This document shows positions 1 to 64,000 of a stretch of DNA of 64,000 nt, piece by piece. The translations under genes were made by a program, and so were the position numbers. This stretch comes from a virus (lineage: Duplodnaviria > Heunggongvirae > Uroviricota > Caudoviricetes). The notes beneath the pieces are model-generated. The model saw only the letters and a program-made list of their open reading frames with translations. It had not been told where the DNA came from and did no database searches. Position 1 is the stretch's first letter, and the number at the start of each line of letters is the position of its first letter. The DNA lies in IMG/VR virus record IMGVR_UViG_3300028888_000043, positions 265,756 through 329,755 of that record; one strand, written 5' to 3'.

Positions 1-1998
1 TTCTTGACAGTCTATACTGAATTGTCTGCTATCAGGCAGATGGTGAGTGGTAGTGAGGCCAGTGTTGAAATTATGGCAGCTATTGATAAAGATGGTCAAG
101 CGATTGCTGCTGCTATATTTGCAGAAGCAAACAAAGAAGGTTCAAAAATATTGTTGACTGCTGATCATGTTCAGATTGATGGAAAGAAACTGGGTTTAAC
201 AGCAGATGATATTCTTATTAGTTCAGAACACAGACTTGGTTTAATTGGAGGAACATTTACAGTTTCATCTGATAATTTTACAGTTGATACAGATGGTAAG
301 ATTTGGGCAACTGGAGCTGATTTGAGTGGTGACATAACAGCAAATAGTTTCAAGACATCAACAGGTATGACATTTATGAATTCTGATGGTGTTCTTCATG
401 CTTCAAATGCTGTGATTGATGGAGATATTACTGCAAAGAGATTCAATGCGGATTGGACTGGTGAAGTAAATGGTGATGGTGGTGTTACCGGTCATTTGAC
501 AAAAAATACCAGTATTGATGGCCAAAGTTTTAATATTGGTATAACAAATGGTACATTGACTACACCAAGTGGTACATATGATCCAACAGGCAACTCACTT
601 TATATTAAGTTGGCAGATGCTGTACCTAATCAGGGTAGTAATATGAATCCAGCATTTGGAAGTTATCTATATGGTGTTCCTGTATTGTGTATGATGTATA
701 ATGGAGTAGAATATATGATTTCTCCTGCTTCCTGGTTTAATCCTACTGGTAGTAGTGGTGATACTTCAAATATGAGATTTATAAAGAAGTATGATGCAGT
801 ACATTGTACATTTAATGGTATTGCAACAGAGTTAAGAAATTATTGTATTCAGTCAACACAAAATCTTGGTGATGGTGTTACATCTACTGTATATATTTTC
901 AGACCAGATGTATCAAAGGGAGGAAAGACATTTGTTACTATGGGTATAAACAATGGTAAACTTCTTACAGACATAGTTTATCAGTTTACAGTACTCAACT
1001 GGGGTACAGATGGAATGGGAAATAAAGCAACAATGCTTAATGGTGGTTCAAAACCATTGTTATCAAGTACAAATCCCATTAATGGTGTATATACTTTACA
1101 GAGTGCTGTTGGAACTGAAGGTACAAAATTTACCGGTAGTGGTGGTGTACAGACAGTTATTAATGAATCTAATAGAAATGAAATGATATCTTATTTACCA
1201 AAAATGAATAATTATTCTCTTGGTATAAGATTTAATATTTCTGAAAGTGGAAATGATACAAATGAACAATTGCCTACTACATATAGTATTGACAAGATTG
1301 GAAAATTAATGACTGATCTTTTAAAGTATAATGGTAATTTTAATGGTGTAAGTGGTTTGTGGAAAACAAATGCATTCAGAGTAACAGATTCTGGATCTGG
1401 TTCTGGATATAATCATTCATGCATAATAACAAGTGGAAATGCCTCATCTGGAAAAGATTTAGGAAGTAATTTACCATATGAGGGGAATTTAACAAATAAA
1501 GCGCATTTCTTTGATTTTGATGTTGATTATTATCCTGTTTGTACTATTGATACTTATGGAAAAAATCATTCCAATGGAACAAATTATGTGATAGGAAATT
1601 GTAAAATGAATATAATGTGTAAGTATCCTGAATATAGTACTAATAGGATAAAAGTAGGAGTTACTTATATTGATGCAATTGATTATACTGTTGGATATTT
1701 TGATAGTAATAATGTTTGGCATGCACCAAATGATGTTGAATTCTATGTTGATGAATTCTATTTGACTTTGGAATTCAGTTTTGTGTTGCAGTTCAATAAT
1801 GCATACACCAATTATAATCCTAATTCAGCGGAGACTTATCAGAAAATTGTTGAAAGGGTTGTTAAATTCCTGGAAGATTATCAATTCAGTGATATAAAGT
1901 CAAATTATAACAGTGATTTTGCTAATTATGTTAAATTGACTGGATATTTTACTGGTGATAATAACATTGTTGTGGAACTTGTCGATAACTTAAGATAA
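1..1998 (+). CDS. C-terminal part of a giant tail fibre / receptor-binding protein (5' end outside window)
   Basis: Open from the window start; G/N/S/T-rich; shares several blocks with the C-terminal part of 56517..64000 (IAAAIFAEAN, NSLYI, LCMMYNG, SNMRFI, YPVCTI). Confidence 0.7.
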   Translation, partial: FLTVYTELSAIRQMVSGSEASVEIMAAIDKDGQAIAAAIFAEANKEGSKILLTADHVQIDGKKLGLTADDILISSEHRLGLIGGTFTVSSDNFTVDTDGKIWATGADLSGDITANSFKTSTGMTFMNSDGVLHASNAVIDGDITAKRFNADWTGEVNGDGGVTGHLTKNTSIDGQSFNIGITNGTLTTPSGTYDPTGNSLYIKLADAVPNQGSNMNPAFGSYLYGVPVLCMMYNGVEYMISPASWFNPTGSSGDTSNMRFIKKYDAVHCTFNGIATELRNYCIQSTQNLGDGVTSTVYIFRPDVSKGGKTFVTMGINNGKLLTDIVYQFTVLNWGTDGMGNKATMLNGGSKPLLSSTNPINGVYTLQSAVGTEGTKFTGSGGVQTVINESNRNEMISYLPKMNNYSLGIRFNISESGNDTNEQLPTTYSIDKIGKLMTDLLKYNGNFNGVSGLWKTNAFRVTDSGSGSGYNHSCIITSGNASSGKDLGSNLPYEGNLTNKAHFFDFDVDYYPVCTIDTYGKNHSNGTNYVIGNCKMNIMCKYPEYSTNRIKVGVTYIDAIDYTVGYFDSNNVWHAPNDVEFYVDEFYLTLEFSFVLQFNNAYTNYNPNSAETYQKIVERVVKFLEDYQFSDIKSNYNSDFANYVKLTGYFTGDNNIVVELVDNLR

Positions 1999-2006
1999 TC
2001 CTGACT

Positions 2007-2014
2007 CATAAATA
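2007..2014 (+). promoter_or_regulatory. T4-type late promoter CATAAATA upstream of portal
   Basis: Matches T4 late consensus TATAAATA at 7/8; recurs before most structural genes. Confidence 0.7.
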
Positions 2015-2050
2015 TATAGAATAGTGTAATTTATTTAATACAGACTTTTT

Positions 2051-3775
2051 ATGGCTGGTTTTACAAATACAAATAGGAACAATTCAAGTAATCCCAATCC
2101 TGTAACCAGGATGCTGCGTCACTTGTCAAGTTTCGGAATGAACTATAAGGATGATGTCATCAAGAATGTCCGTTCCATGAACCTTGACTTGCAACAGCAG
2201 CAGTTACAGACCAATCCTGTCACTGGACAAGTGGGTTCAATCAATGATGAGAACATCCAGGTTCTTTTCGCCAGGATGTCTGCAACCGACCCCACCATAT
2301 CCAAGGGTTACTTCAATCTTTCTGAAGAGAATTATCAGAAGAAGAAGGAACAATTGAGGAAGTTTGCTCTTCAGGATGAGATCGAGGAGATACTTGATAT
2401 TGTATGTGAGGAGAGTATAGTGTTTGACGGTGCGAACAAATTCGCCAACATCAAGCTCAATTACAAGGCTGACCAGGCCATCCTGGATGAGTTCTCCGAG
2501 GAGTATAACAAGATTTACAATTATTTTGGATTCTATGATACTGTCCAGGCCACCGACTATTTCAGGAAGTGGTTGATTGATGGTTTCCTGGCATTTGAAA
2601 TTGTATATAATGAAGACCAGACTGAAATCATCGGTTTCGTTGAGTTGGATCCTGCCTGTCTTACCCCTGGAATAGACCCCAATACCAATGAGAAAATTTG
2701 GTTTGTGAACCAGAGGGTGGGTATCAATGGTCAGACTACCCAGGACCGTATCCTTTATGACTCACAGATTATCTATTTGTCCTATGCAAAGGCAGATACC
2801 GTTTCCAGGATTTCCTATGTGGAGAGACTTATTCGTTCATTCAATATTTTGAGGACTATGGAGGCAACCCGTATCATCTGGGCTGTCACTAATGCATCTT
2901 ACAAGACACAGTACATCATCCCTGTCGGTTCAGTCCAGTCACCGAGAGGTAGGCAGACACTGGCCCAGGCAATGGCGAATTATAAGGAGTTGGTTGATTT
3001 TGACTGGGATTCTGGTGAAATCAAGACCAATGGTCGTCCTATGTTACAGTTCTACAAGGACATCTTTATGGCATCCGAGGGTGGTGAGACTCCACAGATT
3101 CAGAACATTGGTAATGACGGTCCTGAAATCTCTGATACCGAGGCATTGAGATATTTCAGGGACAAACTCCGTCAGGCATCCAAGATTCCTTTCACCAGGT
3201 TTGAGAAGGAACAGGGTGAGGGTGCTTACACTATGAGTGCAGAGGGTATTGCCCGTGAGGAAATCAGGTTCAGTAAGTTTATTGGAAGGTTGAGGGCAAT
3301 CTTTGCTGAAATCCTCATCAAACCTACTTACTTGCAGATGTGTCTCAAGCACAAGAGTGTGATGTCTGATATGAATTTCAGGGTCAACCTTGGACTTGAC
3401 TACAACAAGGATTCGGTCTTTGAAGAGAATAAGGAGATTGAACTTCTCCAGAAGAAGGCTGATTTCATCTCATCCATTATGGGTTCTATCGTACAGACTG
3501 ATGATGAAGGAAATGAGACTCCATATTTTGACCTTGATTTTATGGTCCGTGAATATCTTGGTTTGAGTGATGAGAAACTGCAACTCAACCAGAGGTACAA
3601 GGATGAGAAGAAATTGAAGAAAGAAGGTTATAAACAGGAAGATATAGCGAAGATTCTTGATGGTGCTCCCAAGTCTGACTTTGAACCTGACAAGAAGAAA
3701 AAGAAGGAAAACGAGGAAAATGAGGAAGAAGGTGGAGGAAATGAGGGTGGACAAAACCCTCTGGCAGGACTTTAA
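2051..3775 (+). CDS. T4 gp20-like portal protein
   Basis: 574 aa; FRKWLIDG, DP, SYVERLIRSFNILRTME, ASKIPFTRF and IAREEIRFSKFIGRLR blocks typical of gp20; precedes protease and capsid. Confidence 0.9.
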   Translation: MAGFTNTNRNNSSNPNPVTRMLRHLSSFGMNYKDDVIKNVRSMNLDLQQQQLQTNPVTGQVGSINDENIQVLFARMSATDPTISKGYFNLSEENYQKKKEQLRKFALQDEIEEILDIVCEESIVFDGANKFANIKLNYKADQAILDEFSEEYNKIYNYFGFYDTVQATDYFRKWLIDGFLAFEIVYNEDQTEIIGFVELDPACLTPGIDPNTNEKIWFVNQRVGINGQTTQDRILYDSQIIYLSYAKADTVSRISYVERLIRSFNILRTMEATRIIWAVTNASYKTQYIIPVGSVQSPRGRQTLAQAMANYKELVDFDWDSGEIKTNGRPMLQFYKDIFMASEGGETPQIQNIGNDGPEISDTEALRYFRDKLRQASKIPFTRFEKEQGEGAYTMSAEGIAREEIRFSKFIGRLRAIFAEILIKPTYLQMCLKHKSVMSDMNFRVNLGLDYNKDSVFEENKEIELLQKKADFISSIMGSIVQTDDEGNETPYFDLDFMVREYLGLSDEKLQLNQRYKDEKKLKKEGYKQEDIAKILDGAPKSDFEPDKKKKKENEENEEEGGGNEGGQNPLAGL

Positions 3776-3796
3776 AAAATAACCAAAAAGATTTTT

Positions 3797-3815
3797 CATA
3801 AATACCATATAAATA
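3797..3815 (+). promoter_or_regulatory. Tandem late promoters CATAAATA / TATAAATA
   Basis: 3797-3804 and 3808-3815, just upstream of the protease ATG. Confidence 0.7.
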
Positions 3816-3836
3816 TACAAGAAAATTCATTATAAA

Positions 3837-5816
3837 ATGAAAGAGAAGAAACTATTGATAGTAGAACGTTCTAATGCTCCGCTTAATTATCAGGTAGAGC
3901 AGGCTCTTAATGAGAATAATGAGCACAGCGATTCTATTGTATTAACTGGACTTTTCACATCATTCAATACGAAAAACAGAAACGGTAGAATCTATGAGTC
4001 TGCTGATTTCCTCCCACATGTCGAGGCATTGAGGGAACAGATTGAGAGTAAGAGGCTTCTTGGTGAACTTGATCATCCACATGGATTTGAGATTTCATTG
4101 GGTAATGTTTCTCATGTTGTCGAAAGTCTTGAATTTGACCCACAGCAGAATGCCATTGTTGGTAAGATTAGACTGTTGAATACAACTGCCGGTAAGGAAG
4201 CACAGGCACTTGTGAGGGATGGTATTCCTTTGAATATCTCATCCAGGGCAGCAGGTACAGTTGACGAGTCCGGACATGTGAAGTTACAGCAGCTCTTCAC
4301 CTATGACCTTGTTGCAGACCCAGGTTTTGCAAATGCACAGTTGAAGAGGGTCAATGAGTCCTATGGATTCGGTGATGACGAGAATATTGACATCTATGAC
4401 ATCACAGAGGATGCCAACACAGATTTGGATCCACATGTCACCAAGACCGCTGATTATGCAGAGCCACAGGCAGAGAAGAATTCCGACACATTGAACACTG
4501 ATTCCAATGCAAACAGTGAGTTCATCCAGTATTCTGATTTCCAGAAGTACAGTGAGCATCTTTCAGAGATTGTCGGTGAAATCCAGTCTGCTATCTCCAA
4601 CATCAAGGATGAGTTGTCAGGTATGAGAGAGAAGGGTGACACCCCTACCGAGAAATTTGATGCCGAGAAGATTGACAACACCTTAATCCAGGATCTCATC
4701 TCCAAGGAAGTTGAGAAGAGGTTCACTGGTGATGGTGCTGCTGTTGTAGGTAAAGCAGAGGCAGCCGCACCTACTGATGAGCAGAAGGTTGCTGACCTTG
4801 AAGCAAAGTTGGCTGCTCTTGAAGAGTCTTACAACAATCTCAAGGGTTATACCAAGTATCTCGCAGAGACTCTTGACAAGTCCATCACCCATCAGGATTA
4901 CATTGCTGACGAGGCAAACAAGATGATTGAACACAACAATTATCTTGCTGAAAATATGAACAAGATTATTGGTCACAATGACTATCTGGCTGAGAAGATG
5001 AATCAGATGATTGCTCATCAGGATTATCTTGCAGAGAACATCAATGACACTATTTCTTATCAGAACTATGTGGCGGAGATGCTTGACAAGTCCATTGATT
5101 ATTCCAATATGCTTGCAGAAGAGCAGAACAAGTCTATTGCTCACAACAACTATCTCGCTGAAAAGATGAATCAGATCATTGACCACCAGGATTACATTGT
5201 TGAGGAAATCAACAAGGGTGAGGGTAACATTGTCAATGAGAAGAAGGATGAGACAGCAGAAGAGGTCAAGACAGAGGAGACCAAGGTTGAGGAGACACCT
5301 GTAAATGAGAATGTCAATACAGAGGTTGTCGAAGAGACCAAGGTTGAAGAGACTGTTGAAGAGACTGTTGAAGAACCAGAAGAGAAGTTTGATGCAAAGG
5401 CATACAGGACCGCCCTTACAGAGAAACTTGATGCCATCCTTGCCGCAGCAAAGGCACAGTATGAAGAGGCCAAGAAACTGGAAGAGGAAGCAGTCAATGA
5501 GTCAAAGAAGAATGTTGACACAAAGAACTTCAACCTCATCAACTATATGCCTGCAAGACTCAATGAGAAGTGGTCAAAACTTTCAGATGAGAGAAAGCAG
5601 GAGATTCTGGCAGAGGCAAGCATGTTTGTGATTAACAACCAGGCAAGTGCAGAGTATTTCTGGAGTACACGTGATTTCAGGGACAAGCAGATTGAATTAC
5701 AGAAGGTAGAGGAATCTGTTGTTGCACAACCAACCGCTGTTAAGGAAAATGTAGTTTCCGATGAAAGACTTCAGGCAATGAAGGAACAAATTCAGAGGAG
5801 AATGAGAAGATGGTAA
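3837..5816 (+). CDS. T4 gp21-like prohead protease fused to a long coiled-coil scaffold-like region
   Basis: NRNGRIY, LGELDHP, VSH, ISSRAAG and TYDLVADPGF protease motifs in the N-terminal ~170 aa; acidic coiled-coil C-terminus. Confidence 0.88.
   Translation: MKEKKLLIVERSNAPLNYQVEQALNENNEHSDSIVLTGLFTSFNTKNRNGRIYESADFLPHVEALREQIESKRLLGELDHPHGFEISLGNVSHVVESLEFDPQQNAIVGKIRLLNTTAGKEAQALVRDGIPLNISSRAAGTVDESGHVKLQQLFTYDLVADPGFANAQLKRVNESYGFGDDENIDIYDITEDANTDLDPHVTKTADYAEPQAEKNSDTLNTDSNANSEFIQYSDFQKYSEHLSEIVGEIQSAISNIKDELSGMREKGDTPTEKFDAEKIDNTLIQDLISKEVEKRFTGDGAAVVGKAEAAAPTDEQKVADLEAKLAALEESYNNLKGYTKYLAETLDKSITHQDYIADEANKMIEHNNYLAENMNKIIGHNDYLAEKMNQMIAHQDYLAENINDTISYQNYVAEMLDKSIDYSNMLAEEQNKSIAHNNYLAEKMNQIIDHQDYIVEEINKGEGNIVNEKKDETAEEVKTEETKVEETPVNENVNTEVVEETKVEETVEETVEEPEEKFDAKAYRTALTEKLDAILAAAKAQYEEAKKLEEEAVNESKKNVDTKNFNLINYMPARLNEKWSKLSDERKQEILAEASMFVINNQASAEYFWSTRDFRDKQIELQKVEESVVAQPTAVKENVVSDERLQAMKEQIQRRMRRW
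4857..5210 (+). repeat. 14-aa (42-bp) tandem repeat in scaffold region
   Basis: About 8 units of Y(L/I)AE..N..I.H(Q/N)(D/N). Confidence 0.85.
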
Positions 5817-5829
5817 TTCCCAACTGATT

Positions 5830-5862
5830 TGCACCGGATGGGAAACTATCCGGTGCATTTTT
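5830..5862 (+). terminator. Intrinsic terminator
   Basis: TGCACCGGAT...ATCCGGTGCA stem followed by T run after the protease stop. Confidence 0.75.
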
Positions 5863-5889
5863 AATACAAACAAAACCAAACATGAAAAC

Positions 5890-6381
5890 ATGTCAGAAAT
5901 ACTTACATATGTGATAACCAGTGCAATAACATTCCTGACAACCGGTGGTCTCGCAAGTATTATCTTTTTCAAACAACATAAGAAACTAAAAGAATCCGAG
6001 GTCAAGGCTGCCGAAGTTGACATCAAGTCACATGAGGTTGAGGTGAAATCACAGGAGATTAACAACCTTTCGGCTTCCAATGAAGAATGGATAAAACTAT
6101 ACCATAACTGTGTTGAAGAAAAGACCAAACTGGAAGAGGCACTTGCCAATATGACCGACAAACTGGATGAGGTTTACAGGTCAAAGGATATTGCCTGGGA
6201 CAGATACAGTGACAGTAGGGCAGAGTGCAACAAGAAGGATATGGTCATAGCTGAACTCAATTGGTACAGGTGTGAAGTAAATGGATGCCCTTACAGGCGT
6301 CCTCCAAGAAAGTTCGGAGAGATGGACTTCCCCAAGGATGCAATTGACCCGAATGAACATCCAGATCCAAACTATATTTAA
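5890..6381 (+). CDS. Membrane-anchored coiled-coil protein (holin-like candidate)
   Basis: N-terminal hydrophobic helix, coiled coil, C-terminal CxxxxCxxRxPP. Confidence 0.45.
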   Translation: MSEILTYVITSAITFLTTGGLASIIFFKQHKKLKESEVKAAEVDIKSHEVEVKSQEINNLSASNEEWIKLYHNCVEEKTKLEEALANMTDKLDEVYRSKDIAWDRYSDSRAECNKKDMVIAELNWYRCEVNGCPYRRPPRKFGEMDFPKDAIDPNEHPDPNYI

Positions 6382-6384
6382 GAT

Positions 6385-7173
6385 ATGATTTACATAAATG
6401 ATTTGAATTTACATAGTACATTTGAAGTTCCAGCAGGTAAAACTGATGAATCATTTGTCAATCTTTGTGAGGATGAAAATCATTTACATTATGTAAAGGA
6501 TATTGATAGTGAAGATACCAATACATATGAATTTGTTGATTTAGGACTTCCTTCTGGTAATTTATGGGCAGCAAAGAATGTAGGCGCTGTATCATCTGAA
6601 TTGGATGGGTGGTGGTTTTCCTGGGGTGAAACAGCGGAACAGCAGCCTCCTACTGGTAAGACAAATAATGTATATACCAAAACAAAGTACTTTGATAAGT
6701 CTGGATTGATATATGGTAACAGTGGAAAGTTCAAATTGGAACATGAACATGATGCTGCCAGGGTTAACTGTGGAGGATTATGGGAAATGCCTACTGCTGA
6801 AGACTTTGAGGAACTGATTGCATATACCACATCATCCAATAAGATTTTGAACAGTGATAATGGATATTATAGGACTTATACATCCACTGTGAATGGTAAT
6901 ACTATTAATTTTCCTTGTTCTGACTTCAAATATGACAGTATATATAAATACCATAGTAATAGTCCTTCATCCTGTGATATTATCTTGTTGACTTGTCAAA
7001 TAGATGGTTCACAGCCAGGAGCAAGCAATAACTATCCTTATGCATTCAGATTTGTACATTCGGATTCTCTTGGTAGAATTATAAAGAATACCAGTACAGA
7101 AAGATGGGATGGTATCAATGTGAGGGGTATTATACATAGAGTAAATACAAAGTCATTATTAAGAATAAGATAA
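6385..7173 (+). CDS. VDLGLPSG-family protein (Fib_succ_major / C-type-lectin-like fold)
   Basis: FVDLGLPSGNLWAAKNVGA, FSWGE, DAA, WEMPT, C-terminal G.NVR. Confidence 0.75.
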   Translation: MIYINDLNLHSTFEVPAGKTDESFVNLCEDENHLHYVKDIDSEDTNTYEFVDLGLPSGNLWAAKNVGAVSSELDGWWFSWGETAEQQPPTGKTNNVYTKTKYFDKSGLIYGNSGKFKLEHEHDAARVNCGGLWEMPTAEDFEELIAYTTSSNKILNSDNGYYRTYTSTVNGNTINFPCSDFKYDSIYKYHSNSPSSCDIILLTCQIDGSQPGASNNYPYAFRFVHSDSLGRIIKNTSTERWDGINVRGIIHRVNTKSLLRIR

Positions 7174-7191
7174 AAAACAACACATAACAAA

Positions 7192-7338
7192 ATGAAATAC
7201 ATTAAGTTATTTGCTACAGTTAATGATGCTACTGCTTGGAGAGATGGTTCAGACCATATATTACCCAATGTATGCTTATGTATTGATCCCCAAGATGGAT
7301 TTTTTATATACAATTATCAATTTTGGGCAATAGCTTAA
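7192..7338 (+). CDS. 48-aa small protein MKYIKLF...PNVCLC (not in ORF track)
   Basis: ATG after an A-rich leader; resembles the N-termini of 17688..18332, 29945, 30370 and 31455 proteins. Confidence 0.6.
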   Translation: MKYIKLFATVNDATAWRDGSDHILPNVCLCIDPQDGFFIYNYQFWAIA

Positions 7339-7356
7339 AATTCAAAATTGAATTTA

Positions 7357-7364
7357 CATAAATA
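7357..7364 (+). promoter_or_regulatory. Late promoter of major capsid gene
   Basis: CATAAATA in the intergenic region before the MCP. Confidence 0.7.
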
Positions 7365-7451
7365 ATTATAACAAATGAAAACTACTAATGTTAATAGAAG
7401 CAGAGAACATTAGTTGATTCAATAAATAAAATAAAAAATAAAATTAAAACT

Positions 7452-9188
7452 ATGTTACAGAATGTTATTTTGAACGAGGCTGAGGTTTTGAAAACTTGGT
7501 CAGGTTTTATTACTGAGTCAACTGGCGTTACTGATCGTGCTAAATTGACTTGGATGAGTAAGTACTGCGCTTATCATGATATGAATGAGAAGCAGGCTCT
7601 CAATGAGAGTGCTCTTGGATATGCACATCTCAATCCTAATATGAATGTTGGTGGTATGGGCGCTGCCTACTTCCCAGGAGCAAATCCTAACAATGGTTAT
7701 GATGGTGTTCGTGGTTCAGGTGATAACCCATTCTCACTCCTTCCTCTTGCTGTTCAGGTCGCTGCACAGACTATCGCTCTTGACCTTGTTCCAGTAGTTC
7801 CTATGCAGGGACCTCTCGGAATCCTCCAGTACATGGACTATGTATACGAAGGTGGTAAGACCAATTTCCGTCCTCGTTTCGAGGGTGCAGACGAGTCAAA
7901 GACTGCTCCTCTTATGGTTAAGTTGACCCTTTCAACAGGTGATGCTAACTCTGATAGCGACATTGAGAATGCTCTCAAGTCAGATGCAGCTCTTGTAAAT
8001 GAAGATGCTATCAACCACGCACTCCGTTTCAAGGATCTCAAAGAGGCTTTCGTTCCTCATATGGATGCTATCAAGATTGGTGATTTCGAGCTCCTCTTTG
8101 TTGCTCTTGGCCGTATCGATGGTCGTCCTATCTTCCAGGTTAAGGAGAAGGCTTATCATGGTGGTATTATGAACGGTGGTGAGGGTGCTGCTGCTTCCCT
8201 CGCAGAGACTCTTCTTGTTGACGAGCCTGTTATCACTGGTGCTAATGGCGCACAGTTCTATGTTGTTGACATTGACACTGTAAAGGCACTTGAGGACTTC
8301 ATCCCTGGTTTCAGTGGTGTTGGTTTCAAGAATGGTGACCCTATGTCAGCAAAGGCTTATGACAGAGAGACTGGTGAATCCACTCCTTCAAACATCATGT
8401 CACTCAACACCTTCACCCTCAGTGTGAAGGCTAAGACCATCCAGGTCAAGGGTGCTATCACCCGTGAGCAGATCCAGGACCTCAAGGCCTACGGTATCGA
8501 CGCTGTTGCACAGGTCGAGGCTGAGCTTGTCAATGAGTTGACACAGCACATCAACCGTGAGCTCCTTGATGAAATCTTCGCTCTTGGTGATCAGAACCAT
8601 GTTGAGGCAGAGGCATTCGAGGGTATCAACCTCAATACTTACTTTGTTGTTGATCCTGCTGCTGCTGACATCGAAGGTTATGTTAAGTCTTATGTTGGTG
8701 GTGGTGCTGAGACTCTTGGTACCATCCAGAGGAGAATCATGTCTAAGATTCTTGCAGCTTCCAACCTCATCGCTCAGAGAGGTCGTAGAGGTGCTGGTAC
8801 CTTCGCTGTTTGCTCAGCCGCTATCGCTACCGCTCTCCAGGATTGCGCTGGTTTCGTAGCATATCCTCTTTCAAATACCATCAACCAGAACGCTGGTAGC
8901 CTCTATCCAGTAGGTGCTATTTCAGGTGTTTCTATCTATGTTGATCCTAACATGCCTTGGGCTTCAACAAAGGTTGTTGTTGGTAGGAAGGGTAAGGACA
9001 ATGAGCCTGGTCTCGTATTCATGCCTTACTTGATGGCTGACAAGCTCTCATATCCAGCAGAGGGTATGGAAGGTGCTCCTGTTACTTCTTTGAAGTCACG
9101 TTATGCAATCGTCCGTGCAGGTCATCATCCTCAGCTTTACTACTACTCATTCGACATCAAGCTTGGTGAAGGTGTTAGCCTCTACTAA
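7452..9188 (+). CDS. T4 gp23-like major capsid protein
   Basis: DLVPVVPMQGP, TREQIQDLKAYGIDA, GRRGAG, FMPY and KSRY motifs; strong high-expression codon bias. Confidence 0.93.
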   Translation: MLQNVILNEAEVLKTWSGFITESTGVTDRAKLTWMSKYCAYHDMNEKQALNESALGYAHLNPNMNVGGMGAAYFPGANPNNGYDGVRGSGDNPFSLLPLAVQVAAQTIALDLVPVVPMQGPLGILQYMDYVYEGGKTNFRPRFEGADESKTAPLMVKLTLSTGDANSDSDIENALKSDAALVNEDAINHALRFKDLKEAFVPHMDAIKIGDFELLFVALGRIDGRPIFQVKEKAYHGGIMNGGEGAAASLAETLLVDEPVITGANGAQFYVVDIDTVKALEDFIPGFSGVGFKNGDPMSAKAYDRETGESTPSNIMSLNTFTLSVKAKTIQVKGAITREQIQDLKAYGIDAVAQVEAELVNELTQHINRELLDEIFALGDQNHVEAEAFEGINLNTYFVVDPAAADIEGYVKSYVGGGAETLGTIQRRIMSKILAASNLIAQRGRRGAGTFAVCSAAIATALQDCAGFVAYPLSNTINQNAGSLYPVGAISGVSIYVDPNMPWASTKVVVGRKGKDNEPGLVFMPYLMADKLSYPAEGMEGAPVTSLKSRYAIVRAGHHPQLYYYSFDIKLGEGVSLY

Positions 9189-9214
9189 TTTTTGAGTAAA
9201 AGTAGTAAAAAAAT

Positions 9215-9255
9215 AGAGAGAATCCTTCGGGGTTCTCTCTTTTTTTGTTATATTT
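9215..9255 (+). terminator. cUUCGg terminator whose T tract runs into a TTTGTTATATTT promoter motif
   Basis: AGAGAGAATCC-TTCG-GGGTTCTCTCT-TTTTTT; motif at 9244-9255. Confidence 0.85.
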
Positions 9256-9278
9256 GAAGTGTATAATAAGTTATATAT

Positions 9279-9446
9279 ATGAGCAAACAGGAAATAAACA
9301 TTGGAGACCTGGTGTCACTACCTATGTATATGGATGACCTGACCTATGTGGTTGAAGACATCAGAATGGATGATGATGGTGTTACAAGACTCTATAAGCT
9401 GGATGATACTATCTGGTATGAAGAGAAGTATCTGATGAAACAATAA
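9279..9446 (+). CDS. Small hypothetical protein (55 aa, not in ORF track)
   Basis: ATG downstream of promoter motif; MSKQEINIGDLVSL... Confidence 0.6.
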   Translation: MSKQEINIGDLVSLPMYMDDLTYVVEDIRMDDDGVTRLYKLDDTIWYEEKYLMKQ

Positions 9447-9458
9447 GATGAAATAGTT

Positions 9459-10220
9459 ATGAGCAAACCAATTGTATTTTTTGATTTGGAGACTACCGGT
9501 AAGTCACAGAATCCAGATGATGTCAGAATTATTGAGATTTCTGCTGTTAAGGTGAAACCGGAGAATCTTGAAATTATTGACAAGTTATATTTCAAGTGTA
9601 ACAATGATGGTGTTCCCATTCAGCCAGATGCAACAGAAAGACATGGTATGGTTGAGGCAGACTTGGTTGGATTCCCTCCATTCAGGGATGTTGCCAAGAA
9701 ATCATTTGAATTCTTTGATGGATGTGATGTAGGTGGTTATTACTGTACAGTATTTGACATTCCTATCCTGTATTACTCTTTTATCAGATCTGGTATCACT
9801 TGGAACTATAAGGTTGTCAATAACTATGACATCTATACCCTTTACAGGAAGTATAATTCTGGTAAGTTAGGTGATGTGTACAAGAAATTTACAGGAAAAG
9901 ACCTGAATGATGCCCACCATGCCACTGCTGATATTGAGGCGACATTGGAGATTTACAGGATCATGAGGGAAAGGGATGAAGAATTTGAGGCAGCAGACCT
10001 CAACACATTCTCTGAAAATCTGGATATGCCAGGGAACTTCAAGATTAGAATCCTGGAATCTGGTGCGAAGGAGATTTATGTGGACTTTGGAAAGTGGAAG
10101 GGTTCAAATATAGACAAGGTTGACAAGTCCTATTTCAAATGGATGATGGACAATGAGACTTTCCCTGTTGACACCAGGCACTATGCCAAAATGATTTATG
10201 AACGGAAGGAGAAGAAATAA
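9459..10220 (+). CDS. DEDDh 3'-5' exonuclease (DnaQ/epsilon-like)
   Basis: FFDLETTG, FD, HHATAD motifs and C-terminal FGKWKG domain. Confidence 0.88.
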   Translation: MSKPIVFFDLETTGKSQNPDDVRIIEISAVKVKPENLEIIDKLYFKCNNDGVPIQPDATERHGMVEADLVGFPPFRDVAKKSFEFFDGCDVGGYYCTVFDIPILYYSFIRSGITWNYKVVNNYDIYTLYRKYNSGKLGDVYKKFTGKDLNDAHHATADIEATLEIYRIMRERDEEFEAADLNTFSENLDMPGNFKIRILESGAKEIYVDFGKWKGSNIDKVDKSYFKWMMDNETFPVDTRHYAKMIYERKEKK

Positions 10221-10222
10221 AT

Positions 10223-10900
10223 ATGGCAGTTATATATCCTTGGTATCTGTTCAATCATGATAATGAATATTATGACCGTCTGAACAAACTTCAGGCGGAA
10301 GATGCCAATAGAAGGTTCTTCCAGAGAATCCGTGAAGTCCTACCAAAGAAAATAGAAGAATCTGGATTGTTCAATGTTCTTCCAATAAATTCTATGGATG
10401 ATGGATTTTCTGCTTATATCTCTCTTAAAAAGTATCCAAATGTAATAGGTATGGTCTCTATGACTCCGCAAATGGAAAAATACAACATAGAGTTTCAATG
10501 TTACATACAGGAACATAAATGGTCAAAGGTAATCATATCTGATTTACAGTTCTTTGAACTGGTCAAGTTTGACATTAATCCTGAACCGGAGAGAAAGTCT
10601 TTGTTCTTTAATAAAAATGTGAAGGAAAAACTGAGAACCTTTACAGAGAAGGAATTCTATTATCTGATTGAGACTAATATGAAGATTATGAAATGTAATC
10701 TTGTACCTGGTAAATTCAGATATGTGGAAGACAAGTACACTGCTGACTGGGATGAAGAAGAGGTTAAGAAATATATACAATACCCAGAATATGTAATATA
10801 TTCTGTGAAGGATGGTTTGATCATGTCAAACACTATCAAACCTAATTTTATGCAGAGGAAGTTGATGTATATGATGTCACAAAAAAATGGAGAGATTTGA
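10223..10900 (+). CDS. Hypothetical protein
   Basis: 225-aa ORF in operon context. Confidence 0.6.
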   Translation: MAVIYPWYLFNHDNEYYDRLNKLQAEDANRRFFQRIREVLPKKIEESGLFNVLPINSMDDGFSAYISLKKYPNVIGMVSMTPQMEKYNIEFQCYIQEHKWSKVIISDLQFFELVKFDINPEPERKSLFFNKNVKEKLRTFTEKEFYYLIETNMKIMKCNLVPGKFRYVEDKYTADWDEEEVKKYIQYPEYVIYSVKDGLIMSNTIKPNFMQRKLMYMMSQKNGEI

Positions 10901-10915
10901 TATCTCTCCATTTTT
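10882..10915. terminator. Bidirectional terminator between convergent genes
   Basis: AAAAATGGAGAGAT-TTGAT-ATCTCTCCATTTTT. Confidence 0.75.
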
Positions 10916-10916
10916 G

Positions 10917-11120
10917 TTAAATCATTGTACCGTGTTGACCGGTAGTTTCTGGATTGGATTGAACTCTTCCAAGTTTGTATCTTGATTTAGCCTGTTCATC
11001 CTTTTTATCATAGAACTTCTTGGTCTTTTCTACTGTCCTGAGAAAATCCCATCTATGTTCTGTGATGACAAATCTTGAATCATATTCAAAATTTTCCAAA
11101 TCTTTTCTGAAACTGCTCAT
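10917..11120 (-). CDS. Hypothetical protein
   Basis: 67-aa ORF downstream of the YkuK-like gene. Confidence 0.5.
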   Translation of the reverse strand: MSSFRKDLENFEYDSRFVITEHRWDFLRTVEKTKKFYDKKDEQAKSRYKLGRVQSNPETTGQHGTMI

Positions 11121-11139
11121 ATCTGTTGTTTTTGTTATG

Positions 11140-11643
11140 TTATTTTTTCACAATCTTGTCAGGGAATGAGGCGAAACAACTTCCATCTGCCTTTCCTTTC
11201 CAGGAACACTCGAATCCCGCCCATGCCACATATGCCTTCATCTCTTCAAAGATTTTATTGGAGTGGTTTTTCTCCTTTTCACCAGGATCCTGATTGATAT
11301 CCATTTCAACCAAATCTACCTGAATTCCATTGTTCTGTAACTCCTTTGCCACTTCACAGGATTCATAAACCTCTTGGCGGAGTCTGTTCTGTTCCTGTGT
11401 TTCATCATACTCTGGAACTTCCCATCTTCTCCAAATACAATGTGCCCCATGTCCATGCTCTCCATCACCTTTATCATACATAATGACAGCAGTACAGAAA
11501 ATAGTCTTACCTGCTCTGTTCTGTGAGTCTGTCGTCACGACGACTTCAATGTTGGAATGGTTCTGTACATAATCTTTCACATACTGCACGATGTCCTGAA
11601 TTTTCTGGCCGCCTGTTTTTCTGAAATCAATAATTCCAACCAT
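11140..11643 (-). CDS. YkuK / DUF458 RNase H-like protein
   Basis: TDSQ, GHGAH, E..ES, DIN pattern. Confidence 0.7.
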   Translation of the reverse strand: MVGIIDFRKTGGQKIQDIVQYVKDYVQNHSNIEVVVTTDSQNRAGKTIFCTAVIMYDKGDGEHGHGAHCIWRRWEVPEYDETQEQNRLRQEVYESCEVAKELQNNGIQVDLVEMDINQDPGEKEKNHSNKIFEEMKAYVAWAGFECSWKGKADGSCFASFPDKIVKK

Positions 11644-11697
11644 TACTCAATAGTATTAAAATAATTAAACAATCATTATAAAAATACCAAAAAAAGT

Positions 11698-13776
11698 TTA
11701 ATCTTCAAACTCTTCCTTCCATTCTATGACAGACTGTGGTACTCCATCATGGAACATACTTACTATTGAGTTGTCTTTTACAATTACAATATCCTCACCT
11801 TCAACAATATAGAAACCATTTCTTACTCCGGTGTCATTTATTGTAGATACAAATTCTTCTAATGTGTTATTCTTATATGTATCACTGATGACTGTGGCAT
11901 CTTTCAATCCCCTGTAATCTTCTACCTGTAAGAAGTCCCTGTAAACAATGTCCCTTCTCATATAGGTACTGGCAGCATCATCCTTTCTCAAATAGGTGTC
12001 TTCTGCATCATCTTTTGCGAGGAAGATTGAATCAACAGTTGTCTTGTCATAAACTGAACTTTTCTTTGCATATGAATTAAGTTCAGACCTCTTCACATAA
12101 CCTGAAAGGGTCGAATTGATTTCAGACTTCTTTGGATAATCTGCAAGGTCAATACCTTCCGTGAGGAATCCCTGTGCTAAAACCCATTCCTGTGTAGCAT
12201 AATCATCAAGGATAGGAAGGTCAGTCTTCTTGGCATATTTGGTCAATGACTGATGAGTTGTAAGATAATTCTGTTCTCTCACCCAATCCTGTGTAGCAAG
12301 ACCTTCAATGGAAGGAATAACAATGTCATCCTTTCTCACATACTCATCCATATCAGGAAGGTCAGTCTTCTTGGCATATTTGGTCAATGACTGATGAGTT
12401 GTCAAATAATTCTGACTTCTTACCCAGTCCTGTGATGCCAGACCATCTACTGAAGGAACATCAAGTTCATCTTTCCTGATGTATTCATCCATATTTGGGA
12501 GATCAGTCTTTTTAGCATACTTGGTGAGCTGCTGATGTTGTGTAAGGAATCCTTGTTCCATAACCCAATCCTTTGATGCCAGACCATCTACTGAAGGAAT
12601 GTCAAGTTCATCTCTTCTGATATAATCTTCCATATCAGGAAGTTCAGACTTCTTGGCATAACCTTTCAAGGATTGATGCTGTGTGAGATAACCCTTACCT
12701 TCAACCCATTCCTTGGTTGCAATTGAATCTGAAAGTTGTGTATCAATGTCATCAACCTTAACAAACTGATCAAAATCAGGAAGTTCAGATTTTCTGACAT
12801 AACTCTTTAATGACTGGTGTTGTGTGAGGTAACCCTGGTTTCTTACCCAATCCTGTGATGCAAGATCATCAAGTGAAGGGATATTGATTTCATCCCTTGT
12901 CACAAAGTTAGATGTGTCAGGGAGTTCAGACTTCTTGACATAACTCTTCAAGGACTGATGCTGTGTAAGGAATCCTCTTGAATTGACCCAATCCTGTGTG
13001 GCAAGACCATCAAGTGACTGTGAAGGGATTTCAGACTTCTTTACAAATTCAGATACATCAGGGATGTCAGTCTTCTTGGCATATCCCTTCAATGACTGGT
13101 GTTGTGTGAGATAACCCTTACCTTCTACCCATTCCTTGGTTGCCAATGAATCCGACAACTGTGTGTCAATGTCATCAAGTTTCACGAACTGACTGAAATC
13201 AGGTAGTTCTGCTTTCTTCACATAACCCTTCAATGACTGATGCTGTGTGAGATAGTTGGCATCATTGGCAAGTTCTGAAACCTTTGTTGGAATGGAATCC
13301 TTGGTTGCAAAATTTGAAGTATCAATATCAATACTTATGTTGTTGATGCTGTTTGCAACCTCATTGATTCTGTCAGAAAGACCCCTTACATCAGACTTTT
13401 TGGCAAATGCACCCGCCTGTGCTGTAGTGACATAACCTGATTCTACATCAGAAAGTCTGTCCTTGATGGCAACAATTTCACCTTTGATACTGATAATATC
13501 ATTGTTGAGTCTACCAATGGCTTCTTCATCATATGATTTGTTCACTGTATCCAGGACCACAAGATTGGCCTTCTTGATGAGAGCATTCACCTCATTCTTT
13601 GAAAGATATGAATGGTCTTTCAGCCAGGTATCAAGTGTTGCCGTGGAAATATATCCGACATCATTCTTGAATGAACTGAGATTTTTTGGCAGTTCGCTTC
13701 TCTTCAAGTAGATATCTGATTCAGACTTCACTACTGTGGATACGGTTGTGTTTTGTGATGTGTTATTACTAATCAT
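11698..13776 (-). CDS. Late fibre-like virion protein with 47-aa repeats
   Basis: Eight (Y/F)LT(Q/T)HQ(S/Q)L units; late promoters at 13789-13805 on the minus strand. Confidence 0.65.
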   Translation of the reverse strand: MISNNTSQNTTVSTVVKSESDIYLKRSELPKNLSSFKNDVGYISTATLDTWLKDHSYLSKNEVNALIKKANLVVLDTVNKSYDEEAIGRLNNDIISIKGEIVAIKDRLSDVESGYVTTAQAGAFAKKSDVRGLSDRINEVANSINNISIDIDTSNFATKDSIPTKVSELANDANYLTQHQSLKGYVKKAELPDFSQFVKLDDIDTQLSDSLATKEWVEGKGYLTQHQSLKGYAKKTDIPDVSEFVKKSEIPSQSLDGLATQDWVNSRGFLTQHQSLKSYVKKSELPDTSNFVTRDEINIPSLDDLASQDWVRNQGYLTQHQSLKSYVRKSELPDFDQFVKVDDIDTQLSDSIATKEWVEGKGYLTQHQSLKGYAKKSELPDMEDYIRRDELDIPSVDGLASKDWVMEQGFLTQHQQLTKYAKKTDLPNMDEYIRKDELDVPSVDGLASQDWVRSQNYLTTHQSLTKYAKKTDLPDMDEYVRKDDIVIPSIEGLATQDWVREQNYLTTHQSLTKYAKKTDLPILDDYATQEWVLAQGFLTEGIDLADYPKKSEINSTLSGYVKRSELNSYAKKSSVYDKTTVDSIFLAKDDAEDTYLRKDDAASTYMRRDIVYRDFLQVEDYRGLKDATVISDTYKNNTLEEFVSTINDTGVRNGFYIVEGEDIVIVKDNSIVSMFHDGVPQSVIEWKEEFED
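12170..13260 (-). repeat. 141-bp (47-aa) tandem repeat
   Basis: First and last HQ codons are 987 bp = 7 x 141 apart. Confidence 0.9.
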
Positions 13777-13788
13777 ATACCATTTCCT

Positions 13789-13822
13789 TATTTATAGTAT
13801 TTATGGAAATTTTGTTATATTT
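13789..13822. promoter_or_regulatory. Back-to-back promoters: late YATAAATA x2 (minus) and TTTGTTATATTT (plus)
   Basis: 13789-13796 and 13798-13805 (minus); 13811-13822 (plus). Confidence 0.7.
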
Positions 13823-13845
13823 TAAGTATAACAAATTTAATTGAT

Positions 13846-14223
13846 ATGATGGAATTACAAGAAAGAATCAATGTTCTTTTCCAGGGTGCTGAATTGGCCC
13901 AGAAGGCAGGTGCTTTGACAATTGATGAGGCATATGTCACCAAGAAAGCAATGGATGCTCTCAAAAACGGTATTGCTTACAAGGAGGCATTCTCAATCCT
14001 CATCCAGATTGCAGAGAAAGGTCAGAAGGCTGGTGTCTATACATTGAAGGATGCCCATCTTCTTTATGCTGCGGCAGAAGGATATGAGAGAGTCATTCCT
14101 ATTGAGCAGCCTGCACCACAGCCCGCACCTGTTTCACAGGAAGGTCCTACCGGTCCAACTGGCGGTCCCGGGGATCCGGGAGTCAAAACTGCCAAGGTCA
14201 AAAAAACAAAAGAGAGCAATTAA
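13846..14223 (+). CDS. Hypothetical protein with internal duplication and Pro/Gly tail
   Basis: AELAQKAGALTIDEA vs AEKGQKAGVYTLKDA. Confidence 0.65.
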   Translation: MMELQERINVLFQGAELAQKAGALTIDEAYVTKKAMDALKNGIAYKEAFSILIQIAEKGQKAGVYTLKDAHLLYAAAEGYERVIPIEQPAPQPAPVSQEGPTGPTGGPGDPGVKTAKVKKTKESN

Positions 14224-14236
14224 GCTCTCTTTTTTG
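14208..14236. terminator. Bidirectional terminator
   Basis: AAAAGAGAGC-AATTAA-GCTCTCTTTT between convergent stops. Confidence 0.7.
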
Positions 14237-14237
14237 T

Positions 14238-15533
14238 TTATTCCTCATTGTCAAGTTTCAAACTCTTCAATTTATCATTGTAGTTCTTGTCAGCTGTCTC
14301 TTTCAGTTTCTTTGCTTCTGAAACAATCTTGTTGAGAAGAGTCTTTGAACTTGTCTTGAAGTTGTCAGGAAGTTTGATGACCTTTCCTTTTTCATCCTTC
14401 AACTGACCATCTGTTATAATCTTTATGATGTCTGTGAAGTAGTTTCCAGCCTTATCACCAGTCTCGTCATTGAGAGGAAGATTATAACTGACTGTTCCAT
14501 CAGAGATGACAGCACATTTTGCCATCAAAGGAAGTGACTTACCATAATCTGAATCATTGAACACACAGTTCTTGATGAAAGCACTGACAGCGATACACAT
14601 TGCCTGTACTGACTGACCTGGTGTCTCATTGAATTTCTCCATCACATCATTGGCCTTGAGTGCAGTATAGAAAGAATCAATCAACTTATATGTTGTCTTG
14701 AATTCCTTTGAATCAAGGTCAACATCCTTGAAGATAGACTTGAATCCAAGCATTTCATCATTCTTGATGAGATTTGACTTGTCATCTTTCTCCCTTCTAA
14801 TCTTGTCAAATTCACCACAGAGATTCTGGATGGCCTTGTCACCAAGAAGATTGTCAGGTTTCATAGGGGATGCTTCCACATCAGAAATCAGTCTTTCCCT
14901 TTCTTTCTGAATTTCATTGAGCTGGTCATTCTGGAACTTCTCCATCTGCTTGTTTATGTCTTCCTGTTTCTTGAGTTCCTCCTTGTTCTGTTTTTCAAGT
15001 TCCTTCCTGACTTCCTCATCCTTGATGTCAGCAAGGATAGACCTGTTGATGACAGTCTTCATATCCTTCAACAGGGTGTCAGCCCATTTCTTCATCTGTT
15101 CATCATCACCGCAGATGGAATTGATTTTCTCCTTGGCTGCTTCAAGATTTTCCCTCAATGTGTCATCCTTGAATTTCATACCCTTGGCAGGAATGGGGTC
15201 TGTTTCATCCCTCTTGGCATCATTCATTTTCTTCTCATACCAGTCGGAAGCAAAATCCACCAACTCCTGGCGGATCTGGTTACACTGACTCTTCTTGCTC
15301 AATTTCATTGTGGAGAATCCTGTAAGGGAATCATCAATCTCCTTGTACACCCTGATGACCTCCGGGTCACCCTTGATGGTTTCCCAGTCTTTCTTGAAAA
15401 GATTCTTGGCCATACCAAAGAGTGTTTTGAGGAGACCTTCATTCAATGATACCAGTTCCTCATATTCTTTCTGTTCCAACATAGGAGTATAAACCTCCCT
15501 AATGAAATCATCTCTTTTAAGTATTTTGTCCAT
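14238..15533 (-). CDS. Putative internal head protein
   Basis: Helical and charged; N-terminal SLNEG resembles T4-type prohead protease site; in a late operon. Confidence 0.5.
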   Translation of the reverse strand: MDKILKRDDFIREVYTPMLEQKEYEELVSLNEGLLKTLFGMAKNLFKKDWETIKGDPEVIRVYKEIDDSLTGFSTMKLSKKSQCNQIRQELVDFASDWYEKKMNDAKRDETDPIPAKGMKFKDDTLRENLEAAKEKINSICGDDEQMKKWADTLLKDMKTVINRSILADIKDEEVRKELEKQNKEELKKQEDINKQMEKFQNDQLNEIQKERERLISDVEASPMKPDNLLGDKAIQNLCGEFDKIRREKDDKSNLIKNDEMLGFKSIFKDVDLDSKEFKTTYKLIDSFYTALKANDVMEKFNETPGQSVQAMCIAVSAFIKNCVFNDSDYGKSLPLMAKCAVISDGTVSYNLPLNDETGDKAGNYFTDIIKIITDGQLKDEKGKVIKLPDNFKTSSKTLLNKIVSEAKKLKETADKNYNDKLKSLKLDNEE

Positions 15534-15534
15534 A

Positions 15535-17202
15535 TTATGAATTTATAGTTATCTTTGGTAATTTGTTCACTGAACCGATGGTTGTCTGTGCCAGTCCATA
15601 GGATTTGCCATTGACCATAATTGCACCATTCACACTCAAAGGTCCGGAAGGAAGATTCTCTGTCACTTCAGGTGGAAGACAGAGTTGTGCCTTTCCCTTA
15701 TCAATGATTTCTTCCTTACATACTTCAATCATATCAATGAGACAGTCTCCATATGCAGTTATCTGGATGTTGGACTTGTTGCACTTGCTGAAATAAATTT
15801 CATACAACTTGAATTCATCCTGTGCTACTTCCAGACTGGTGGAGAATCCATTGATGGTTATATGGAGTTCACAGTATCCATCTGCCTTGGCATGGAGATT
15901 GAGTTTGATACCATCTTCAATGTCGGCGGAAGAAAGTTCTATTGTTCCAAAATGGAGATAGAGATAACCTTCCTCACCAATGAATTTCTGGTATGCCTCA
16001 TCTGTGGAGATGACATACTGACCGTCACCATAGTAATCAAAGATGTCAACCTCATTGAACTCAGTGTTGATATGGATACCTTCTTCATCAAATTCATCCA
16101 TATAGATGATGTCTTCATCCTCCAGTTCCTCATAAGGGAATGGACCATTACACTTGGCCTTCAACTTGATGGTGATTTTATCACTGTCCAGGAATGGCTG
16201 TGTGTCTTCACCTATGATGAACAGTCTACACCTGTTCTTGTCCTTGTCTTTCCATTCAACAAACCTGAATGATTCATCAGGGTCAGAACCAATCACATCG
16301 GTACTTGGAATACACTTGGCGACCATATGGTATCCTTCAAGTACATCTATGAGTGTATCATATGGTATGGTTTCCTTATCATCGAAAGTATCATCCTTCC
16401 TGTTTGAGATATGATATTCCACATGGTCATAATCAATGACAAAATGTGATGATTTGTTTGTGGGGTCTGAAACTATATGGAACAATTTCCTCGGTCTATA
16501 AAGTGCCAGGACAATTGTGTCTTCCTGAATTACGAACCTGTAAATATTGTCCCTGTTGATGATGTTCTCTTCCCAGGTCTCTTCCTCACATTCCTCATCA
16601 TCTTCATTTGTATTGAGGAATGCCCAACCAAGGAAGATATGTGTAGGGGTGTCATTTGCTTCCACCTCTATTGTTGTACCAGAATAGAAATCACCTTCCT
16701 GTGTGTTGTAATATGGATCTGAACTTGTATTTTCAGTATCAATCATAAAAACACTCAAATGACAGAGTTTCCTTTCTCCGAAATCCAGTCTGTAAACAGG
16801 TGGATATTCCTCTGTCTGTAAAGATGATATGTTGTCTGGATATGAGAATGTACCATAAGGACAGTTGAAAGCACCTATTAGGTTCAGTGAGAGTGCATCC
16901 ACATCCCTCAAGTCAGCAAGTTCCTGATTGGCATTGGGTGTTGAACCATTTCCATCAGTTCCATTACCATTTGAACCATTTGGATTGTTGGCCGCATTTG
17001 CCATAGCAATGTCATAGGCATTCTTTCCTGCATAATCTGCAACATAGAAATCAAAGCACACATCCTGCCCTTTTGTAATGTCCTTCAAGCAAGGAAAATA
17101 CAAGGCATATCCATCTGCACAATACTGGGTACCGGCATCACAGGAGTTTGTACCAATGTTGTACACATTCCTGATTATGTTTGTTGTCAGTGAATTATCC
17201 AT
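15535..17202 (-). CDS. Late virion-associated protein with B-repeat/Ig-like segments
   Basis: GTTIEVEA...FLGW and FRFVEW beta-repeat patterns; late promoter at 17221-17228. Confidence 0.5.
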   Translation of the reverse strand: MDNSLTTNIIRNVYNIGTNSCDAGTQYCADGYALYFPCLKDITKGQDVCFDFYVADYAGKNAYDIAMANAANNPNGSNGNGTDGNGSTPNANQELADLRDVDALSLNLIGAFNCPYGTFSYPDNISSLQTEEYPPVYRLDFGERKLCHLSVFMIDTENTSSDPYYNTQEGDFYSGTTIEVEANDTPTHIFLGWAFLNTNEDDEECEEETWEENIINRDNIYRFVIQEDTIVLALYRPRKLFHIVSDPTNKSSHFVIDYDHVEYHISNRKDDTFDDKETIPYDTLIDVLEGYHMVAKCIPSTDVIGSDPDESFRFVEWKDKDKNRCRLFIIGEDTQPFLDSDKITIKLKAKCNGPFPYEELEDEDIIYMDEFDEEGIHINTEFNEVDIFDYYGDGQYVISTDEAYQKFIGEEGYLYLHFGTIELSSADIEDGIKLNLHAKADGYCELHITINGFSTSLEVAQDEFKLYEIYFSKCNKSNIQITAYGDCLIDMIEVCKEEIIDKGKAQLCLPPEVTENLPSGPLSVNGAIMVNGKSYGLAQTTIGSVNKLPKITINS

Positions 17203-17220
17203 ATATAAATCTTATATATG

Positions 17221-17255
17221 TATTTATGAAAAAGGAGGTGATTGCTCACCTCCTT
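17221..17255 (-). repeat. 35-bp terminator + late-promoter element, copy 1
   Basis: Identical to 18356-18390; 10-bp stem, GCAA loop, T tract, then CATAAATA on the minus strand. Confidence 0.9.
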
Positions 17256-17258
17256 CTC

Positions 17259-17684
17259 CTATAAACCTCTTTCTTTTTTGTATTCCTCATAGACCTCTTT
17301 CAACTGGTCATCAGTCAAGAAAAAACCATTGTTTTTGATGTAGAAATCATAAATCATCTTTTCATAGACATGCCTTTCATCAATGAAATCAATGAGATGA
17401 TGAAGTTCTTTCAGGTCATCGATGGTGATACCGAAGTATTCAGCATATTCAGGAACAAGGAACTTTCCGATATACCTGCCTACATAACAATCCTTATGAT
17501 ATGTCATAAGTTCTTCTTTGGTCATATTTTTCCACCTGATGACATGGATACCATTCTCATCCATATAACTTGTTTCATATCCATAATCTGGGTCATCATC
17601 TATGTATAGAATATTTGCCACCCTTGGTGTGTAATCAGGGAATTTTGAGAAAAATGCATTGGATCCTATTTCAAATTGTTTCAT
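17259..17684 (-). CDS. Hypothetical protein (degenerate nucleotidyltransferase-like N-terminus)
   Basis: IGSNAFF start but no DxD. Confidence 0.45.
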   Translation of the reverse strand: MKQFEIGSNAFFSKFPDYTPRVANILYIDDDPDYGYETSYMDENGIHVIRWKNMTKEELMTYHKDCYVGRYIGKFLVPEYAEYFGITIDDLKELHHLIDFIDERHVYEKMIYDFYIKNNGFFLTDDQLKEVYEEYKKERGL

Positions 17685-17687
17685 ATC

Positions 17688-18332
17688 TTATATTACTGGT
17701 CTTATATTTATACCTATATATCTTGAAGGTTTACCTATTTCCCTATAATGACTACCTTCATCTGCTTTAATGTAGAAAGCATAAGCAAAAGTTGAGTTTG
17801 TTGTTGATAATGAATTCAACCAAAAATAGAAATCTGTTGCCAAAGTTAGTTGTACTCCATTTATCTTTGATGTGAACACACCACTTGTTCCAGGAGTCCA
17901 AGTTGTGTTGGCCAACAGTTCTTGAACATCTTCTATTGATGGTAATCTCCATCTTCCACCAAGGATTTTTCTGGCAGCATCATCTTCCATATCCAATACT
18001 AATTTTCCATCAGTTGAATTGTATTTTGCATATTGTGTTTCATCAATCTTTGCCCATCTATATGTTGCTTCTGTATATGTTTGTTTTGTTGCCAGTTCAC
18101 CCCAGGAGAATTTGGAACCTTTAGATGATGGTGTTGATGAACCAATATCACATGCGGCCCATAATCTACCAGAAGGAAGTCCAAGGTCAACAAATGCTAT
18201 CTCATTATTATATGCATATCTTTTCCAGGACAATTCATTATTGGTTGTACAGTAAGTTACATTTGGTGTTATTGCTGTATTTTTCTGTGTTTCAAAATCA
18301 GCTAAGTTATCAGTATATTTGAAATATTTCAT
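17688..18332 (-). CDS. VDLGLPSG-family protein
   Basis: FVDLGLPSGRLWA, FSWGE, DDAA, WRLP, GINIRPV; own late promoter. Confidence 0.75.
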   Translation of the reverse strand: MKYFKYTDNLADFETQKNTAITPNVTYCTTNNELSWKRYAYNNEIAFVDLGLPSGRLWAACDIGSSTPSSKGSKFSWGELATKQTYTEATYRWAKIDETQYAKYNSTDGKLVLDMEDDAARKILGGRWRLPSIEDVQELLANTTWTPGTSGVFTSKINGVQLTLATDFYFWLNSLSTTNSTFAYAFYIKADEGSHYREIGKPSRYIGINIRPVI

Positions 18333-18355
18333 AATTGTAGATACTTCTATACATA

Positions 18356-18390
18356 TATTTATGAAAAAGGAGGTGATTGCTCACCTCCTT
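18356..18390 (-). repeat. 35-bp terminator + late-promoter element, copy 2
   Basis: Identical to 17221-17255. Confidence 0.9.
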
Positions 18391-18391
18391 T

Positions 18392-19111
18392 CTATGTCCA
18401 AAGTGCAAAGAAATATTTCCTGAACAAGTCAAGTGACTTATCTATGATTTCATCCTCATCCTTTGTCTTTATCTCATCAGACACCATCAATTCAAACCCT
18501 TTCAGCATGTCTTCAAGTATCTTCAACCACTCATCAAGTGATTTCATATCAGCGGGATGACATTTCATTTCCTTCACATCCTCTATGAATGCCTTGAGTC
18601 TTGGATAGACGAACCTTGCGATCGTACCGTCAAGATTCCAGGTCTCCGAGATGTCAAATCCCCTTTCCAGTCTCTGCTGTGTGTATGCCTCCCATCTGTC
18701 ATCATCCGGATCCACCAGGGAGAAGCAGACATTTGGAATACCATACGGGTCTCTTGCCTGGACATCTGGGTCAGTCCTGTCATATGAGTAATAGAACTTG
18801 GCCAGGTCATAGGAACGAACCCTGTCATAGTTCAAATCAACCACATACTGGTATTTGCCCATTGAAGGATTGAGTTCAACACCCGTATTGACCTCTTTGT
18901 AGAGGTCATAACTGTTTTCATCCTGATGATTGTGGATATGTGTCATATACAAATCTTTGAAAAACTTGATATATGACTTGTACTCAAAGAAGGTGTACTT
19001 CTTTTTCAGGTTGCACTCTTTGATAAGATTTTCATCCTTGATGGTCACTTTCACAATACCTCCATGGTTGAAGAACTCCAATGGGGTTAATTCATCTAAA
19101 ATTACTTCCAT
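18392..19111 (-). CDS. Hypothetical phage protein
   Basis: 239 aa; WNLD..IA.F..PRL...F..LW C-terminal domain. Confidence 0.6.
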   Translation of the reverse strand: MEVILDELTPLEFFNHGGIVKVTIKDENLIKECNLKKKYTFFEYKSYIKFFKDLYMTHIHNHQDENSYDLYKEVNTGVELNPSMGKYQYVVDLNYDRVRSYDLAKFYYSYDRTDPDVQARDPYGIPNVCFSLVDPDDDRWEAYTQQRLERGFDISETWNLDGTIARFVYPRLKAFIEDVKEMKCHPADMKSLDEWLKILEDMLKGFELMVSDEIKTKDEDEIIDKSLDLFRKYFFALWT

Positions 19112-19132
19112 ATAGTTGATTTCTTATGAAAT

Positions 19133-19165
19133 AAAGATAACAAAAATCCCGGATTTGTTATATTT
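19133..19165. promoter_or_regulatory. Divergent pair of TTTGTTAT(A/C)TTT promoter motifs
   Basis: AAAGATAACAAA (minus copy) and TTTGTTATATTT at 19154-19165. Confidence 0.65.
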
Positions 19166-19176
19166 AAGGTGCTATT

Positions 19177-20433
19177 ATGAAAGAGTGTAGATACATAGAA
19201 CTGTTTGCCGGTGTAGGTGGATTTCATGTCGGTCTTGACAGGGCAGACAAGGATTTCTTCAAGTGTGTGATGGCCAACCAGTGGGAACCTGGATCCAAAG
19301 ACCAGTTTGCAGCTGACATATACAGGAAGAGATTCCCTGATGACCTGTTGATAAATGATGATGTCAACAACATCAGTGGAAAGGATTATGAAGTAGATCT
19401 GCTTGTGGGTGGTTTTCCATGTCAAGATTACAGTGTTGCCAGGAACAAGTCCAAGTCATTTGGTATAGAAGGTAAGAAGGGTGTTCTCTGGTGGCAGGTC
19501 ATCAGAATCATCTGGGAGATGAAAGTGAAACCGAAGTATCTTCTGTTTGAGAATGTGGACAGGATGATAATCTCCCCTTCCAAGCAGAGAGGAAGGGATT
19601 TTGCTCTCATCTTACAGTCATTGATTAATCTTGGATATGACATAGAATGGAGAGTCATCAATGCTGCGGACTATGGAATGCCACAGAAAAGGAAAAGAAT
19701 CTTCCTTTTTGCGTTCCAAAATGGTAGTTTTGATGTGAAGAGTCCAGATTCCTGGTTGTATAAGGATGGTGTTCTTGCTAAAGCATTCCCTGTGAAAGAA
19801 GACCCAGAACTTGGTCTCTGGGGACTTGACCAGAGAGAGTTGAATTCAGACCTTGTATATCTCTCTGACCATTTCAATGAGAGAAACATCCTGGACCATC
19901 CATTCGAGAATGCCGGCGTGGTGATAGATGGTTATATTTCCACAGTAAAGGTCAAAACGGACTATTCTGGACCATTTATGACACTGGGTGGTGTTCTTGC
20001 CTATGGAGAGGATAGAAAACTCATTACAGAGGACTTTTACCTGTCTGATGAGGATGTGAAGAAGTGGGAGTATGCCAAGGGTCACAAATCATTCGAGAGA
20101 ACAAGTAAGGATGGTTATACCTACACTTACAATGAAGGCGCTATGGCATTCCCGGATTATCTGGATAAACCTGCCAGGACATTGATAACAAGTGAGGTCT
20201 CCACTACTCCGAACAGGTTCACCCATATCATAAGGGATCCAGAGAATGGGAGATTGAGAAGACTGATTCCACTGGAGTTGGAAAGGATACAGATGTTCCC
20301 AGATAACCATACAGAAGGAACTACTGACAAGAAAAGGGGATTTCTGATGGGTAATGCCCTGGTGTGTGGGATTGTCGAGAGGATTGGAATTGAATTGAAG
20401 AAAAGGATATATGAAGATAACCACATTGGATGA
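19177..20433 (+). CDS. dcm: DNA cytosine-C5 methyltransferase, M.Sau3AI-like (probable GATC)
   Basis: ELFAGVGG, ANQWEP, GGFPCQDYSVA, ENVDR, QRGRDFA, QKRKRIF, MGNA; matches recalled M.Sau3AI blocks. Confidence 0.9.
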   Translation: MKECRYIELFAGVGGFHVGLDRADKDFFKCVMANQWEPGSKDQFAADIYRKRFPDDLLINDDVNNISGKDYEVDLLVGGFPCQDYSVARNKSKSFGIEGKKGVLWWQVIRIIWEMKVKPKYLLFENVDRMIISPSKQRGRDFALILQSLINLGYDIEWRVINAADYGMPQKRKRIFLFAFQNGSFDVKSPDSWLYKDGVLAKAFPVKEDPELGLWGLDQRELNSDLVYLSDHFNERNILDHPFENAGVVIDGYISTVKVKTDYSGPFMTLGGVLAYGEDRKLITEDFYLSDEDVKKWEYAKGHKSFERTSKDGYTYTYNEGAMAFPDYLDKPARTLITSEVSTTPNRFTHIIRDPENGRLRRLIPLELERIQMFPDNHTEGTTDKKRGFLMGNALVCGIVERIGIELKKRIYEDNHIG

Positions 20434-20944
20434 GATAATTGAGAGAGATGTTCCGGAAGAACTCTATTTCAAGAAGAAGGACTGGGAGAAAAGAAAGTAT
20501 CTCAGGACTACTCTTCCAATGATGTGTACCGTGAAAGGGGATGATGTCTATCTCTTTGTGGAAGGAGTCAAACCTCCACAGATATTGAAGCAGAAGAGAA
20601 CCGAGGATGAGAAACTGAGGAGACACAGGTTCGGTGACAAGGGGAAGAAGTTCGGAAAGGGAGTCTATGCTGAACCCACAGGTGACGGATATTCCAACAC
20701 CCTGACTACATTCTCTATGGATAATTATGTCTGGGACAGGAACTACAAGGTGAGAGAACTGACTGACAGGGAGGCATTCAGGTTGATGGATGTAGATCCG
20801 GAAGATGTTGATAAGATATTGGATGCTGTTCCTTCTAAATACTGCAAAAAATTGTCAGGCAACAGTATTGTGGTCAATGTGATGACAGAGATATTCAGGA
20901 ATTTATTTGGTGAAAGAACTAACCCAGAAATACCTTTATTTTAA
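20411..20944 (+). CDS. C5-MTase C-terminal subunit 1 (TRD + motifs IX-X)
   Basis: DGYSNTLTT TRD, RELTDREAFRLMD (IX), SGNSIVVNV (X); no motifs I-VIII. Confidence 0.8.
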   Translation: MKITTLDEIIERDVPEELYFKKKDWEKRKYLRTTLPMMCTVKGDDVYLFVEGVKPPQILKQKRTEDEKLRRHRFGDKGKKFGKGVYAEPTGDGYSNTLTTFSMDNYVWDRNYKVRELTDREAFRLMDVDPEDVDKILDAVPSKYCKKLSGNSIVVNVMTEIFRNLFGERTNPEIPLF

Positions 20945-20949
20945 GAATT

Positions 20950-21279
20950 ATGAGTATTTGGTGTGATATACACAGAAGAAGTAATGGTCTCCAGGAAAGG
21001 GAAGAAGACAAAAACAGATATATCAAACTTGATAAGATTGAAGAAATATTGAAATCTATGAAGGTTGGTACAAAGAAAGGTGAATATCCTCCGGTGTTTG
21101 CTTTGAATATTCTTGTTGAACATTTTGATGGTAATGTTGTATCATATTCAATAATGGCAGCATCAACTCAACATGCAGACGGAAGTAGAGATTTTTATTC
21201 AGAACCTGTTTTGAATTCATTTAAAGAAATAATGGATAACAGAGGGAATATTATTGAAATAACCAAGTTGTTTTTATGA
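20950..21279 (+). CDS. Hypothetical protein
   Basis: 109-aa ORF in operon. Confidence 0.55.
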   Translation: MSIWCDIHRRSNGLQEREEDKNRYIKLDKIEEILKSMKVGTKKGEYPPVFALNILVEHFDGNVVSYSIMAASTQHADGSRDFYSEPVLNSFKEIMDNRGNIIEITKLFL

Positions 21280-21286
21280 GTATTAT

Positions 21287-21772
21287 ATGAAACATTTAGT
21301 AGTAATTGCAGAAAAAGAAGAATTTAAGTTGGTTGAGAAACTGGGGTATGATAATTATCCTATTCTCATCACTGGTGTGGGTGCATTGAATGTCATTGAT
21401 GCATTGAAAGACATACCGAAGGACACAAACCTGATAAACATAGGTTATGCAGGAAGTAAAGACCTTGAACCAGGGAAGTTCTACACAGTGAATATGGTGT
21501 CTCTGTATCATCCCAATGTGGATTATTTTGAACGTCAGTATGAACTTGGTTGGATTCCCTGGATGGTTGAGTCAGAGGATGATGAACCTATGATACCAGT
21601 GAAGTGTCTGACTGGGACTGATTTTGTGCTTGAATCAAATGTCAAAGGATGTGTCTTTGATATGGAATTAGCATATATCAAGGCACTTGGTTTTGAGAAT
21701 GTCATTGCTTATAAGTATGTGAGTGACAACCTGGATTTACAGGAATATAGAGAGAAGTTCAATGAGAAATGA
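21287..21772 (+). CDS. MTA/SAH nucleosidase-like (PNP/UDP phosphorylase fold) protein
   Basis: VIA..EE, TGVG..N, INIGYAG, TGTDFV, DME and VSD motifs. Confidence 0.7.
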   Translation: MKHLVVIAEKEEFKLVEKLGYDNYPILITGVGALNVIDALKDIPKDTNLINIGYAGSKDLEPGKFYTVNMVSLYHPNVDYFERQYELGWIPWMVESEDDEPMIPVKCLTGTDFVLESNVKGCVFDMELAYIKALGFENVIAYKYVSDNLDLQEYREKFNEK

Positions 21773-22100
21773 TGTCCATATAGTGAAGGTTGGACCTCAT
21801 CAGCAGGACACTGTGATGTACACTGATGGGGTCTGCCGCTGTATCTGTGTGGGCCATCACAACAACACCAACAGTTACCTGAAAATCCTGGACAATGGAA
21901 AAGTCAGGAAGATGACCACCAAGGAAATCGGGAGACTGATGGGTGTGGATGACAAGGACATAGACACTATGATGGGTGTCCTGGCTCCTGGATCAGTCAA
22001 TTCCTTGTTTGGGAACTCCATTGTGGTGGATGTTCTGGAAGGTGTATTCAGGAACTTGTTTTATGGGGAAGATAAACCAAAAGATATTAAATTGTTTTGA
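21762..22100 (+). CDS. C5-MTase C-terminal subunit 2 (TRD + motifs IX-X)
   Basis: HQQDTV...DG TRD-like segment, RKMTTKEIGRLMG, FGNSIVVDVL; ATG at 21762 preferred. Confidence 0.78.
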   Translation: MRNDVHIVKVGPHQQDTVMYTDGVCRCICVGHHNNTNSYLKILDNGKVRKMTTKEIGRLMGVDDKDIDTMMGVLAPGSVNSLFGNSIVVDVLEGVFRNLFYGEDKPKDIKLF

Positions 22101-22531
22101 TATGGGGATTAAATTGGAAGACTTTGCAAAAGCTGGTGTTGCTTCACCAAAAATCGGAGGAGTTAAGTTTATGAATGATGGTCATAAAGAGTTTGATTTC
22201 ATCAAGTATGAACATCCAAAGAAAGATTGGGGGAACATATTTCTCTATGCTTTGATATATTTTTGTTTGTTTGGTATTTTTTATTTGGTACAATTCATAT
22301 GATACAGGAAAAGAAGATTTATAAAATGAAAGAACTGGAACAGTTCGTACATGACCACATCCAGCAGAAGATTAACAACAATGAACTTCATCTGACAGGA
22401 ATAAGTATGACAGGTGATACTAATATTTTCAAAAGGGAGTTTGAAATATATCAGAATGCCCTGTTGGAAGGTATAGTCAATGGTATCATTATGTGTGATG
22501 GTGAAGTTGAAGGCATTGAAACAGATTAGAT

Positions 22532-22819
22532 ATGGGAAAGGGAAAACCAAGAACTGCTGTTCACAGGAGGGTGAACAGTATGTTAAAGAAATTCGGTAGC
22601 GAATGTGAATGGTGGGATGGAGGTTATCCTGAATGTATGCTACCATGGGACGGGAAGTGTTCTGGCAATCCGTTTGTCTGTAAGAAACTGTATATGCAGT
22701 ATCTTGCATCTTCAAAGAAGATTGACCAGAATGTTGTAGCAGAGTTTGAGAACCGTGAAAAGGATTCATTAAAAGAAAAATATCCAAACTATGACACCAG
22801 AAGAGAAATCAGTATTTGA
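22532..22819 (+). CDS. Hypothetical Cys-containing protein
   Basis: 95 aa in a tightly packed operon. Confidence 0.5.
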   Translation: MGKGKPRTAVHRRVNSMLKKFGSECEWWDGGYPECMLPWDGKCSGNPFVCKKLYMQYLASSKKIDQNVVAEFENREKDSLKEKYPNYDTRREISI

Positions 22820-23231
22820 CGAGTATGGTACTGCATATCCCTGTTGTGGGAACTGTGCCAACATCCGGGAGGCATGTTGGAAGTTGATGTGTAAATTGAA
22901 CTATGAATATAGGGAGTTCGGATCATTGAAATGTGTTTATTACAAGTTTAAGCAGAATGTACCTGTATTGGAAGAACTCATTGAACAGAGAGAATCATTA
23001 AATTAAACAATTATGACACAGGAAGAACTTAGAAAATATCTCTGGGAGAAATGGAGTAATTATTCAAGGGGACTTTCCATCTCTTATTCTTTCAGGAAGA
23101 ACAAGGAACTGACTATAAAGGATGTGGAGGATGCCTTCGAGTCTGGGTTCTATGAATTCCAGCAGATTTGTTACAAGAACAATATCAAGATGGAAGACCT
23201 TAAATTGGAGTAATTTTGTTATATTTAATAT

Positions 23232-23450
23232 ATGAAAAAGTACAAAATCAGAAAGTTGACACCAAGGGAGTGTTATAGATTAATGGGTGTGGAAGATACA
23301 GACACAGATAAATTACTTGGAACTGATTTGAAAGATTCAAATCATTATAAACTTGCAGGTAATTCTATTGTTGTGGATTGTATGGTTCATATGTTTGACA
23401 AGTTGTTCTTTAACAGGAATGAACCTAAGAAAAAAATTACATTATGGTAA
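23232..23450 (+). CDS. C5-MTase C-terminal subunit 3 (motifs IX-X only)
   Basis: IRKLTPRECYRLMG, YKLAGNSIVVDC; own TTTGTTATATTT motif at 23215-23226. Confidence 0.8.
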   Translation: MKKYKIRKLTPRECYRLMGVEDTDTDKLLGTDLKDSNHYKLAGNSIVVDCMVHMFDKLFFNRNEPKKKITLW

Positions 23451-23465
23451 AAAATAGGGATAGAA

Positions 23466-24524
23466 CTAAATTCTATCCCTTATTTGTTGTAAAATATCAT
23501 CTAATTTTGTTGAGAAGATTTCAATCCAATTCAGATTGTTTTTCTTTGCAATATCTCTCTTTTCAACATCTCTTATTGTCCAGTTTTCTATTGCATTTTG
23601 ATAGTATTTACTGTTTTTTGATTTTTCCTGCCAATTTAATAATGTCTTCTCATCATTTTCATCTGACAAATATGGGTGGAATCCATGTGTCCATGTTCCA
23701 TTAATTTCAAGGAATAAATCAGTTTGTGGAAAATAAAAATCACAAATGAAATTGTATCTATTTTTGTCTCTGTGATGCTGAATATAATTTATATGATTTT
23801 CATCTAACCAGTTTTTAAGTTTATTCTCAATGGATGATGATTTGAATGAATGGTTTATTTTCTTTGTTGTTATTTGTTTTGTGTACCAATCATCTTTAAT
23901 ATCTTTCATATGGTATTTATATTCATTTGTTTGAGAATATGTATTACAGTGATATTTTTCATTGCAAGTTTTCATCATTTTATCTGTATTCCTATATTCT
24001 TCATCTCCATATTTTTTCAATCTTGTTTCTTTTGATTTCTTCAATATTTCTTTGGAATCAAAACCAACACCACCATATCTTTTTGTTGCAGTTTTAACAG
24101 CTCTATTTTTTAGTTCTTTATTTTGTTGTGGAAATTCTACACCAAATTTATCTTTACAAGTTGATTTAAATAATTCCAATTTATGCGGATCTACATCTGC
24201 ACATTTTGTACAACAATGTTGATTATATCCACCACCTGTAAAATAGTTGAATTTACATCTATTTCCACATTTACAAATACCAAGTTCAAATTTTGTATCA
24301 TTCTGTAAGAAATGCCAAAGTAATTGAGAAAACTTCCAACCACTTGCAAATTCTGGAATAATCATCTGCAAAAAGTCATCATATAATTCTGGAAATCTAT
24401 ACTTAAAATTCCGTCTATGTGTTAAACAGAGTTTTGGATGAGATATTATGAAATGAAAAACATCATCCTTTGACATTTGAGACAGATTTATAGGAAAACC
24501 TATCTCATCTAATTTTTGAGACAT
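23466..24524 (-). mobile_element. Free-standing putative homing endonuclease (Vsr/DUF559-like nuclease domain with KYG-repeat DNA-binding region)
   Basis: SSIE...DFY...LEING..THG nuclease, K(Y/F)G repeats, Cys cluster; AT-rich; antisense to neighbours; likely start MSQKL at 24524. Confidence 0.7.
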
Positions 24525-24657
24525 AAATATATTGAAAATTATTGTTTTTATAAGAGGACTTATAGTGAATTCCACAATTCACAAAAATGTAAGTCCTCTT
24601 ATTATATTTATGAAAGTTTGTTATATTTATTATGTTAAAGAAATATATTGGATTTTG

Positions 24658-24894
24658 ATGGATGATATAGTAACAAAAGATGGGATATTCAAATACAGAT
24701 GGGAATCAGAATTTCTTGGTAAAAAAGGATGTGATGTTTGCTTTTTAAAAGATGATGAATATTGTCCAAAAGAAAAATGTACAAAGGATGGGTGTTATGT
24801 TATAATGACACAACGTGAACAGCTTAATGAGAGGATACAAAAGTGGTTGGATGAAAAGAAGTTAAAGAAACAGCAAGAACTTGATAATAAATAG
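24658..24894 (+). CDS. Small Cys-rich hypothetical protein
   Basis: ATG after TTTGTTATATTT (24617-24628). Confidence 0.5.
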   Translation: MDDIVTKDGIFKYRWESEFLGKKGCDVCFLKDDEYCPKEKCTKDGCYVIMTQREQLNERIQKWLDEKKLKKQQELDNK

Positions 24895-24899
24895 GTTTT

Positions 24900-25646
24900 A
24901 TGGTAAAGAAATATACAAAAGAAAATCCATTGAGGGTGTTTACAGCATTCTCTGGTTATGATTCCCAGTGTCTTGCACTCAACAGACTGGGAATTACTTA
25001 TGATTTGGTGGGTTGGTCAGAGATTGACCCTGCCGCCATCAAGGCGCATGATGCTCTGTTCCCACAGTATGCTGACAGAAATTATGGTGACATCTCCAAG
25101 ATTGATTGGTCACAAGTTCCTGATTTTGATTTGTTTACTTATTCAAGTCCTTGTACTGACTTCAGTAATGCCGGTGCACAGGCAGGTGGTGAGGAAGGTT
25201 CTGGTACCAGGTCATCCCTTCTGTGGGAATGTAGGAAGACTATCCTTGCCAAGAAACCCAAATATCTGATGTTCGAGAATGTAAAGGCTCTCACATCAGA
25301 GAAGTTCTTCTATCTCTTTGACAAGTGGTGTAAGGAACTGGAGTCTTATGGTTATGCCAATTTCTACCAGATATTGAATGCCAAGAACTATGGGGTCCCA
25401 CAGTCAAGGGAAAGGATTTTTATGATTTCTATTTTGAAAACTGATGATGAACCTGATCCATACTATGAGTTCCCTAAACCTGTCAAATTGGAGAAGTGTA
25501 TAGAGGACATTCTTGAGGATGATGTTCCTGAGAAGTACTATATGAAACCGGAAGTAACTGAGAAGTACATTGAAATTATGAATCAGGAGTATCCGGATGA
25601 GGTTGGTGAGGACATTGATGTGGAGGATTACACTGGGTTATGGTAA
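24900..25646 (+). CDS. C5-MTase catalytic N-terminal subunit (motifs I-VIII only)
   Basis: FTAFSGYDSQ (I), SEID (II), GDI (III), SSPCTDFS (IV), ENV (VI), PQSRERIF (VIII); ends before the TRD and motifs IX-X. Confidence 0.85.
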   Translation: MVKKYTKENPLRVFTAFSGYDSQCLALNRLGITYDLVGWSEIDPAAIKAHDALFPQYADRNYGDISKIDWSQVPDFDLFTYSSPCTDFSNAGAQAGGEEGSGTRSSLLWECRKTILAKKPKYLMFENVKALTSEKFFYLFDKWCKELESYGYANFYQILNAKNYGVPQSRERIFMISILKTDDEPDPYYEFPKPVKLEKCIEDILEDDVPEKYYMKPEVTEKYIEIMNQEYPDEVGEDIDVEDYTGLW

Positions 25647-25978
25647 GGAAGGCTATAAATACTTGTACTGACGGGACATGTAGGACAATAGTTTCCTGGT
25701 ATGCCAAGGGTGGCAGGAGTAATTTCGCTGCCTGGAATGGTACTGACAGATTTCTTATGACTGCTGTCCTGGAAGAATATGATGAAGAAGAACTTATGGA
25801 AAGAAAAGAAAGATTTATAGTTGACCATCAGGGTTATGGTAAGGCTGACCCCAGACCTGGATCTCATCTTGTTTTACCATCCAACAAAAAAACATGTACC
25901 ACCTTGACTACCTTCTGTGGTTTGAACAAGGCTGTTGTTGAAGTCTATGAGGATGATGAAAATTCAGACAGTGAGTAG
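25640..25978 (+). CDS. Stand-alone TRD-like protein of split C5-MTase
   Basis: Two TRD-like segments (DGTCRTIVSWYAKG; KTCTTLTT); start overlaps the catalytic subunit stop. Confidence 0.6.
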   Translation: MVRKAINTCTDGTCRTIVSWYAKGGRSNFAAWNGTDRFLMTAVLEEYDEEELMERKERFIVDHQGYGKADPRPGSHLVLPSNKKTCTTLTTFCGLNKAVVEVYEDDENSDSE

Positions 25979-25980
25979 TT

Positions 25981-26844
25981 ATGGAGAAGTTAAGTAATTT
26001 GAATGAGGCGAGAAGGGTGTTCATATATAATCATAAGACTATGCCCTTTGAATTTGCAGAAATTTGTAAAATGGATAAGTTCCAGACTAAAATTGCACAA
26101 AGGACAGGAAAGCCTTGGAGAAATTCTGTTGAACTAAACAAGTTCCTTAAAAATGATTATGCCGGTGAACTCCCAAAGAGTCTTTTGGAATTGGCCAGGA
26201 GGTTAAAGGAACCGGACTATATCTGTGATTTGTTCTATATGAGTGAAGATGGGTATAAGAACATGTACCCGGAAGAGTATGCCAATTTCTTTGAGAACAA
26301 ACCACAGTGGGAGAAGGAGAAGATATTCCAGGCCGCCGATTATGGTGCAAGGACATTGTTTGAGTTTGAGCAGGATGTGAAGGCCGGAAATTTGATGGAG
26401 GATATGATTGCCTACCATACAAAAGGTATCCTTTCTCCTAATGAGAATGCATCCGGTAGAGGTTCTGATGTACTTTCAACATCCTGTGACTTCATATTCA
26501 GAAGTCCCGATGACAGTATAGAGCAACCTGTCGAGTTGAAGACCAAGTGGGTTTACAAACTGAAGGACAAGGAGATTGTACAGATGAGAGGTACGATAGA
26601 CACAATCCTTAAAGAAAAGGGTATGGTCTTGGCCATATACATCAAAATGAACAAGGCGATACTGATTGATCCCATTGGGAAACATTATAATATGACACCA
26701 GGGAAGATGAAAAATGGGAAAGACTGTGTGAACATAGAGGTTGACAAGAATGATATTGTTGATTTCAAGTTTTGGAATAAAGAAGACCTCAAAAAAATGA
26801 TGCATATGATTTTAGACCAGCACAATGCAAGAGAAACCAAGTAG
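25981..26844 (+). CDS. Hypothetical protein, possible PD-(D/E)xK nuclease
   Basis: E...CDFIF...VELKTK pattern. Confidence 0.4.
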   Translation: MEKLSNLNEARRVFIYNHKTMPFEFAEICKMDKFQTKIAQRTGKPWRNSVELNKFLKNDYAGELPKSLLELARRLKEPDYICDLFYMSEDGYKNMYPEEYANFFENKPQWEKEKIFQAADYGARTLFEFEQDVKAGNLMEDMIAYHTKGILSPNENASGRGSDVLSTSCDFIFRSPDDSIEQPVELKTKWVYKLKDKEIVQMRGTIDTILKEKGMVLAIYIKMNKAILIDPIGKHYNMTPGKMKNGKDCVNIEVDKNDIVDFKFWNKEDLKKMMHMILDQHNARETK

Positions 26845-26888
26845 GTTTCTCTTTTTGTTATATTTAGGTATATAAAATTATTGATATT

Positions 26889-27155
26889 ATGGATGATAAC
26901 AAGTTGGTAATCCTTATACCAAGCAGTTCCCATATAGAGGAGTTGAAGCAGAAGGGGATAGATATTGAGACCGAACTGGCAAGGGTTGTCTTTGACAATC
27001 TCAATCTCATCAAGCAGGGACAGAATCCAAAGACATTGGGTATCAGTGTGACCAGGGAACAGATGAATGACCTGGCCAAGTATGGTATTGATGGACCTGG
27101 ATACATCTCCGCTACCTTCAAGAAGGAACTGCATGAGAGACTGGTGAAAAAGTGA
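26889..27155 (+). CDS. Small protein resembling a major-capsid helix
   Basis: VTREQMNDLAKYGID vs MCP ITREQIQDLKAYGID; promoter motif at 26854-26865. Confidence 0.65.
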   Translation: MDDNKLVILIPSSSHIEELKQKGIDIETELARVVFDNLNLIKQGQNPKTLGISVTREQMNDLAKYGIDGPGYISATFKKELHERLVKK

Positions 27156-27162
27156 GGAAATA

Positions 27163-27194
27163 TTTGGATATTTGAAAAAAATGTAATATCTTTG
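27163..27194 (+). promoter_or_regulatory. Bacteroidota sigma-A type promoter
   Basis: TTTG (27163-66), 20-nt spacer, TATCTTTG (27187-94). Confidence 0.75.
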
Positions 27195-27213
27195 TAATAG
27201 AAAAGATAATCAT

Positions 27214-27528
27214 ATGAAAGAAAAAGTATTCAAATTCAGAATTGTGGAGTTGACCCACAAGTATCTTGATGATGACAATGAGACAGTCAAGACCTATACG
27301 ACATACAAGGTGTATAGGAAGGTTAACTGGATTGTTAATTTCAGCGGATGGCAGGAAGTATGTGACGACATGCTGGATGAGTTCTACACCCTTGAAGATG
27401 CGAAGGATGTTGCCAAGCATTATGTGGACATGTGGAAGAGGAAGTATATGGAGAGCAGGAAGTGTGAGGATTTGAAAACCGAATCCAAGATTATCCTTGA
27501 GTTTGACCTGTCACCCTGGATGAAATAA
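27214..27528 (+). CDS. Hypothetical early protein
   Basis: Directly after the host-type promoter. Confidence 0.6.
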   Translation: MKEKVFKFRIVELTHKYLDDDNETVKTYTTYKVYRKVNWIVNFSGWQEVCDDMLDEFYTLEDAKDVAKHYVDMWKRKYMESRKCEDLKTESKIILEFDLSPWMK

Positions 27529-27538
27529 CTTTGAGATT

Positions 27539-27751
27539 ATGAAATGGTATTTTATAATCCTTATTATTGTTGGGTACCTTGTCATCGGTTCTGCCCTGGC
27601 AGGGTTGACTTACCGCATTAATAAGTTATACCACTATACTGGTGGTGATGATGAGATAGACATCTATATAGTCACAATGTGGCCTATCATCATACCTATC
27701 TACTTTGTGGTGGTATTATGCTTGTTTGTCTATGAACTTTTTAAGGGATAA
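27539..27751 (+). CDS. Small two-TM membrane protein
   Basis: Two hydrophobic segments, WP motif. Confidence 0.55.
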   Translation: MKWYFIILIIVGYLVIGSALAGLTYRINKLYHYTGGDDEIDIYIVTMWPIIIPIYFVVVLCLFVYELFKG

Positions 27752-27955
27752 GTTATGTTCTCAAAGATTGAGGTCAAGAACCTGGAAGAATTGTATAACC
27801 ATCTTAAAGAGAAAAAGATATGATAGCGTTAAAGAAATGGATCTGGATCTTGAGTTTGAACTTTAAGATAACATATAATGATCATATGGATGCTTTCTGG
27901 GATTTCTGGGATTAAATGGATGTAATATGCTGTAACAGGATGAGGATATTATGTA

Positions 27956-29377
27956 ATGAGTGATGTTGTAAAAGACAATGGCAGAATCTATACTCCGGCA
28001 AACATCGTGAAGATGATGCTGGATTATGCTGGTTATGTCCCTGGTCCCTGGATATGGAAGAAGCATGTCATCGACAACAGTTGCGGTGACGGGCAGATTT
28101 TGTGTGAGGTGGTCAGGAGATACATCACTTCATTTTCCAATCCGGGTGACTGGGAACTCCGGGACCAGTTGAAGGAATACATCCATGGTATAGAACTGGA
28201 TGAGACTGAATGTAATAAGTGTAAGGAGAACCTGAACAGGATTCTTGATGAATATTATATAGAGAGAATTGACTGGGACATCAGGTGTGGGAATTCCCTC
28301 ACTTTCAGGGATGAGTTCAGGGGGAAGATGGACTATGTGTTTGGTAATCCCCCTTATGTGAGGACAAAGAACATCAAGAAGTCTGATGATGATTACAAGA
28401 TATTGAGATGGTATGATTTTTCATCGACAGGTATGTCAGATCTCTACCTGGCATTCTATGAGCTTGGACTTGATATGAGGAATTCCGGAGGTATCCTGTG
28501 TTATATCGCACCCAGTTCCTGGACCAACAGTGTTTCCGGGAAAGTGATGAGATTCCATATCTCTGAGACAAGGGAATTGGCAGCAGTCATTGATTTCGGC
28601 CATTATCAGGTTTTTGACAATGCCACCACCTATGTGATGATAACCCTGTTTGACAACCATCCGCACAAGTACATCAGGTATGACAGGTATGAAGGGGAAT
28701 TGAAACAGGATTCTTTATTGTCCTATGAGGATGTGTTCATTGATGACAAGATGTATTTTGCATCCAAGGATGAGTGCGATGTATTGAAAATGGTGATGAA
28801 TACAAGTAAGAAAAAGATAGAAGTGAAGAATGGATATGCCACCTTGGCAGATGACATCTTCATTGACAATCTGCCTGATTTCAAGAATTACACCATTGAT
28901 GTGGTCAAGGCATCCACAGGACAGTGGAAGAAGTGTCTGTTCCCTTATGACAAGGATTTGAACCTCATCCCTATGAATGTGATAGAAAAGGTTAATCCGG
29001 AAGTATATGACTATTTTGTGCGGAATTATACCACATTGGATGCAAGGACTTATGATTCCAAGGGAAAGGAAGACACCTGGCATTCCATCGGAAGGAGTCA
29101 GGGATTGAAGGACACCTTTGTGAACAAGGTTTCTGTCAACAATCTTGTCAAGACTACTGATGATTTGAAACTGGTGGATGTTCCTTCTGGAAAGGGAGTC
29201 TATGGCGGACTTTACATCAAGACAGAAATGTCTGCGGATGAAATCAGGAATCTGCTTGCGAACGATGAGTTCGTCAGTTATGTGAAGACATTGAGGAAGT
29301 ACAAGAGCGGAGGTTATTATACCTTCTCATCAAAGGATTTGGAAAAGTATTTAAATTACAAGATGTATGGTGATTAA
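27956..29377 (+). CDS. Amino (N6-adenine) DNA methyltransferase, gamma class (Eco57I/TaqI-like)
   Basis: YTP, DNSCGDG (SAM binding), GIELD, GNPPY, DLY..F. Confidence 0.88.
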   Translation: MSDVVKDNGRIYTPANIVKMMLDYAGYVPGPWIWKKHVIDNSCGDGQILCEVVRRYITSFSNPGDWELRDQLKEYIHGIELDETECNKCKENLNRILDEYYIERIDWDIRCGNSLTFRDEFRGKMDYVFGNPPYVRTKNIKKSDDDYKILRWYDFSSTGMSDLYLAFYELGLDMRNSGGILCYIAPSSWTNSVSGKVMRFHISETRELAAVIDFGHYQVFDNATTYVMITLFDNHPHKYIRYDRYEGELKQDSLLSYEDVFIDDKMYFASKDECDVLKMVMNTSKKKIEVKNGYATLADDIFIDNLPDFKNYTIDVVKASTGQWKKCLFPYDKDLNLIPMNVIEKVNPEVYDYFVRNYTTLDARTYDSKGKEDTWHSIGRSQGLKDTFVNKVSVNNLVKTTDDLKLVDVPSGKGVYGGLYIKTEMSADEIRNLLANDEFVSYVKTLRKYKSGGYYTFSSKDLEKYLNYKMYGD

Positions 29378-29765
29378 GAGTATCAATGATAAGACCAGTG
29401 GAAAGGTGAAGTTCATCAGTTATACTGGAGACTGGCCTAACCTTTGTTCAGGTGTTCTCACTTTGGAGATAGATGGTGTCCAGTACAAGTTTGGACACAA
29501 CTATGAACATATGCACTGGCATGATGATGTGAATACCTGGGTCCATGAGGATGAGGATCCTGACAACCCCAACTATCCTTCCTTCTGGTCCAGTGGCGGA
29601 AAGGTTACCAGTGGTTCTCCAGATTGGAATTTCAATGTGGAACATGGAGAGTGGATAATCCGTGAAGAAGACCTGGATCCAAAGTTCTGGGACTATGTGG
29701 CAGAGATTGACAAGGTACTTAACTCTGGTGTGATACCATTCGGCTGCTGTGGAGGATGTATCTAA
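29367..29765 (+). CDS. Hypothetical phage protein (C-terminal GCCGGC)
   Basis: YTG..PNLCSG, FW.SGG, GCCGGCI. Confidence 0.6.
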   Translation: MVIKSINDKTSGKVKFISYTGDWPNLCSGVLTLEIDGVQYKFGHNYEHMHWHDDVNTWVHEDEDPDNPNYPSFWSSGGKVTSGSPDWNFNVEHGEWIIREEDLDPKFWDYVAEIDKVLNSGVIPFGCCGGCI

Positions 29766-29879
29766 TGGAGGCACTTGGTATTGTTGCTGGAATTTTCGGT
29801 ATGATTCTTATGATTCTTATGTTCTATCTCCTGTTGAGAGCAGTTTTCAAGGACACTTTGGATGAACTGAATAATTGGT

Positions 29880-29917
29880 GAAAGGATGACTTGAAAAGTC
29901 ATCCTTTTTCATAAATA
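29880..29917 (+). terminator. Terminator fused to late promoter
   Basis: AAAGGATGACTT-GAA-AAGTCATCCTTT-TT-CATAAATA. Confidence 0.8.
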
Positions 29918-29944
29918 CACTATACATACAAGAGTTGTAAACAG

Positions 29945-30373
29945 ATGAAATATTTGAACAAATTCAGGTCAGAAGATGAATATTGGAAGAATTATGAAGG
30001 TTATACAAATTTAGTATCTTCCATTGTCGTCAATAATGTTACATATAATTATTCCCATATGTCATATGAATATTTTACACCTTCTGAACCAATATTAAGG
30101 TCAGCATCAAGTTCAAGGAGTTTGAGTTATACTATTTTTTTCTGGGAGGATCCCAATCATCCCAATGATGAAACATATATGGTCACAACAACTAACAGAA
30201 ATCCAGAAGTTGGATTATCTGCACATTCATATGATGGAGATGTGTATGATATAACAAATGTCACAACATCACCGGCATCTGGAAGGGATATACCATATAT
30301 TGAACCTTGGTGTTCATTGATTAATCAAAAGGTTAATTATAAAAAATCACATATTGAAGAGTTAGCAAAATGA
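29945..30373 (+). CDS. Late protein, paralog of the N-terminal half of 30370..31374
   Basis: First 29 nt identical to 30370; shared WEDPN.PNDET and GRDI.Y.EPW. Confidence 0.7.
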   Translation: MKYLNKFRSEDEYWKNYEGYTNLVSSIVVNNVTYNYSHMSYEYFTPSEPILRSASSSRSLSYTIFFWEDPNHPNDETYMVTTTNRNPEVGLSAHSYDGDVYDITNVTTSPASGRDIPYIEPWCSLINQKVNYKKSHIEELAK

Positions 30374-31374
30374 AATATTTGAACAAATTCAGGTCAGATG
30401 ATGAACTGCAAAAGAATTACTATGGTGTGAGTTCTTTGGTGACTTCTTTTGTTGCCAATAATACCACATATAACTATTCCCATTTTGAGAATGGAGAATA
30501 TTATATATGGGAAGACCCCAATTATCCAAATGATGAAACCCATTCGGTAACTACATATGGTGTAAGAAATCCAGGAGTTGGATATATGGTAACACCATGG
30601 TCTGGTTCTGATTATGAAATAACCAGTATCTCCACACAGCAGATGACAGGTAGGGATATAGATTATAATGAACCTTGGGTTTCCCTTGCCGTTGATCAGA
30701 CAGTCAACTATAACAAGTATCATTGTAATCTCAATGGGTATCGTGAGTATGTTGACCTTGGACTTCCATCTGGAATATTGTGGGCAACATGTAATCTTGG
30801 TGCCAGTACATCAGAGGCAACTGGTGGTTACTATGCCTGGGGAGAACTGGCAACAAAGGCCAGTTATAACTGGGACAATTATAGATTTGGAGATGCAGAT
30901 TATGTAGTGACAAAGTATAATGATTCTGATTATTTGTTGGAACTTCAAAAAGTAGATGATGTTGCCAATGTGACAATGGGTGGTGATTGGCATATACCTG
31001 CTCCGGAAGATTTCCAGGAACTTGGAGTTTATACAAATGTTTCAGAAGAGACCATAAATGGTATACATTGTTATAGGTTTACATCATTTAATAACCCTGA
31101 TAAATCAATAGTTATACCTACTTGTGGATACTATGATGGTAGTACATTGACAGATTCAAGTAATCTTTATTATTGGTCAAATATAGTAAACAGTTATGAG
31201 AAAAAATATGGAGTTTATAATGGTTATGGTTGGTGGTCAGATAAACTTAGGTCTCTTGGTCTTCAAATAAGACCTTGTATAGACAGTAATCCATTCAATG
31301 AACCATATACTGCCAGTTGTGACCCACCTTATCCTTGGAATAATCAACCAATAGATAGTCAACCAGCAAGATAA
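30370..31374 (+). CDS. VDLGLPSG-family protein with N-terminal anchor/beta domain
   Basis: YVDLGLPSGILWATCNLGA, YAWGE, DDVA, WHIP, GLQIRPC. Confidence 0.78.
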   Translation: MKYLNKFRSDDELQKNYYGVSSLVTSFVANNTTYNYSHFENGEYYIWEDPNYPNDETHSVTTYGVRNPGVGYMVTPWSGSDYEITSISTQQMTGRDIDYNEPWVSLAVDQTVNYNKYHCNLNGYREYVDLGLPSGILWATCNLGASTSEATGGYYAWGELATKASYNWDNYRFGDADYVVTKYNDSDYLLELQKVDDVANVTMGGDWHIPAPEDFQELGVYTNVSEETINGIHCYRFTSFNNPDKSIVIPTCGYYDGSTLTDSSNLYYWSNIVNSYEKKYGVYNGYGWWSDKLRSLGLQIRPCIDSNPFNEPYTASCDPPYPWNNQPIDSQPAR

Positions 31375-31394
31375 CCAACCAATAATATGTTAAT

Positions 31395-31430
31395 AAAAGT
31401 GAGACTCAAGTCTCACTTTTTTCATAAATA
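31395..31430 (+). terminator. Terminator fused to late promoter
   Basis: AAAAGTGAGACT-CA-AGTCTCACTTTT-TT-CATAAATA. Confidence 0.8.
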
Positions 31431-31454
31431 CACTATATGTAAAATTGTTAACAA

Positions 31455-32402
31455 ATGAAATTCTTACACAAGTTACAGTCAGAAGATGAACTGAAAAAGA
31501 ATTACTATGGATATGAAAGTGAAGTCACCTCCATTGTAGTTGGAGGTAAAACCTATAATTACTCACATTTGGAAGGGAATTATTATATCTGGGTGAATCC
31601 CAATGATTCATCTGACTGGGTTGACAGTGATGTTAAAAGAAACCCTGCTGCCGGTGATACTGCTTATATACTTGGAGGTACACAAACAACCATAGACAGT
31701 GTTGTTTCAGAACCATTATCAGGTAGGGACATACCTTACAATCAGCCCTGGACATCCTGGATTCCAGGTGTTGGTGTCAACTACAACAAGTATCATTGTA
31801 ATTTCAATGGTTGGGATTATGTGGATTTGGGACTTCCTTCAGGGACTCTCTGGGCAACCTGTAACATAGGGGCAAGTACACCTACTTCAGTAGGTGGGTA
31901 CTATGCCTGGGGTGAAATTTCAACCAAATCAGATTATAGTTGGAACACATATAGATTTGGCACAGAGAATAATTTAACAAAGTATAATGATTCAGATGGG
32001 TTAACGACTTTGGAATTGCAGGATGATGTGGCAAATGTGGTTATGGGTGGAGATTGGCACATTCCTACACATGCACAGATTACAGAATTTTATCAATATA
32101 TGACACCTGGTACTGATGGATATGTATCATCTATAAATGGTAACATTATATCTTTTCCTACTGGTGAAAACATTGGTATGATGAATGGAACAAGTTTAAC
32201 ATTAAAATATAATATATATTTTTGGAGTAATAATAGACAAAATGTAAATAATGCCTATCATTTTAGTGATGAGGGTGAAGGATATGTGGATTCAGCTTTT
32301 TCAAGATATTATGGTCTCCAGGTCAGGGCATGCATAGATGGTTCTGCATTGAAATCACCTATTACTGATGGAAGTATTATGCCAGAAATACCTGATTCTT
32401 AA
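31455..32402 (+). CDS. VDLGLPSG-family protein, paralog of 30370..31374
   Basis: YVDLGLPSGTLWATCNIGA, YAWGE, GLQVRAC. Confidence 0.78.
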   Translation: MKFLHKLQSEDELKKNYYGYESEVTSIVVGGKTYNYSHLEGNYYIWVNPNDSSDWVDSDVKRNPAAGDTAYILGGTQTTIDSVVSEPLSGRDIPYNQPWTSWIPGVGVNYNKYHCNFNGWDYVDLGLPSGTLWATCNIGASTPTSVGGYYAWGEISTKSDYSWNTYRFGTENNLTKYNDSDGLTTLELQDDVANVVMGGDWHIPTHAQITEFYQYMTPGTDGYVSSINGNIISFPTGENIGMMNGTSLTLKYNIYFWSNNRQNVNNAYHFSDEGEGYVDSAFSRYYGLQVRACIDGSALKSPITDGSIMPEIPDS

Positions 32403-32444
32403 AAATAAAGATAAACAGGGTAAGATGGAATTTGAGCCAGATCC

Positions 32445-32474
32445 AGGTGAAGAAGAAATTCTTCACCTTTTTTT
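32445..32474 (+). terminator. Intrinsic terminator
   Basis: AGGTGAAGAA-GAAA-TTCTTCACCT followed by T run. Confidence 0.8.
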
Positions 32475-32621
32475 GTTAGAAAAATGTTGGAAAGATTTGG
32501 AAATGTCAGAAATTTATTGTATTTTTATGGTACAATAAGATTGAAGATATGAATAATGTAGCAGTACTCCCATATTGAATTGGGTATCAAAGACCTGATT
32601 CTTTGTTATATTTACATTGTT

Positions 32622-33158
32622 ATGAATCACAAGGAAGAATTAGTGGATCGTGGGAAGGAGCTTTCCTACATCCTCAGGCACTCAATCAGCGAGTATGAAT
32701 TGGGTTGGATTAATGAGCATGGTTGGATGCCCGTCCAGAGACTCATTGACGAGTATCATTTCACTTCTGAACTCATTGATGAGATAGTTGCCACCAACAA
32801 CAAACAGCGCTATGAGTATAATGAAGACCATACCAAAATCCGTGCAAGACAGGGACACTCCATCCCTGTCGATGTTGAGTTGAAGGAGACCACACCCCCT
32901 GATGTCCTTTATCACGGGACAGCCACCAGGTTTATGGATTCCATCCTGAACGAGGGACTGAAATGTATGTCCAGACTCTATGTCCATCTGTCGGACAACT
33001 ATGCCCTGGCAAAGGATGTGGGAAAGAGACACGGAAACCCTACTGTCTTGGAGATTGATGCCAAGCAGATGAGTGAGGACGGTATCAAGTTCTATCTCTC
33101 CAACAACAATGTGTGGTTGACCAAGTATGTGGATCCAAAGTATATTAGAGGAATTTAA
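32622..33158 (+). CDS. kptA: RNA 2'-phosphotransferase (KptA/Tpt1)
   Basis: LSYILRH, KQRY, IRARQGHS, LYHGT, R..VHLS, NNVWL; ATG at 32622 after promoter motif 32602-32613. Confidence 0.92.
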   Translation: MNHKEELVDRGKELSYILRHSISEYELGWINEHGWMPVQRLIDEYHFTSELIDEIVATNNKQRYEYNEDHTKIRARQGHSIPVDVELKETTPPDVLYHGTATRFMDSILNEGLKCMSRLYVHLSDNYALAKDVGKRHGNPTVLEIDAKQMSEDGIKFYLSNNNVWLTKYVDPKYIRGI

Positions 33159-33169
33159 TTATTAAAAAT

Positions 33170-33553
33170 ATGAAACTTATACATTTCAAGTCATATAGTT
33201 CAGATAATTACTATATGAGGGTTGAGGATGAAAACCAAATCCCAAAAACAAAGAAAGATATTCTTGAATTTATGAAGAATCATCTGGAATATGACTATTT
33301 TGAACCTTATAAATACACATTCTTCAATGTTTATACCATTAATGAGAATGGTTTTGTATTTATACCCCTTTCATTTGGAGAGTGGGATGTCATTGATACA
33401 AAGAAATTGAAGAATGGAAAATTCTATTTCTCTGATCATGTTGATTACTATGCAAATAAGGGATATAGTTATAGGGCGGAAGATGTAAATAAAATGAAAG
33501 GGATGAAAAGACCTGAACTTCTTAAATTTCTTAAAGAAAACAGTGAATATTAA
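33170..33553 (+). CDS. Hypothetical protein
   Basis: Co-oriented, tightly packed ORF. Confidence 0.55.
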   Translation: MKLIHFKSYSSDNYYMRVEDENQIPKTKKDILEFMKNHLEYDYFEPYKYTFFNVYTINENGFVFIPLSFGEWDVIDTKKLKNGKFYFSDHVDYYANKGYSYRAEDVNKMKGMKRPELLKFLKENSEY

Positions 33554-33556
33554 GTC

Positions 33557-34006
33557 ATGGAGGATGAAAGAATACTTGTTAACAGGGATGACCCTATGGC
33601 CCAGGTGGAATATGTGGATGGTGCTTATTCCAGCAGATGTATCTCCATCAATGACAGGAGGGTAACCACCGGGAAGTTGTGGGGTTGTGGATACTCTGTC
33701 TCCAGTTGCCATGTGGATAAGGATGTTCTCCGGAAGTTGATCGAAGGGAAGGAATCTGTGAAGATTCTTGCCGTTAATTATGGTCATAGAGGTTTCTGGG
33801 TGGATGGTGTCAATATCTCCACCAAGGGAACAAAGGAAGATTATGATGCTCAGATGAAAAGGATTGAGTGTCTCAGGAAGAAATGTTCCAAGGCATATCA
33901 TCCCAAACTCCTGAAGGAACTGTATGAGATTGAAGCATTCAAGGTTGATACGGAGGATATTGAAGAGGCATTGAACAACAGTTATTATTATTTGGAGGAC
34001 AGATAA
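33557..34006 (+). CDS. Hypothetical protein
   Basis: Co-oriented, tightly packed ORF. Confidence 0.55.
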   Translation: MEDERILVNRDDPMAQVEYVDGAYSSRCISINDRRVTTGKLWGCGYSVSSCHVDKDVLRKLIEGKESVKILAVNYGHRGFWVDGVNISTKGTKEDYDAQMKRIECLRKKCSKAYHPKLLKELYEIEAFKVDTEDIEEALNNSYYYLEDR

Positions 34007-34008
34007 TT

Positions 34009-34341
34009 ATGTTCCAACCGCTTACATCACTCACTCCCATCAAGATATTCGGGAAGATTTACAATTTGAGGACTCTTCAGAAGATAGGCCAGGGGAAATT
34101 GGAAGATGATCTTCTTAATTGGTGTGGGCAGGACTTGGATTATATCTGTGATTGTTCCACTGTTCCATTTTATGAAGTCTATCGTTGGACATTCAGGAAC
34201 AAGAAATCCGGACAGTTCGTGGATATCTATATCAGATATAATCCAGATAGTGATAAGATAAGGTTCAATGGTGACTGTAAGAAAGATTTCATCCATTATG
34301 TAAATCAGGACAAATACAAATGTTATCCTAATGAATATTGA
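34009..34341 (+). CDS. Hypothetical protein
   Basis: Co-oriented, tightly packed ORF. Confidence 0.55.
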   Translation: MFQPLTSLTPIKIFGKIYNLRTLQKIGQGKLEDDLLNWCGQDLDYICDCSTVPFYEVYRWTFRNKKSGQFVDIYIRYNPDSDKIRFNGDCKKDFIHYVNQDKYKCYPNEY

Positions 34342-34344
34342 GTT

Positions 34345-34764
34345 ATGATAGATGAGACTTATGACAAGTATGTGACCATTGTCTATAACTGGTCCGAGAG
34401 GAAGAATACCCACAGAAGTGTAGGTATCCATGCGACAAGACATGGTGTTTATGATGAACAGGAATATTATGTCTTGGGTATTGGTGTATCCACTTTCCTT
34501 GAAGCAAAAGGTTATGACCATGAAAAGGACTGGGTGAATGATCCTAAACTGAATCCAGATTCTGAATACAACCCAAAGGAACTCATCAAGTATATGTGTG
34601 GCTCTTGTATGATTTCCATAGATGACCTGAAAGAACTGTCAGATGAGTTGAAGGCAGCTGGTGCAAGTGAGGTTTATCTCCATCCATCTTATTGGACAGA
34701 CAACAAGGCACTCCTGGATCACTACATACCAGATGAATGGTTGGTTGTTATACCTAAAAATTAG
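34345..34764 (+). CDS. Hypothetical protein
   Basis: Co-oriented, tightly packed ORF. Confidence 0.55.
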   Translation: MIDETYDKYVTIVYNWSERKNTHRSVGIHATRHGVYDEQEYYVLGIGVSTFLEAKGYDHEKDWVNDPKLNPDSEYNPKELIKYMCGSCMISIDDLKELSDELKAAGASEVYLHPSYWTDNKALLDHYIPDEWLVVIPKN

Positions 34765-34769
34765 AAGAT

Positions 34770-35090
34770 ATGGCACAGAAAGAAAAAAGATTAACCAAAT
34801 TGGAAGAAGAAATTATACGGTTCAATATGGTGAATGGACCAATCAATCATTCTGAACTTGGTTTGAAACAGTGGGGAGAGATGATTGCCCGCCACTTTGC
34901 CCAATGGCAGAAGGAACAAATGCTCAAGGAGTCAGTGGAAGGATATATTACATTTAATTGTGACTTACAAGAAGAAGGGTTACCGTGTGTCACCGTGATT
35001 GCAAATGAGAAACCTCTGGAATTTTATAAGAGTCGTGGATTCAAATTAGGTGACAATGTTCGTATAATCATTTGCAAAAAGGAGGGCTAA
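34770..35090 (+). CDS. Hypothetical protein (A.WQKEQM...GD.V..II family)
   Basis: Co-oriented ORF. Confidence 0.55.
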   Translation: MAQKEKRLTKLEEEIIRFNMVNGPINHSELGLKQWGEMIARHFAQWQKEQMLKESVEGYITFNCDLQEEGLPCVTVIANEKPLEFYKSRGFKLGDNVRIIICKKEG

Positions 35091-35092
35091 AT

Positions 35093-35635
35093 ATGTATCA
35101 TTACGATAATGGATACATCTATAACTGTCATAAGTGTAAACATGTTGCAATAGTTCCCGGCTGTATCTACCACAAAGATTATCATCCTTCTGAGAACAAC
35201 TATCCTTGTGATTGGAAAGGTGAAAGGATTATGACACAGGAAGAAAAGAAACTATTACTAAAAGACATTTGCCCAAGGTTGCTTTATGGGTTAAAGTTCC
35301 AATCATACCATAGTGAGTGTGGGATTGAAGGTAAAGGAACATTTGATTTTGAAATTGGGGCAGATGTGACATTAAGTAAATTAAAAGCTTTGTGCGAGTC
35401 TGGTAACAATAAACCATATCTCCGACCGCTTTCAAGTATGACTGATGAAGAAAGAGATGAATTCCGAAATGTTGGTGGAGTTATGGCCCATAATCTACAA
35501 AATGATACTTGGGCAATTAGTGCATTTACACCAGAAGCTTATGACTGGCTCAATGAATACCATTTTGATTGGAGAGGCTTAATTCCTATGGGATTGGCAC
35601 TTGAAGCATCTGTGGATATGTATAAACAAGATTAA
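35093..35635 (+). CDS. KDLC.RLPY...KPYLRP...GLIP.GLA family protein, copy 1 (Cys/His-rich N-extension; internal start 35231)
   Basis: Shared motifs with 35754 and 37564. Confidence 0.7.
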   Translation: MYHYDNGYIYNCHKCKHVAIVPGCIYHKDYHPSENNYPCDWKGERIMTQEEKKLLLKDICPRLLYGLKFQSYHSECGIEGKGTFDFEIGADVTLSKLKALCESGNNKPYLRPLSSMTDEERDEFRNVGGVMAHNLQNDTWAISAFTPEAYDWLNEYHFDWRGLIPMGLALEASVDMYKQD

Positions 35636-35753
35636 CCTTAATATGAGAAAGGAGGAAAACAAATGAACATACTCTTACAATTGATAACCGGAGTTATTTG
35701 TGGTATAGCCTGTGGTTACATAATTTATTGGTTCTATACAGGAGGACATAATC

Positions 35754-36185
35754 ATGACTAAAGAAGAAAAACAACTACTCATTATACTCATTAAAGACCT
35801 TTGTGCAAGGTTGCCTTATGAGACGTGGGTACAGTATGATGGAAAGGAATGGCTTGTAACTGGATATGCACACGGAAGAGTTTCATTACTACCAAGTGTA
35901 TTTTCATCTGTCAGTGGACCTTGCCCATTAATTGATGAAGTCAAACCTTATCTCCGTCCAATGTCAAGTATGACAGAGGAAGAGAAAATGCAGCTGAAAG
36001 AGGAACAATTAAAAGATACAAGATTATTTGCTGAAGCACTGACAAAGGCCGCTGGAGGTGACACTTCAATGCGTGGTAAAGTAATACCTCACTTCGCTGC
36101 TGATTGGTGTAACAAGAATCACTTTGATTTTCGTGGTTTAATTCCAATGGGTTTGGCACTGGAAGCGACAGAAGGCATGTATTAA
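35754..36185 (+). CDS. KDLC.RLPY family protein, copy 2
   Basis: KDLCARLPY, KPYLRPMSSMTEEE, DFRGLIPMGLALEA. Confidence 0.7.
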   Translation: MTKEEKQLLIILIKDLCARLPYETWVQYDGKEWLVTGYAHGRVSLLPSVFSSVSGPCPLIDEVKPYLRPMSSMTEEEKMQLKEEQLKDTRLFAEALTKAAGGDTSMRGKVIPHFAADWCNKNHFDFRGLIPMGLALEATEGMY

Positions 36186-36448
36186 TTATAGTAGTGTTTT
36201 ACAATTAATTTTTAGAACAATGCAAGCAATTATTCATTATCGAAATAATCGAGTTCTTGTTAAAGATATTGACAATCTTTCAGTTGCTCCGGAGCAAGGA
36301 TTGGTGATTGAATTTAAGCAGGAAAAAGCAGTTAAGTACTTTGTTGAGAAACTCGAAAAAGCAAAAATTCCATTTACTATTAATGGAAGTAAGGTGATTT
36401 CTATTGATTCAACCGGATTTACAGTGTTTAATGATTAAATAGAAAGAA

Positions 36449-36841
36449 ATGATCACTGAGGATTATGTAAGTTTTGAAACTGCCAAACTCTTGAAAGAAA
36501 AAGGGTTTGATGCAGAATGTGATTATCTCTATGCTGATGGAAAACTTTTAAAAGCGCAGGGAGGTGCATGTAATTGGAATAATGGGGAAACGCTTTTTGC
36601 TGATTATAAGAACGAATGCTCTGCACCAACTATCCAAAGGACTATGAAGTGGTTGAATGAAAAGAAAGGTATTGCTATCATACCTATTTTAAGCAGCATT
36701 CTTGACAATGAAAAGTTCCTTTGGGACGTTAAGATAGTTGTTGCCAAAACTGGTGAAAGATATTCTCAGGGGTGGATATATGAAAAGCAGGAAGAAGCCT
36801 TCAATACTGCCATAAAGTATTGCCTTGAAAATTTGATTTAG
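36449..36841 (+). CDS. EDYVSFETAKLLKEKGF family protein, copy 1
   Basis: Shared N-terminus, APT...KW, C-terminal IKYCL..LI. Confidence 0.7.
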   Translation: MITEDYVSFETAKLLKEKGFDAECDYLYADGKLLKAQGGACNWNNGETLFADYKNECSAPTIQRTMKWLNEKKGIAIIPILSSILDNEKFLWDVKIVVAKTGERYSQGWIYEKQEEAFNTAIKYCLENLI

Positions 36842-37100
36842 ATTATGGAAATAGTAAAAATCGTTCCACCAAAAAAGACAAAGAGTAAAAAATACATGTT
36901 TGTATGCAAGACTTGTAAAAAGGAAGAAAATGGATTTAATTACAGCAAAACAACTTTTGTTGCTGATTATCCTAATGATTTTTTCTTGTGCGTTTCTCCT
37001 CGTGAATATTGCAAGTGTCCATTATGCGGAACATTAAATGAACGCAGTATAATAGCAAGACTCCGCTACCTTTGGTATGAGCATAAAAACAAATGTTAAT

Positions 37101-37562
37101 ATGGTAAAAGAAGATTATGTCTCTTTTGAGACAGCCAAACTACTGAAAGAAAAAGGTTTCAAGGAGTGGTGTTTTAAGTGCTATGGAGTCGCAGTACTTC
37201 ATAATGGAGAGGATATCAGTTTCGACGAAGAATGTGATCTGAAAGATGAAGGTAGGGGTGATGAAATTGTGTATGTAGAAGGTGGCAGACTCTATGATTA
37301 TGGATGCAATAACCATGATAAAGATGTGAAAGTGTGGGCAGCTCCGACATTGTGGGTTGCTACGAAGTGGTTATGGGATAACTATATGTTATATATACTG
37401 GTATATCCCTGGAAAGGTAATAATGATGAATGTCATTGGTGTTGTAAAGTATATGATTCTTTCTGTCATCTTGGTTATGACAAGTTTACAGATGAGACTC
37501 CAAAATCTCGTGAAGATGCATATGAGTCTGGTATTAAATACTGTCTTAAAAAATTGATTTAA
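37101..37562 (+). CDS. EDYVSFETAKLLKEKGF family protein, copy 2
   Basis: Same motifs; ATG at 37101. Confidence 0.7.
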   Translation: MVKEDYVSFETAKLLKEKGFKEWCFKCYGVAVLHNGEDISFDEECDLKDEGRGDEIVYVEGGRLYDYGCNNHDKDVKVWAAPTLWVATKWLWDNYMLYILVYPWKGNNDECHWCCKVYDSFCHLGYDKFTDETPKSREDAYESGIKYCLKKLI

Positions 37563-37563
37563 T

Positions 37564-37911
37564 ATGAAACAGGAAGATAAGAAACTTCTTTATAAGGATC
37601 TTTGTATGAGACTTCCTTATCATCCTCAAATACATATATGCAATGATTCTTGGGAAGGGATGATGATAGGAGAATTTGACAATAACTTGTATTCCCATCA
37701 TCTTGATGCTTTCTGGTGTGATAGGATAGAAATTAAACCATATCTCCATCCAATGTCTTCTATGACTGAGGAAGAACACATAAAATATGAAAGTTTGTAT
37801 GACTGTATTGATGAAGGTCTGATAAAGGTATTTGATTGGCTCAATGCCAATCAATTTGACTATCGTGGTCTGATTCCTAAGAGTCTTGCTCTTGAAATGA
37901 AGAATGTATAA
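37564..37911 (+). CDS. KDLC.RLPY family protein, copy 3
   Basis: KDLCMRLPY, KPYLHPMSSMTEEE, DYRGLIP. Confidence 0.7.
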   Translation: MKQEDKKLLYKDLCMRLPYHPQIHICNDSWEGMMIGEFDNNLYSHHLDAFWCDRIEIKPYLHPMSSMTEEEHIKYESLYDCIDEGLIKVFDWLNANQFDYRGLIPKSLALEMKNV

Positions 37912-37924
37912 TTAATATATTACT

Positions 37925-38575
37925 ATGTTCAAACCAATCACAGAAGAAACCTTATCTAAATTAAAGGTCATCCATGACAAAATCAAGAACCACCCATTCA
38001 GGAAGACTTTGGAAAGATACCTCCTGGATGAGTATTTTGATTTATATGATAGAGATTTACTGAAAATCATAGGTCGTTATGAATATAATGATTATGAATT
38101 GACAAATAATGGTGAATATCTTTATTATAGATATGTCAGTGATAGATGGTTACATTATAAGGATGAAAACTACAAGGGTGGATATTATCATTACCATGAC
38201 AATACAGAAATCTGGTCCAATCCTAATATTGCCCTCATCAATGAGGCGTACCATGATTTGAGAGGAATAAAATGGACATTGAAAAGTAATTGGGAAAAAA
38301 GTGATTATCTCAAGAAGAAGTATCTTGGTAGATTCATAGAGACCACAGAGAAGATGCTTACCATCCTGCATGCCCTTATCAATGGTGTGGAGATCAGTGA
38401 AATGGATTATCCAAAGGAATATAAGGATGGTCAGACACATTATAAATTCGTGCGAAATCCATTGTATGACAATGACTGGACTCTTGAAAAGTATCTTCAT
38501 AGGGAATGGTGGGAAGACAAGGGATATACAGATATTCCAGAAGATACTTTTTATGAGAATGAAATGATAAATTAA
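37925..38575 (+). CDS. Hypothetical protein
   Basis: 216-aa ORF. Confidence 0.6.
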   Translation: MFKPITEETLSKLKVIHDKIKNHPFRKTLERYLLDEYFDLYDRDLLKIIGRYEYNDYELTNNGEYLYYRYVSDRWLHYKDENYKGGYYHYHDNTEIWSNPNIALINEAYHDLRGIKWTLKSNWEKSDYLKKKYLGRFIETTEKMLTILHALINGVEISEMDYPKEYKDGQTHYKFVRNPLYDNDWTLEKYLHREWWEDKGYTDIPEDTFYENEMIN

Positions 38576-38627
38576 TGGAACTATATATCAGTTGCCTAAC
38601 AAATAAAATATACCTAAAATATTTGAA

Positions 38628-39014
38628 ATGATTACAGAAGATTACATTTCATTTGAGACTGCCAAACTCCTGAAAGAAAAGGGGTTTGACGAACCTTGTT
38701 TTAGATATGCTGAGAGCAAAAAAATCTATGAAAGTGGTGCTTGGATGGTTGCAAATGTTACTGGAGGTGCTGTAGGTATTCCTACCCTCCAAATGGCAAG
38801 GAAGTGGATCAAGGAAAATTACAATAGGCATATCGAAGTCCGCATAACCAATCATTCCATATCTGATATGGTCAATGTGATAAAGTATTATTGGATAATC
38901 TTTGATGCAAAAACCGCCAGATGGATGGATGAAAGTACAATTTATAAGACTGGTGTGTTTGATACAGAGGAACAGGCATATGAGAATGCTATGAGACATA
39001 TACTTGAAAATTAG
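38628..39014 (+). CDS. EDY(I/V)SFETAKLLKEKGF family protein, copy 3
   Basis: Same N-terminus, PTLQMARKW. Confidence 0.7.
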   Translation: MITEDYISFETAKLLKEKGFDEPCFRYAESKKIYESGAWMVANVTGGAVGIPTLQMARKWIKENYNRHIEVRITNHSISDMVNVIKYYWIIFDAKTARWMDESTIYKTGVFDTEEQAYENAMRHILEN

Positions 39015-39020
39015 AAAATT

Positions 39021-39380
39021 ATGATGAGAATATTGAAAGAAAGAAAAGGCATTGATTATGTGAAACCTTATACCACATCTGCTTGGGCCAAGCATGACCT
39101 GGACAAGATGAAGGAGGCATTCAGGTATTACAGGGACAAGAAGGACAGATTGAAGAATGAACTCAAGGAAAAAGGTCTCTGGGAAGATATGCCGGCAGAT
39201 TACAGGTTTGAGATGTATGCCTTGAGAACTATGTTGGGGATTCTTCAAGTGAAGATTACCAAGTGTACAGCGGTTTTCAAGAAACTCCAGAGGGAGGAGA
39301 GTCTGGTACAGGAACAGGAAAAACTTAAACAGTTGGAAAAGGAATACAGAAAGAGAAGTAGAGAGTATAAAGGGAAGTGA
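39021..39380 (+). CDS. Hypothetical coiled-coil protein
   Basis: Co-oriented ORF. Confidence 0.55.
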   Translation: MMRILKERKGIDYVKPYTTSAWAKHDLDKMKEAFRYYRDKKDRLKNELKEKGLWEDMPADYRFEMYALRTMLGILQVKITKCTAVFKKLQREESLVQEQEKLKQLEKEYRKRSREYKGK

Positions 39381-39381
39381 T

Positions 39382-39795
39382 ATGAATGCGGTTTTTGTGA
39401 GATTTGACCATAATCTTGATTATAAGAATGTAGTCAACTCCTTCTACATCAAGAAGTTCTTGGAGAGTGTATATGGGGAAATGCCATCTATGATCACCAC
39501 AAGAAATTTCTTGTTTGACAGGGACAAGTTGGGCGAGTTCATCCAGGATCAGTATCTCCAATCAAGACCATTCATAGTGGATACTAAGGTTGTCCCCAAT
39601 GCAATTGATATGGAATATCAGGAGACTATTTGTGATTCCGGAGGGGAGTGGGGAGACAGGCTTCTTCTGGTAGAGTTTGAACCCGAGGTACTCACTGATG
39701 ACCACCTGGTGACGGTGAACTGTGGTGAAAAGGTTCTTGGTGTCTTTGCAACAGAGGATGATTTCGGGAAGATAGTTTATGAATTAAACAAATAG
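39382..39795 (+). CDS. Hypothetical protein
   Basis: Co-oriented ORF. Confidence 0.55.
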   Translation: MNAVFVRFDHNLDYKNVVNSFYIKKFLESVYGEMPSMITTRNFLFDRDKLGEFIQDQYLQSRPFIVDTKVVPNAIDMEYQETICDSGGEWGDRLLLVEFEPEVLTDDHLVTVNCGEKVLGVFATEDDFGKIVYELNK

Positions 39796-39799
39796 AATT

Positions 39800-40102
39800 A
39801 TGAACAAGGATTTATATACTCAGACTGTTGAGAATGTAAGACAGAGTGCCCAGTTGTCAAAGATTGACAAAAGATGGTTGCTTGCCATCCTGGCCATCCT
39901 GAAAGATGGAGGTTATGCAAGGGTACTGGCACACAACTGTCTCATAGACATCGAGAGGATTGCTGACACCAGTACCTTTGCATCATTCTTTGATGTGTAC
40001 AATCATCTGTACAAGTTTGAAACAAAGGTGATGCCTGTCAGAATAAATAAATTAGTGAACCATTATGCAAATTTACTTGACCTTGACAAGGCATTATGGT
40101 AA
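39800..40102 (+). CDS. Hypothetical protein
   Basis: Co-oriented ORF. Confidence 0.55.
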   Translation: MNKDLYTQTVENVRQSAQLSKIDKRWLLAILAILKDGGYARVLAHNCLIDIERIADTSTFASFFDVYNHLYKFETKVMPVRINKLVNHYANLLDLDKALW

Positions 40103-40195
40103 GTTTCTGGGAAACAATATTTGTCCTTGTCATTGCGGTGTGAGCCATAATGGCGATAGTAATGATGCTTGATAATATAAACAATAAATAATGTT

Positions 40196-40432
40196 ATGAT
40201 AGACCCTAATGAGAAAAAGAAGTACATAGGTACTTATGTTTGCGCTACCGGAAAGAAGAAGCAGATTTTTGGTACCATCACTGACCTCATCGAGGATGAG
40301 GAGAACCCGAAGCAGATCTGGTTTATTGTCTCTGACAAGAATGCCTCAAAGGGAGAGGAGAAATTCTCTCGCTGGGACAAGAACCAGTTACAGAAAGTCA
40401 TTGTCAGTACAAAGTTGTTGCCCCTTGATTAA
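40196..40432 (+). CDS. Hypothetical protein
   Basis: 78 aa; core-like codon usage. Confidence 0.55.
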   Translation: MIDPNEKKKYIGTYVCATGKKKQIFGTITDLIEDEENPKQIWFIVSDKNASKGEEKFSRWDKNQLQKVIVSTKLLPLD

Positions 40433-40443
40433 TACAAAATAAA

Positions 40444-40701
40444 ATGAGCCTGAAAGTACCTGACAGTCTTATCAACAAGGAGAATGTGTCAATCTCCATA
40501 TATGGTCCAAAAAACAAGGTTCTGGTGGTCTTCTCTGATGAGTTGAGACAGGAACTGGACAAATGGCCTCCAAGGACTAATGTGGTTGTATGTGACAACA
40601 TCTGTAACCAGCTAAATGGATTCAACTTTGAGACCTACAACAGTGAGGAACTGGAACAGATTTATTCCCTGGTCTTCAAAACCCTGAACCAGGAATATTG
40701 A
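40444..40701 (+). CDS. Hypothetical protein, paralog of 42597..42896
   Basis: P..LINK.NV...FS shared. Confidence 0.6.
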   Translation: MSLKVPDSLINKENVSISIYGPKNKVLVVFSDELRQELDKWPPRTNVVVCDNICNQLNGFNFETYNSEELEQIYSLVFKTLNQEY

Positions 40702-40716
40702 TATAAAATAATTGAA

Positions 40717-40935
40717 ATGAATATGAGTTTAGCAGAGATTTTGATTCCCTTCATTATTGGCTTGATTGTGGTTGGTGGCATTTGGTTTGTCATCAGTCAG
40801 AGTAAGAAGAACCAGAAACAATCCGGTGGTAGCGGAACTGTCGGTGGTGGAGTTCCTGGTGGAAACAACCATCAGCAGGAAGGCACCATCGAGCATGAGA
40901 GTCTGTTTGACAGTGATGGTCCGGAAATTGTCTAA
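40717..40935 (+). CDS. Single-TM protein with Gly-rich tail
   Basis: Hydrophobic N-terminus; followed by terminator 40944-40971 fused to TTTGTTATATTT. Confidence 0.55.
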   Translation: MNMSLAEILIPFIIGLIVVGGIWFVISQSKKNQKQSGGSGTVGGGVPGGNNHQQEGTIEHESLFDSDGPEIV

Positions 40936-41008
40936 AAATGACTGGGAAGATGAGAAATCATCTTCCCTTTTGTTATATTTGATATGTAACACTTTAAATG
41001 ATATTATT

Positions 41009-41398
41009 ATGAACTTATTTGAAACATTGGTTGTTGTCATCTTGGCAGTCTATGTACTGTCCTATCTTATTTTTGTCATCACTGGAAGAATCAATTCCAG
41101 GAAGGAAAGAAAAGAAGACATTGCCAGGGCGGACAAGTCCTTGCAGTGGGAAGATCAGTTAAAGGTTCTCACCAAGAGACTTGGTGAAATTTCCACAGAA
41201 AATCAAAGACTGATGGATGGTAACAGGCAGTATGCTGCTGCTTACAGTAAGATTTATTATGAACTGCAAGATTACAAAAAGAAGTATGGTGAACTTCATC
41301 CTGTGGATGGAACTATTGAACAGGAGACTCCAAAGGGTGGTAATATGAAGGTATCTGATAAATTGGATATGGAAAAGCAATATGGGGAAGAGTCATAA
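41009..41398 (+). CDS. Membrane-anchored coiled-coil protein
   Basis: ATG after promoter motif 40969-40980; N-terminal TM. Confidence 0.55.
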   Translation: MNLFETLVVVILAVYVLSYLIFVITGRINSRKERKEDIARADKSLQWEDQLKVLTKRLGEISTENQRLMDGNRQYAAAYSKIYYELQDYKKKYGELHPVDGTIEQETPKGGNMKVSDKLDMEKQYGEES

Positions 41399-41999
41399 TA
41401 CAAGCAAGAGAAGACCTGTCATTGCTGTGGATGTTGATCAGGTCCTGAGGAGTAACCTTTGGATTATGGTTGACCTATACAACAAAGAGTTTGGGACTGA
41501 TATGAAGGTGGAAGACATCAAGGATTTTATGGTTGATGTCTCCTTTCCTCTTTTCAAGGAGAAACTTGGAATCAATGGAAGTGATTATTTCTTCAAGACA
41601 CATGCTCAAGAGATATTCCTGAATGCCCCTTCTTATCCATTTGTTACAGAGAACCTGAACCGCTTGAAGGAAGTGGCAGATGTAGTCATCATCACCTACC
41701 AGAAAGACTACACTAATAAGATGTACACCTTGAAATGGTTGGAGGATCACTTGATTGAACCAAATGGAATCTGTTTTATGAAAGACAAGACTTTGTTGCA
41801 CTGTGATGCTCTCATTGATGACAATGACTGGAACTTCCTTGGTACTCACTGCAACACATCTGTCTTGGTCACACAGCCTTACAACAAGGACTTGAACCTG
41901 GATGAACTGCTTGCGAAGACGAACAGTAAGCAAATTGTAAGGGTTTACAACTTCAATGATTTTGTGGACAAATATTTAAATGGTGAGATAGTATTATGA
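41382..41999 (+). CDS. 5'(3')-deoxyribonucleotidase (HAD, NT5C-like)
   Basis: AVDVDQVL motif I, K..WL, LIDD, QPYN. Confidence 0.82.
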   Translation: MGKSHNTSKRRPVIAVDVDQVLRSNLWIMVDLYNKEFGTDMKVEDIKDFMVDVSFPLFKEKLGINGSDYFFKTHAQEIFLNAPSYPFVTENLNRLKEVADVVIITYQKDYTNKMYTLKWLEDHLIEPNGICFMKDKTLLHCDALIDDNDWNFLGTHCNTSVLVTQPYNKDLNLDELLAKTNSKQIVRVYNFNDFVDKYLNGEIVL

Positions 42000-42595
42000 A
42001 AGTTATTTTGACACCTGATATGGCAAAGGAACTCCTTGAAAACGAGGAGATGATAAAGAACCAGGAAGGTCCATACAGACCACATTTCAATCCTGTGACC
42101 AAGAAGTATGAGTCAGTTATCAAGTGCTGGCCTCTTGAAGAGTATGCCGGAGGTGAAATCCAGCAGCGGACTGTCATTCCTGGGATGGAATCTGAAGTGG
42201 ATGATATATGTATGGCGAAGATTAACGATGGAACTATTTCCTACAAGGTGAACAAGTGGAAATGGTATCCGTCGTACAATCCATTCACCAGGGTGATGGA
42301 AACTCCGCAAAAACTTCTGAACCACAGTATCATTGTCTATACGCCAACATTTGAGAATGACACCATCTTCCTGACTGCTGGGACGCTGAATGAACTTTAT
42401 GAGAAGATGAAGACTTATCATATTGTCAATGAACATGAAGATGAGGAGAGGTCGAAAGGAAGGAAGTCTATGTCAGTACATTTCAACTCCATCGACGAGT
42501 GGTTCCAGAAGTATCAGGGTATCTGTACTTATATCCTTCTGGAAGGAGAGAATGTGGTGAAATGCGGGAAATTTGAGAACAAGAAATACTGGTGA
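41996..42595 (+). CDS. Hypothetical protein
   Basis: ATGA overlap with upstream gene. Confidence 0.55.
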   Translation: MKVILTPDMAKELLENEEMIKNQEGPYRPHFNPVTKKYESVIKCWPLEEYAGGEIQQRTVIPGMESEVDDICMAKINDGTISYKVNKWKWYPSYNPFTRVMETPQKLLNHSIIVYTPTFENDTIFLTAGTLNELYEKMKTYHIVNEHEDEERSKGRKSMSVHFNSIDEWFQKYQGICTYILLEGENVVKCGKFENKKYW

Positions 42596-42596
42596 T

Positions 42597-42896
42597 ATGA
42601 AGATTTCCGGAAACAAATTCAAACTTTTCAAAAGAGACAGGTGTGTCCTTCCTGAACATCTCATCAACAAGGACAATGTGTTTGTCAATTTTGACCAAGA
42701 AACAGGTGACATTGACATCTCATTTTCTGAAGACATATTGAAAGAGTTTGCCTACTGGGGAAGGAAAAGAGTCAACAATCTTATGAAAGACCTTCAAACA
42801 AGTCTGAGGGTTTTCTTCCTACATCAGCCCTGGAATGTCAGTAACAGGGATAAATTATATGAACAGATATTCATAACACTTCATCAGGTTTATTGA
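42597..42896 (+). CDS. Hypothetical protein, paralog of 40444..40701
   Basis: LPEHLINKDNV...FSEDI...EQIFITLHQVY. Confidence 0.6.
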   Translation: MKISGNKFKLFKRDRCVLPEHLINKDNVFVNFDQETGDIDISFSEDILKEFAYWGRKRVNNLMKDLQTSLRVFFLHQPWNVSNRDKLYEQIFITLHQVY

Positions 42897-43199
42897 TATG
42901 ATACATTTGAAAACATACACAGGGGATTCTTATGAAGACTGTTTCCGCCATATAGACATCCCTGATGACAAGGTTATAAATGTTGTTCCGAGAGGATCCA
43001 AGAGGTCACAGGGATATGATGAATATGATTTTTGGGAGACCTATTATGTGGATGTAATTTACAAGGATTGATATATGGAGAAAGATAAGAAAGACAAGAA
43101 CAGGATACCGAGGGATGAATATATGTACTTAATATTTCTTCTCATCATTGTAATGATACCATTTATTTATCTTTTTGTAGTTGTTTTTAATTAATAGAT

Positions 43200-44102
43200 A
43201 TGTTTAAGTTATTCAAGAAAAATATGGAAAAGTCACAAAAGACCAGAGAAAAGATTATCAATGATTTCATTGAGGAATTCTTGTATGATTTCCACCACAG
43301 TTGTGAAAGAAAGAACCTTGATGTCCCAGAACTGCCAGATGATGTTATCATAAGTATTGTCAATGAGTACTTCAACAAGAAGTCTCTCACCGAGGCAAAC
43401 AAGTATATCTACAATGCACTTGACAAGTATGTGGAAGATACTTATGAGAAAATCAACTGGAATCTTGGGAGAGAAGAAGTAAAGGAGACTTTTGAATACA
43501 AGGCATGGATGAGGCATTCTGAAATAGACACCATCTGGTCTGATTGCAAGAGGATGAATGGTATTGAAAAGACCTGGGTCAATCTCAATGGTCAGGTACA
43601 CACTGATGAGGAGGCGGCAACCATTGCTGCTGACAAGTGGTGTGAACTCATTTTTGGATGGCATCTACAGGACAATGGTGCAATCAATGAAGATCATGCC
43701 GGAGGGTTTTATGCCTGTGCCCTCGGAACTGTCCTCGCCAACGACTCCAAGCAGGGAATCTCTGATGAAGTCAAGGAGAAGGCTCATGGATATTTCAAGG
43801 ATTATTACCTCCATAGTATCCATTATGACAAGAGTGATGGTGTTAAGGATATTGAGTGGGCAAACAAGATGTTCCCTGATGATGAAGAGGGTGACCACAA
43901 GTTTGACTGGAAATATGGTTTCGGTTATCTTGGATTGTCTTGTGACTATGGTCCATCCACACCTCTTTATCTCATCCTGGTCCATGCAGGAGTCCCCAAG
44001 AGAGATGCTGGGAACATTTGTCCCTGGAAGACAAGTATTTCAATCAGGTCACTGGACAATGCTGTCCAGTACCATACATACAGACATATGGATGAATTAT
44101 GA
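43200..44102 (+). CDS. Hypothetical phage protein
   Basis: 300 aa; QDNG, L.CDY.P and CPWKT blocks. Confidence 0.65.
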   Translation: MFKLFKKNMEKSQKTREKIINDFIEEFLYDFHHSCERKNLDVPELPDDVIISIVNEYFNKKSLTEANKYIYNALDKYVEDTYEKINWNLGREEVKETFEYKAWMRHSEIDTIWSDCKRMNGIEKTWVNLNGQVHTDEEAATIAADKWCELIFGWHLQDNGAINEDHAGGFYACALGTVLANDSKQGISDEVKEKAHGYFKDYYLHSIHYDKSDGVKDIEWANKMFPDDEEGDHKFDWKYGFGYLGLSCDYGPSTPLYLILVHAGVPKRDAGNICPWKTSISIRSLDNAVQYHTYRHMDEL

Positions 44103-44247
44103 AACCTTATGGAAGAGAAAAGAAAGTAACTTTTCCTGGGAAGACTGACTGTCATCCCAGGAAAGGTTTTGTTAATTGGTGGGAAAGGATTACCGACAAT
44201 CTCTCCCGCAGCGCTATGAAACAGAAACTGAAAAAGGAGATAGAATA

Positions 44248-44889
44248 ATGGGTAGATTTCTCAAATTGTGGAAAGATACTGGAAGGAAGTTCGTCAGGCC
44301 GAAGTTCCGCTGGTACATAGGAAGGTGGAGTAGAGAACCCAATCTTCCTATTTGGAGACATGGTAATGTCATCAGACTTGCAAAATATGATGAAATGGAA
44401 GAGGCATGGAATGGTTTTACTTTCTATGGTTCCAAATGGAATGAACTGGGAAGAAAGAATCATCCTTTTCTTTCAAAATTCCTGAAACCATATTATGTCC
44501 TCCCTGACTGGTTGAGTTTCTATTTCTTCAACAGTGATATAGGGTGGAAAACCAGGGAGGAAGAGGATGATTTCAGGTATGAAAGTCCTGCACATATAAC
44601 TCTTGTTATATTTAATATGAGCATTTCCATCACTGCCTATATTCCACGAGCAAATAAGGATGATTGGACTTGTGAGGATGACTACTGGGAGAGTCTTCTT
44701 ACATACAATTATTTTAATGGAGACCTCAAAAAGACCAATGAAGTGATGGGATGGTGGGGAACTCCAGGTGAGGAGAATTTCAGATTCTGCTTCCAACCCA
44801 GGTTTCTCAACAATGAAAAAGAAAGGAATGAGTTGATAGATATCCAGGGTGATGTTATCAATAGTCTGGATTTGTTTGATGAAGAATAA
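44248..44889 (+). CDS. Hypothetical Trp-rich protein
   Basis: ATG at 44248. Confidence 0.55.
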   Translation: MGRFLKLWKDTGRKFVRPKFRWYIGRWSREPNLPIWRHGNVIRLAKYDEMEEAWNGFTFYGSKWNELGRKNHPFLSKFLKPYYVLPDWLSFYFFNSDIGWKTREEEDDFRYESPAHITLVIFNMSISITAYIPRANKDDWTCEDDYWESLLTYNYFNGDLKKTNEVMGWWGTPGEENFRFCFQPRFLNNEKERNELIDIQGDVINSLDLFDEE

Positions 44890-44900
44890 AATAAAAATAT

Positions 44901-45695
44901 ATGAAACAGTATTTAGATTTACTAAAAGAGATTAGAGACAATGGTGTAGTCAAGACTGACCGTACAGGTGTTGGTACAAAGTCCATATTTGGTCACCAGA
45001 TGAGGTTTAACCTCCAGGATGGGTTTCCGCTTCTTACTACCAAGAAAGTCTTTCTGAAGGGAATTATATATGAATTACTATGGTTCTTGAAAGGTGATAC
45101 GAACATTAAGTTCCTCACTGATCACAATGTCCATATCTGGGATGAATGGGCAGATGAGAATGGAGACCTTGGATATGTCTATGGAAAACAGTGGAGATCC
45201 TGGGAGACAACTGATGGAAGGGTGATTGACCAGATTTCACAGGTTGTTGATTTGATTAAGAATCACCCTGATTCAAGGAGGATATTGGTGACCGCCTGGA
45301 ATCCTGCTGAAATTGACAAGATGGCACTTCCTCCTTGTCATTGTCTGTTCCAGTTCTATGTCGCTGATGGAAAACTGTCTTGTCAGCTATACCAGAGGTC
45401 TGCTGATACTTTCCTGGGTGTTCCTTTCAATATCGCTTCTTATGCACTTTTGACAATAATGTTGGCACAGGTGTGTGGTCTTGAACCTGGGGAGTTCATT
45501 CATACAACAGGTGACACCCATCTTTATCTCAATCATCTTGATCAGGTAGATGAACAACTTTCAAGAGAACCGAGACCACTCCCGAAGATGATTATCAATC
45601 CTGATGTGAAATCTATTTTTGATTTCAAGTATGAGGATTTCAAACTGGAAGGGTATGACCCTTGGCCTGCAATCAAAGCCCCAATTGCCGTATGA
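44901..45695 (+). CDS. thyA: Thymidylate synthase
   Basis: DRTGVGT, ELLWF, YGKQWR, SRR, MALPPCH, YQRSAD, GVPFN, H.YLNH; 264 aa, uninterrupted. Confidence 0.97.
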
Positions 45696-46168
45696 TTAAG
45701 AAAATTATTGTAGCAGTTTCAGACAACTGGGCTATTGGAAAGGACAACAAGATGCCCTGGCACATTCCTTATGACCTTCACTGGTTCAAGGAAGTCACGA
45801 CTGGTCATCCTGTCATTATGGGCTCAAACACCTATAAATCAATAGGTAAACCTCTCCCAAACAGGACAAATATTGTGGTGAGTCATAAATACATAAGTGG
45901 TGTTGTCATGGCTCACAGTCTTAAAGAGGCATATTCTATTGCTGAAAAGATTGATGACCAATGCTTTATAATTGGTGGCGCACAATTATACAAGGCAAGC
46001 ATAAATGATGCGGATGAGTTGTATGTCACTCATGTTCACACAGTCATGGAAGATGCGGATGCCTTCTTCCCGGAGATTGACCTGGATAAGTGGGAGGTCT
46101 GTGACAGGTCATTTGAAAAGAGAAGTGGTGACATCAAGTTTCAGATGGTTATATACAAAAGGAGATAA
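45692..46168 (+). CDS. folA: Dihydrofolate reductase
   Basis: IG...MPW...DL..FK, VIMG..T, PLPNR.NIV, IIGGA, DAFFP; ATGA overlap with thyA. Confidence 0.95.
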
Positions 46169-46170
46169 CT

Positions 46171-46629
46171 ATGGGTTGGCTCAAGAATTATTTCAATGAA
46201 AGAAAAGCCTGGCGCATTGTCAGGAGGGAATACAAGAAGAACAAAAGGTTGTTTGATGCAGTCGGTCTCAAAAAGGACTGGTTTGGAAGGATGTACAAGG
46301 TCATCAACAGGGACCCTGAGATTGTGCTTGGTTCTGGGGAGGATGAGGTTTATTTGAGGAAGGAACTGGCGGAGGTCACCGCTGTCCTTGTCAAGACCAA
46401 TCTGATGGACATCATGGCGTATGAACTGACTCCATTGGAGGATGTAACCCAATTGGAAGATGGAAAGGAGGAATTTGAGCATGGTTATCTCATCACCCTC
46501 ACTCCTGCTTGGAATCTGGACAGGCAGTATGTGACTTTCTGGAGTGTGTTGTTTGTTGACCTGACCATTCTCGGACTTCTTTCTACCGGAATCTGGGCAT
46601 TCATCACATATCTTCTTCCATTGTTATGA
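46171..46629 (+). CDS. Hypothetical protein with C-terminal TM anchor
   Basis: Hydrophobic C-terminus. Confidence 0.6.
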   Translation: MGWLKNYFNERKAWRIVRREYKKNKRLFDAVGLKKDWFGRMYKVINRDPEIVLGSGEDEVYLRKELAEVTAVLVKTNLMDIMAYELTPLEDVTQLEDGKEEFEHGYLITLTPAWNLDRQYVTFWSVLFVDLTILGLLSTGIWAFITYLLPLL

Positions 46630-46997
46630 TAGCTGACAGGTCCAAATTGAAGGAACTCGGACTTGAAAGATTCTCAAAGTATTTCGACAACATTGAGAAC
46701 CAGTATCTCAATCTCATCTATGATCCTCTTTCTGGGAAAGTTGTTGAGAAGTGGGTTTATGAGAAGACTGCCGGACTCACCGAGTGGAAATGCGCCATCT
46801 GTGGGGATGATATCTTGGTGGACAGGAACAAATCTGATGTTGAGAATTTTGTCTGTAAAAAGTGTTCGGAGAAATACAATAACAAGAGTCCTTTGGTTGA
46901 CAGGAGGATAATGGATTCCAGAACAAAGTTTTTCAAATACATAGAAGACCGGTTATATGAGGAACTGGAAGACAAATTAAACAGGGGAAAGAGGTAA
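46626..46997 (+). CDS. Zinc-ribbon protein
   Basis: CAIC...CKKC. Confidence 0.6.
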   Translation: MIADRSKLKELGLERFSKYFDNIENQYLNLIYDPLSGKVVEKWVYEKTAGLTEWKCAICGDDILVDRNKSDVENFVCKKCSEKYNNKSPLVDRRIMDSRTKFFKYIEDRLYEELEDKLNRGKR

Positions 46998-47022
46998 TCT
47001 TTTCCCTGTTTTCTCATAAATA
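46980..47022 (+). terminator. Terminator fused to late promoter
   Basis: AACAGGGGAAAGA-GGTAA-TCTTTTCCCTGTT then CATAAATA at 47015. Confidence 0.75.
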
Positions 47023-47047
47023 ACTTATATAGTGTTTTGTATATAAT

Positions 47048-50000
47048 ATGCAGTTATTCGGTGAAAATGGTCCAAGATATGTGAGACTTGATGATGATGT
47101 CTCATTCCAGATTTTAAGGACCAATCCAAAATTGACAACCAATACAAAGTTGATGTATGACGGGGAGAATCTTTATATGGATTCTTATTCCGCAGTCCCT
47201 CTTTTGTCCACAATGGAGTACAAGCATCACAGGGTATGGAAGACAGGTCTTTTCAACAGGGACATCAGGAATTTCCTTCTTGGTACCAACACTGCTGCCT
47301 ATGCGGTAGGTCAGTCTGTCAAGGATACAATCATTCTGGACAATTATGATGACCAGTTTGAGAATATGTACTGGTGCGGTGTGGAATCCATCAACTCCAA
47401 GGTTTATCCGCAGGAGATGGGTTGCATTGCCCCTCTTTATTTGAGAAAGAAGAGACCTAATTACTTTGTTATCTTTAAGATAGAGAATCCTGCAAATACA
47501 AACACCAATCCTGAAACAAATGATATGGATTTCAAGTTCAATACTGATATCCAGAACAAGATGCAGATTGTAAAGGCATTTGACCTTAGGGAAGGAACAC
47601 CTATCGGAAATTACATCAAGAAATATGTAGAGCAGAAGGATTTCAAGTATGACCAGTCCATCTATGTCAATTTCTCTTCGCACGAAATCTACTACTATGG
47701 TATTGACAAGAAATCAGGTGTACTGACACAGAAGGTGGAGAACTTTGAGGAACAGCTCCTGAAAAATGACAACACCATTATGAAGATGGATGACTGGATT
47801 ACATCCGGTTTTGAGAGAAACAACCTCATCTTCCCTTATATCATCAACCTGGAGTTCCTCTTTGATGACAAGGACATAGAGGAGTTCAAGTTTGCCAGGT
47901 ATTTCGGTATGTATTGTAATGACATTGACCTTTATGATGTCAATATCAACAGCAGCATCAATACAGATGCAGGTTACACCATCCTCACCTGTGATTGGAG
48001 GGAGGAAGACCATGTTGTGATGGACATCGGTAAGTACTATTATATAAAGGATAAGTATGGTAACATCTTCTCCGCCAAGGGAAGTGCTGTGCCAGGACAT
48101 TACAAGGTACCTGGAAATGTACATATCAGTCAGTTTACTGGATTTGAACCATCAAGTATTTCAACCTATGCGGAGAGACTTGATGGTGTTGGAAAGGCTG
48201 TGATGATTCTTGAAATCAACAAGGAACTGAATGGTGGTGACACTGTACTTGTCAACAAGATGGTGTATACGGAAGACAGATACAATGGTGAATTGAGGGG
48301 TATAACTGGGTCTTCACAGAGGGTTGCCACATTCACTGCAACCAGTCAACTTGGAAAGGGTGAGGCACTTGACACCAGTTTCTCTTGTAAGGGTACATTG
48401 AAGGATATGGCAACTGCCCTTGCCAATGCCATCAGGAACTGTGAAATAGAATCACTTCAATGGGTGACTGCATTCAGTATTGACAACAAGGTTGTCATCC
48501 GTGCAGTCTATCCAGGTATCAATATGAATGACATCTTTGACATATCATTCGACCAGGTGGTGACAGGAAGTAACAAGATTACCAAGCTCACTGATTCATT
48601 CAGGGGGGGTACCAATTACAATGGATGTATGTTCAAGGTCAATTCATCCGACAGGGATATGTTCTTTGATAATTCAGGTAATGACAGGGATTCTGCCAGG
48701 TATCTCAAATGCGGCTCCGGTGAAGAGAATGCGGAGATACTGACACTCATACCTTACATTGTGGATGACAAGAAGATTGATGATAATTATTCAGTCATCA
48801 TAACTGACAATAACGGAAGGTATGCCAATGTGTCAAAGACCAACCAGATTGAGATAATTGATAAGTTCTATGCCAAATTGGGAATGTTGAGTTTTTTCCC
48901 GGTCAGGGACTTTGACTTTGACACCATCAGTTCAAGATATGGAGAGTTCTCATTGATGAAAAGAGAATTGGATGATGTTTCGAAATATATCAATGCTGGT
49001 AATCCGGAACCGTTTACAATCCCTTATGGAAGATTTTTTTATGATAATAATGTGAATGCTGACAATGAGTATGACTATTATTTCGAGAACTTCCTTCCTG
49101 AACTGACAACCATAAGTAAGACTGTACCATTTATCAATAAATGGGGTTATGCAGATGAGGCAAAAGACAGTTGTGAGAATCCTTACAGACTCAATACAAG
49201 TAAGATATTTGATGCCTGTAACTTCTCCGCCAACACATATATGCAGAAGGGTGACCTTATGGAATACACCCATTCAATGCCATATTATATTGACAACAAT
49301 TATAATGGTAGTGATGATGCTTTGAGGAATGAGTATCAGTATGTTGACATTAAAGACATTATGTCACAGAACTCACTTGGAGATAGTCTTGAAGGGTGGA
49401 TAGAGTTCTTCTCAAAGAGGACAAGTGATGGAAAGGATCCATTTTCAAAACTGTTCGGAGATACATCCAGGACTATGTTCACCAATAAGAGGTTCAACAA
49501 GAAATATTCAAGATTCCTGACCGGTGATTCGGTGAACAGGGCATCCACCTTGTTCAGGGGTGTCAAGTTCGAGGTGGTTGAACTGGAAAGAGGTAAGGAG
49601 GTACACACTGGAAAGTACAATGATTACAGGTTTTCATTCATCTATGTTCCTGTAAGTATGGACAAGAGTACTGACAAACACACGGTCAATTTCATCAAGA
49701 ATGACACATTCAAGTTTATTGTAGGTATTGTATTTTTTAACATAGGAGACGATTTGAGTAAAAAAGAATTTAACAAGGCATATGTGTATGCCAACAGTAT
49801 GGGATTCATGGACATTGAAAAGCAGGATGGTTATTATCAGAATGAAGCCGGTACTGCCGGAGATAGTGCATCCTGGACATATGTTGATGCATCTTCTGGT
49901 AACACCTCTGGTGGTGGTAGTGGTAATGGCAGTGGTAGTAGTAGTGGAAGTGGAAGTAGTAGTGGAAGTGGCAGCAGTACTGTTTCAACTATCACATTCA

Positions 50001-53000
50001 ATTCCAACAGGGGTAAGCATTTAACTCTTGAGTTCCAGATTATATCCACACATCCTATGGATGAGGGTACAGTAGTTTATAAAACCAGTAAACCTATATC
50101 TATTACAAAGAAGAATGAAGATGTTGTTGTTTTCAGAGACAATGACAAGATATTGCATCTTCAGCAAAAGGTAGTATATACAGCTACTCTTTATGATGCA
50201 GACAATACTACTGTCCTTGAAACAAAATCCGGTGAAATTGGGATAAGTAAAACAAACAAAACCATGATAAAAGAGACATTTGATGCAGTTCCATCCGATG
50301 TATATTATATGAGGGTGAATGGATTGGAAGATAAGTCTCCTACATTGTATGTAAAGCATGAAGGTGGTCATTTTGACTTGAATATTGAGACCAACATTGA
50401 GGGTTATAAGATTGAGGTCTACTCATCTGAAAAGAAATATGACTATTTCACAGTTAATGGCATACAGTATGAAAATGGTTCTCTTGGTACAAAGTCATTG
50501 GGTAATAATTTTTCAGGAAACCAGACAGTTGAATTTGAGTTTGATGAATTGAACTATGTTCCTTCATCTGTATCTGATTTCGGTCCAAGGAATAAGGATG
50601 TATATTCTATGACAGGATATACATATACCACCAAAGTACCTGATGAGACTTTGCACAATTACAATAGAGGGATTGAGGTTACAATTTATGTCCCGGACAA
50701 ATATAATGATGATGTAGATACCAAGATATGTGATATATTCCAGTGCTCTATCTATGCCGAAGAAGAGAACCAGGTTGTTGAAATGCAGATGAGTGATGAG
50801 ATGAGGACTGCCTGGTTGAATGGTACTGGTGGTTCATTGACATTCCAAATCAAACCTCATACCTTCTGGTATATAAGAAGTGAAATTGAAGAAGGATTTG
50901 GTACTCCTAATGCTTTCACATTCTCACCTGCTGAGGGTGGTCCAAGTAATGATTGGATTGACATCAATGTATCCTGGGATTCATCAAAGGCAATTGATAC
51001 CAATTACAGGGCGATATTGGTGCAGATTTGTAATATAATGGGTGACAAGGTTATCTGTGAGAAGAAATATGATGGTGCCGGTTATTATACACATAAATGG
51101 AGAATCCTCGCAAAGGGCTTGAATACAGACCCGTCCAGAGAAATTTCAAATGGTGGAGTATCACCACAGGGTGCTAATGCAAGAGAAGATAGTCTTGGCG
51201 GAGGTATGACTGTACTTTCATCATTTGTGGGTTATGATGTGGATATTTATGGAAATACATTCCCTGTCAACAAACTTAAAATTTACAAGGAAGAAAGGAT
51301 AGTATATATTTACTTGAGAACAAATATTGATTATAAACTGGAAACAGGAAAACTTCCTACTTATATAAAGAACAATATTACTTATCATTATAGTCCTTTG
51401 GGAACAGAAGGTCATAAAGGACAGCATATCTATAAACTCATTGTCCCTGAAAACACAGGTGAAGACAGAGTGATGGATATTGAATTCTCATCTATGGATT
51501 TAAGGTATAGAGGAAGTACCATATCACATATAACTCAATATGGTTCATACAAGGATGACAAGGATCCTACACATAATGAGTATTCATTGATAAAAGAGGC
51601 ATCTGTGTGGCCATTCAGTAATCAATATGATTCATTGACATTACATACAATTGCCAGGAAACCATATGTGTTGTCTGACATCAATCACTATGTGCCATCT
51701 ATGTATTTCTTCTCACAGTACACTTTTGACAATCCATGTCCGGCATCTGAAGGAAATGAATTCACAGAGATTCCATTGATAAATGTTGAAAAAATAGGTA
51801 CACTCAAGGTAAATAACACATTGTATTATTCAAAGGAATTGCGCATATTAATGAATAAGTCTACAAGTACTGTCCGTGAAATTTTGGGAAGTAGTACTAT
51901 AATGTATCCATTAGGAGAACCAATGAATCTTCATTCTATTTTAGGATATCCTACTTTAAATCCAAGTCCAAGTAGTGGAAGTGGTTCTGGTTCAAGTAGT
52001 GGAAGTGGTAGCAGTTCAGGAAGTGGTGTTTACAAAACATATTCCTGGGGAAGCATCACTACAGTTCCAGCATCTGCTGCCGATGCTGGTAGGGCAATTC
52101 TCGTCGGACCTGTCGGAGCTACCGTGACAATGAACGTCAATGTCAACCCAGAATACAGTAGCTACCTTGTAAAGTGGGGCAGTGTAAACCAGGGTGCTGG
52201 TATTGGTCATAGTAACCCAAAATTAGGAAGCACTTCGGCTACTCTGGTCGCCCGTAGGGAATCTGGTAGCCACTTCAAGCTCTCGTTAGTTCCAGCAAAT
52301 GACCCAGTGGAGTCAAGTGCTATTTGGGCTGAAACCATTATGCTTCTTTATGATGAAAGCATTGGTAGTGGAAGTGGTAGCAGTTCAGGAAGTGGTTCAA
52401 GTTCAAGTTCTGGATCTGGTAGTGGAAGTGGTAGCAGTTCAGGAAGTGGTTCAAGTTCAAGTTCCGGATCTGGTAGTGGAAGTGGTTCAAGTTCTGGATC
52501 TGGTAGCAGTTCTGGGTCAAGCAGTGGTTCCAGTTCAAGTAGCAGTGGATACACACCAAAGTCAAGTAAGGGTTTGTATTTCGGTTGTCACAGGATAGAT
52601 ACCTTCTTTGGAACAGAATTAAGAGTATCTATACCATTCTATTTGAAGTATCCTAATGGAAGACCAGATAGTGATACATCTATAAACAATAAGGTTACTA
52701 CTTCATCAGATAATGGAAATGTGGCAAACATTTCTGCAAATGCATATACAAGTGATTTAAGACTGTATAGGGATTGTGATAACACCTCTCTTCCAGGAGA
52801 ATTTCATATTAATGAAGGTAAGATGTTAAGTGCTGGTAAAGTTAATGTAACTGTCACATCAAAAAGTAACAGTTCATTAACTGATTCCTGTGAAGTGAAT
52901 TTACTCAACAGCAATAATGAAGGTATCTCATTCAATAATGATTCAACTAATATAAAAAACAAGTTGGTTGTATATCCTTTCAATATCTACATTGATAGGA

Positions 53001-53281
53001 ATTGTCATTTTGACATTTGGACACATTATAAATTAACAATGAGAGGTGACAGTGCAACTCTTTTGTATACAGTTGATGATGAAGATGCAATTACACTGGT
53101 TAAGAGAGATCATTTATCCAATTCTCATCCAGGAGATAATGAGGGATTTGATACAGGAAGTATTTTGTTTAAGACTGGAAACAAGACAGGTACATACCAT
53201 ATTACATTCAGTATTGATCCTAATTCAGATGATTATAGCAAATATTCAGGAACATCAACAGTGACAGTTCATATCATATAA
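47048..53281 (+). CDS. Giant virion structural protein (baseplate/tail-associated) with Ser/Gly-linked C-terminal domains
   Basis: 2077 aa; late promoter; three SGSGSSSG linker tracts. Confidence 0.6.
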   Translation: MQLFGENGPRYVRLDDDVSFQILRTNPKLTTNTKLMYDGENLYMDSYSAVPLLSTMEYKHHRVWKTGLFNRDIRNFLLGTNTAAYAVGQSVKDTIILDNYDDQFENMYWCGVESINSKVYPQEMGCIAPLYLRKKRPNYFVIFKIENPANTNTNPETNDMDFKFNTDIQNKMQIVKAFDLREGTPIGNYIKKYVEQKDFKYDQSIYVNFSSHEIYYYGIDKKSGVLTQKVENFEEQLLKNDNTIMKMDDWITSGFERNNLIFPYIINLEFLFDDKDIEEFKFARYFGMYCNDIDLYDVNINSSINTDAGYTILTCDWREEDHVVMDIGKYYYIKDKYGNIFSAKGSAVPGHYKVPGNVHISQFTGFEPSSISTYAERLDGVGKAVMILEINKELNGGDTVLVNKMVYTEDRYNGELRGITGSSQRVATFTATSQLGKGEALDTSFSCKGTLKDMATALANAIRNCEIESLQWVTAFSIDNKVVIRAVYPGINMNDIFDISFDQVVTGSNKITKLTDSFRGGTNYNGCMFKVNSSDRDMFFDNSGNDRDSARYLKCGSGEENAEILTLIPYIVDDKKIDDNYSVIITDNNGRYANVSKTNQIEIIDKFYAKLGMLSFFPVRDFDFDTISSRYGEFSLMKRELDDVSKYINAGNPEPFTIPYGRFFYDNNVNADNEYDYYFENFLPELTTISKTVPFINKWGYADEAKDSCENPYRLNTSKIFDACNFSANTYMQKGDLMEYTHSMPYYIDNNYNGSDDALRNEYQYVDIKDIMSQNSLGDSLEGWIEFFSKRTSDGKDPFSKLFGDTSRTMFTNKRFNKKYSRFLTGDSVNRASTLFRGVKFEVVELERGKEVHTGKYNDYRFSFIYVPVSMDKSTDKHTVNFIKNDTFKFIVGIVFFNIGDDLSKKEFNKAYVYANSMGFMDIEKQDGYYQNEAGTAGDSASWTYVDASSGNTSGGGSGNGSGSSSGSGSSSGSGSSTVSTITFNSNRGKHLTLEFQIISTHPMDEGTVVYKTSKPISITKKNEDVVVFRDNDKILHLQQKVVYTATLYDADNTTVLETKSGEIGISKTNKTMIKETFDAVPSDVYYMRVNGLEDKSPTLYVKHEGGHFDLNIETNIEGYKIEVYSSEKKYDYFTVNGIQYENGSLGTKSLGNNFSGNQTVEFEFDELNYVPSSVSDFGPRNKDVYSMTGYTYTTKVPDETLHNYNRGIEVTIYVPDKYNDDVDTKICDIFQCSIYAEEENQVVEMQMSDEMRTAWLNGTGGSLTFQIKPHTFWYIRSEIEEGFGTPNAFTFSPAEGGPSNDWIDINVSWDSSKAIDTNYRAILVQICNIMGDKVICEKKYDGAGYYTHKWRILAKGLNTDPSREISNGGVSPQGANAREDSLGGGMTVLSSFVGYDVDIYGNTFPVNKLKIYKEERIVYIYLRTNIDYKLETGKLPTYIKNNITYHYSPLGTEGHKGQHIYKLIVPENTGEDRVMDIEFSSMDLRYRGSTISHITQYGSYKDDKDPTHNEYSLIKEASVWPFSNQYDSLTLHTIARKPYVLSDINHYVPSMYFFSQYTFDNPCPASEGNEFTEIPLINVEKIGTLKVNNTLYYSKELRILMNKSTSTVREILGSSTIMYPLGEPMNLHSILGYPTLNPSPSSGSGSGSSSGSGSSSGSGVYKTYSWGSITTVPASAADAGRAILVGPVGATVTMNVNVNPEYSSYLVKWGSVNQGAGIGHSNPKLGSTSATLVARRESGSHFKLSLVPANDPVESSAIWAETIMLLYDESIGSGSGSSSGSGSSSSSGSGSGSGSSSGSGSSSSSGSGSGSGSSSGSGSSSGSSSGSSSSSSGYTPKSSKGLYFGCHRIDTFFGTELRVSIPFYLKYPNGRPDSDTSINNKVTTSSDNGNVANISANAYTSDLRLYRDCDNTSLPGEFHINEGKMLSAGKVNVTVTSKSNSSLTDSCEVNLLNSNNEGISFNNDSTNIKNKLVVYPFNIYIDRNCHFDIWTHYKLTMRGDSATLLYTVDDEDAITLVKRDHLSNSHPGDNEGFDTGSILFKTGNKTGTYHITFSIDPNSDDYSKYSGTSTVTVHII
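52364..52548 (+). repeat. Ser/Gly linker with 54-bp tandem duplication
   Basis: 52364-52417 vs 52418-52471, one mismatch. Confidence 0.85.
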
Positions 53282-53300
53282 TTCTATAAATAACTTAATT

Positions 53301-56300
53301 ATGTTAGATAGAGAAGAAAGAATCATAAGAAGAGATGAGGAAGAAGTCATTGATTACATCAATGAAGGTTACATATCATTTTACATCCGTGTCGTGGACA
53401 ATTCCGGAAAGGGTGTAAAGGATGTTCATATTGAATGTGAGGACTGCATACCTGTCAATGATACTGAAACAGATTATTTTGGTGAAGTCACTATAAACAT
53501 TAACAAGGCAACCTTCCCAGATATTGAACAGAATGGTTTAAACTTTGCTGTTTATAAGAATGGTTATTATGAATTTGATGGACATGCTAATCTTGGAACA
53601 TCAAAAAGAAATCCTTGTATAGTCACTCTCAATCAGGTATCAAACAGGTACTACTATGTTGTTTATGTCAAGAACAACAGGAATGAGTATGTGTCTGGTG
53701 CAACTGTACAGGCATACACTTCTGACTTGATAGATGACCATACGGATTGTGTAAATGATTCAGAAATTCTGACTGATTTTTCAGGAAAATACACATTTAG
53801 TGAAGGTGATGGCAGGACTCTCTATTTCAGGGCATCAAAGAATGGATATGTCACAAGTGAACTGGTTGCAGTACATCCTCAATCATCAATCACTGATGCA
53901 GAAAAATTTGCTGTCACCATCACTATCAATGCCACATCAAGTGCTGATTATTACTATATTGTAAAGGTTGTGAATGAGAATGGAGCTGGAATACCAAATA
54001 TGGAAGTTGGTCTATATAAAGACATGTCAATGTCCAATTTCTATGAGATCAGTCAGTCCAACCTCATAAGAGGTAATGTGACTGTTATTTCCAATGGTAA
54101 TTTCAAACCTACTGCTTTGGAAATCTTCAACAATATTAGGGAAATCATTTCCAATATTACAGGTGAACCAGTAAACAACATCAGTATGGATTGTAAATAT
54201 GCAGAGGAACTGGCAATGACTCCATTGACTGTAACCAAGGTTATGTCTGCCATTGAACAGGCATATAGGATTGTGTTTGCCCCTGTAGGAGGATTCTCTG
54301 CATATGCTACCATAGATGAAAAGGCAGATTACTTCACAGGTCAATATCCATTTATCAATGATATAGTCTTATATGTTGATGCTAATGCTGACTTTACTAC
54401 AAGTAAGATCATTAAATACACTACTGATGATACCGGTTTCATTGTCATCAGTCTTGGAAACCTCTCTGGTACAACAAGACCTATCTATGCAAGAGGTCTG
54501 GTGGACAGTTACATATGGAATGTAAGACAAGGTACAGTACCTTCAACAACAGGTGAAGATGTACCAGGTATTGTTCTCTCTGTCGTGACTGGTTCAACAC
54601 CTGCCAACCAAGTAGGAACATATTATTATAATGTCCAGTTGTTTGATGTATATACCCAGAATCCAGTAAAGGATGCAACTGTGACCTATCTCAAAAATGG
54701 TGTCGAGGTGTCATCCCAGAAGAGTGGTGAAAGCGGTAAGGTAAACTATACCAATACATCTAATAAGCTCAGCATCAAAATTAGTAAGGATGGATACAAT
54801 GATGAGAATATATCTACTGTACCTGGTGCCCAGGAAAGCAACAAGTACACCAGATATGAACTTATGCAGCAGAATCCTATCCAGGTTGTTTATGGATATG
54901 GTGAGTATGAGGCACATCCTATCCCTGCACCGAACATTGTTGTCGGTATAGGTTATTATGACAGTAAGAACAATTATATTGACTGCGGCAAATACAAGTC
55001 TGCTGAATCAGGATATATTGATGGTGTGAGTTATGGATACTTTGCTTCTGGTGGTTATACCTATTATGCAGTCGTACAGAATTATGTACCTGCCGATGAG
55101 ACACTGAAATCATCCTTGAAGAAACGTCTTGTACTTGGAGGTTTAACTATTGTACTTCCTGAACCATACAGCAGTTCCGGAGGTGGAGGTGAAGAGGAAG
55201 TCCCGGATGAGGAATATGTACAGTTCTATGATATGTCCTCCAATGCCATCAGAAACAATGTCAACAAGGGAAACCTGGAACTGGCATCGAAGCAGACAAC
55301 AGACAAGGTTTCATATGCCGGCGGAAACAATTACAGGATAAATGTCCTGGACCCAGATTCCATCACTACATATGACATCTTCCAGAGTAAACCTGTTATG
55401 ATGGAAAACAACCACAGGAGTGTCATCGGTTCAATAGACATAGGTCTCAAGTATGATGTCAATAAGTTGAAGTTGAAGATTATCAACAGGTATTCCGGTT
55501 ACTACAATCCTATCTTCAAGGATGTACTTTTCTATAAGAACCTCTTCTTCAACAATGATGAACTCCCATTCTCCAATGTCGCCTTTGACTATGAATACAA
55601 GGACAAATATGGAAAGTTCGGTGTCATCAACAATATGTGGTTTCATAAAGTCAATGAGGACAAGGGTATAAATATCATTGATACTGCAACACCATATTAT
55701 CCACTCACTGGTCAATATGCCCTTGATTATAGGGATTACAACATATTTGAAAGTAACTGGGATATGGAACACTATACCAAACAACTGGATATAGAACACT
55801 CCAAACCCTGCCCTAATATCAGCAGTCAGAAGAATGGCATCTGTATGTTTGGATCCAAGTACCTCAATGTACCTAACAAGATTGAGATATATGGTTTCAC
55901 ACTCGGTGATGATGACAGCTGGGCAGGTGAGTGGAATGATGACTGGATTACCAATCCTGATGCATGTCCTGGTGAGGTGATGTACAAGGAGATAAATGAC
56001 AACAGTGTTGATTACTACTTCTTCTTAACCAAGAGAATACACAGGTTCTTCTATGACAAGTTGAAAGATGAGTTTGAGAAGTATATGAATGTGGACAGTG
56101 GGTCATATGGTAAACCTGGCGTTGAAGATGACATCAGGGAGTATGTGACAAAGAATGTATTGAAACTCTATAAACTGGACAAAGTAAGGGTGTTTGTCAA
56201 GAGAACAAAGAAAGGTCAGCACAACAGCAGGATTGAGAATGACTATACCAAATACCTGGAGTATGACAAGACCAGTGGAGATCCTGCAATCACTGAATAC

Positions 56301-56471
56301 TTTGAGAAGAAAGGATATGTTCAGTACTTCAAACAACATGGGTTCGTGGAGGTGAACAATGTCTCCCTGACCAAGATAAACAGGGATGACTTTGACAGGA
56401 AACTGGTATATAACCTACGGAATGGTGCGAAAGAAGAGTTTGGGTTCAGTTTCATACTGACAAAGATATAA
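53301..56471 (+). CDS. Large virion protein with repeated Ig/prealbumin-like domains
   Basis: Repeated Y...V....G..V..A.V...(S)KNGY units; late promoter TATAAATA at 53285-53292. Confidence 0.6.
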   Translation: MLDREERIIRRDEEEVIDYINEGYISFYIRVVDNSGKGVKDVHIECEDCIPVNDTETDYFGEVTININKATFPDIEQNGLNFAVYKNGYYEFDGHANLGTSKRNPCIVTLNQVSNRYYYVVYVKNNRNEYVSGATVQAYTSDLIDDHTDCVNDSEILTDFSGKYTFSEGDGRTLYFRASKNGYVTSELVAVHPQSSITDAEKFAVTITINATSSADYYYIVKVVNENGAGIPNMEVGLYKDMSMSNFYEISQSNLIRGNVTVISNGNFKPTALEIFNNIREIISNITGEPVNNISMDCKYAEELAMTPLTVTKVMSAIEQAYRIVFAPVGGFSAYATIDEKADYFTGQYPFINDIVLYVDANADFTTSKIIKYTTDDTGFIVISLGNLSGTTRPIYARGLVDSYIWNVRQGTVPSTTGEDVPGIVLSVVTGSTPANQVGTYYYNVQLFDVYTQNPVKDATVTYLKNGVEVSSQKSGESGKVNYTNTSNKLSIKISKDGYNDENISTVPGAQESNKYTRYELMQQNPIQVVYGYGEYEAHPIPAPNIVVGIGYYDSKNNYIDCGKYKSAESGYIDGVSYGYFASGGYTYYAVVQNYVPADETLKSSLKKRLVLGGLTIVLPEPYSSSGGGGEEEVPDEEYVQFYDMSSNAIRNNVNKGNLELASKQTTDKVSYAGGNNYRINVLDPDSITTYDIFQSKPVMMENNHRSVIGSIDIGLKYDVNKLKLKIINRYSGYYNPIFKDVLFYKNLFFNNDELPFSNVAFDYEYKDKYGKFGVINNMWFHKVNEDKGINIIDTATPYYPLTGQYALDYRDYNIFESNWDMEHYTKQLDIEHSKPCPNISSQKNGICMFGSKYLNVPNKIEIYGFTLGDDDSWAGEWNDDWITNPDACPGEVMYKEINDNSVDYYFFLTKRIHRFFYDKLKDEFEKYMNVDSGSYGKPGVEDDIREYVTKNVLKLYKLDKVRVFVKRTKKGQHNSRIENDYTKYLEYDKTSGDPAITEYFEKKGYVQYFKQHGFVEVNNVSLTKINRDDFDRKLVYNLRNGAKEEFGFSFILTKI

Positions 56472-56505
56472 AAAAAGAAGGGGTTGATGAACAACCCCTT
56501 CTTTT
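56471..56505. terminator. Bidirectional terminator
   Basis: AAAAGAAGGGGTTG-ATGAA-CAACCCCTTCTTTT between convergent genes. Confidence 0.85.
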
Positions 56506-56516
56506 ATATTGAAATA

Positions 56517-59500
56517 TTAACCTGAATATGGATCATTACTACCATTTGAATTATTACGGTTCCAAGCATGGACACTATGATTACCATAGACATGAGCATT
56601 TATATTCAACCATTTATAATAATAAGATTTGTATGAATTAGATGTGAGAGAAGAATATGGGAAATTATTACTCTCTAAAAATGCTTTTACATAACTTATT
56701 ACATTCTCATATGTTGTACTGTCATCAGGATCATAATTGTTAAATGAACTACTAAATTGAAGAATCAAATCAAAATTCATATCTATTTTAAATATATTAA
56801 GTGTAAATGGTAATGTAGTTGAACCTTCTCGTAGTATAGTCATATTACTATTTTCAGAACCATGGTGTATCATAAACACATGAACATTTACAAATACCTT
56901 TTCTATTACTTTCGTACAAGTTAAAGCATCAGAGCTAATAGTACATACTGGATAAATTGAAATTTCAAATTGTCCATCATCCCAACCGGAACTATCATGA
57001 TTAATATTAATACTTGTATCAAATGGTATATAATTATCAAGATTCTCAATCATTGCACCATCCCAAGATGATTTTGAATATTCACCATCAGATATAGTAT
57101 CAGAGGTTGCCCCCCATAATCCAGCACTATACATCATTGAAGTATCACCTTTCAATAATGTTATAGCCAAATTAAACAATTTATCTGCACCATATTCTGA
57201 ATCAACAGGATCATCATAAGAGTTAAATGATTTTGAATAAATACAAGATGAATCATTTACACCAAAAGAAAAACCTCCTGATTTGAAATACTGGAATATT
57301 GTACAATTATCTTGTGTGATTTCTGTTGTAGAACCAGTATTTATATATGATGTTCCTCTTTCACCAGAACCTGGATTAGTATACTTTACTGTATCTAATC
57401 TATCAAATGTTGAATATGCACAATCTGTTTTTTCATCAGTAGATGATGATTTTATGGATTTAGATACCATATAACCATACTCAGTTGATTTATTACTACC
57501 CCAACTTAATACTTTAATTCTGTATAATGTATCAGATTTCTTATTAGTTATATATCCAGTAACATCACCATTGTCTGGTCTTGTTATATAATACTTGAAT
57601 GTTTTACTGCTTCCTTTACCTGTTGCAGAAGTACTACCATAAAAATATTTATTAGATATATTATTAGTAGTTGATGTTGGCAGAGTACCTATATTAAATC
57701 TAAGTATATTATATTTAGGAATAAATCTCATATTTGATTGTGCAGATGAAAATAAAGATTTCCAAATACTTGGATTTAATATATAAGGTGTTCCATTATA
57801 CATCATACACAAAGTAGGGACAGCATACAACTTATCTACTGTCGTACCATTTTCTTTAATGTCATCATTTTCATTAACAACCTCATCAACAAGAGTTATA
57901 TATAGACTATTGGTTATTTCTTTTGTTCCAGATCCAGTTCTTTTTGACAATGTACCGGTTGCTGAAATATTGAATTGTGAACTATCAACAAATGTTGATT
58001 TATTCAATGATCCAACATAATCAGAAGTTGTTAAGGTTGGATCAGTTGGATATGCAACATTTGATATTGATTCAAATTTATCAGCCATAATAGAACCCTT
58101 TGCAGTAACCTGTCCAAATTCATCAATCTTGAAGTTATCAGAGTTTATTGTAAATGTACCTGAACTCAATGAAAGTTTATGACTTGAAGAAAGGTTTATT
58201 TTATCAGCATTGAGTGTAATACTTGAACCAGTACTTTCATTGGCTTCTGCAAAGATTGCAGCAGCAATTTGGTTGTCTTCATCATCATCAACAGCCGCCA
58301 AAATAGACACAACACTTACACCATCACCAACAGATTCTGAAATTGAAGCAATTTCATTTACTATTTTAATGAGTTTCGAACGATCAGAAGTTCTTACATC
58401 TGAATAATTTTGAGCAGGTTGACCATTACTTTTTAATGCCCTTCTTCTTGTACCATTATCATCAACCAAAAGATAACCAGCATCATCTTTCAGATATTCC
58501 ATATTAGCAACTGCTGAATCAATGGATGCAAAATGTTCTTCAGTGTTAGTTGATAATGTAGAAATAGCAGAAGATAATTCATCAGTTTCACCATTTAATG
58601 ATGTTACAGAATTTTGAAGAGATGCTATAGAATTATTATGTGATGTTAATGTTGATTGCACTGAATTAATTGAACCAGTTGTGTCATTTATCCAGTTAGA
58701 AAATGTTGTTGTACTTGTTTCATTAGAAATAATACCATTTAAAGTACTTGTAACTTGACCAGTTAAATCAGTATTAGATACAATGGTGGCCATACCAGAT
58801 GATAATTTATCCGCAAATTGACCTGAATAAGTACCATCTGAACTTATGAATCCTTTAAGATATTCATAAGTAGACAAAGCACTTGATATATTTGATTCAG
58901 TAGTGCTTAAAATATCATTTTTTGCATTATCAACAATTGCTTGTACAGTACCTTCAATATTATCTGAATCAAAGTATTTTGCAACAGTTACCGGTTGTGA
59001 CCATTTACTCCAGGTTGTATCATAACCAGATCTCTGTGACCTATATTCAAATGGATGAGAAGAATCAGCACCCATTGGTTCAGATGTGGATGTAGATGTG
59101 ACATCTTTATTTCCAATCTTGAACACAGGGTCATCTTCTGGTGTATCTTGGGCAACAGTGACCACTGTACTACTTCCATAACTTACATTAGTGTCATATC
59201 TGAAGTAGCAGTACTCATAACCATTACCATCCTTGACTTCTTTAAGGACATATATGGTTTCTGTATCAACCCTTGTCTCAAATTCACCATCCTCACCAAT
59301 AAAGTCAGCATCAAGCATAAGTGTCAACTTGTCACCAGATGCAAGTTTACGACTTTCACCATCAATGGTATATGTTCCATTTGTATCAATTGAGAATGTG
59401 GGACTTGTAAATTCTGTCGGATCATCATCATTGATACTCAACCAGAGTTTGAATGGATTAGTTATACTATATCCATTATATACTTGTCCATTCTCACCAT

Positions 59501-62500
59501 TGTTTTCAATAACATCAATAGTCAAGGAAGCAGGTTTTCTTTGATTATCTACTCTTCCTATCAAAATAGCATTATCAGAAGGAACAATTTTATATGTAAC
59601 AGGACTTGTTGTTGTTGTAAGTTTATAGGTGGCCATTCTTACTGGTTCAGTTGGATCTAAACCAACAACAGTGAAAACAATGTTTATATATTCTGATTGA
59701 AGAAGTAGAAACGCATCATTGCCAGGATTAGAATTGACACTCAACTTCATTGTTATACTATTTGCTCCACCAGAAATATCTGAACCATCTATATATGGTG
59801 TATTTTCATCACCATTAATATAAAATTCAATAGCACCTTCTAAACCTTCTAATTCTTCACCGCTTATTGAACAGGATTTTATTTTCATTGCCTGTGAACC
59901 CTTGTACATTCTGACAGTTGTAGTGAACACATTGTTTACATTTGGGAAAACTTCAACTGTACCATCTTCCAACCTTTTTGCTCTTACAACATCCATTTCA
60001 TTGTCCAAGTCTGCATAAATGGCATCAGCACCATTTTCACCCTGACCATAGATACCAGCAACAAGAGGTGTTGACCAATGATTCTTTTCAGTGTCTTCAA
60101 ATATCTTATAACTGACATTCCAAAGGAATCTGTTGTCAGCATTAGGTATAGTCTTGGATGCATCTGTTGTCCAGTAATTAATACCTTCCACACCTTCAAC
60201 AGGAAGTGTATCCACTGTATAAGGTATTAAACCATTCATAGCAGGTGCATTTGAACCATTATCACAGAGACAGTAATAATCAACCACATCAACAATACCA
60301 TCTGCATACACAGAGACAAGATGTGGATCAAGTACTTCAACCCTGTCACCGGTATAGGTGATGGTCTCAACATTGAAGAGATACTTGTTCTCTGAATTCC
60401 AGTTTGCAAGTGCGGTCTCCTTATCCACCCAGTATTCAGTATCAATGGTGTTTCCATCATCACCAAAATGGGTATCAAGGTCACTTGGACTGATATTGGA
60501 ATCAACATGGTAGTACTCATGCACTTCTGTGATTGTACTCATAAAGACAGCCCAGAGAACAGGTTTCTTTGGAGTTGAAGATGACTTGTTTCCATAGAAT
60601 GGAGTCCATTTCTGTGTCTTGAAATCATACTTTCTCCATCCCATCCATACATATTTGGCATCAGGAAGTGATGGTTCAATAGGTTCATCTGTCCAGTAAT
60701 CAGGAACAATATTAGGTGTTACATCCCAGTTTGGACCATTTGGAGGTAAGAGAATATCAGTATTATATGTATCAGTACCTCTATAGATAAACTCATATCC
60801 ATAACCATCCTGACCTTTGAACAGACTCCAGTTCCAGGTTTCACCATTAGGACCTACACCATTAGGGTCAAATGACCATGCAGGTCTCTGACCTTCAGGA
60901 TAAGTGATAAATCCAATATATTTTGCAAAAGGAATCTCATCATCCTCGGCAAATCTCTTTGGAAGAGGTTCACCCTCGGCGACAACCACATCGGTGTTAT
61001 CCATAGCATACTTGACAAGGATTTCACCGGCAGGACCGGTAGGACCGACAAGATTACCCACATCCTGCCAAGAGTCACCATCCCAAAGGATGAGGTGATG
61101 GTTAGGACTGGTGTAGGTGTCACCTATGTTCTCATCAGTACCAATATGTTCATCTGTGTAGTAAGGAATCCAGGAACCGGATACATACTTCCACACACAA
61201 AGAGCACCGCCAAGGTCATCAACACCATAATAGACATCATTCTCTGCCATATCATGTGGATAGACAATAGCCAAATCACCCTCATTAGGTGTAGGGACTA
61301 TACTTGACTTGACAGAATTGAACTTCTCTGTTGCGGTATCAACACTATATGTAACACCTTCATCAAGATAATACTCATATCTGACAAATCCCTTTACATT
61401 GATTGATCTTCCTTCCGGACCAACCTCACCCTGCTCACCTTTCACCTTGGTGAGTTTCCAGTTTGTCCAGACACCACCCTTGATTTGACAGGTTGCCATA
61501 TAGATTGCATTCTCCGCATCATCACCAAATTGGAGACCAAGACCTTCAACAGTCTGTGAATCAGCAGTGATATAACCATTCTTGACAGCATTTCTCCATG
61601 CCTCTTCAGATGTGTTCTCATCATAACCATTCATCTTCAAGAAGACCTCGAAGTTGAATGCATCACTTTCAAACCTCTGCCTTACAGCAGGTGTGATGTC
61701 TTCCACTGAACACCATTCAACCTGGAATCCCTTCTGGTCAACCATCTTTTGAGGGACAGACCAATTGGTAATATTCTCACCCTCATTCACATGTGCAGTA
61801 GTCATCCAGATAATTATCTTACCACGAGCTGCATCAGGGTCCGGACCATCTGTCCAGTGATATGTGTTTCCATTGACAGTTATGTCATTAGGATAAGGAT
61901 TATCATATGTACCACCGGAAAGGGTAAGTGTACCACCTTCAACCAGTTTGTCAAGTTCAATATTTGTCTCTGTTGCTGTGAAGGCAAATGTAGTGAACTG
62001 TGCAGTACTGTAATTACCCCAGAGTTTAGGATATGAGAACTTACCCCATACACCATTCTCTGACTTCCTTATGGACACAAACTGATACTGATAACTTGCA
62101 GTGACATCGGTAGGATTGTCAAGCCAGTTACCCAAAGTACCCCAAGGAATGGCTGCATTGAGATAATCATCAAGGTTGTTGTAATCAGTCTCATTGAATA
62201 TTCCAAGTTCCTCATCATGCATCTTCTGCTGGACGGCTGTCATATTTTCACCATTAGCAAACCAAATTATGTTTGGAACAAAGTCATCCATTGAATAGAC
62301 TGCCTTTGATGTAGCATTGTTGTTGAATATGTCAAAGTAGGAGTTCCACTGTTCCTCTGATACACCGAATGTACTTGATGAACCAAGGCAGAAGATGTAC
62401 TCAACACCATCACCATCAGTTCCATCCTCCCCCCAGTGACTCCAGATGACTGGTTTAGGTGGAACTGTCCAAAGTGTTGAACTGTCACCTGCTGTCTTGT

Positions 62501-64000
62501 TCCTTGACCATACCCATTCTTTCTTTCTACCGTCCTCATCAGAAACACCCTGTGGATTGTCATACCAATGAATACCATTATAATCATAATATGGAGTTTC
62601 AGGATTGCTGGATGCTGCTTCAACTGCATCAAAAAATGCCATCAACTGTTCATATGTTGAGCTGTTAGGATCAGGATATTTCAAATCTGCCTCAACATCA
62701 CAAAGGGCATACACAAACTCAATGGTACTACCATCTGCACCAGGGCGTCCTCTGTAACCTGTGATTCTGAATGGTTCTGATGAACTGACAGCAATACCAT
62801 TCTCCGCAAATGTCATTGAACAAATCCAAGCAATCTTGTTTTCCTGATAGACATCACTGTCTATCCAGACACCAATTTGGGTACTTGGATTATCCTTATC
62901 ATATGCAGGAGCTTCATAAGGTCTTGAATCATTCTCACCTGCTTTCAGTCTATCATCACCTGCCCACCATCCATAATCAAGACTTGGAGGTGTAGGTGTC
63001 TTACCTTCATCTACATTACAATATACCATAAAGACTCTTGTCTGAATCAAGTATCTTGACCAGAGTTTAGGTGTACTGTATGGACCCCATTCCTTCTTCT
63101 CTGTTGTTGGGTTGGTGTAAGACTTACGGATAGATACAAACTGGAATGGCTTATCATATGTTGTCTCCTGTGGATCATCAGTCCAGTCCTTGTCAAGACC
63201 GAAATATGTGAGGTTTGATACCTCCGCATTCCACAAGTCATTGAATTCTGTCTCTGAAAGAAGTCCTCCATCTACGATCGCCTCTTTCGCAGCCTGTCTA
63301 CCATCCACTACACCGTCACCATTGGTGTCTGCTGTGAACCAGCGGGCATCAGGATAGAAATCCTTCAGGTTATAAATGGCTTTCTTGCAGATGTCTCTAT
63401 TTGAACTGGTTGATTCTGGTTTCTCAGGAGGAAGCTCATTTGTAGGGAACACATCATCATTGTGCTGTGACAAATGGAAGACGTACTCTACCCCATCACC
63501 ATCGGTTCCATCCTCTCCCCAGTGACTCCAGATGACTGGTTCAGGTGTGAATGACCACCTTGTCTCATCATATGCCTTTGACCTCTGCCATACCCATTCA
63601 GTCCTCTTTCCAGGTACATCATCTATACCCTGTGGACTGTCATACCAGGCAGTAGTACCATTGGCATCTGTATATTCATAATAGGCGATACCATTTTCAT
63701 CAATATGGATGTTGGCAAGGTCAAGACCTTCATTCACAGGGTCATCTGGATTGGAAAGGTTGGCCTTTTTCGCATTGTCAATATTATAAAAGAATGAACA
63801 GATGAAATCATATTCTTCATCAGTCATACTGACACCAGATACAGGATGAGCAGGCATACCTGTACTCAATGCATATATGAACTCAATGTTGTCACCATCC
63901 TCACCAGGTTCACCCTTCTCACCGGAAATCCTGAATGGTTGTGACCAGGATATATTCTTACCATCATCAGTGAATACACCAGAACACATCCAGGAGATGG
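56517..64000 (-). CDS. Giant tail fibre protein (5' end outside window)
   Basis: >2490 aa; repeated WSHWGEDGTDGDGVEY and W.D.P.G..E motifs, short Gly-X-Y runs, coiled coil, AT-rich C-terminal domain. Confidence 0.75.
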   Translation of the reverse strand, partial: ISWMCSGVFTDDGKNISWSQPFRISGEKGEPGEDGDNIEFIYALSTGMPAHPVSGVSMTDEEYDFICSFFYNIDNAKKANLSNPDDPVNEGLDLANIHIDENGIAYYEYTDANGTTAWYDSPQGIDDVPGKRTEWVWQRSKAYDETRWSFTPEPVIWSHWGEDGTDGDGVEYVFHLSQHNDDVFPTNELPPEKPESTSSNRDICKKAIYNLKDFYPDARWFTADTNGDGVVDGRQAAKEAIVDGGLLSETEFNDLWNAEVSNLTYFGLDKDWTDDPQETTYDKPFQFVSIRKSYTNPTTEKKEWGPYSTPKLWSRYLIQTRVFMVYCNVDEGKTPTPPSLDYGWWAGDDRLKAGENDSRPYEAPAYDKDNPSTQIGVWIDSDVYQENKIAWICSMTFAENGIAVSSSEPFRITGYRGRPGADGSTIEFVYALCDVEADLKYPDPNSSTYEQLMAFFDAVEAASSNPETPYYDYNGIHWYDNPQGVSDEDGRKKEWVWSRNKTAGDSSTLWTVPPKPVIWSHWGEDGTDGDGVEYIFCLGSSSTFGVSEEQWNSYFDIFNNNATSKAVYSMDDFVPNIIWFANGENMTAVQQKMHDEELGIFNETDYNNLDDYLNAAIPWGTLGNWLDNPTDVTASYQYQFVSIRKSENGVWGKFSYPKLWGNYSTAQFTTFAFTATETNIELDKLVEGGTLTLSGGTYDNPYPNDITVNGNTYHWTDGPDPDAARGKIIIWMTTAHVNEGENITNWSVPQKMVDQKGFQVEWCSVEDITPAVRQRFESDAFNFEVFLKMNGYDENTSEEAWRNAVKNGYITADSQTVEGLGLQFGDDAENAIYMATCQIKGGVWTNWKLTKVKGEQGEVGPEGRSINVKGFVRYEYYLDEGVTYSVDTATEKFNSVKSSIVPTPNEGDLAIVYPHDMAENDVYYGVDDLGGALCVWKYVSGSWIPYYTDEHIGTDENIGDTYTSPNHHLILWDGDSWQDVGNLVGPTGPAGEILVKYAMDNTDVVVAEGEPLPKRFAEDDEIPFAKYIGFITYPEGQRPAWSFDPNGVGPNGETWNWSLFKGQDGYGYEFIYRGTDTYNTDILLPPNGPNWDVTPNIVPDYWTDEPIEPSLPDAKYVWMGWRKYDFKTQKWTPFYGNKSSSTPKKPVLWAVFMSTITEVHEYYHVDSNISPSDLDTHFGDDGNTIDTEYWVDKETALANWNSENKYLFNVETITYTGDRVEVLDPHLVSVYADGIVDVVDYYCLCDNGSNAPAMNGLIPYTVDTLPVEGVEGINYWTTDASKTIPNADNRFLWNVSYKIFEDTEKNHWSTPLVAGIYGQGENGADAIYADLDNEMDVVRAKRLEDGTVEVFPNVNNVFTTTVRMYKGSQAMKIKSCSISGEELEGLEGAIEFYINGDENTPYIDGSDISGGANSITMKLSVNSNPGNDAFLLLQSEYINIVFTVVGLDPTEPVRMATYKLTTTTSPVTYKIVPSDNAILIGRVDNQRKPASLTIDVIENNGENGQVYNGYSITNPFKLWLSINDDDPTEFTSPTFSIDTNGTYTIDGESRKLASGDKLTLMLDADFIGEDGEFETRVDTETIYVLKEVKDGNGYEYCYFRYDTNVSYGSSTVVTVAQDTPEDDPVFKIGNKDVTSTSTSEPMGADSSHPFEYRSQRSGYDTTWSKWSQPVTVAKYFDSDNIEGTVQAIVDNAKNDILSTTESNISSALSTYEYLKGFISSDGTYSGQFADKLSSGMATIVSNTDLTGQVTSTLNGIISNETSTTTFSNWINDTTGSINSVQSTLTSHNNSIASLQNSVTSLNGETDELSSAISTLSTNTEEHFASIDSAVANMEYLKDDAGYLLVDDNGTRRRALKSNGQPAQNYSDVRTSDRSKLIKIVNEIASISESVGDGVSVVSILAAVDDDEDNQIAAAIFAEANESTGSSITLNADKINLSSSHKLSLSSGTFTINSDNFKIDEFGQVTAKGSIMADKFESISNVAYPTDPTLTTSDYVGSLNKSTFVDSSQFNISATGTLSKRTGSGTKEITNSLYITLVDEVVNENDDIKENGTTVDKLYAVPTLCMMYNGTPYILNPSIWKSLFSSAQSNMRFIPKYNILRFNIGTLPTSTTNNISNKYFYGSTSATGKGSSKTFKYYITRPDNGDVTGYITNKKSDTLYRIKVLSWGSNKSTEYGYMVSKSIKSSSTDEKTDCAYSTFDRLDTVKYTNPGSGERGTSYINTGSTTEITQDNCTIFQYFKSGGFSFGVNDSSCIYSKSFNSYDDPVDSEYGADKLFNLAITLLKGDTSMMYSAGLWGATSDTISDGEYSKSSWDGAMIENLDNYIPFDTSININHDSSGWDDGQFEISIYPVCTISSDALTCTKVIEKVFVNVHVFMIHHGSENSNMTILREGSTTLPFTLNIFKIDMNFDLILQFSSSFNNYDPDDSTTYENVISYVKAFLESNNFPYSSLTSNSYKSYYYKWLNINAHVYGNHSVHAWNRNNSNGSNDPYSG

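Follow-up and report, generated by a model that had tools for sequence, protein, structure and literature searches.

The 64,000-nt stretch of DNA analysed here (the window) is part of a 412-kb phage genome that carries a cluster of separate small C5-DNA methyltransferase (C5-MTase) genes. A preliminary description had placed five intact ORFs with ATG starts in this cluster, and an ORF check of the 64-kb window verified coordinates, open frame and start for 5 of 5 (b1, b2, b3, alpha and trd; Table 1). Across them the conserved motifs of the family are spread over separate ORFs, with IX-X upstream of I-VIII in place of the single-chain order from I to X. At the head of the cluster lies a full-length C5-MTase of a different subfamily, whose 3' end overlaps the start of b1; in local alignments its N-terminal half shares 29-38% identity with alpha, and an HMM of the b3 type did not detect its IX-X region. 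The 161-aa ORF between b1 and b2 is kept in the related loci L008, L009, L010 and L030 (dN/dS 0.14-0.29 in the first three) and gave no match in Pfam and PDB sequence searches; it is possibly an accessory gene rather than a methyltransferase part. Just outside the window (G000:C1:332.5-333.7 kb) is a second split pair, alpha2/beta4, in natural order and with overlapping genes. The whole genome holds two orphan N-terminal halves and four C-terminal halves, and the tally is the same in its 94%-complete relative G003.

Table 1. Features of the split methyltransferase locus, numbered from the first nucleotide of the window.
Feature	Position	Strand	Match or remark
Full-length C5-MTase, 418 aa	19177..20433	+	PF00145 positions 2-323, E 4e-60
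b1, 177 aa: post-motif-VIII segment, TRD unit, motifs IX-X	20411..20944	+	PF00145 198-322
PNP/MTAN-superfamily-like ORF, 161 aa, between b1 and b2	21287..21772	+	nearest Atlas clusters with PF01048, score 0.93
b2, 112 aa: compact TRD, motifs IX-X	21762..22100	+	PF00145 260-322
Promoter-like 11-mer TTGTTATATTT	23216..23226	+	6 nt upstream of b3 start
b3, 72 aa: motifs IX-X only	23232..23450	+	PF00145 271-322
Hairpin, 10-11 bp stem, between b3 and endonuclease stops	23456..23480	both	terminator-like
Homing-endonuclease-like ORF, 369 aa, between b3 and alpha	23466..24575	-	PHROG 3339 'homing endonuclease' E 2e-10; Pfam DUF7487
Small ORF, 78 aa, directly 5' of alpha	24658..24894	+	76% identical ORF, same site, L009
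alpha, catalytic chain, 248 aa: motifs I-VIII	24900..25646	+	PF00145 6-219 of 324, 171 bits
trd first half (segA), TRD unit	25640..25795	+	HMM match in multi-TRD C5-MTases
trd second half (segB), TRD unit: TL motif, terminal strand, acidic tail	25799..25978	+	hhalign to b1

The division of motifs first read from the sequence holds in profile searches. The Pfam match of alpha includes the residues P84-C85, E126-N127-V128 and Q168/R170/R172 (QxRxR), all invariant in the family alignment; after motif VIII the chain has an acidic tail and ends in ...TGLW, and in relatives it is 78-87% identical with a dN/dS of about 0.1. Motifs IX-X do occur on three separate upstream ORFs, whose matches all reach PF00145 position 322, above the curated cut-off. 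The IX-X modules of b1 and b2 score 71 bits each on the b3-family HMM, and their motif X and C-terminal helix are conserved to the same degree as in b3. The longest ORF containing b2 begins with GTG at 21723, the start kept in relatives being the ATG at 21762; b2 was found in five related contigs (70-84% identity, dN/dS 0.06-0.2) and ends in ...DIKLF. For b1, which ends in ...EIPLF, dN/dS is 0.04-0.13, its stand-alone relatives of 175-179 aa fall into about 50 clusters, and no full-length relative exceeds 44% identity. Its TRD unit shares 44% identity over 131 aa with the final TRD in P0085, a multi-TRD enzyme, and its family profile matches M.MpeI 299-394. A Foldseek search with the model of b1 alone gave no significant match. 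As the post-motif-VIII segment is present twice, in b1 and in alpha, the fit between these two chains is not a clean cut. Short stand-alone relatives of b3 form 644 clusters; b3 ends in ...ITLW, with its stop codon within a junction 9-mer, TTATGGTAA.

The free recognition chain trd, which had been taken to consist of two TRD-like segments, gave no match in a Pfam search, and profile searches identified both halves as TRD units. The segA HMM matches the TRD unit directly before motif IX in two full-length multi-TRD C5-MTases, P0095 (36 bits) and P0147 (29 bits), and in hhalign segB aligns with the core of the b1 TRD (E 5e-5, probability 68%). Among 1.84 billion representatives the relatives of trd are only 15 short proteins, each with residues 1-50 or 54-112; segA is found alone as proteins of 58-103 aa and segB alone as proteins of 58-88 aa, and since relatives carry one half or the other, the halves are separate modules. 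In P0095 a single chain combines, besides an alpha-like N-terminus and a b3-like IX-X, one TRD of the b1 type and one of the segA type. The four TRD units of the locus (b1, b2, segA, segB) resemble, or are homologous to, units that stand in tandem in multi-TRD enzymes, in line with the analogy to multispecific phage enzymes drawn at the outset, and all four may serve alpha.

Comparison with relatives, by dN/dS and conservation of the split points, had been named in the preliminary description as a check on the locus. The order fullMT-b1-b2-b3-alpha-trd is common to at least five independent related jumbo-phage contigs at 56-93% amino acid identity. dN/dS is about 0.05-0.3 for every piece at a dS of about 1 or more, comparable to the intact neighbouring MTase; in at least five independent contigs the pieces are free of frame breaks, with lengths and starts kept. 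Neutral decay of the pieces was rejected on these dN/dS values, identities and shared order. The small ORFs might alternatively be remnants of MTase genes broken by homing endonucleases or inteins, only the full-length enzyme being at work, as the locus is a hot spot of mobile DNA (see below); this is very improbable given the low dN/dS of all pieces despite such dS, the constant length of b1 across its clusters and the intact frames in independent contigs. Because the source is a metagenome-derived virus record, the split could also stem from assembly or sequencing, but the same split points recur across samples and collections that were assembled independently, which makes such an artefact practically negligible. 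The number and arrangement of TRD minigenes differ among relatives, which fits the plug-in design first suggested for the locus. In smaller phages we found related arrangements, with several tiny TRD-like ORFs in a row after an alpha chain and an IX-X mini behind them; these suggest that the design is widespread and under-annotated as 'hypothetical' minigenes.

The start of trd overlaps the stop of alpha, as had been noted, and TTATGGTAA lies across this junction at 25638-25646. In the window the 9-mer occurs at three sites (23442, 24898 and 25638), and in relatives it is the junction at which b3/alpha and alpha/trd overlap by 7 nt; L008, L010, L017 and L021 show the overlap between b3 stop and alpha start. 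In L016 and L023, b3 is fused in frame to alpha (two PF00145 stretches in one chain) and separate TRD ORFs then follow, L016 having one TRD unit ahead of motif IX. Motif X before motif I is therefore seen as gene order in the window and as a single chain in L016 and L023. A type H arrangement would place the TRD N-terminal to motif IX; here b3 begins at motif IX and the TRD ORF comes after motif VIII. Of the earlier statement that the pieces lie in permuted order, the permutation stands and the impression of scatter does not, since b3, alpha and trd form a contiguous circular permutation interrupted by an endonuclease cassette.

The insert (23451-24897) is bounded by the TTATGGTAA copies at 23442 and 24898, and its endonuclease ORF has no match in any related locus compared. 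The 11-mer TTGTTATATTT has 19 copies in the window where 3.5 would be expected; besides the one before b3 they include those at 19155 (before the full MTase), 24618 (before the 78-aa ORF) and 26855, and the repeat 23200-23237 / 24602-24639 is 76% identical. The promoter motif proposed for b3 is this 11-mer, which we call promoter-like only. In the favoured reading, a homing-endonuclease cassette that brought along a terminator and a promoter copy has entered the b3/alpha junction and left both genes undamaged. In L009 and L010 other ORFs are inserted at the same junctions, and inteins occur in relatives.

This geometry bears on whether the chains are instead joined through DNA, RNA or translation (recombination switch, intron splicing, frameshift) into single-chain enzymes. 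The overlap A-TGG-TAA / ATG-GTA-A could in principle permit a frame change, and fused forms are known in other phages; against this, b3 and alpha are both intact although they lie 1.4 kb apart, separated by a hairpin and a gene on the reverse strand. The ORFs in between are themselves conserved and code for proteins, the window contains no Rfam intron at gathering score, and it lacks the long repeats, direct or inverted, that a switch would need. We give joining very little credence.

The assembly of alpha, b3 and trd into one enzyme, part of the original proposal, was modelled as a three-chain complex, which reached an ipSAE of 0.65 versus 0.01 for the best control. The mark reached by this model is also reached by 58 of 80 solved complexes and by 2 of 110 mismatched pairs, rates that apply only roughly because the model used its own alignments and three chains; its runs agree in at least 71% of contacts, with a partner pLDDT of at least 56. 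As the geometry is like that of solved single-chain C5-MTases, the pass may reflect that likeness. The model docks segB against both b3 and alpha: trd residues 98-103 pair with b3 residues 2-8 (the motif IX strand), and trd T88/L89 contact alpha 168-170 (motif VIII); segA has no confident placement. Taken together, the overlapping stops and starts, the fusions in L016 and L023 and the complex model support the view that b3, alpha and trd make up a single enzyme in circular permutation (IX-X, I-VIII, TRD).

For b1 and b2, synteny and the b3-type IX-X modules lead us to infer from sequence that they are alternative partners of alpha. In L017 and L021, b1 (and b2) directly adjoin b3-alpha, and in L021 b1 stands immediately before b3-alpha with no full MTase adjoining. 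It is also conceivable, though on balance unlikely, that only b3+alpha+trd and alpha2+beta4 are enzymes, and that b1 and b2 either act alone as small domains in a different role, for instance by binding specific DNA sequences to occlude sites or for regulation, or pair with alpha2. Both genes are apart from alpha in the window, with unrelated genes between and a different copy of the promoter-like motif upstream, and alpha2, a second alpha-like chain, could receive b1 or b2. However, alpha2 already has an overlapping partner, the conserved motif X and C-terminal helix of b1 and b2 make sense only when docked on a large domain, and the neighbourhoods in L017 and L021 speak for alpha.

We therefore favour, with a probability of roughly 0.6, the reading that the locus encodes a phage C5-MTase of the multispecific type split into separately translated chains, with alpha shared among several small-domain subunits. 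In the proposed mechanism b3 contributes motifs IX-X, alpha motifs I-VIII with the catalytic Cys, and trd free TRD units. SegB would occupy the place of a covalent TRD: its last strand would pair with that of motif IX in b3, and its TL motif would rest against motif VIII of alpha; segA, as a second TRD unit, may take its place in turn. b1 and b2, each with its own TRD and a b3-type IX-X, most likely compete with b3 for the single orphan alpha, which would thus be shared among the small-domain subunits so that several sequences are methylated. The arrangement suggests that one enzyme core can be given several DNA specificities by subunit swapping; such an enzyme would be catalytically active, with more than one specificity and a putative anti-restriction role.

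A more speculative, and in our judgement doubtful, extension is subunit exchange tethered to the replication clamp. Clamp-binding tails on alpha, b1, b2 and b3 would let the ring-shaped clamp unite the catalytic chain and any one specificity chain behind the fork, giving replication-coupled, multi-motif methylation of the 412-kb genome; free TRD minigenes would swap on the core, genes of 60-180 codons would suffice, and the same type of tail would also be borne by the B-family polymerase and two adenine methyltransferases of the phage. The exact sequence QLSLF, of the clamp-binding type QL[SD]LF, is present at the C-terminus of IX-X minis in L040 and L042, and x-L-F/W tails are over-represented in MTase chains and in the B-family polymerase. 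The tails in the window (IPLF, IKLF, ITLW, TGLW) share only x-L-F/W with that motif, and searches of the phage genome found no sliding-clamp gene. The LW ends of b3 and alpha are also a product of the overlapping start codon.

C5 methyltransferases that are split, permuted or multispecific have each been described before, but only as isolated curiosities. The C5-MTases of Bacillus phages (SPR, phi3T type) are multispecific, with TRDs covalently in tandem in one chain. These enzymes and the metagenomic multi-TRD enzymes that we found (P0085, P0095, P0107, P0147) resemble the locus in having one catalytic core and several TRD units, and the TRD of b1 and segA are homologous to tandem units in P0095 and P0147. 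In contrast to these single chains, among which the SPR/phi3T enzymes are likened here by type and not by sequence, the TRDs of the locus are distributed among four genes, of which two have an IX-X of their own. Our literature search found no natural system with one catalytic chain and several separately encoded specificity chains, including motif-free TRDs. If the favoured reading is true, phages can broaden their restriction protection by adding genes of 60-180 codons, and C5 enzymes gain a Type I-like organisation. The likeness to Type I R-M systems, in which HsdM works with an exchangeable HsdS and specificity comes from a separate subunit, is an analogy only: the proteins are unrelated and the chemistry is N6-adenine.

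The two-chain enzyme M.AquI has motifs I-VIII on the large chain and the variable region with IX-X on the small chain (Karreman and de Waard 1990, as cited in PMC3404938). Here alpha has the content of the large chain and b1 and b2 that of the beta chain, but one alpha faces three IX-X chains, upstream of it and separated by other genes; the order is permuted, and b3 lacks a TRD, which a further chain provides. The plain M.AquI type, with adjacent genes in natural order, is represented by alpha2/beta4 outside the window, and such pairs are annotated in Streptococcus Javan prophages. Circularly permuted C5-MTases (M.BssHII, M.Alw26I, M2.Eco31I, M.Esp3I, M2.BsaI) are mostly of type H (TRD-IX-X-I-VIII) and single chains (PMC5944983); they share IX-X before motif I, here as gene order and in L016 and L023 as one polypeptide, whereas in b3|alpha|trd the break falls between the TRD and motif IX (type J order) and the TRD is detached. 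The topology of b3-alpha with a free trd, which L023 shows exactly, is also that of the engineered class J split of M.MpeI and M.SssI into IX-X-I-VIII plus TRD, which was inactive (PMC5944983). This inactivity counts against activity of b3-alpha with trd, yet selection has kept the natural forms, implying that they function. If so, they are natural, selected cases of a split that failed when engineered, and are relevant to split methyltransferases for targeted DNA methylation.

The window (G000:C1:265756-329755) is part of a 411,604-bp virus record with 94% completeness (CheckV), and the phage is a jumbo phage; megablast with window 19000-27000 found no near relative among GenBank phages. ORF listing and Pfam searches recovered all five ORFs on which the preliminary description was built, namely the catalytic chain with motifs I-VIII (alpha), the three motif IX-X chains (b1, b2 and b3) and the free TRD chain (trd). 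The residues P84-C85, E126-N127-V128 and Q168/R170/R172 are kept throughout the alpha family alignment. Over the whole genome we counted one full C5-MTase, two orphan N-terminal halves and four C-terminal halves, and the same 1:2:4 tally was obtained for G003, a 94%-complete relative genome. An Eco57I-type N6-adenine methyltransferase lies 2 kb downstream, which makes this region a methylation island of both C5 and N6 enzymes. The tRNA scan found no tRNA, and Rfam at gathering score gave no matches in the whole window, thus no sign of introns.

Features of the methyltransferase region, of related loci (L numbers, loci on related phage contigs) and of the second split pair; positions are those of the window unless a record is named
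Feature	Position	Remarks
Complete C5-MTase, 418 aa	19177-20433	overlaps b1 start
b1	20411-20944	PF00145 positions 198-322
161-aa ORF	21287-21772	between b1 and b2
b2	21762-22100	PF00145 positions 260-322
b3	23232-23450	PF00145 positions 271-322
9-mer TTATGGTAA	23442-23450	b3 end
Two-way hairpin	23456-23480	
369-aa ORF	23466-24575	reverse strand; matches PHROG 3339 'homing endonuclease' and DUF7487
9-mer TTATGGTAA	24898-24906	alpha start
alpha	24900-25646	PF00145 positions 6-219 of 324, 171 bits
9-mer TTATGGTAA	25638-25646	alpha end / trd start
trd	25640-25978	without Pfam match
9-mer TTATGGTAA	25834-25842	within trd, at invariant Gly-Tyr-Gly-Lys
11-mer TTGTTATATTT	19155, 23216, 24618, 26855	and 15 more
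Eco57I-type N6 enzyme, 473 aa	27956-29377	PF07669, PF02384
Second split C5-MTase	G000:C1:332497-333680; L038:1488-2680	natural order; ~2.7 kb past window end
In-frame insert after motif IV Pro-Cys	L009:1610-3967	full MTase that carries the insert
In-frame insert after motif IV Pro-Cys	L017:6666-8474; L021:6840-8489	alpha that carries the insert
alpha-to-IX-X gap	L042:2772-4001; L040:2374-4001; L047:4260-5001	0.7-1.6 kb
Javan172 two-gene C5-MTase (L045)	MK448860.1 11008-12150	212 + 154 aa, natural order

In four related loci (L008, L010, L017 and L021) the b3 stop and the alpha start overlap by 7 nt; in L008 and L021 the alpha stop and the trd start do so likewise. The 9-mer TTATGGTAA, which encodes Leu-Trp-stop over Met-Val, has six copies in the window (0.9 expected), and three of these copies mark the b3 end, the alpha start and the alpha/trd junction. 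The overlaps in relatives and the 9-mer at the junctions thus identify b3|alpha|trd as the ancestral unit. The permuted order described earlier holds in that an IX-X chain precedes motifs I-VIII, and it can be refined to a single b3|alpha|trd unit, in which b3 and alpha are fused in two relatives. Indeed, L016 (332 aa) and L023 (287 aa) carry the IX-X module and motifs I-VIII on one polypeptide, each with two PF00145 stretches and followed by separate TRD ORFs; this arrangement is a circular permutation, cut between TRD and motif IX.

In the window, an endonuclease cassette separates b3 from alpha, bordered by two TTATGGTAA copies (23442, 24898) 1.45 kb apart. This stretch holds the hairpin, the reverse-strand endonuclease gene, a promoter-like 11-mer copy (24618) and a 78-aa ORF that also precedes alpha in L009. 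A mobile cassette has thus entered the b3/alpha junction and left both genes unharmed, and the junction 9-mer is a possible hot spot for insertion. L009 and L010 have ORFs inserted at these junctions as well, and they too start with Met-Val-Lys/Arg-Asn. Separately, the 11-mer TTGTTATATTT, with one mismatch allowed, has 19 copies in the window against 3.5 expected; those in this region precede gene starts by 5-30 nt, and the motif is a candidate promoter element of the phage.

HMMER, run over all 1.84 billion representatives, returned only 15 relatives of trd, all of 36-113 aa, nearly all of which hold just residues 1-50 (segA) or just residues 54-112 (segB); in L017 the two halves are separate genes in different places. 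The segA HMM matches two metagenomic multi-TRD PF00145 proteins, P0095 (523 aa; residues 425-464, 36 bits) and P0147 (656 aa; residues 485-520, 29 bits), at TRD units directly before motif IX or another TRD. The assignment of segA as a TRD rests on this HMM search of full-length enzymes, not on hhalign to the b1 family, with which segA has no similarity. For segB, hhalign against the TRD core of the b1 family gave E 5e-5 with a probability of 68%, and weak repeated matches fall on the TLTT units of two further full-length enzymes, P0107 and P0106. No Pfam match was found for trd, its halves or their relatives even at E 10, and PDB profile searches with segA and segB gave chance-level matches only. 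P0095 further combines an alpha-like N-terminal half with a TRD unit of b1 type and a b3-like IX-X, so that one chain of a known type unites all the separately encoded parts; direct alignment of its close homologue P0085 gave 35% with alpha and 44% with b1.

Alpha, b3 and trd were folded jointly with an alignment for each chain, trd being the scored partner. In line with the alpha+TRD+beta3 assembly inferred in the preliminary description, the model favors a complex, with a median ipSAE of 0.65, the best of three controls reaching 0.01. Of 80 solved complexes 58 scored that high, as did 2 of 110 mismatched pairs; these counts hold only roughly, since the run had three chains and alignments of our own. 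Contacts agreed between runs to at least 71%, and partner pLDDT was at least 56. In the model, trd 98-103 is paired with b3 2-8 (the motif IX strand) and T88/L89 of trd contact alpha 168-170 (motif VIII), while segA is left unplaced. Since trd takes the place of a covalent TRD, the score may stem from resemblance to solved single-chain enzymes.

The preliminary description had also paired b1 and b2 with alpha, and here the evidence is indirect. Alpha is the sole orphan large domain within the cluster, and b1 (and b2 where present) was found together with b3-alpha in every contig reaching far enough, adjoining it in L017 and L021. IX-X modules were compared by HMM scores rather than a tree, since ~60 columns are too few: on the b3-family HMM those of b1 and b2 score 71 bits, and the full MTase is undetected. 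A conserved motif X and following helix are shared by b1, b2 and b3, and the identical 1:2:4 count in G003 fits the pairing as well. The IX-X module of beta4, the small chain of a second split pair outside the window, reaches 69 bits on the same HMM, and it is possible, if rather unlikely, that b1 and b2 have another role or serve alpha2, the large chain of that pair; a partnership with alpha seems the better reading. An AF2 model of b1 alone has pLDDT 81; Foldseek found no PDB entry matching it at E ≤0.001, though C5-MTases made up most top-ranked rows, including the first 21. An inversion or deletion DNA switch was considered and rejected, as the repeat search turned up short repeats only, none suited.

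Relatives were gathered by IMG/VR scans with alpha and b1, on contigs of 58-388 kb. The order full MTase, b1, b2, b3, alpha, trd recurs in L008/L018, L009, L010 and L017 at 56-93% amino-acid identity, and in L021/L024 an N6/N4 methyltransferase is directly followed by b1, b3, alpha and trd. Pairwise Nei-Gojobori estimates, at dS ~1 or >1, gave dN/dS of 0.04-0.13 for b1, 0.06-0.20 for b2, 0.10-0.31 for b3, ~0.1 for alpha, 0.08-0.18 for trd and 0.07-0.10 for the intact MTase. Stand-alone proteins of b1 length (175-179 aa) form ~50 clusters at 90% identity, and the closest full-length proteins to b1 have just 42-44% identity across the TRD + IX-X part. Synteny, low dN/dS and the stand-alone b1 clusters together mark the split forms as long-established, stable genes and not debris; neutral decay or assembly error, named earlier as part of the refuting case, is contradicted by the syntenic relatives and the dN/dS of 0.04-0.31.

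The 161-aa ORF between b1 and b2 is kept in L008/L018, L009 and L010 (dN/dS 0.14-0.29) and is absent there in L017. In the ESM Atlas it lies closest to clusters of short PNP_UDP_1 (PF01048) proteins (score 0.93), and neither Pfam nor a PDB sequence search gave a match; it may be a nucleosidase removing S-adenosylhomocysteine. In relatives, in-frame inserts of ~300-370 aa lie directly behind the catalytic Pro-Cys of motif IV. Those in L009 and L017, which the Pfam identification covers, match Intein_splicing and LAGLIDADG and are therefore inteins at the catalytic cysteine.

The chains b1, b2, b3 and alpha all end in x-L-F/W, the LW end of b3 and alpha being also forced by the overlapping start codon. 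Of the 489 ORFs in the genome, 11 have this C-terminus against 2 expected from composition, among them a B-family DNA polymerase, a Dam-type methyltransferase and an N6/N4 methyltransferase. The tail is found in 7/12 methyltransferase chains plus polymerase against 4/477 other ORFs (Fisher p = 2e-10, post-hoc). LF also ends the single-chain relatives L011, L014 and L019, and QLSLF, the textbook beta-clamp motif, ends the IX-X minis in L040 and L042; in L039-L041 a dnaN gene lies directly upstream of alpha. The tail resembles a clamp-binding motif. Searching the genome with PF00712, PF02916 and PF09116 revealed no clamp gene, which is weak evidence because the PF02916 control matched nowhere. 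Clamp tethering of the methyltransferase chains is a lead, not a finding.

In the second pair, alpha2 (239-242 aa, 55% identity to alpha) and beta4 (155 aa) overlap by 4 nt, and both are without the L-F/W tail. Stand-alone b3-like IX-X proteins of 39-126 aa form 644 clusters. In L039-L044, phage contigs of 10-106 kb, an alpha of 240-327 aa is followed after 1.2-1.6 kb by an IX-X mini. Called genes are few or zero in the gaps of L040, L042 and L047. The ORF listing shows those of L040 and L042 packed with tiny TRD-like ORFs (~25-70 aa) in mixed frames, a b1-type unit among them, and several end in a hydrophobic strand and an acidic tail; these systems look like multispecific enzymes in which each TRD is its own minigene. 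In Streptococcus Javan prophages plain two-chain splits are annotated. In phage Javan172 and relatives the two genes are named differently and not flagged as one split enzyme. Taken together, the 644 clusters, the L039-L044 layouts and the Javan splits suggest that the exploded design is common but unannotated.

In conclusion, the observations of the preliminary description stand as to ORFs and motif content, and its interpretation in part, for the alpha+b3+trd unit. Judged from sequence, the locus appears to be a variant of the split, permuted, multispecific C5 methyltransferases, new in its arrangement; we found no description of the exploded design in the literature. M.AquI, M.EcoHK31I and fragment complementation provide the background (PMC3404938, PMC5944983). 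An engineered split with the exact topology of the natural L023 was inactive for both M.MpeI and M.SssI (PMC5944983).

Follow-up and report, generated by a model that had tools for sequence, protein, structure and literature searches.

A small protein of a T4-related jumbo phage carries two tandem units resembling a conserved segment of the phage's own major capsid protein

The stretch of DNA analysed here, referred to as the window, comprises 64,000 nucleotides (bases 265,756-329,755) of the 411,604-bp record of an uncultured T4-related jumbo phage, estimated to be 94% complete. It includes a T4-type head module with a gp20-like portal, a gp21-like prohead protease and a gp23-type major capsid protein (MCP; 7452..9188, + strand), the last a 578-aa product that matches Pfam Gp23 with an E-value of 8e-36 (124.6 bits). 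Outside this module, an ORF at 26889..27155 (+) encodes a protein of 88 aa, as described in an earlier note on this DNA. The note had also placed the gene in an anti-restriction island rather than in the head module, and DNA methyltransferase genes do flank it. On the 5' side lies a C5-cytosine methyltransferase chain (24900..25646), followed by a 112-aa gene and by a 287-aa gene resembling a restriction endonuclease (25981..26844, +), the latter characterised by synteny and by an ESM Atlas lead; on the 3' side lies an Eco57I-type N6-methyltransferase (27956..29377).

Several lines of evidence make it virtually certain that the 88-aa ORF is a real gene. Homologues in metagenomes form eight protein clusters with 55-100% identity, and further relatives extend down to 27%, for a tally of eight close and at least eight distant homologues, several of them on contigs of 230-410 kb. 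Compared with two relatives that are 81% identical, the gene has a dN/dS of 0.14-0.15. Upstream, the transcript of the 287-aa gene ends in a terminator-like hairpin (26829..26853, +) with a ten-pair stem followed by a T run, which is kept in relatives with both stem arms changed. Directly after the hairpin, 24 nt before the ATG, stands a promoter-like motif, TTTGTTATATTT (26854..26865, +), which is over-represented in the window and is conserved as TTTGTTATATTTAG upstream of the homologues in L005, L014, L016, L017 and L012. Finally, the protein yields a confident AlphaFold2 model, described below. The family to which it belongs appears in none of the curated profile collections searched: scans of the ORF with PHROGs, PADLOC and NCBIfam returned 0 families, and Pfam matched neither the ORF (E up to 1) nor any of 13 family members (E up to 10). 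Deposited phage genomes, searched at the nucleotide level, contained no match to the region.

Two over-represented upstream motifs, CATAAATA and TTTGTTATATTT, split the genes into two classes. The first, which resembles the T4 late promoter TATAAATA, occurs 13 times versus 4.4 expected, for example at 7357-7364 (before the MCP gene), 2007-2014 and 3797-3804, and its class precedes the portal, prohead protease and MCP genes. The second occurs 14 times in the window versus 1.4 expected; its sites include 9244-9255, 19154-19165, 26854-26865 and 32602-32613, and precede exonuclease, C5-methyltransferase, Tpt1 and small-protein genes. The TTTGTTATATTT class thus precedes non-structural genes while the head genes carry CATAAATA, in agreement with the earlier proposal that the small gene follows a non-late motif. 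From these motif associations we infer that the small gene is expressed early or, at least, not late.

The central claim of the earlier note was that the small protein closely matches part of this phage's own MCP. The similarity is supported by BLASTP, by profile comparison and by shuffled controls, but the match is not a close one: identity is about 31-37% and is concentrated in the motif TREQxxDLxxYGID. In BLASTP, ORF residues 37-88 align with MCP residues 317-370 (nucleotides about 8400-8561) with 17/54 identities and an E-value of 1e-6 for the single comparison, which becomes about 4e-3 once corrected for an all-against-all reading of the window. The Smith-Waterman score of the two proteins is 74, against a mean of 31 and a maximum of 60 for shuffled sequences (0/2000 as high). 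Profile alignment, which the note had named as the comparison by which the similarity could fall, was significant: with hhalign, the C-terminal half alone matched the MCP at 93.4% (E 2.6e-7; ORF residues 54-88 against MCP 336-370), an alignment of eight family sequences matched one of 13 MCP sequences at 88.6% (E 2.6e-6), and a profile of 24 repeat units matched at 92.2% (E 5.8e-7), values that may be inflated by the low diversity of the MCP alignment (Neff 1.8). When the family profile was run against the six frames of the whole 411,604-bp genome, the MCP was the sole match besides the gene itself (E 5e-5), and in the reverse search with an MCP profile the small ORF was the top non-self match (E 2.6e-3). 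The same held in 10 of 10 related phage records (62-363 kb), where the MCP segment was the sole non-family match of the family profile (E 2e-5 to 2e-4). Among 13 family members, nine outscore the maximum of 2600 shuffled controls against the MCP profile, and the distant members score within the shuffle range.

This relationship is local and specific to one clade of capsid proteins. The earlier note had pointed to an HMM search with the gp23 profile, and here the outcome was negative: Pfam Gp23 does not detect the small ORF, which is found only by a profile of this clade's MCP. The family profile likewise matched neither T4 gp23 nor gp24 when run against the PDB. In a search of 1.84 billion proteins no MCP reached the E-value cut-off of 0.001, a threshold that unrelated helical repeats of M56/BlaR1 proteins ('LxxLAKYGVDxD') did pass; MxA, seen in the PDB profile search, contains 'EELQKYGVDIPE', which also resembles the core motif. 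The core motif can therefore arise independently, and the MCP match owes its significance to confining the search to the genome of this phage, a restriction that is justified here. The shared residues (TREQ..DL..YGID) are specific to this MCP clade: MCPs with 75-100% overall identity retain them, as does one with 50% identity, and T4 gp23 and an MCP with 32% identity lack them. Moreover, the match spans 35-47 columns and thus extends beyond the core motif. We consider it very probable that the similarity between the ORF and the MCP is not due to chance. To this extent the 'mimic' part of the original proposal is borne out by the sequence statistics, which point to a conserved MCP segment copied in tandem beyond what chance would give.

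The copied segment comprises MCP residues 326-370 (8427..8561, +), the stretch in which the clade's MCPs are most conserved: a strand leading into the P domain, the short P-domain helix TREQIQDLKAY, a GID turn and the initial half of the long helix. Among the MCPs of the clade it hardly varies, even at 75% overall identity. Alignment of the MCP profile with T4 gp23 (5VF3 and others) places 'ITREQIQDLKAYGIDA' opposite T4 'YSIEL(A/T)QDLRAVHGMDA', in which PDB entries differ (A or T) by the isometric-head mutation A275T; T4 A275 aligns to I341 of the MCP and M59 of the ORF. In T4 numbering, the copied segment corresponds to residues about 262-304 of the gp23 precursor, or about 197-239 of mature gp23*. 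According to PMC9958956, the short P-domain helix of T4 touches, close to the quasi-threefold axes, a sheet of positive charge on the neighbouring capsomer, head-length mutations cluster there, and the head-length mutation A275T maps to this capsomer-contact helix. Judged by alignment, the small protein copies the capsomer-contact helix together with the turn and the initial half of the long 'spine' helix. The earlier description of the shared element as the 'backbone helix' is therefore only partly apt: the start of the long helix is included, but the best match is to the short P-domain helix and the turn that precede it.

Compared with T4-type gp23 and gp24 proteins (Pfam PF07068; PDB 5VF3, 1YUE, 7VS5), the ORF aligns through residues 46-88, and less strongly through 12-38, to this phage's MCP at the strand, short P-domain helix and long-helix start, the stretch that is also best conserved between this MCP clade and gp24. 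Unlike gp23 and gp24, however, the ORF represents about 40 of roughly 570 MCP positions, in duplicate, and has no A-domain, E-loop/I-domain, N-arm or P-loop. Its promoter class and locus also differ from those of the MCP. Although the local relationship to gp23-type MCPs is significant, the ORF falls below the Pfam cut-off and has no complete HK97 fold, and the small protein is not a capsid protein. Its family is undescribed and is best classed as a gp23-type capsid-protein fragment of an extreme kind, duplicated and exapted.

The protein is made of two tandem units of about 43 aa, each with the order strand, short helix, G-I-D turn and longer helix, as delimited by hhalign and by MCP-profile shuffles. 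Unit 2 (residues 46-88; 27024..27152, +) is the strong copy of MCP 326-370 and scores 16.1 bits against the MCP profile, with 0/3000 shuffles as high and a shuffle maximum of 4.8. Unit 1 (residues 1-45; 26889..27023, +) is a weaker MCP-like copy, whose score is equalled by 51 of 3000 shuffles. A second, weaker copy ahead of the main one had been proposed in the earlier note, and it depends on the level of comparison: hhalign aligns the N-terminal half with the C-terminal half in register (88%, E 3e-6), and with MCP residues 337-350 (E 6e-4), but in pairwise comparison the N-terminal copy is not significant (546/2000 shuffles). In an alignment of 24 units from 13 proteins there are nearly no internal gaps, and the consensus unit reads as a hydrophobic strand, (S/T)xE(Q/H)hxxLxx, G(I/V)(D/N) and a helix ending in (E/N)L.

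An AlphaFold2 model built with 13 sequences has a pLDDT of 92 and a pTM of 0.73 and contains four predicted helices (residues 13-21, 26-42, 56-64 and 69-86) and no sheet; a model built with 8 sequences was poor (pLDDT 52). Fold searches with Foldseek against the PDB and BFVD, and a wide VIA-align search, gave no significant match. The top-probability BFVD matches were a gp24 vertex protein and a gp23-type MCP (36 columns, rmsd 1.1 A, 33% identity), neither of them significant. Sequence-profile searches of the PDB with the whole family and with the 24-unit profile returned designed helical bundles, an RsgI anti-sigma domain (8HEP, E 0.35) and MxA, all at chance level. Two other readings were rejected: a helix-hairpin-helix, since the G-h-G motif lacks conservation of its second glycine, and a DNA mimic, since the net charge is merely 0 to -7. 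Most family members are neutral to acidic, with a pI of 4.9-6.7, values that fit protein binding better than DNA binding.

Outside the window, a 1029-aa ORF of the same phage (L063:1348-4437) carries near its C-terminus a peptide, DVGGMGAISFPGADGTPGSGDIP (G000:C1:238667-238765; L063:4168-4266), that resembles MCP residues 65-93 (NVGGMGAAYFPGANPNNGYDGVRGSGDNP); in the copy from G001, 12 identical residues in a run are shared with the MCP. This protein, the second non-capsid protein of the phage with an MCP-like peptide, is encoded by a late-motif gene, has an N-terminal GNAT acetyltransferase domain, and is followed by a RimK-like ATP-grasp gene. Separately, two bacterial M56/BlaR1-type membrane peptidases (P0136 and P0140) have long C-terminal arrays of about 35-aa repeats, 'LSxxQLxxLA(K/R)(Y/H)G(V/I)DxD', which are matched by the small-protein profile and covered by no specific Pfam family.

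The distribution of the gene among close relatives is patchy, and it is therefore accessory. It is present in G000, G001, G002 and G006, occurs as single units in G003, and is absent from the 96%-complete G004, whose MCP keeps the copied segment but for one substitution; IMG/VR contributed one further locus only. In G003 (IMGVR_UViG_3300021387_000661, 345 kb) there are two 51-aa single-unit genes (L061:7076-7231 and L062:3879-4034), one in the window-equivalent slot behind an endonuclease-like gene and the other near thymidylate synthase and DHFR genes. Both 51-aa proteins match the MCP profile (1/3000 and 3/3000 shuffles), and they look like either the ancestral unit or a reduced tandem protein.

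A further relative bears on the origin of the family. P0137 (L007:339-908) is a 189-aa singleton, known from contigs of 2.6-2.8 kb, whose residues 1-85 are homologous to the family (E 1e-5 among 1.84 billion proteins). Its residues 50-89 match MCP 328-367 and its residues 125-183 match MCP A-domain residues 448-505, so that the order of the MCP is kept. The second match includes VxVWVDPxxxW against MCP VSIYVDPNMPW (VEVWVDPHIRWDDAKI against VSIYVDPNMPWASTKV); taken alone, the C-terminal part scores 7.1 bits against the MCP profile (1/5000 shuffles, p about 2e-4) and is equalled by 1/2000 shuffles by Smith-Waterman. No relatives of P0137 were found among 5.8 billion proteins, and its ESM Atlas entry was uninformative. 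We read this one sequence as a putative, partly preserved truncated capsid paralogue, which may represent a 'mini capsid protein' intermediate, and its two MCP matches in MCP order argue for descent from a capsid gene. Overall, descent of the small-protein unit from the MCP is likely. The family probably arose when part of a capsid gene was duplicated and the resulting unit was then duplicated in turn, and the single-unit 51-aa forms and the 189-aa form that retains A-domain sequence outline how this could have happened.

The gene upstream also deserves attention. A D...ExK motif (CDFIF...VELKTK) is present in the 287-aa protein, and the ESM Atlas clusters closest to it carry the name restriction endonuclease (score 0.90, 21/30), a lead only; Pfam, PHROG, NCBIfam and PADLOC gave no match. 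Within the close clade, the small gene always lies behind a gene of 240-290 aa, and the pair is present or absent together. The two are adjacent in G000, G001, G002, G003, G006, L005, L014 and L016, and remain so where identity of the large protein drops to 32% and the small protein consists of a single unit. More distant members (P0134, P0139, P0137 and the second G003 copy) sit in small-gene arrays without an endonuclease-like neighbour. Beside the conserved pair, the gene just downstream (27214-27528 in the window) is variable: across the window and the corresponding slots in L005, L014, L017, L021 and L061 it encodes 104, 52, 169, 122 or 112 aa, or is missing, which marks the slot as a hot spot of gene replacement. 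A restriction enzyme carried by a phage within a methyltransferase island would merit separate study.

What might a duplicated piece of capsid protein do? The protein is neutral to acidic, as is its family, matches no RHH or other DNA-binding profile and is modelled without a beta-ribbon, all of which favours a protein-binding role. Taken as a whole, the observations are best explained, with a probability that we put at roughly 0.45, by an MCP-derived tandem accessory protein that would serve as a soluble stand-in for an MCP element. In this mechanism, the small gene would be expressed from the non-late promoter class, and its product would occupy a protein surface that recognises the nearly invariant element. 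The favoured partner would be a host sensor of capsid protein, with the small protein as decoy or blocker; the second choice would be the complementary P-domain surface of free MCP, with the small protein as a cap. An element that is both nearly invariant and located at a subunit interface makes a good target for a host sensor as well as a plausible handle on free MCP, and a sensor aimed at such a segment would be hard to escape by mutation. The accessory distribution, the non-late motif and the place among counter-restriction genes tilt the balance towards a capsid-sensor decoy over a role in assembly. That the small protein works by mimicry of the MCP is a tentative proposal, somewhat short of even odds; that it is specifically an anti-defence decoy is unlikely, if conceivable; and the fullest version, in which display of two copies of the nearly invariant contact element before the MCP appears would blind a host sensor, is slightly more doubtful still.

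Known systems lend some plausibility to such a decoy. CapRel(SJ46), staphylococcal Thoeris and others are triggered by major capsid proteins (reviewed in PMC13728456), and since capsid proteins thus act as direct immune triggers, a capsid-like blocker is conceivable. The literature that we searched describes no phage-encoded capsid-fragment inhibitor or decoy of capsid-sensing defences. The earlier note had drawn on Lit, and the exclusion system of Gol, EF-Tu and Lit (prophage e14) does resemble the present case in that a short gp23-type piece could be 'seen' by a host system. However, Gol acts within gp23 itself, whereas the small protein comes from a separate gene, and the analogy fails on position: the copied piece lies at T4 gp23 residues about 262-304, while the Gol region sits in the first quarter of gp23 (PMC3014915). 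The Gol equivalent in this phage is MCP residues about 100-133, a different segment from the copied residues 326-370, and an identity of the small protein with the Gol peptide, the activator of Lit, was accordingly rejected.

A different kind of precedent is offered by scaffold mimics that redirect capsid size, such as CpmB of SaPI1, which are small helical proteins that occupy a capsid-protein interface. These mimics are satellite-encoded and made during assembly, and their kinship is with scaffolding proteins, not with the MCP. The present protein shares with them its small size and helical nature, but it is MCP-related and phage-encoded.

The linkage to the endonuclease-like gene provides a strong competing lead. 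The MCP homology could be a relic, and the small protein could instead partner the upstream protein as an inhibitor, an antitoxin-like neutraliser or a regulator. The adjacency of the two genes in the loci and genomes listed above, in spite of divergence to 32% and reduction to a single unit, is in keeping with a partnership, as are their joint absence from the 96%-complete G004, the D...ExK motif and restriction-endonuclease clusters of the large protein, and the suitability of a small acidic protein as an inhibitor. Yet a conserved terminator and promoter stand between the genes, the distant members (P0134, P0139, P0137 and the second G003 copy) have no such neighbour, and joint absence may merely reflect loss of the whole island. 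Retention of clade-specific MCP residues would also be left unexplained, and we regard a partnership as doubtful on balance. A role as a capsid-assembly regulator or minor head component, which would bind the positively charged MCP P-domain sheet and modulate or cap capsomer association or dock on the shell, is improbable. It draws on the fact that the copied element is the capsomer-contact helix, the site of A275T in T4 (PMC9958956), and on the MCP-like N-terminal peptide in the late 1029-aa GNAT protein of the same genome, which suggests that MCP pieces may serve as docking modules. But the gene lies outside the head module with no late-type motif before it, the protein has, as read from its sequence, no T4-type capsid-targeting leader, and the gene is missing from a 96%-complete relative that has the same MCP segment but for one substitution, which argues that it is not a core assembly factor.

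Two further explanations dispense with a relationship to the capsid in the protein's function or origin. The resemblance could be convergent or accidental, reflecting a generic strand and helix-turn-helix hairpin with the common 'LxxYG(I/V)D' helix cap; the motif does recur in MxA and in the C-terminal repeats of M56/BlaR1 proteins, the MCP match of distant family members is weak, and neither Pfam Gp23 nor T4 gp23 is matched. We find this quite improbable given the reciprocal best matches within the genome (E 5e-5 and 2.6e-3), a score that 0/3000 shuffles equal, a match 35-47 columns wide, and the independent second match of P0137 in MCP order (p about 2e-4). Alternatively, each unit could be one half of an RHH-type DNA-binding regulator, with the tandem form a single-chain pseudo-dimer and the 51-aa forms dimerising, that controls the adjacent restriction-modification genes. 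The order of strand, helix A, turn and helix B, the unit length of about 45 aa, the existence of single and tandem forms, the restriction-modification genes next door and the presence of the RHH antitoxin DinJ among weak Foldseek matches all suit such a regulator. Against it, no Pfam family of the RHH clan matches any of 13 members at E up to 10, and RHH_1 (PF01402), a profile that gave matches in 14 of 14 control genomes, has none in this genome at E up to 1. There is no RHH chain among the PDB profile matches or the VIA-align top 50, no paired beta-ribbon in the AlphaFold2 monomer model, and a family pI of mostly 4.9-6.7; the strand of unit 1 is wholly hydrophobic, and the turn has Asp where RHH proteins have Ser, Thr or Asn. 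An RHH-type regulator is thus very improbable.

The soluble stand-in for an MCP element remains our preferred reading, and it would matter in several ways. Capsid proteins trigger several bacterial immune systems, and the literature searched describes no phage gene as countering them by capsid imitation. The present case, which has statistical support, is a mini-protein that is conserved and under selection and that consists of a defined part of its own phage's capsid protein; this part is functionally important, since in T4 it is the capsomer-contact helix. Pull-down and suppression experiments would have a defined candidate to work with. If the decoy reading is true, self-mimicry of structural-protein epitopes could be a general, undescribed counter-defence strategy; if the protein instead acts in assembly, head-size control in jumbo phages could be approached through it. 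Should its function be unrelated to either, the family still illustrates how fragments of structural genes are recruited as new accessory proteins.
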